From Staphylococcus phage Machias, in the sequence record MW349128.1: a stretch of 64,000 nt of DNA; one strand, written 5' to 3'. Of this stretch, positions 1 to 64,000 are shown piece by piece. The position numbers and the translations under genes were made by a program. The notes beneath the pieces were generated by a model. It did no database searches. It saw nothing but the letters and a program-made list of their open reading frames with translations, and was not told the DNA's origin. Positions within the stretch are counted from its first letter, which is position 1; the number at the start of each line of letters is the position of its first letter.

Positions 1-43202: not shown

Positions 43203-43382
43203 ATGGCTATGTTTTTAGTAATATCGCTCATCACATTTTTTGGTTTAACTTTACTTTCCTTTTTATTAACAGCTTTATTTTGGGATGATGAATTATATTT
43301 ATCAATAACTGTAGTTTTGGCTGCAATAACCGTAATATTATTTATAGCTACAGGTATAGTTGGTGTAATTACTGGAAGTTAG
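43203..43382 (+). CDS. Small membrane protein (59 aa), not in the ORF track
   Basis: Two TM helices; follows the previous stop directly. Confidence 0.45.
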   Translation: MAMFLVISLITFFGLTLLSFLLTALFWDDELYLSITVVLAAITVILFIATGIVGVITGS

Positions 43383-43450
43383 TTTTATTAATAGAGTGAT
43401 GTACATTAAGTTCATTACTCTTTATAAATTAAAAGAAAGGTGGACATAAA

Positions 43451-43621
43451 ATGTTAACTATATTATCTATAATAGGTCTTTGCTTGGTTATTTTAGGTTT
43501 AGAAATTAATGATAATGCACTAGTTATGACAGGTGGTATATTTTCATTAATTATATTGGTCATATCAATATTATATTTACCGAGAATAAACTTACTAGAA
43601 ATGATATACATTTTACAATAA
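43451..43621 (+). CDS. Small membrane protein (56 aa), not in the ORF track; replaces the minus-strand track ORF 43429-43611
   Basis: RBS GAAAGGTGG (same as the next gene); two TM helices. Confidence 0.5.
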   Translation: MLTILSIIGLCLVILGLEINDNALVMTGGIFSLIILVISILYLPRINLLEMIYILQ

Positions 43622-43640
43622 GAAAGGTGGTTTATTAACT

Positions 43641-44174
43641 ATGGCATGGATAATAGGTGCACTAGTATTTGTAATAATTATTTTAATTATATTAGTATTA
43701 TTACAAGCTAACGAAATTGGTAATATAAATGAAAAAACAAAATATTTGTATAATGAAGATCGAATATATCAAGATAAAAACATATTTGGAACTAATATAA
43801 ATGGAATCATGGAATTTTTAAATATGTCTTTTTTATTAATTTCAGAAAAAGATGGCGGCGAAAGATTATATGCAGGACATTATTTATTAAAAAATCCAGA
43901 TAAAAAATTCTTTGTAAAAGGTGAATTAGGTGTAACTTCAGAAGAATTATTATCTGATAAAGATAAAAGGGAATATTTATTCTCTAGATCAGTAAAAAGA
44001 CCTATGTTTTATGATCATTGGTTTAATTTCATTGAAAACAATGAAAAATTAAATATGAAGAAGACTAAGAAAATAAGTAAAGAATATAATGATATCATAA
44101 ATGGTATTCTTAATGTAGAACAGATAAAAGAATTTAATGATTATATGAATGGAAATTTATATAAAAATAAATAA
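43641..44174 (+). CDS. Membrane-anchored protein, short paralogue family member 3
   Basis: RBS GAAAGGTGG; GGERLYAGHYLLKNPDKKFF and YDHWFNFIENNEKLNMKKTKKI blocks related to the 36243 and 40835 ORFs. Confidence 0.6.
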   Translation: MAWIIGALVFVIIILIILVLLQANEIGNINEKTKYLYNEDRIYQDKNIFGTNINGIMEFLNMSFLLISEKDGGERLYAGHYLLKNPDKKFFVKGELGVTSEELLSDKDKREYLFSRSVKRPMFYDHWFNFIENNEKLNMKKTKKISKEYNDIINGILNVEQIKEFNDYMNGNLYKNK

Positions 44175-44288
44175 TGAAGATGGTGTAATTAAATGGAAAT
44201 ATTAGCAATTATAACATCAATATCTACGATTGTATTAGTTGTACTATTAACAATCTAAATAATTATTTAAATAGGAGATGAATAGGAT

Positions 44289-44561
44289 ATGGGTTTATTT
44301 AATATATTTAAAAATAAAACAAATAAAAGATTTGAATTAATTCAAAATAAATTTAAAGAAGAAAATATATCTGCAGTAATTAAAAAAGAAGGTAAATCAA
44401 TAGAAGTTGAATATCTTTTATTTGATGATCCTGAATGTAATATGAGACCATCTTATCATTCTGATGCAGATACTTTTCAAGTAGAAAATAAAATTAAAGC
44501 TATTATGGCATATTATGGATATATTGATAATGAATATATTATATATGCGGATGTAGTATAA
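44289..44561 (+). CDS. Hypothetical protein
   Basis: 90-aa ORF; RBS ATAGGAGATG. Confidence 0.55.
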   Translation: MGLFNIFKNKTNKRFELIQNKFKEENISAVIKKEGKSIEVEYLLFDDPECNMRPSYHSDADTFQVENKIKAIMAYYGYIDNEYIIYADVV

Positions 44562-44573
44562 TGAAAGGATGAT

Positions 44574-44915
44574 TTGTATATGTCAATTTTTATGTTTATA
44601 TTAATTGGTTTATTATTTATAACGTTTTTATGCGGTATTATTCTTATGATTAGAAATCCTATGTTTATTTGGAGAGATGTTGACTATGGAACTCATGGCT
44701 TTTGGTATAAGAGTTTTATGGGATTCAATGTCAAATCTTCTTTAGGAATAATGATTTCTTTAGCATCAATAGTTTTGTCATATTTAGTATGGTCTTTGTT
44801 TTTCAAAGATTCATTTATTGCTATAGTGTTATCTATAATGTTATTGATTATCTTAATAGCAAGTTCTAGATCATCAATATCTGAATATCATGAAGATAAA
44901 AGTAAAATATATTAA
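44574..44915 (+). CDS. Membrane protein
   Basis: 113-aa ORF, multi-TM; RBS AAAGGATGA. Confidence 0.5.
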   Translation: MYMSIFMFILIGLLFITFLCGIILMIRNPMFIWRDVDYGTHGFWYKSFMGFNVKSSLGIMISLASIVLSYLVWSLFFKDSFIAIVLSIMLLIILIASSRSSISEYHEDKSKIY

Positions 44916-45031
44916 TATAGAAGAAAGGAGTCAATAATTATGTTATTCATACTACCGTATACGTTAATTTCAATTCTAGTATTAGGATTAGTAAATTTAG
45001 CTTCATATAAAAAATAAAGGATGATATTATA

Positions 45032-45514
45032 ATGGATAATAAAGAAATATTAAAGAATATAAAAGAAATTGAATCCAAATATAAAATTATAAAAGAGATA
45101 CAAAAAGATATTGGTTACTTTCTGAATTATGAGTTGTTTATGCCTTTTGTAATAAAAAATTTAACTCTTGATATGAAATATTTTTCTTTTAACTATACTA
45201 TCGTTGATGATGATGGAAAAATGGTAATAACTTTTTTAGATAAACCTGCTATAGTATTTGATTTAGAGAAATCAGAGGTGTTTATTAATGATTTAAATTT
45301 TATCACTAAAAAATTAGAAGATGTAAAAACGAGAACGAATAATACATTAAAAGAAGAATCAGAAAGTGAACGTAGTAAACGTCTAGAAATGTATATTGAA
45401 GAGCTTGACATATTGCTAGATAAAACTGATTATAATTATTGTTACAATAAAATAGATAAGAAAGTTAATGAACTTAATAACAAATACGATATAAGTCTCA
45501 AATTACAAAATTAA
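45032..45514 (+). CDS. Hypothetical protein
   Basis: 160-aa ORF; terminator AACCTAAC..GTTAGGTT plus T-run at 45526-45575. Confidence 0.55.
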   Translation: MDNKEILKNIKEIESKYKIIKEIQKDIGYFLNYELFMPFVIKNLTLDMKYFSFNYTIVDDDGKMVITFLDKPAIVFDLEKSEVFINDLNFITKKLEDVKTRTNNTLKEESESERSKRLEMYIEELDILLDKTDYNYCYNKIDKKVNELNNKYDISLKLQN

Positions 45515-45593
45515 ATTAAAAACTCAACCTAACTCATTTTTATAAATGGGTTAGGTTATTTAATATTTTTTTTTAGAAAGGAGAAACCTTTTA

Positions 45594-45779
45594 ATGAGTT
45601 TATTCACAATAATCTTAAATGTTGTAATGCTTTTCATAATGTTATATATTTTGAAAACATTTTATGGAATAGAAACAGTTAGTAAAGAAAGAAAAAGAAT
45701 CAAAGCTTTATATGTTTTATTAAGTTTAGCTTTTATACAGTTATTATTTTTCTTAGTGATTTTCATATTAACTAATTAG
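45594..45779 (+). CDS. Small membrane protein
   Basis: 61-aa ORF; RBS AAAGGAGAAA; two TM helices. Confidence 0.5.
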   Translation: MSLFTIILNVVMLFIMLYILKTFYGIETVSKERKRIKALYVLLSLAFIQLLFFLVIFILTN

Positions 45780-45906
45780 TAATATTAATATCATTTAGCT
45801 AGAAAAAACTTTTAATTCTTAAGAAAAATTTCTAGCTTTTTTATAAAAAATTTGATATAATAAATAACGTTATAGTATTAAATAATTTTTGGAGAGTGAA
45901 ATTTCA

Positions 45907-47208
45907 ATGGCAAAATTAACAAGTAAAATTCATGATTTAATCAGATCAAACCCTAATGTATATGGTAAGGAAGATAATTATACACCTATGTATGAGTCAG
46001 GAATCAACTTATTAGATTATAGAAATGGTTTTTTAAATACTGTAACTGATGATGAACGTATTGGTTTAATGGGTGGTAAAGTTACAACATTTATTGGTGG
46101 ATCAGGTTCAGGTAAAACAACATTAGCAATTCAAGCTGCAGCTAAAATTGTTGAACCATTTGAAAATGCTAGTATCATTCATTATGACTTTGAGGATGCA
46201 ACTACTGATGAACGTATTTATCAATTAACTGGTTGGTCTAAACAAACGAAACAAGATAAATACACTAAATTAAATAAAAAGATTAGTTTAGATTCAGTGG
46301 ATCAATTAATTCGTGGTATTCGTGATACTAAATTAGAAAGTGAAGAAGAATTTACTATTCATACAGATAAGATTGATCCAGAAACTGGAGAAAAAGTTTC
46401 ATTCATGGCTCCAACAGTAGTTATTATTGACTCTGTTGCTACAATGGCATCTAAAGAAATTGATGATAAAGACGGTGAAGGTGGACAAATGAATGCAACT
46501 AAACAAGCTAAAGATAATACAACATTCATTAAACGTATTATTGGTTCATCTACATTAAACTCAGCTAATATTATGCTTATTTTAATTAACCATATTACGA
46601 CTAAAATTGATATTAATCCTTATGCAGCTACACCTAAAGAATTAAATTATCTTAAACAAGGTGAAGCATTACCAGGTGGTAAAGCAATCAACTATATGGC
46701 AAATAACATGTTTAAAATTAGTCCATCGCAAGCTTTAGATCCAGAAGGAAGTTCTAATCAAGCTAAATACGGAATTAAAGGTTTTATCAATACAGTTGAA
46801 GTAATTAAATCACGTTCAAATGCAGCTGGAGCTAAATTTAATTTGATCTTTGAACAAAAAGATGGATTTAATAATACTCTATCAAACTTATTATATTTAC
46901 AAGAGCAAAAATTATTAAAAGGTAATCCTCGTGCTTACCGTATTGATGGTTATGATGATGTAAGTTTTACACTTAAAACTTTCCAAGAGAAATATGAAGG
47001 GAACAAAGATTTCCAAGAGTACTTTGATAAATACATTAGAAATATCTATAAAGATAAATTCTTAGCTTCAATTGAACATGAATCAAGTTTAGATGAAGAA
47101 GAATTAGAGTTGGTAGAATGTATTAATCAAGAAGAAGATATTTGGTTAGGTTCAGATGGAAAATACTACGATTCAGAGAAAAATGAAGTTGAAGTAGAAA
47201 AAAGCTAA
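45907..47208 (+). CDS. uvsX: UvsX/RecA-family recombinase
   Basis: Walker A GGKVTTFIGGSGSGKTTLAIQAAA; RecA-fold organisation with an acidic C-terminus. Start moved to the ATG after RBS GGAGAG (track start 45889 is upstream of the RBS). Confidence 0.85.
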   Translation: MAKLTSKIHDLIRSNPNVYGKEDNYTPMYESGINLLDYRNGFLNTVTDDERIGLMGGKVTTFIGGSGSGKTTLAIQAAAKIVEPFENASIIHYDFEDATTDERIYQLTGWSKQTKQDKYTKLNKKISLDSVDQLIRGIRDTKLESEEEFTIHTDKIDPETGEKVSFMAPTVVIIDSVATMASKEIDDKDGEGGQMNATKQAKDNTTFIKRIIGSSTLNSANIMLILINHITTKIDINPYAATPKELNYLKQGEALPGGKAINYMANNMFKISPSQALDPEGSSNQAKYGIKGFINTVEVIKSRSNAAGAKFNLIFEQKDGFNNTLSNLLYLQEQKLLKGNPRAYRIDGYDDVSFTLKTFQEKYEGNKDFQEYFDKYIRNIYKDKFLASIEHESSLDEEELELVECINQEEDIWLGSDGKYYDSEKNEVEVEKS

Positions 47209-47354
47209 TTATATTTAAAATGGAATATCCAATGACATGAATAGTTGTCATTGGATCCATTCCATTGCATAAAATTATTATTAAATATATATTATAAAGA
47301 TGTGGAATACTATTTCATATTATCTTTTATATTACAGGGAGAGTGTTTATAGGA

Positions 47355-48472
47355 TGACAAAGGAAAGAACACAAAGAATGCAAGAGATTGAAGATAAGAA
47401 AAGTCATGAATTTTTATCGGAACTACTATTAATGCCTAATGTTAATAGAACTAATGGTAATAGATCACAAATGTTCACTTCACATATAGGTCAATGTATT
47501 CAATTAACTGAAGCTGAACCTCCATTAATTCAAACTGGTTTTGAGAATCAAGTAGGTAAATATTCAACTGGTTATAAGAAAGCTGAAAGAGATTTTGAAG
47601 TTATTTTTATATTTGAAAAGAATAAATATGTAAAATACTATTTAGTGAAGTATAAAGATAATGATGAGTATGATGTTATTATTAGAGAAGAAGCTAATCA
47701 TTTAGCTGAAAAGTTCGGTAATAAATATCAAAATGAAAAAATTGATTCTTTAGAAATTGGTAGTACTGTTGATAAAAATGAAGTACTTTATAAAGATCAA
47801 AACTATGATGAAGAATCAAATAATTTCCAATATGGTACAAACGCTACTTCAGTATTTTTACCAGATAAAGGATTCACGAATGAGGATGGTATAGTCGTAT
47901 CAGAATCATTAGCTGAGAAAATGTCAAGTTATTTCGTTCATGTAGTTAATGTAACTATAAATACAAATGATATTCCTTTAAATATTTATGGAGATGAAGA
48001 ATATTATAAAGCATTTCCAGACGTTGGTGAAGAAATTAAAGATGGAATATTAACAGCTACTAGAAGATTAAACTATGATGAGTTAATTCATAAGTTCAAA
48101 AATGACATGTTATCTAAAGTTATTGAAAGTGATAACGCTTATAAATTACATGGTAAAGTTATTGATATTGATGTACTTAACAATGAATCAATTGAAAAAT
48201 TAGAGAATGAAAAGTACTCAGAACAATTCTTAAAATATATCAAAGATTTAGAACACTTCTATCGTACATTTGTAACTGTTACTGACGATATTGTACGTAA
48301 GAAGAAATTTAGTAATGATTTAATTAGAACTTATAATAGATTTAAGAGCTACATTGACCCTAATGCTAAACTTGTATATGATGGAAATCAATTTGATAAA
48401 ATCGTATTTAGAGTTAAAGTATTAGAGAAGAAACCTTTAGTGCATGGGAGCAAAATAAGCACAAGATACGGT
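47355..48472 (+). CDS. Multisubunit RNA polymerase beta subunit, C-terminal half, exon 1
   Basis: Aligns to bacterial beta from ..GNRSQMF/AEPPLIQTGFE (ANMQRQAVP/ADKPLVGTGME) through FLPDKGFTNEDGIVVSESL (FMPWNGYNFEDSILVSE) to ..GSKISTRYG (GDKMAGRHG). Start at the ATG after RBS GGGAGAG. The beta N-terminal half is not in this window (split beta). Confidence 0.8.
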
Positions 48473-48646
48473 ATTTCATCTGCCGCATGAAGTTGCAAAA
48501 TTTCAATGAAAAATCTTTTAATTGCTGAGAAAATTAGAATTAATCAGCATCACTAAAAATAGTGTTCAACGACTAAATAAAGTTAATCTAATATAGATTA
48601 AGATATAGTCTGATCTTATAATGTAAAATTATAGTTAACATAGATG
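48473..48646 (+). mobile_element. Ultra-compact group I intron F (174 nt) inside the RNAP beta GRHG|NKGV catalytic-region motif
   Basis: Exon ends ..UACGGU; guide sequence GCCG at positions 10-13; P2 GAAGUU-GCAA-AAUUUC (GNRA). P/Q/R/S core at 48518-48611 with P6 CACU..AGUG and P8 UUAAUCUA..UAGAUUAA. P9 UUAUAAU..AUUAUAG; ends ..UAACAUAGAUG|. Splicing gives TRYG|GKGVVAKI, matching [12 protein letters not shown]. Confidence 0.7.
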
Positions 48647-49154
48647 GGAAAAGGTGTAGTAGCTAAGATTGTTCCAGATAATGAAATGCCAATGATTACT
48701 GAATTTGATGGAGAAGATTTCACAAAAGATAATAAAACCCCTATTAAGAAAAGAGTAGACTTAATTCATAATAATATGGGTATTATTAATAGAGGAAATC
48801 CTTCAGCATTAGTAGAATTAGAATTAAATCATATTTCAAGCGTTATTAGACATCGTATTAGTAAGTTAGATGATGTTAATAAGCAAAAAGAATACTTATT
48901 AGAATATATCAAAGATGCAGATAAAGTATCTTATGATAATTATGTAAAATTATTTGATAGTTTAGATGGTGAAGAAACTAAAGAAGCTATTGAAGACTTT
49001 ATTAAAAATGGTATTGTACTTCATCAAGCTCCTTTCTTTGATAATATTGAATCTGAACAAATTAGATACTTATTCAATAAATATAATATTAAGAAAAACC
49101 GACTAGATGTTAGTAATAGAACATTTATGGTTGGAGATTTGTATCACCTGAAGT
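48647..49154 (+). CDS. RNAP beta, exon 2
   Basis: GKGVVAKIVPDNEMPMITEFDGEDFTKDNKTPI..VDLIHNNMGIINRGNPSALVELEL aligns to [46 protein letters not shown]; ends ..VGDLYHLK (VGYMYMLKL). Confidence 0.8.
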
Positions 49155-50319
49155 AAAGACAAATTATGTTTTAGCTTCCTTATATTGGTAACAATAAATG
49201 AAAAATCACTTTAATTGCTGAGAAGCTTTAAAAGTAATCAGCATGCTAATTAATTATATTAAAATCCTTTCTATTGGTCTGGAAAGGTGAAGAGATGCCA
49301 GTACAGAAATATTATACAAAAGAAGAATTTATGGAAGAAGCATCAAAAAGAAAAAGTGTTAAAGGTTATAAAATGCTAACTGATTATGAGAAATCTCATA
49401 ACAAAATAAAATTTTTACATGAAACGTGTGGAAATGAATTTTGGATGGTTGCAGGTAAATTTAAAAATAAAGGACAGAGATGTCCTAAATGTGCAAATAA
49501 AGATAAAATTATATCTAAAAGATTTACAGAAGAAACATTTAAAGAATATTTAAAAAATGAATTAAATGGAGAATATTCTTTAATGGATAATTTTAAAACT
49601 GTTAATGATATTAACACTTTTCTTCATAATAAATGTAAAAACACAATAAAGTTAAAACCTAGAGATATTAGATCAGGATATGGTTGCTCATACTGTTCTG
49701 GAAATAAAAAATTGAATATTGATATAGTAAAAGAAAAAGTGGAATTAATGAGTAAAAAAGAATATTCAGTATTATCTAATGAATACAAAAATGTCCATAA
49801 CAAATTAAAAATGATTCATCATGAATGTGGTTTTAAATTTGAGATGAATTATAATAATTTTAGAAACGGACAGAGATGTCCTCAATGTTATCCAGGTTCA
49901 GTATTTCCAAATAGATCTAAAGCTGTTGTAGAAATATATGATTTCCTTAAAGAAAATGGTTTTAATTTTAAAACCGAAGTCTCTTTAAAAGGATTAAAAT
50001 ATATAAATCCACTTAGATTAGATTTCTATATTGAAGAGTTAGATTTTTATTTAGAATATGATGGATCTCAACATTTCAAAGAATCAGGAATTAATGATAA
50101 TGATAGTTTGGAATTGAATCAATTAAGAGATAATATTAAAAATGAATACTGTAAAGAAAATAACTTAAAACTTTATAGAATAAACTATAAACAAGACCAT
50201 TTAAAAGAGATTGAAAATATAATTAAAGAGCTTCAACGACTAAATAAGTGAAAGTCTTGATTAATTTGATCAAGATTTAAGATATAGTCTGGGATCTATA
50301 TGAAATTAATATAGATTCG
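49155..50319 (+). mobile_element. Group I intron G carrying a homing-endonuclease ORF in P6; 3' boundary uncertain
   Basis: Guide sequence GCUUC pairs exon GAAGU (5' splice site after 49154); P2 UAUUG-GUAA-CAAUA. P/Q at 49211-49250, then the ORF, then R/P8/S at 50240-50292 (the ORF ends in ..QRLNK, encoded by CAACGACTAAATAAG). P9 CUAUAU..AUAUAG and ..UAAAACAUG follow. Confidence 0.55.
49295..50251 (+). CDS. Intron-encoded homing endonuclease candidate: three zinc-ribbon repeats plus a C-terminal Vsr-fold/EDxHD (DUF559-like) nuclease domain
   Basis: Repeats F.HE.CG..F.....F..GQRCP.C x3. C-terminal RLDFYIEELDFYLEYDGSQHF resembles the (V)IE(V)DG..H core of Vsr-like EDxHD homing endonucleases. 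RBS GGAAAGGTGAAG. Confidence 0.7.
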   Translation: MPVQKYYTKEEFMEEASKRKSVKGYKMLTDYEKSHNKIKFLHETCGNEFWMVAGKFKNKGQRCPKCANKDKIISKRFTEETFKEYLKNELNGEYSLMDNFKTVNDINTFLHNKCKNTIKLKPRDIRSGYGCSYCSGNKKLNIDIVKEKVELMSKKEYSVLSNEYKNVHNKLKMIHHECGFKFEMNYNNFRNGQRCPQCYPGSVFPNRSKAVVEIYDFLKENGFNFKTEVSLKGLKYINPLRLDFYIEELDFYLEYDGSQHFKESGINDNDSLELNQLRDNIKNEYCKENNLKLYRINYKQDHLKEIENIIKELQRLNK

Positions 50320-50384
50320 TAAAACATGAACCATCAGGTAAATTATTTGCCGTTCTTTATATAAATTAAAGAATTATTAAATTA

Positions 50385-50480
50385 TTAATTGCTGAGAGTA
50401 TTAAAATAATCAGCATCACTTTAAATAGTGTTCAACGACTAAATATAGTTCTTCTATAATATAGAATGAAGATATAGTCT
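50385..50480 (+). repeat. Group I intron core copy H (probably an intron within RNAP beta; see findings)
   Basis: TTAATTGCTGAGAG / TAATCAGCATCA / P6 CACTTTAAATAGTG / GTTCAACGACTAAATAT / P8 / GATATAGTCT. Guide sequence GCCG at positions 10-13 if the intron starts at 50340. Confidence 0.5.
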
Positions 50481-50637
50481 ATACTTTATAAATTATATTA
50501 TAAAGATTAATAAAATAGAAACTCAGTGCAAAATCAATTGACTTTAATAATTACAGTGGTATTCCCACAAGAACACCGGATAAATTTTGTGTCCCATGTA
50601 TTAGAAATAATATGTATGTAAAGAATATTAATTGCTG

Positions 50638-50721
50638 AGAAGAGTATTAAATTAATCAGCATCCTCAAATAAGAGGTTCAACGACTAAATATATTCTACC
50701 TTAAATGGTAATGATATAGTC
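50638..50721 (+). repeat. Group I intron core copy I
   Basis: Core motifs as above with P6 CCTC..GAGG. Upstream, guide sequence GUCC at positions 10-13 of an intron starting at 50582 (exon ..GGAU), and P2 UAUUA-GAAA-UAAUA. Confidence 0.5.
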
Positions 50722-50847
50722 TAATCTATTTTTAAATAAATATAGTTAATATAAATGTCAAAATTTTACAGATCAAGAATAAACAACAATCCTCTCAGAG
50801 TCAAATAAAAGGCTCCGTTATATAGAAATGTATAAATGTAAAGAATA

Positions 50848-50941
50848 TTAATTGCTGAGAGATTATTAAATTAATCAGCATCACTTTAATTAGTGTTCAA
50901 CGACTAAATATAGTCTACCTTAAATGGTAATGATATAGTCT
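50848..50941 (+). repeat. Group I intron core copy J
   Basis: Core motifs with P6 CACTTTAATTAGTG and P8 TACCTTAAATGGTA. Guide sequence GCUC pairs exon GAGU (5' splice site after 50801); P2 UAUAUA-GAAA-UGUAUA; P9 CUAAAUA..AUUUAG; ends AAUAACUG|. Confidence 0.55.
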
Positions 50942-50969
50942 AGCTAAATAATAATATTTAGAATAACTG

Positions 50970-51354
50970 CGGTGAGATGGAAACAACTAACATGATGATC
51001 GGTGGATCTATCAAAGCTATTAATGAATTAACTAATATGTACTCTAATAATGAAGACTTAAGAAAACGTTTATTAGTAGAGTTATATACAGGTAATCCGT
51101 TTAAATTAAATACTACATTTGAAAAGAGATATCAGAATAACAACACTAAAGTACTTAATGCTTACTTTAGTCCATTAAATGTTAGTATTGATTACAATAA
51201 AGCAGAAGAAGAAGATCTTTATTCAATTATGGATCTTTCTCCAGATCAATTAGAGTTCTTAATGGAAAAATTCGAAAATGTGGATGATATTAAAGATTTA
51301 TCATCTAAAGAAATAAATAATTTAGTTAAAGAAATTAAAGAAGATTCAAAATAA
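50970..51354 (+). CDS. RNAP beta C-terminal exon (track ORF 50977-51354 extended to the predicted 3' splice site)
   Basis: Reading from the splice site gives (V)GEMETTNMMIGGSIKAINELT, which aligns to beta (F)[22 protein letters not shown] with identical GEME-N7-G spacing. No RBS before the ATG at 50977. Confidence 0.6.
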
Positions 51355-51408
51355 ATATAATTGGAGTAATGATGATTAATTTCATCATTACTCCTTATTT
51401 AATAAAAA

Positions 51409-61745: not shown

Positions 61746-62951
61746 ATGTATATTTCTCAAAAAGTTCAAATAAGATTAAGTAATTCTTCTAAAAAGGAGT
61801 TCGAAAAAAATTTTGGATATAGAAGATGGATTTATAACAAAGGATTAGAAAAATGGAATAAAAGACATGATTATTGTAAAATGCATAACTACTTTGAAAA
61901 GATTAGAGATGATAGTTTAGATAAAGATTCTAAGAAATTTATACGTAAACTTTTACCTAATGAACGTAATATTCGTGAAATAATTCGTCCTTATACAAAA
62001 ACTTCATGGAGAAAATCGAGACCGTCTATGATATTTGAAACAGCTATTGCTGATTTAGGAAAAGCATTTGATAATTTTAGAATTCATAAAATATCTAAAT
62101 ATCCTAAATTTAAATCCAAAAAAGATTTAGTTCAATCATGTAGATATTATAAAAAAACTGAATCAGCCATTAAATTAAATGGTAGAAAACTTAAGCTTCA
62201 AAAATCTCCAGAAGTAACTCTATTAGAAGATATTAAGTTCGATGGAGTTATTAAAGAAGTAACTATATCTAAAGAAATCGATAAATGGTATGCTTCATTT
62301 TGTATAGATATGGGTGATAAAAGACCTAAAAAAGTTCCTCATAAATCAATAGATATATGTGGAGTAGATTTAGGTGTTAGAACATTCGCAACTATATTTG
62401 ATTCAAATGGTGAAATATTTGAAGTATCATCTCAAATAGATGACTTAGAAAAATTATATAATCGTACAAAAGTTTATAATCAAATTATGAAACGTAAAAA
62501 AATTAATTCTAGAAATTACAATGATACGAGAACCAAATATCAACGTACATGGAAAAGAATTAAAAATATTCGTTCTAATATGGTTCATGAACTTACTGCT
62601 TTTCTAGTTAAAAATTATAAATGTATCACTTTAGAAGATTTAAATGTAAGGGAAATGATTTCTAACAAGAATAATTTAACTAAAGGAATTAGAAAGTCAA
62701 TTGCAGAAAGTTGCTTTTATGAGGTTAAAAGACAATTAGAATATAAGCAACACATTTTTAATTCTGAACTAGTTCAAGTTTCTAGATGGTTTCCTTCAAC
62801 ACAATTATGTAGTAATTGTGGAAGAAAAAATAAAATAGGATCCAGGAAACAGTATTCTTGTAGTTGTGGTCATAAAATCGATAGAGATATCAATGCAGCA
62901 ATAAATTTAATGAATGAAGGAAAATATATTTCGGGGCTAGTTAATCCCTAG
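61746..62951 (+). CDS. tnpB: TnpB (IS605-family OrfB) copy 2, free-standing
   Basis: OrfB N-terminal signature; RuvC-I CGVDLG; Zn finger CSNCGRKN...CSCGHKI; RuvC-III DRDINAAINLM. About 30 nt upstream (TATGAAAAAGGGGGTGATATTAAATG) resemble the region upstream of tnpB copy 1. Confidence 0.9.
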   Translation: MYISQKVQIRLSNSSKKEFEKNFGYRRWIYNKGLEKWNKRHDYCKMHNYFEKIRDDSLDKDSKKFIRKLLPNERNIREIIRPYTKTSWRKSRPSMIFETAIADLGKAFDNFRIHKISKYPKFKSKKDLVQSCRYYKKTESAIKLNGRKLKLQKSPEVTLLEDIKFDGVIKEVTISKEIDKWYASFCIDMGDKRPKKVPHKSIDICGVDLGVRTFATIFDSNGEIFEVSSQIDDLEKLYNRTKVYNQIMKRKKINSRNYNDTRTKYQRTWKRIKNIRSNMVHELTAFLVKNYKCITLEDLNVREMISNKNNLTKGIRKSIAESCFYEVKRQLEYKQHIFNSELVQVSRWFPSTQLCSNCGRKNKIGSRKQYSCSCGHKIDRDINAAINLMNEGKYISGLVNP

Positions 62952-63250
62952 ATTTTTATAAAATCGAATGGTTCTCTGATGTGAAGCATTTATAAAGATC
63001 TTCTTATGATTTTTATAAGAATAACTTTATAAATGAATTGATCTAAGCTAATATATCTTAGTACAGAAACCGAAAAATTCAGTTTAAAACTGCTACACAA
63101 TTAACATAGTTGACTGATAATGTCGAGAGATATAATTAATTAATCCAAGTTGTTGTAAGATGTTTTAAATGTTATGAGATTTTGTAACTGGATTCCTGCT
63201 AAACCAGACTATAAAGATTAATAATTATAATATGGAGATGACTTATTAAT
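62952..63250 (+). ncRNA. Non-coding region downstream of tnpB copy 2: candidate right end/omega-RNA, containing a TTGACT-N15-TATAAT promoter-like site
   Basis: 300 nt without an ORF directly 3' of tnpB; ends with ..CCAGACTATAAAG. No group I core motifs. Confidence 0.25.
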
Positions 63251-63529
63251 ATGAATAAAAGAAATCAAAAGAAATTAGAAAAAAGATTAGGGTTAAAACT
63301 TAATGAAAGTCAAAAGAAAGAATTATTATCTAGAAAAGACTTAGAAAGAGTAGACTTTGAATTTGTTACTTTACCTGAAACTGAAGAAGATAAAGAGCAG
63401 AAGTTTGATGTTAAGATTAAATCAGATAGTAATTTCTTATTAAATCTTAAAATTAAATTCTTCAGAAAAGTACTTAATTTAACTATTAAAAGAAAAGAAA
63501 CTAAAGAAGACATTAATGAGAATGAATAA
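63251..63529 (+). CDS. Basic hypothetical protein
   Basis: 92-aa ORF; RBS ATGGAGATG. Confidence 0.55.
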   Translation: MNKRNQKKLEKRLGLKLNESQKKELLSRKDLERVDFEFVTLPETEEDKEQKFDVKIKSDSNFLLNLKIKFFRKVLNLTIKRKETKEDINENE

Positions 63530-63536
63530 TAAAATT

Positions 63537-63578
63537 GCCATAATATACAAATAGGTATATTATGGCTTTTAAATTATT
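63537..63578. terminator. Bidirectional terminator between convergent genes (GCCATAATATAC-N6-GTATATTATGGC)
   Basis: Perfect 12-bp inverted repeat flanked by T-runs on both strands. Confidence 0.65.
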
Positions 63579-63579
63579 T

Positions 63580-63912
63580 TTATTTCTCTAATTCATCCGG
63601 TTTAAATCTATTTTTAAGTCTAGGGTATAAACGAATGTGTGCTTTACGTGTAGGTTCAGTAACTACAATTTGATTAGTTCTTGGATTTCTACGTTTACGC
63701 ATATCTTCAGGTTTAACTTCTAAAACACCGATTTCAGGAATAATAGTTTTAGTTTGATCTGAATCATTAGCTGATTCAACTAAAATATCAATCATTTCTG
63801 AATAAGCATCTACTAATTCTCTTTGAGATAAACCAGTTCGTTTAGACCATTCACGGAAGAAATGTTTTTGATCTTGAATTTGTCTATTCATTTTTAGTTT
63901 CCTTTCTTTCAT
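63580..63912 (-). CDS. HU/IHF-family DNA-binding protein
   Basis: ELVDAYSEMIDILVESA...GVLEVKPEDMRKRRNPRTNQIVVTEPTRKAHIRLYPRLK matches the HU/IHF fold signature (..F.V..R..R.GRNP.T..........F.....L). The only convincing minus-strand gene in the window. Confidence 0.75.
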   Translation of the reverse strand: MKERKLKMNRQIQDQKHFFREWSKRTGLSQRELVDAYSEMIDILVESANDSDQTKTIIPEIGVLEVKPEDMRKRRNPRTNQIVVTEPTRKAHIRLYPRLKNRFKPDELEK

Positions 63913-64000
63913 TTATTTTTAAAAAATTTAGAAAAATTTAATTATTTTCCTAGCTTTTTTCTAAGTTTTATGATATAATATTGTTATGAGTTTTCATTTT

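Follow-up and report, generated by a model that had tools for sequence, protein, structure and literature searches.

A predicted minimal group I intron in a conserved motif of the RNA polymerase β gene of an AR9/PBS1-like Staphylococcus jumbo phage

Introduction

The locus described here raises the question of what 174 nucleotides, at positions 48473–48646, are doing between two open reading frames (ORFs) that, read together, resemble a single RNA polymerase β polypeptide. The window, by which we mean the whole 64,000-nt stretch of DNA that was analysed, comes from an AR9/PBS1-like jumbo phage of Staphylococcus; the DNA neighbouring the locus is 97% identical to that of vB_StaM_PB50 (hereafter PB50) and 94% identical to that of AH12, and it shares 80–85% identity with S6, PALS_2, MarsHill, and Madawaska. 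Korn et al. (bioRxiv 10.1101/2020.12.14.422802) reported that the RNA polymerase, DNA polymerase, terminase, and gyrase B genes are disrupted by introns in MarsHill, Madawaska, and Machias, with exon numbers that are variable, as in AR9; citing Lavysh et al. 2016, they state that mature AR9 mRNAs were determined experimentally. The original prediction for the 174 nt, made from the letters of the window, was a group I intron. Here, we weigh that reading against its rivals.

Results

The intron-bearing gene encodes the C-terminal half of the β subunit of the non-virion RNA polymerase (nvRNAP) and, as in relatives, a UvsX-like recombinase gene lies directly upstream of it. Our six-exon model of this gene, which was built from protein alignment together with the U/G rules for splice sites, places all of its parts on the plus strand. 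Exon 1 (47354–48472), delimited by tblastn with residues 1–372 of the intron-less PALS_2 protein (84% identity) and by the sequence itself, ends in AGA TAC GGT, encoding ..HGSKISTRYG, and its final base, U48472, is the U of the 5′ splice site. Exon 2 (48647–49154) starts with GGA AAA GGT GTA (GKGVV..) and finishes with ..LYHLK plus one base; it is followed by a 20-nt micro-exon (exon 3, 50320–50339; ..LKHEPSG), by exon 4 (50519–50581, 63 nt) and exon 5 (50758–50801, 44 nt), and by exon 6 (50970–51354), which runs through to the stop codon. The predicted introns between them are I1 (48473–48646), which is 174 nt long, ORF-less, and of 25% G+C; I2 (49155–50319, 1165 nt), of the same family as I1; I3 (50340–50518, 179 nt); I4 (50582–50757, 176 nt); and I5 (50802–50969, 168 nt). 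I2 contains an ORF at 49274–50251 for a protein of 325 aa, assigned to phrog_559 ('HNH endonuclease'), and the end of this ORF overlaps the R element of the intron.

Joined, the six exons form an in-frame coding sequence of 2139 nt, or 712 aa. The predicted spliced protein matches the solved AR9 nvRNAP chain 7S00_C with an E-value of 2.4e-136 over residues 15–664, unbroken over the junction, matches the β subunits of phiKZ and of bacteria as well, and passes the Pfam cut-off for PF00562 (40.9 bits; cut-off 23.4); a Pfam search with both unspliced pieces matched no family. On these similarities, the predicted product is the C-terminal half of an AR9 gp089-type nvRNAP β subunit. A segment of 99 residues aligns with B. 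subtilis β and its Thermus equivalent around the ..GRHGNKGV.. motif, and the proposed alignment of TRYG and GKGVV with bacterial β was confirmed against the B. subtilis, Thermus, and AR9 chains. As placed by these alignments, the predicted insertion of I1 is between the G and the N/G of R[HY]G[NG]KGV, in the segment of β that contacts the initiating nucleotide (the region of E. coli K1065 and K1073).

The position of the junction was examined with protein and with DNA. By tblastn, residues 1–372 of the uninterrupted PALS_2 protein map to 47354–48472 and residues 373–542 to 48647–49153, with zero residues lost or gained. Excision of I1 joins ..STRYG to GKGVV.., which equals the uninterrupted PALS_2 sequence ..TTRYGGKGVVAEIV.. 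(the PALS_2 protein reads ..HGSKITTRYGGKGVVAEIV.. across the site), and in the DNA of PB50, which is ~97% identical nearby, TACGGT runs unbroken into GGAAAAGGTGTAGTAGCTAAGATTGT (extended, GGAAAAGG..), matching at every base the predicted ligation product of the window. The predicted ligated RNA, ..AGATACGGT joined to GGAAAAGGT.., would be 174 nt shorter than the genomic DNA and would encode the junction-spanning peptide ..STRYGGKGVVAK.. (..TRYGGKGVV..). A one-base shift of the boundaries of I1 is also compatible with the protein alignment alone; the boundaries 48473–48646 were chosen because only these give an exon-final U and an intron-final G. They are also those of the original prediction, with which the PALS_2 alignment and the PB50 DNA agree exactly, and its description of exon 1 as ending in ..GSKISTRYG, with an apparent stop six codons into the intron, is borne out by the sequence: reading past exon 1 gives five sense codons (ISSAA) and then, as the sixth, TGA at 48488–48490. 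This five-codon read-through from exon 1 is the sole coding stretch in the 174 nt of I1, which hold no ORF of their own.

That stop codon, six codons into the insert, closes exon 1, and the downstream ORF opens with an in-frame ATG at 48644 (MGKGVVAKIVPDNEMP, encoding MGKGVVAKIV, with GKGVV from 48647). Both features would suit a truly split gene, in which the 174 nt are an intergenic spacer or the relic of a dead intron and the polypeptides ..STRYGISSAA and MGKGVV.. assemble in the polymerase. There is some precedent, given that β and β′ are already separate genes in such phages, that jumbo-phage subunits are split elsewhere (PMC7598289), and that the GenBank records of PB50, AH12, and LY01 give such pieces as separate CDSs. 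However, the sequence upstream of the ATG (..AAUUAUAGUUAACAUAGAUG) contains no Shine-Dalgarno motif, the break falls inside the contiguous R[HY]G[NG]KGV, which is intact in AR9 and in all solved β chains, the sequence is uninterrupted in a relative that is 97% identical, and the same reading would demand 'genes' of 20 nt and 44 nt as well. We consider a split gene very unlikely. We give still less credence, indeed hardly any, to translational hopping over the insert in the style of T4 gene 60 instead of RNA splicing. The exact restoration of the frame and the glycine codons (GGT and GGA) that flank the gap would fit such a bypass, but the gap is 174 nt long and the take-off codon is followed by ATT and not by a stop codon, whereas in the known bypass of T4 gene 60 the ribosome skips 50 nt and the take-off codon is immediately followed by a stop codon.

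At the gathering threshold of Rfam, there were zero matches in the entire window. With E-value thresholds, the group I model RF00028 matched 48465–48634 over its full length (model positions 1–253) at 40.7 bits, with E-values of 5e-9 in a 501-nt search and 6.3e-7 over the entire window; I4 and I5 scored 40.4 and 39.6 bits, respectively. The score of I1 is below the gathering score of 50 bits because peripheral parts are deleted (a 48-position gap in P8, and a short P5 and P6), and the cut-off is a property of the RF00028 model and no biological criterion. The cmscan alignment locates the elements AAUUGCUG, AAUCAGCA, UUCAACGACUAAA, and AAGAUAUAGUC in I1.

The R element, TTCAACGACTAAA followed by GATATAGTC, occurs in 10 copies in the window and in 17 more in the β-gene loci of five relatives, and it is identical in all 27 family copies compared. 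When these copies were dissected between the R and S anchors, the hairpins at the P6 and P8 positions differed in sequence and the six-pair P3 came in seven versions. In an alignment of the 23 ORF-less copies, which leans towards structure in that it was anchored on invariant elements and helix bases and padded with N, 94.8% of cells were paired, against 29–53% when the partner was slid by one to three columns; both partners had changed in 15 of 27 pairs, and the observed values were reached in none of 500 shuffles. Within these 23 copies, P3 was 96% paired with double changes in four of its six pairs, and compensatory changes were found in three of the four pairs of P6 and in all six of P8. 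P4 was 100% paired and for the most part invariant, and P7 (GACUA/UAGUC) was 100% paired with zero variation, so that covariation is silent on P7; P5, the placement of which was unreliable, was left out of the counts. The anchored alignment replaced one made with MAFFT and RNAalifold on the raw introns, in which P2, P5, P8, and P9 were misaligned. The examples of P6 and P8 covariation given in the original prediction are real, as the copy at ~20.6 kb has CAAUC..GAUUG and AACUCU..AGAGUU in the places of CACU..AGUG and AAUCUA..UAGAUU in I1. Across the 23 copies, covariation supports P3, P4, P6, and P8, and sequence, structure, and comparative evidence identify I1 as a group I intron. Its ribozyme core is intact, covaries, and is conserved in independent samples, which also speaks against a split gene, and hopping leaves both the match to the ribozyme model and the covariation of RNA helices unexplained.

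The anatomy predicted for the RNA is compact. P1 (48469–48485) pairs the exon bases CGGU (48469–48472) with the guide GCCG (48482–48485), the U·G wobble lying at the splice site, and RNAalifold recovered this helix with its U·G pair in five of five sequences, with G-C to A-U changes. Each of the gene's five introns follows an exon that ends in U, which faces a G of a guide complementary to that exon, and each ends in G. The P2 hairpin (48486–48508) has, in folds, a core of GAAGUU/AAUUUC at 48489–48504 with the GNRA loop GCAA, and a CAU/AUG extension; in same-site orthologues the stem is kept with altered bases and loops of GUGA and GUAA, and across the copies the GNRA-type loops of P2 are GCAA, GAAA, GUGA, and GUAA. 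From the comparison of copies, the 5′ strand of P3, AUCUUU (48513–48518), pairs with AAAGUU at 48579–48584, with one U·U mismatch in I1 that is a U-A pair in the Madawaska orthologue. The P element (AAUUGCUG) and P4 (UUGCUGA/UCAGCA) occupy 48520–48549 in the cmscan alignment and enclose P5, which is minimal at about 3 bp (AAU/AUU, 48532–48541) and in many copies too weak to fold alone. Folding and the comparison of copies together place the P6 hairpin, CACU(A)-loop-(U)AGUG, at 48551–48564 and the P8 hairpin, AAUCUA-AUA-UAGAUU, at 48585–48599. The R element (UUCAACGACUAAA, 48565–48577) comprises J6/7 and the 5′ strand of P7, GACUA, and the S element (AAGAUAUAGUC, 48600–48610) comprises J8/7 and the 3′ strand, UAGUC, P7 being predicted to form a pseudoknot with P3. 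The P9 hairpin, UAUAAU-GUAAA-AUUAUA (48617–48633), folds and is retained in same-site orthologues with different bases. It is followed by the 3′ tail GUUAACAUAGAUG (48634–48646), of which the terminal G is 48646. A tentative partner for the tail is either AUCU of J7/9, which would give P9.0, or intron nucleotides 6–9; for P9.0, in which AUCU would pair with the AGAU that precedes the terminal G, the case is weakened by a G-to-A change in metagenome alleles, and the pairing was kept as tentative. The original prediction had named most of this architecture: the guide GCCG at intron positions 10–13 pairing with the exon-end CGGU is there in the sequence, and P2 with its GCAA loop, the P/Q/R/S core, P9, and the terminal G were all recovered from the sequence, cmscan, and folds.

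Hairpins P7.1 and P7.2 between P7 and the 3′ strand of P3, and extended P9.1 and P9.2, are absent from the copies, all of which have AAU alone in the former position and a single P9 hairpin. These are features of subgroup IA2 (PMC4227781), to which the introns of T4, Twort, and the IStrons typically belong, and, judged by this comparison, the I1 family is without them. The fold of I1 is modestly better than that of shuffled sequences (z = −2.1) and, because of this value and of the 25% G+C, unaided self-splicing of I1 is not assured. Alternatively, I1 could be a group I intron whose very A+U-rich minimal core folds only with assistance from the phage or the host, be it from a protein such as a maturase or a chaperone or through coupling to translation. 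The same figures favour this reading, as do the P5 of ~3 bp that is unstable alone, the mismatch in P3, and a core that has neither a stabilising P5abc nor P7.1/P7.2 or an extended P9. However, all elements of the catalytic core are present, the GNRA loops of P2 are conserved across copies, as expected of RNA-RNA tertiary bracing, and the Azoarcus tRNA-Ile intron, a bacterial intron of comparable simplicity, splices unaided. On balance, we regard dependence on a protein as improbable.

Comparison with relatives shows that the site is polymorphic. Madawaska (MW349129) and MarsHill (MW248466) carry an intron of 178 nt at the exact site of I1 (..TAT GGT before it and GGA AAA GG.. after it) in the same gene; like I1, it is ORF-less. 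Their GenBank CDSs are already joined, at junctions that are predicted by protein alignment. The two introns share ~78% identity with I1 over the first ~136 nt and keep P2, P3, P6, P8, and P9 with other bases. They agree with I1 in the guide region (AUCAUCUGCC), in P3, and in the P, Q, R, and S elements, whereas P5, P6, P8, and P9 differ in sequence and length, with compensatory changes, and the 3′ tails are unrelated (..GUGUAAAG in Madawaska and MarsHill, ..UAACAUAGAUG in I1). The exon flanks in the window resemble those of PB50, unlike those of Madawaska. Three metagenome or SRA contigs contain the same intron as I1 with a single substitution, and an exact protein look-up found the exon-2 ORF on three short metagenome contigs only. 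The site is thus occupied in the window, in Madawaska, in MarsHill, and in three metagenome contigs, and empty in PB50, AH12, PALS_2, S6, and AR9. In addition, a further small intron lies after ..GGAU, seven codons upstream of the I1 site, in PB50, AH12, and MarsHill, and LY01 has an intron of 1441 nt with a phrog_559 'HNH endonuclease' ORF, inside a Tyr codon 5 nt upstream of the I1 site. The polymerase motif is an intron hot spot, because three insertion points among relatives fall within eight codons.

The 64-kb window contains 10 copies of the intron family, of which five lie in the β gene and nine are ORF-less. The genomes of PB50, AH12, LY01, Madawaska, and MarsHill carry 8–31 copies each. 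One copy (17422–19074) is fused to a TnpB gene and is found at a second locus in LY01 as well; we asked if this copy is closest to I4, with which it has a GGAU target in common, but the identities within the family all fall in one range, 79–89%. Guides are reused, GUCC following ..GGAU at at least four sites and GCC(G) following ..GGU at I1 and I3. Several observations hint at guide-directed spread: ten copies within 64 kb with an invariant core and a different guide per site, the reuse of guides across loci, and the presence of the TnpB-fused copy at two loci. The 3′ motif UAACAUAGAUG of the original prediction is present in I1 but, as an 11-nt signature, is at chance level (five matches with at most one mismatch against 3.5 expected); we rejected the 11-mer as a family signature, and after P9 only a loose UAAY recurs among the copies. 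In the three metagenomic alleles, the motif is also one base off (AUAAAUG). A scan of IMG/VR with the full P..R..S pattern gave 0 matches, and the R..S pattern alone matched at least 120 contigs, giant-virus bins included. The latter pattern was rejected as a marker of the I1 family; it is a general group I signature, the short-P8 form of which is common in viral contigs.

Discussion

We are confident, from the sequence comparisons above, that the nvRNAP β mRNA (C-terminal half) of an AR9/PBS1-like Staphylococcus jumbo phage carries, at 48473–48646, a group I intron that is minimal and ORF-less. Given its anatomy, two-step splicing initiated by guanosine is most likely, and we propose the following model. 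First, the last exon bases, CGGU, would pair with the guide GCCG to form P1, which would set the U·G wobble at the splice site. Around R and S, whose strands are invariant, the core would fold into its P4–P6 and P3–P7–P8–P9 domains, braced by the GNRA-type loop on P2 and probably by that on P9. An external guanosine, bound in P7, would then attack after U48472. Next, the terminal G48646 would occupy the guanosine site and the freed exon would attack after G48646. Finally, GGU would be joined to GGA, which would restore ..TRYG-GKGV.. in the motif that lines the active centre of the polymerase.

In this model, I1 would be a selfish element made harmless by splicing. It presumably persists because imprecise deletion would destroy an essential motif and be lethal. 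Because it is without an endonuclease of its own, I1 most likely spreads by recombination between co-infecting phages, one possible route being co-conversion with the endonuclease-bearing I2, 508 nt downstream. I1 may also shield its site from the endonuclease of the competing LY01 intron that inserts 5 nt away; the ORF of that intron and the ORF of I2 both belong to phrog_559. The original prediction had seen in I1 the signature of homing and, in its being ORF-less, an anomaly. Presence/absence polymorphism at one site in a conserved motif of an essential gene is indeed what we found, but I1 has no endonuclease ORF, and the want of an ORF, though real, is no anomaly in a window where nine of 10 copies share it. 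I1 is also a less unusual case than was implied, in that the orthologous intron is annotated in Madawaska and MarsHill. It adds a further instance to a kind already described, its site has been annotated before, and it is ordinary for this phage clade.

Comparable in setting are the group I introns of the Bacillus jumbo phage AR9, which are reported to lie in RNA polymerase and DNA-metabolism genes (Lavysh et al. 2016, as cited by Korn et al.); AR9 is of the same clade, and its introns likewise interrupt split multisubunit polymerase genes. Unlike in the window, however, the AR9 orthologue of the I1-bearing gene, g089, is uninterrupted, and a blastn search with I1 found no similar AR9 sequence. 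A second parallel is the putative group I intron of PhiPA3 gp210, which, like I1, interrupts the RNA polymerase β gene of a jumbo phage where the encoded residues are invariant, and which carries an endonuclease and mediates competition between phages (Birkholz et al., Science 2024, PMC11620839). That work shows sites of this sort to be targets when co-infecting phages compete. In contrast to I1, the PhiPA3 intron sits after the DD motif (E. coli D675), its endonuclease is of the HNH type, and the phage that carries it belongs to an unrelated, nucleus-forming clade of Pseudomonas phages.

With regard to the packing of introns within one gene, Landthaler and Shub are said to have described, in 1999, three self-splicing introns in orf142 of the Staphylococcus phage Twort. 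These resemble the situation in the window, in that several small ORF-less group I introns are packed into one gene of a Staphylococcus phage. Those of Twort belong to IA2, contain P7.1/P7.2, and measure about 250 nt or more, whereas the I1 family has AAU alone between P7 and the 3′ strand of P3 and ORF-less members in the β gene of 168–179 nt. The 205-nt Azoarcus intron is the usual benchmark for small group I introns, and the small size of I1 may be notable. In the IStrons (Tourasse et al. 2014, PMC4227781), which the TnpB-fused copy at 17422–19074 resembles, an IS200/IS605 element is fused to a group I intron that belongs to IA2 and has P7.1/P7.2 as well as an extended P9. I1 itself is without the IS part, and its family differs from the published IStron introns in missing P7.1/P7.2 and the extended P9.

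A bolder conjecture is that the ORF-less introns of 168–179 nt in this phage lineage are among the smallest natural self-splicing group I introns and that they multiply, both inside one genome and from one to another, by guide-directed ectopic insertion rather than by endonuclease homing. We think it rather unlikely that both hold. Were such insertion to occur, the route could be reverse splicing combined with a phage-encoded reverse transcriptase, or the introns could derive from the TnpB-bearing IStron copy. As leads, that neighbouring copy and a possible spread of the family directed by guides hold more promise than I1 itself.

The practical consequence is one of annotation. Since scores of ~40 bits fall below the Rfam cut-off, routine pipelines miss introns of the I1 family, and an essential polymerase subunit then appears as a number of 'hypothetical' pieces, which is the case in the PB50, AH12, and LY01 records. 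If splicing were confirmed experimentally, this family, compact and rich in natural variants, could find use in structural or engineering work as a minimal group I ribozyme. For the biology of these phages, the case adds another instance to the evidence that selfish introns have hot spots in the active-centre motifs of jumbo-phage RNA polymerases, and the three insertion points fit a contest of endonucleases against protective insertions during co-infection.

Further introns in the polymerase and gyrase genes

The non-virion RNA polymerase beta gene (C-terminal half) comprises a 2.1-kb coding sequence interrupted by five introns. Besides I1, the 174-nt intron without an ORF, the gene contains four group I introns (49155-50969, on the + strand, as are all features of the window described here), which are separated by micro-exons of 20, 63 and 44 nt and one of which encloses a phrog_559 'HNH endonuclease' ORF (49274-50251). 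Three copies of the small intron family, the compact group I introns akin to I1, also lie in tandem at ~32963-33571 (cores at 33045, 33246 and 33496), after the ORF at 31295-32980 and with very short exons between them; the homologous region of PB50 is annotated as virion RNA polymerase beta.

The gyrase genes are likewise interrupted. gyrB starts at 17350, and its first exon ends at 17421 (..CGT TCG GAT) where an IStron-like element (17422-19074) intervenes before exon 2 resumes at 19075 (ATG TAC GTT); the intron-less gyrB of phage S6 reads ..CGT AGT GAT ATG TAT GTT.. at the same point. The 5' part of the element is a group I core of the small family, shared with I1, followed by an ORF of 401 aa (17672-18877) resembling TnpB/Cas12f1 (PF07282, PF01385, phrog_506) and by a 3' tail of ~200 nt with raised G+C that terminates in ..AAGACAG. 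Whereas published IStron introns are of type IA2 and have P7.1/P7.2 (PMC4227781), the core in gyrB lacks both. LY01 carries a copy with 85% identity (L009:1506-3156), at a locus other than the gyrB site of the window and again inserted after CCGGAT. Further downstream in the gyrB of the window, a second small-family intron (~20530-20700), the 'topoisomerase intron' of the original prediction with P6 CAAUC/GAUUG, separates the Toprim part of gyrB (ORF 19075-20538) from its C-terminal part (20722-21462). Within the gyrase A gene (27618-31172) lies an intein that spans residues ~127-490 (PF14890); one has also been reported for MarsHill gp228.

Reuse of guide sequences

Introns with the guide GUCC follow exons ending in ..GGAU at at least four different loci (window 50581|50582 and 17421|17422; PB50 sequence L002, ~3072; sequence L004, ~3619; LY01 sequence L009, 1505|1506). 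Since one guide recurs at unrelated sites, these sequences hint that insertion is directed by the guide. A GCC(G) guide after ..GGU is common to I1 and I3, the third intron of the polymerase gene, and these two introns are the most similar pair (87-89%).

Annotation and wider occurrence

The GenBank records of PB50, AH12 and LY01 divide the intron-split polymerase gene into three to five individual CDSs, and several of these are labelled 'hypothetical protein'; the CDSs are joined only in Madawaska and MarsHill. With scores of ~40 bits the introns fall below the Rfam cut-off of 50, which is why annotation pipelines overlook them.

I1 also occurs in three metagenome/SRA contigs, L010:422-612 (ENA ERZ28634078), L011:391-581 (ENA ERZ27318852) and L012:1-95 (Logan ERR7446684), whose alleles carry one G-to-A change three bases ahead of the terminal G. 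Downstream of I1, L010 and L011 have an AH12-like intron ORF of 447 aa where the window has one of 325 aa. More widely, the pattern TTCAACGACTAAA-N15-45-GATATAGTC is present in at least 120 viral contigs (IMG/VR; L013-L092 among them), including giant-virus bins and contigs of jumbo-phage size, and is often repeated within a contig, with five occurrences in 2.7 kb at L030:34-2672. Tandem compact group I introns may be common in large viruses.

Follow-up and report, generated by a model that had tools for sequence, protein, structure and literature searches.

The locus examined here raises the question of how a phage RNA polymerase gene is continued once its reading frame has come to an end. 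In the window (the whole stretch of DNA that was analysed, 64,000 nucleotides), the second exon of a beta-subunit gene ends in ..VGDLYHLK, and no long open reading frame carries beta on from there, as an earlier note on this DNA had observed. The earlier note proposed that the C-terminal part is interrupted by four further group I introns, three of them in tandem, separated by very short exons. The four introns, the tandem arrangement and the short exons are all retained in the model presented here; the exact exon sizes are not.

The source of the window is the Staphylococcus jumbo phage Machias, with exact matches for three of its proteins (QQO92644.1, QQO92641.1, and QQO92630.1). The gene for the C-terminal half of the beta subunit of the non-virion RNA polymerase is very probably one transcription unit of six exons and five group I introns, the splicing of which is predicted from the sequence. 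This structure is already known: the GenBank entry for the joined Machias protein (QQO92640.1, 712 amino acids) is identical to the product derived here at 711 of 712 positions and already holds all three micro-exon peptides, and the multi-intron structure of the gene is part of the public annotation. That annotation (MW349128; QQO92640.1, QQO92641.1), described by Korn et al. (bioRxiv 10.1101/2020.12.14.422802), is based on protein alignment only; their main text, at least, is without ribozyme structure, splice-site rules, or discussion of short exons.

Gene model and splice junctions

The exons and introns are listed in Table 1. Joined, the six exons form an open reading frame of 2139 nt with no internal stop codon, which encodes a single product of 712 amino acids. 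Downstream of exon 2 the gene is cut by introns G, H, I, and J, all four packed within about 130 coding bases; H, I, and J are in tandem and lack an open reading frame. Intron F lies upstream of this interval.

Table 1 Exons, group I introns, and intron-borne reading frame of the Machias beta gene; positions refer to the window.
Feature	Position	Strand	Evidence
Exon 1, beta gene	47354..48472	+	Starts MTKERTQ like QQO92640.1; tblastn and spliced translation colinear with PALS_2
Group I intron F, 174 nt, no ORF	48473..48646	+	P/Q/R/S core; P1 CGGU/GCCG; ends in G
Exon 2	48647..49154	+	Spliced alignment; ends ..CTG AAG T
Group I intron G, 1165 nt	49155..50319	+	Putative homing-endonuclease ORF in P6 loop; terminal G 50319
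Putative homing endonuclease ORF, 318 aa	49295..50251	+	Exact match to QQO92641.1
Exon 3, micro-exon of 20 nt, (L)KHEPSG	50320..50339	+	Colinear with PALS_2, PB50, and AR9; identical exon in AH12
Group I intron H, 179 nt, no ORF	50340..50518	+	P1, P10, terminal G 50518, fold
Exon 4, micro-exon of 63 nt, KLSAKSIDFNNYSGIPTRTPD	50519..50581	+	tblastn HSP at 50519; spliced alignment; uninterrupted PB50 DNA
Group I intron I, 176 nt, no ORF	50582..50757	+	P1 GGAU/GUCC; terminal G 50757; sub-threshold Rfam match
Exon 5, micro-exon of 44 nt, SKFYRSRINNNPLR and two bases of a Val codon	50758..50801	+	tblastn; spliced alignment
Group I intron J, 168 nt, no ORF	50802..50969	+	P1 GAGU/GCUC; terminal G 50969
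Exon 6, (V)GEMETTNMMIGG... to stop codon	50970..51354	+	Colinear with AR9 nvRNAP chain 7S00_C

The boundaries were set by comparison with relatives in which the gene is intact. The product is identical to that of the intron-free PALS_2 gene at 591 of 714 positions, with no gap across the micro-exons, and is likewise gap-free through this stretch when aligned with the intron-free homologues of SA1 and PB50 and with the AR9 enzyme. The DNA of PB50, uninterrupted at the G, H, and I sites, aligns base for base with the joined Machias exons; over 77 codons, 12 differ between the two, all of them synonymously. Spliced alignment of the AH12 genome (OR455461), in which the program required only a U before each intron and a G at its end, returned the same G/H/I/J layout with exons of 20, 63, and 44 nt. 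In Machias, the tblastn match of exon 5 (50758-50802) is 100% identical. The product is also colinear with the AR9 orthologue (PDB 7S00 chain C; E 2.4e-136), the aligned part including the stretches LKHEP..K.SA.S....N..G.P and P.R.G.ME; unlike that of Machias, the AR9 gene is uninterrupted here (a single tblastn piece). The introns of AR9 lie elsewhere according to Korn et al. (bioRxiv 10.1101/2020.12.14.422802).

Base pairing at the splice sites agrees with these boundaries. A U·G pair at the 5′ splice site and a terminal G are found in all five introns (F-J). In intron G (core elements P at 49213, R at 50232, and S at 50281), the final U of exon 2 pairs with the guide G in a P1 of 5 bp (GAAGU/GCUUC), and P10 is contiguous over 6 bp (UAAAAC/GUUUUA). 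The guides GCCG, GUCC, and GCUC that had been proposed for H, I, and J do pair with the 3′ ends of the respective exons (50339, 50581, and 50801), with the U·G pair at each splice site; P1 of intron H (GGU/GCC) has only three exon pairs, extended by AAA/UUU. Contiguous P10 amounts to 3 bp in F, 3 bp in H (AAA/UUU), and only 1 bp in J, and in intron I to 5 bp (CAAAA/UUUUG) past one U·U mismatch; the short P1 of H and the short P10 of J are the weak spots of the set. P10 favors the 3′ sites at 50518 for H and, past the mismatch, 50757 for I.

All four 5′ splice sites of the earlier note, as well as its 3′ sites for G and J, coincide with those in Table 1, and translation from 50970 gives (V)GEMETTNMMIGG, as it had reported. 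Its 3′ ends for H (50558) and I (50771) do not hold, the intron-free genes placing them after 50518 and 50757. As a consequence, the 20-nt micro-exon is kept, and the exons given as 23 and 30 nt become exons of 63 and 44 nt, which encode KLSAKSIDFNNYSGIPTRTPD and SKFYRSRINNNPLR(V) instead of VFPQEHR and ISRINNNPLR. The HARSxGP segment that had been reported missing is recovered in the 63-nt exon as KLSAKS, aligned with KFSARS of the AR9 enzyme. The corrected product predicts the peptides HEPSGK, SIDFNNYSGIPTR, TPDSK, and VGEMETTNMMIGGSIK.

Ribozyme fold and class

Between exon 2 and position 50970 lie one intron with a reading frame and three copies without one of a single conserved core, in agreement with the earlier reading. 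The core elements P, Q, R, and S are present in the Machias introns; the R element TTCAACGACTAAAT is found 10 times in the window, where chance would give 1.2 copies, and four of the 10 fall within the G-J interval. Downstream of each S element, the P9-like hairpin and terminal G previously described are found.

A P3-P9 core with a P4-P6 domain and a P3/P7 pseudoknot is backed by strong covariation. Among 18 distinct cores, 97.6% of the cells are paired, versus 24-51% when the partners are slid. Two-sided changes occur at 11 of 21 pairs (P3 pseudoknot helix, 5/6; P6, 4/4; P4, 2/6), P7 being invariant, and none of 500 shuffles reached the observed values for pairing and two-sided changes. Pairs were counted in a gap-free alignment of anchor-defined helix strands; a MAFFT alignment of 23 cores was dropped for this purpose because gaps split the P3′ strand. 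Unconstrained minimum-energy folds recover P1, P2, P4, P6, P7, P8, and P9. RNAalifold, applied to the five introns, recovers P4, P6, P7, and P8 and is a method in which the P3/P7 pseudoknot is not representable; its extension of P7 into the P3′ strand was rejected. P2, P5, P8, and P9 are hairpins that differ in sequence from copy to copy and vary in length, as judged from per-sequence folds only. Folding z-scores are -3.8 for intron H and -3.7 for intron J.

The Machias ribozymes are without peripheral stabilizing domains. Introns I and J are 79% similar overall, with long identical blocks and near-identical P2-P8 cores. P3 of intron J contains an A·G mismatch, absent from its AH12 and PB50 counterparts, which have U in place of G50913; the same change creates a hairpin competing with P7.

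Such compact introns escape standard Rfam scanning. Scans of the whole window at the gathering score, and of positions 46500-52000 (5.5 kb) at E<=10, gave no group I match. With short stretches (200-660 nt), RF00028 scored 40.7 bits for F (E 2e-9), 40.4 bits for I (E 8e-9), 39.6 bits for J (E 1.4e-8), and 15.9 bits for H; no intron scored (F, H, I, and J; E 2e-9 to 0.17) reaches the gathering score of 50. For intron I, whose alignment was the one inspected, the match spans P1-P9, and the low score goes together with large deletions, compared with the model, in P5, P6, and P8. One published jumbo-phage analysis by means of Rfam reported no introns; its copy of the gene looks intron-free here too.

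Subgroup IA2 (T4 td, Twort type) is defined by extra P7.1/P7.2 helices between P7 and P3′ (Michel-Westhof). Assignment to this subgroup was considered and rejected: only 3-4 nt (AAAU) separate the 5′ strand of P7 from P3′, which leaves no room for P7.1/P7.2, and 0-1 nt separate P3′ from P8.

Alternative readings

The exon 2/3 junction of the deposited protein differs from ours by one residue. In QQO92640.1, which reads LKVKHEPSG, exon 2 would end in AAG (49153) and exon 3 would start from G50319, giving Val543. This reading is very unlikely: Leu is found at this position in PALS_2, SA1, PB50, AH12, Madawaska, MarsHill, and LY01, and AR9 reads RLKHEP. A junction so placed puts G instead of U before the intron and makes the terminal G exonic, whereas the other introns here obey the group I rule; with the boundaries at U49154 and G50319, the ligated exons GAAGU-UAAAAC are fully complementary to the guide GUUUUAGCUUC. 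Val543 therefore appears mis-set, Leu543 being expected from the group I rules and from all homologues. Still less credit, to the point of being negligible, can be given to the earlier junctions for H and I (3′ sites after 50558 and 50771; exons of 20, 23, and 30 nt; product ..LKHEPSG-VFPQEHR-ISRINNNPLR-VGEME). They do preserve the reading frame free of stop codons, as had been claimed, but they drop 18 residues found in PALS_2, SA1, PB50, AH12, AR9, and the GenBank Machias protein; tblastn places the missing coding sequence from 50519 and from 50758, and P10 at the earlier sites is only 1-2 bp.

Two further readings concern the gene as a whole. It might be broken or unspliced, the pieces 47354-48490, 48644-49156, and 50977-51354 being separate polypeptides or parts of a pseudogene and the micro-exons relics. 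Jumbo-phage RNA polymerase subunits are indeed already split into separate genes (PMC7598289), and both ORF callers and the annotations of AH12, LY01, and PB50 give the pieces as separate proteins. Such a state is nevertheless extremely unlikely, considering that the active-site stretch of highest conservation is encoded by the micro-exons, on which purifying selection acts (the 12 codon differences from PB50 are all synonymous), that the intervening sequences fold as ribozymes, with covariation and with guides in the right places, and that Machias is viable and propagated with what is apparently its sole copy of the subunit (one gene per subunit part in the account of Korn et al., bioRxiv 10.1101/2020.12.14.422802). 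Alternatively, the introns may be removed but not always cleanly: an I/J hybrid ribozyme would skip the 44-nt exon and so lower or regulate the amount of functional beta, or the small ribozymes would need a protein cofactor. According to PMC10136302, the exon between two similar group I introns in tandem is known to be skipped in Twort (23-nt exon) and in engineered Tetrahymena pairs, and exon skipping is also documented for a polymerase gene of Bastillevirinae (PMC11878797); the identical blocks shared by I and J, the lack of peripheral domains, and the P3 mismatch of J point in the same direction. On the other hand, the guides differ (H, GCC; I, GUCC; J, GCUC), and differing guides suppress skipping in the engineered system (PMC10136302). 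Skipping of exon 5 (44 nt) shifts the frame and that of exon 4 deletes conserved residues, so that the skipped products would be non-functional. We regard unclean removal as unlikely, though the least so of the readings weighed here, and retain the model of six exons joined into one frame.

Relatives and precedents

Introns at the J site are present in PB50, AH12, Madawaska, and MarsHill, as in Machias. LY01 (OR836606) has the H and I sites in common with Machias and two other insertion sites besides; its micro-exons of about 9 and 19 nt were read by eye, the program having merged two introns and missed the exon of about 9 nt. Unlike the joined Machias entry, the annotations of AH12, LY01, and PB50 list the gene pieces as separate or hypothetical proteins; these fragments can now be read as exons of one polymerase gene, and the deposited Machias protein can be corrected at one junction residue (Leu543 for Val).

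Machias shows the pattern of tandem group I introns around short exons known from Twort orf142, with exons of 20, 63, and 44 nt at G/H, H/I, and I/J. Micro-exons between tandem group I introns had been called unprecedented in the earlier note, a claim that falls with two precedents: orf142 of phage Twort (Landthaler & Shub 1999), where three group I introns interrupt the frame and the exon separating the second from the third measures 23 nt, and the 23S rRNA gene of Coxiella burnetii, in which two group I introns surround a 34-nt exon and exon skipping has been observed (both as summarized in PMC10136302). Twort resembles Machias in having two similar introns around a very short exon and in its host genus, Staphylococcus; it belongs to another phage family, the gene is a tail-tube gene, and the introns are described as subgroup IA2, with self-splicing and exon skipping demonstrated by experiment. 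Machias differs from it in having four introns in about 130 coding bases and smaller ribozymes (168-179 nt). The Coxiella case differs in concerning an rRNA gene, not a protein-coding one, of a bacterium instead of a phage, and in having introns that belong to different subgroups.

Twort orf142, the introns of AR9, and the annotation already in place have established the underlying principle. The locus presents itself as a dense hot spot of intron invasion, placed where an essential enzyme is most conserved, in line with the known behavior of homing elements. It would suit the study of how several small ribozymes, with exons of 20-63 nt between them, fold and splice without mutual interference.

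Proposed splicing and spread

Each intron is proposed to fold as a compact ribozyme of P1-P9 with the P3/P7 pseudoknot. A guide 10-20 nt inside the intron would pair with the last 3-5 bases of the exon, the exon-final U lying in a U·G wobble, and attack by free guanosine would fall after this U. The terminal G of the intron would then dock, P10 would align the 3′ exon, and the exons would be ligated. Each micro-exon would serve two introns, its 5′ end forming P10 with the one upstream and its 3′ end P1 with the one downstream.

The textbook minimal group I intron, that of Azoarcus, is about 205 nt long; a literature search on the lower size limit of such introns gave no usable figure. Introns H, I, and J, together with those related to them in AH12 and LY01, could form a family of unusually small, autonomous group I ribozymes that reached at least six different sites, all within about 130 bases of one stretch coding for the active site, by change of the guide alone, for example by reverse splicing into neighboring sites. 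The tandem layout (with exons of about 9 nt in LY01) would tie polymerase output to ordered or cooperative splicing, and skipping would be a regulatory or competitive device. This proposal is speculative, and we consider it quite unlikely as a whole.

The reading frame in the P6 loop of intron G, whose final codons extend into P6′ and the R element, is probably an intron-encoded homing endonuclease, its homologues being intron-borne or free-standing phage endonucleases. It matches phrog_559 (E 9e-68) as well as phrog_7140 and phrog_9084, which are labeled intron-encoded nuclease and homing endonuclease; in other phages, homologues are located within or beside genes for terminase or RNA polymerase, and QQO92641.1 is named homing endonuclease [Staphylococcus phage Machias] in GenBank. 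Pfam gave only weak zinc ribbons and DUF5889 at 22.5 bits (cutoff, 27.1), and a PDB sequence search with the endonuclease gave no match; HNH is stated in the PHROG label alone. The endonuclease in intron G of AH12 is only 38% identical to that of Machias.

Intron-free alleles of co-infecting relatives would presumably be cut by this endonuclease, and H, I, and J, which have no reading frame and are no more than about 130 coding bases away from G, were probably co-converted or trans-mobilized by endonucleases. The putative target region of the endonuclease in the intron-free allele of PB50 reads CACCTGAAGTTAAAACACGAG.

Exon structure and reading frame

The interval between exon 2 and the last exon of the Machias gene for the C-terminal half of the nvRNAP beta subunit is a real element of an expected kind, a row of group I introns (listed in the table with the exons joined here), and its earlier reconstruction requires two 3' splice-site corrections. 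As that reconstruction held, the beta continuation is absent from long ORFs after ..VGDLYHLK (49156); the next beta-like ORF in the ORF list begins at 50977. Three window proteins with exact database matches (see the table) identify the phage as Machias. The region has a G+C content of about 24% within a genome of 274,478 bp (MW349128). By megablast the nearest relatives are the Staphylococcus jumbo phages PB50 (92.5%) and AH12 (91.6%), followed at about 81% by Madawaska, MarsHill, PALS_2, S6, DC4, LY01, and SA1.

Features of the beta gene and other ORFs of the window. P1 is given as exon/guide; all R elements are on the + strand.
Feature	Position	R element	P1	P10	Terminal G	Protein
Exon 1	47354-48472
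Intron F	48473-48646	48565	CGGU/GCCG	3 bp, contiguous	48646
Exon 2	48647-49154
Intron G	49155-50319	50232	GAAGU/GCUUC	6 bp, contiguous (UAAAAC/GUUUUA)	50319
ORF of intron G	49295-50251					QQO92641.1, GenBank "homing endonuclease", exact protein match
Exon 3	50320-50339
Intron H	50340-50518	50431	GGU/GCC	3 bp, contiguous (AAA/UUU)	50518
Exon 4	50519-50581
Intron I	50582-50757	50677	GGAU/GUCC	5 bp (CAAAA/UUUUG) after one U·U mismatch	50757
Exon 5	50758-50801
Intron J	50802-50969	50896	GAGU/GCUC	1 bp, contiguous	50969
Exon 6	50970-51354
ORF	42260-42880					QQO92630.1, exact protein match
ORF	53964-54512					QQO92644.1, exact protein match

The six joined segments give a 2139-nt ORF without internal stop, the product of which is identical to the PALS_2 protein at 591 of 714 positions and aligns with it gap-free across the micro-exon stretch (..VGDLYHLKLKHEPSGKLSAKSLDFNNYSGIPTRTPDSKKYLSRINNNPLRIGEMETSNMM.. 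in PALS_2); the PALS_2 and SA1 copies of the gene are without any intron. PB50, at 92% DNA identity, has empty G, H, and I sites, and its uninterrupted DNA aligns base for base to the joined window exons up to an intron exactly at the J site; over a stretch of 77 codons it differs from Machias in 12, all synonymous. A spliced-alignment routine, requiring only a U preceding and a G ending each intron, returned the identical 20/63/44-nt exon pattern in AH12, found an intron at the J site of PB50, Madawaska, and MarsHill, and found none in the PALS_2 or SA1 gene. The spliced product is colinear with AR9 nvRNAP beta-C (solved structure 7S00 chain C, E 2.4e-136), with LKHEPSGKLSAKSIDFNNYSGIPTRTPDSKFYRSRINNNPLRVGEME of the window opposite LKHEPHSKFSARSTSFMNLRGLPAKSKNFKEHKDLYSKTPVRIGNME of AR9.

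Intron-free and intron-bearing relatives bear out all four 5' splice sites proposed in the earlier note (after 49154, 50339, 50581, and 50801), and relatives and spliced alignment likewise place the 3' splice sites of G and J where it had them (after 50319 and 50969). Its 3' sites after 50558 (H) and 50771 (I) are wrong, the true positions being after 50518 and 50757; this makes the micro-exons 20, 63, and 44 nt long, and of the proposed 20, 23, and 30 nt only the first stands. That junction set does preserve the frame, as claimed, and is rejected here as it drops 18 residues found in every homologue. The HARSxGP segment, given as missing, is present as KLSAKS within the 63-nt exon. Sequence comparison shows the exon/intron boundaries together with the fold and the ORF that predicted splicing restores.

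Group I core, fold, and splice sites

Four copies of a conserved core, composed of P (AATTGCTGAGA), Q (AATCAGCA), R (TTCAACGACTAAAT), and S (GATATAGTC) elements, lie in the interval. Across the window the R element has 10 copies, always on the + strand (chance expectation 1.2); five of them are outside introns F-J. Unconstrained minimum-energy folding, applied to F, H, I, and J plus some adjoining exon bases, gave most of the expected structure (the P1 exon-guide helix, P2, P4, P6, P7, P8, and the P9 hairpin; a GAAA loop on the P2 hairpin in I and J), with z-scores of about -3.7 to -3.8. The U before each 5' splice site of F-J pairs with a guide G, and at the discarded 3' sites of H and I P10 would comprise merely 1-2 bp. 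As read from the sequence, the splice-site features of all five introns follow group I rules.

To assess covariation, the anchor-defined P3, P4, P6, and P7 strands of 28 cores, gathered in the window and in five relatives, were aligned without gaps; the alignment has 18 distinct sequences. Among the distinct cores 97.6% of cells are paired, versus 24-51% with slid partners, and both sides have changed in 11 of 21 pairs; for the P3 pseudoknot helix this holds for five of six (variants GAAUAU/AUAUUC, AUCUUU/AAAGAU, UCACUU/AAGUGA, UAUUAU/AUAAUA, and UCAUAU/AUAUGA). No shuffle among 500 gave values as high as those observed. P5, P8, and P9 vary in sequence among copies with the hairpin retained.

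The Rfam group I model gave nothing at the gathering score in the whole window, nor in a 5.5-kb scan. On short stretches it scored 40.7 (F), 40.4 (I), 39.6 (J), and 15.9 bits (H) against a threshold of 50, with E-values of 2e-9 to 0.17; the alignment of intron I, the one examined, agrees with the manual helix assignment and shows P5, P6, and P8 with large deletions. The ORF-less introns, 168-179 nt long, are therefore predicted to be compact group I ribozymes, overlooked by standard annotation. P7.1 and P7.2 helices mark the classic phage IA2 subgroup; this assignment was rejected for the Machias introns, the core of which has no space for them.

Intron J and its AH12 counterpart are one base apart. 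The difference, G50913 in the P3 3' strand (AUAGUC in Machias; AUAUUC in AH12 and PB50), results in an A·G mismatch in P3 and also creates a local GACUA/UAGUC hairpin, a rival to P7 under minimum-energy folding. A sequencing error could explain the difference, as could a mutation that does slight harm.

Predicted endonuclease ORF of intron G

The ORF (318 aa) lies within the P6 loop and extends into the R element. Among PHROG families it hits 559, labelled HNH endonuclease (E 9e-68), and others that carry the labels intron-encoded nuclease and homing endonuclease; Pfam matches were sub-threshold, and a PDB search gave no match. In many phages its relatives are located within or adjoining genes for terminase and polymerase. 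Machias and AH12 are about 100% identical at the ribozyme ends of intron G, whereas the embedded ORFs (318 and 447 aa; AH12 sequence L004, 4425-5768) share only 38% protein identity, and AH12 has another hairpin, likewise paired, in place of P8. The pattern suggests a swap of the endonuclease cassette inside a conserved ribozyme.

Insertion sites in related phages

At least six insertion sites occur within about 130 coding bases in Staphylococcus jumbo phages (a dash marks the intron): K-L, Machias and AH12; HE-PSG, LY01; SG-K, Machias, AH12, and LY01; SGI-PT, LY01; PD-S, Machias, AH12, and LY01; R(V/I)-G, Machias, AH12, PB50, Madawaska, and MarsHill. The stretch is uninterrupted in AR9, PBS1, and other Bacillus relatives. 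Synonymous differences between PB50 (L003, 4270-4400) and Machias exons 3-5 are concentrated at the empty G/H and I sites (PB50 CAC GAG CCT AGT GGG AAA TTA, Machias CAT GAA CCA TCA GGT AAA CTC; PB50 CCC GAT TCT AAG TTC TAT, Machias CCG GAT TCA AAA TTT TAC). Such clustering would fit a P1/P10 constraint acting in intron-bearing alleles only and relaxed in intron-free ones, or divergence of endonuclease targets.

In the same stretch of the gene (L005, 6172-6933), LY01 carries a tandem run of four ORF-less introns. Its micro-exons measure about 9 nt (CCATCAGGT, 6345-6353), about 44 nt, and 19 nt (6730-6748); G, not U, seemingly precedes the first 5' splice site, and every piece is annotated as hypothetical protein. 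In MarsHill (L006, around 2620-2980) tandem introns with cores at 2704 and 2903 surround a 21-nt exon AAAATCACCACACGTTATGGT (KITTRYG), at and just upstream of the position of intron F.

Proposed splicing and homing

From established group I chemistry we infer that guanosine would attack after the U·G pair, the terminal G of the intron would dock, and P10 would guide exon ligation. Two ribozymes would share each micro-exon; in the 20-nt exon, P10 of G would take up bases 1-6 and P1 of H bases 18-20. Homing would be by the endonuclease encoded in G, with H, I, and J inherited via co-conversion or mobilised by endonucleases in trans.

Existing annotation and precedents

GenBank QQO92640.1 is a joined Machias protein of 712 aa, identical to our product at 711 residues; the Machias paper describes exon numbers as predicted by homologue alignment (bioRxiv 10.1101/2020.12.14.422802). 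The mismatch is residue 543, Val in GenBank because exon 2 was ended at AAG and the terminal G of the intron counted as exonic. Group I rules and all homologues favour Leu543, and the annotated exon 2/3 junction appears to be off by one base on each side (49153-49155, 50319-50321). Deposited joins comprise three pieces in Madawaska and four in MarsHill, the latter implying a 21-nt exon separating two tandem introns. In the AH12, PB50, and LY01 records polymerase exons are annotated as separate proteins, most pieces in AH12 and LY01 being "hypothetical", and micro-exons are unannotated. A published Rfam-based analysis of the related phage DC4 reported introns as absent; default Rfam thresholds miss the whole Machias intron family, and the DC4 copy of this polymerase gene looks intron-free.

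Micro-exons between tandem group I introns had been called unprecedented in the earlier note. This fails because locus and phenomenon are both already on record: besides QQO92640.1, group I introns flank an exon of 23 nt in Twort orf142 and one of 34 nt in Coxiella 23S rRNA, in both cases with exon skipping (PMC10136302), which is also reported from a Bastillevirinae polymerase gene (PMC11878797). Still of modest interest are how densely the insertion sites lie, how small the ribozymes are, and the annotation errors or gaps in AH12, LY01, and PB50 and at one junction in Machias.

Other cores of the family in the window

A second tandem trio of cores (32981-33590; R elements 33045, 33246, and 33496) falls within the gene of another RNA polymerase subunit; phrog_3233 is matched by the ORFs on either side (31295-32980 and 33613-33873). 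The 33045 copy is seemingly very short (about 110-120 nt), with P2 not obvious and P8 minimal. A same-family ORF-less group I intron is located in a GyrB-like gene (20518-20694; exons ..TSDAD and DDGLHIQ.., P1 CGAU/GUCG, terminal G), and a further core copy (around 17420-17615; R element 17520) lies between ORFs 16922-17335 and 17672-18877.
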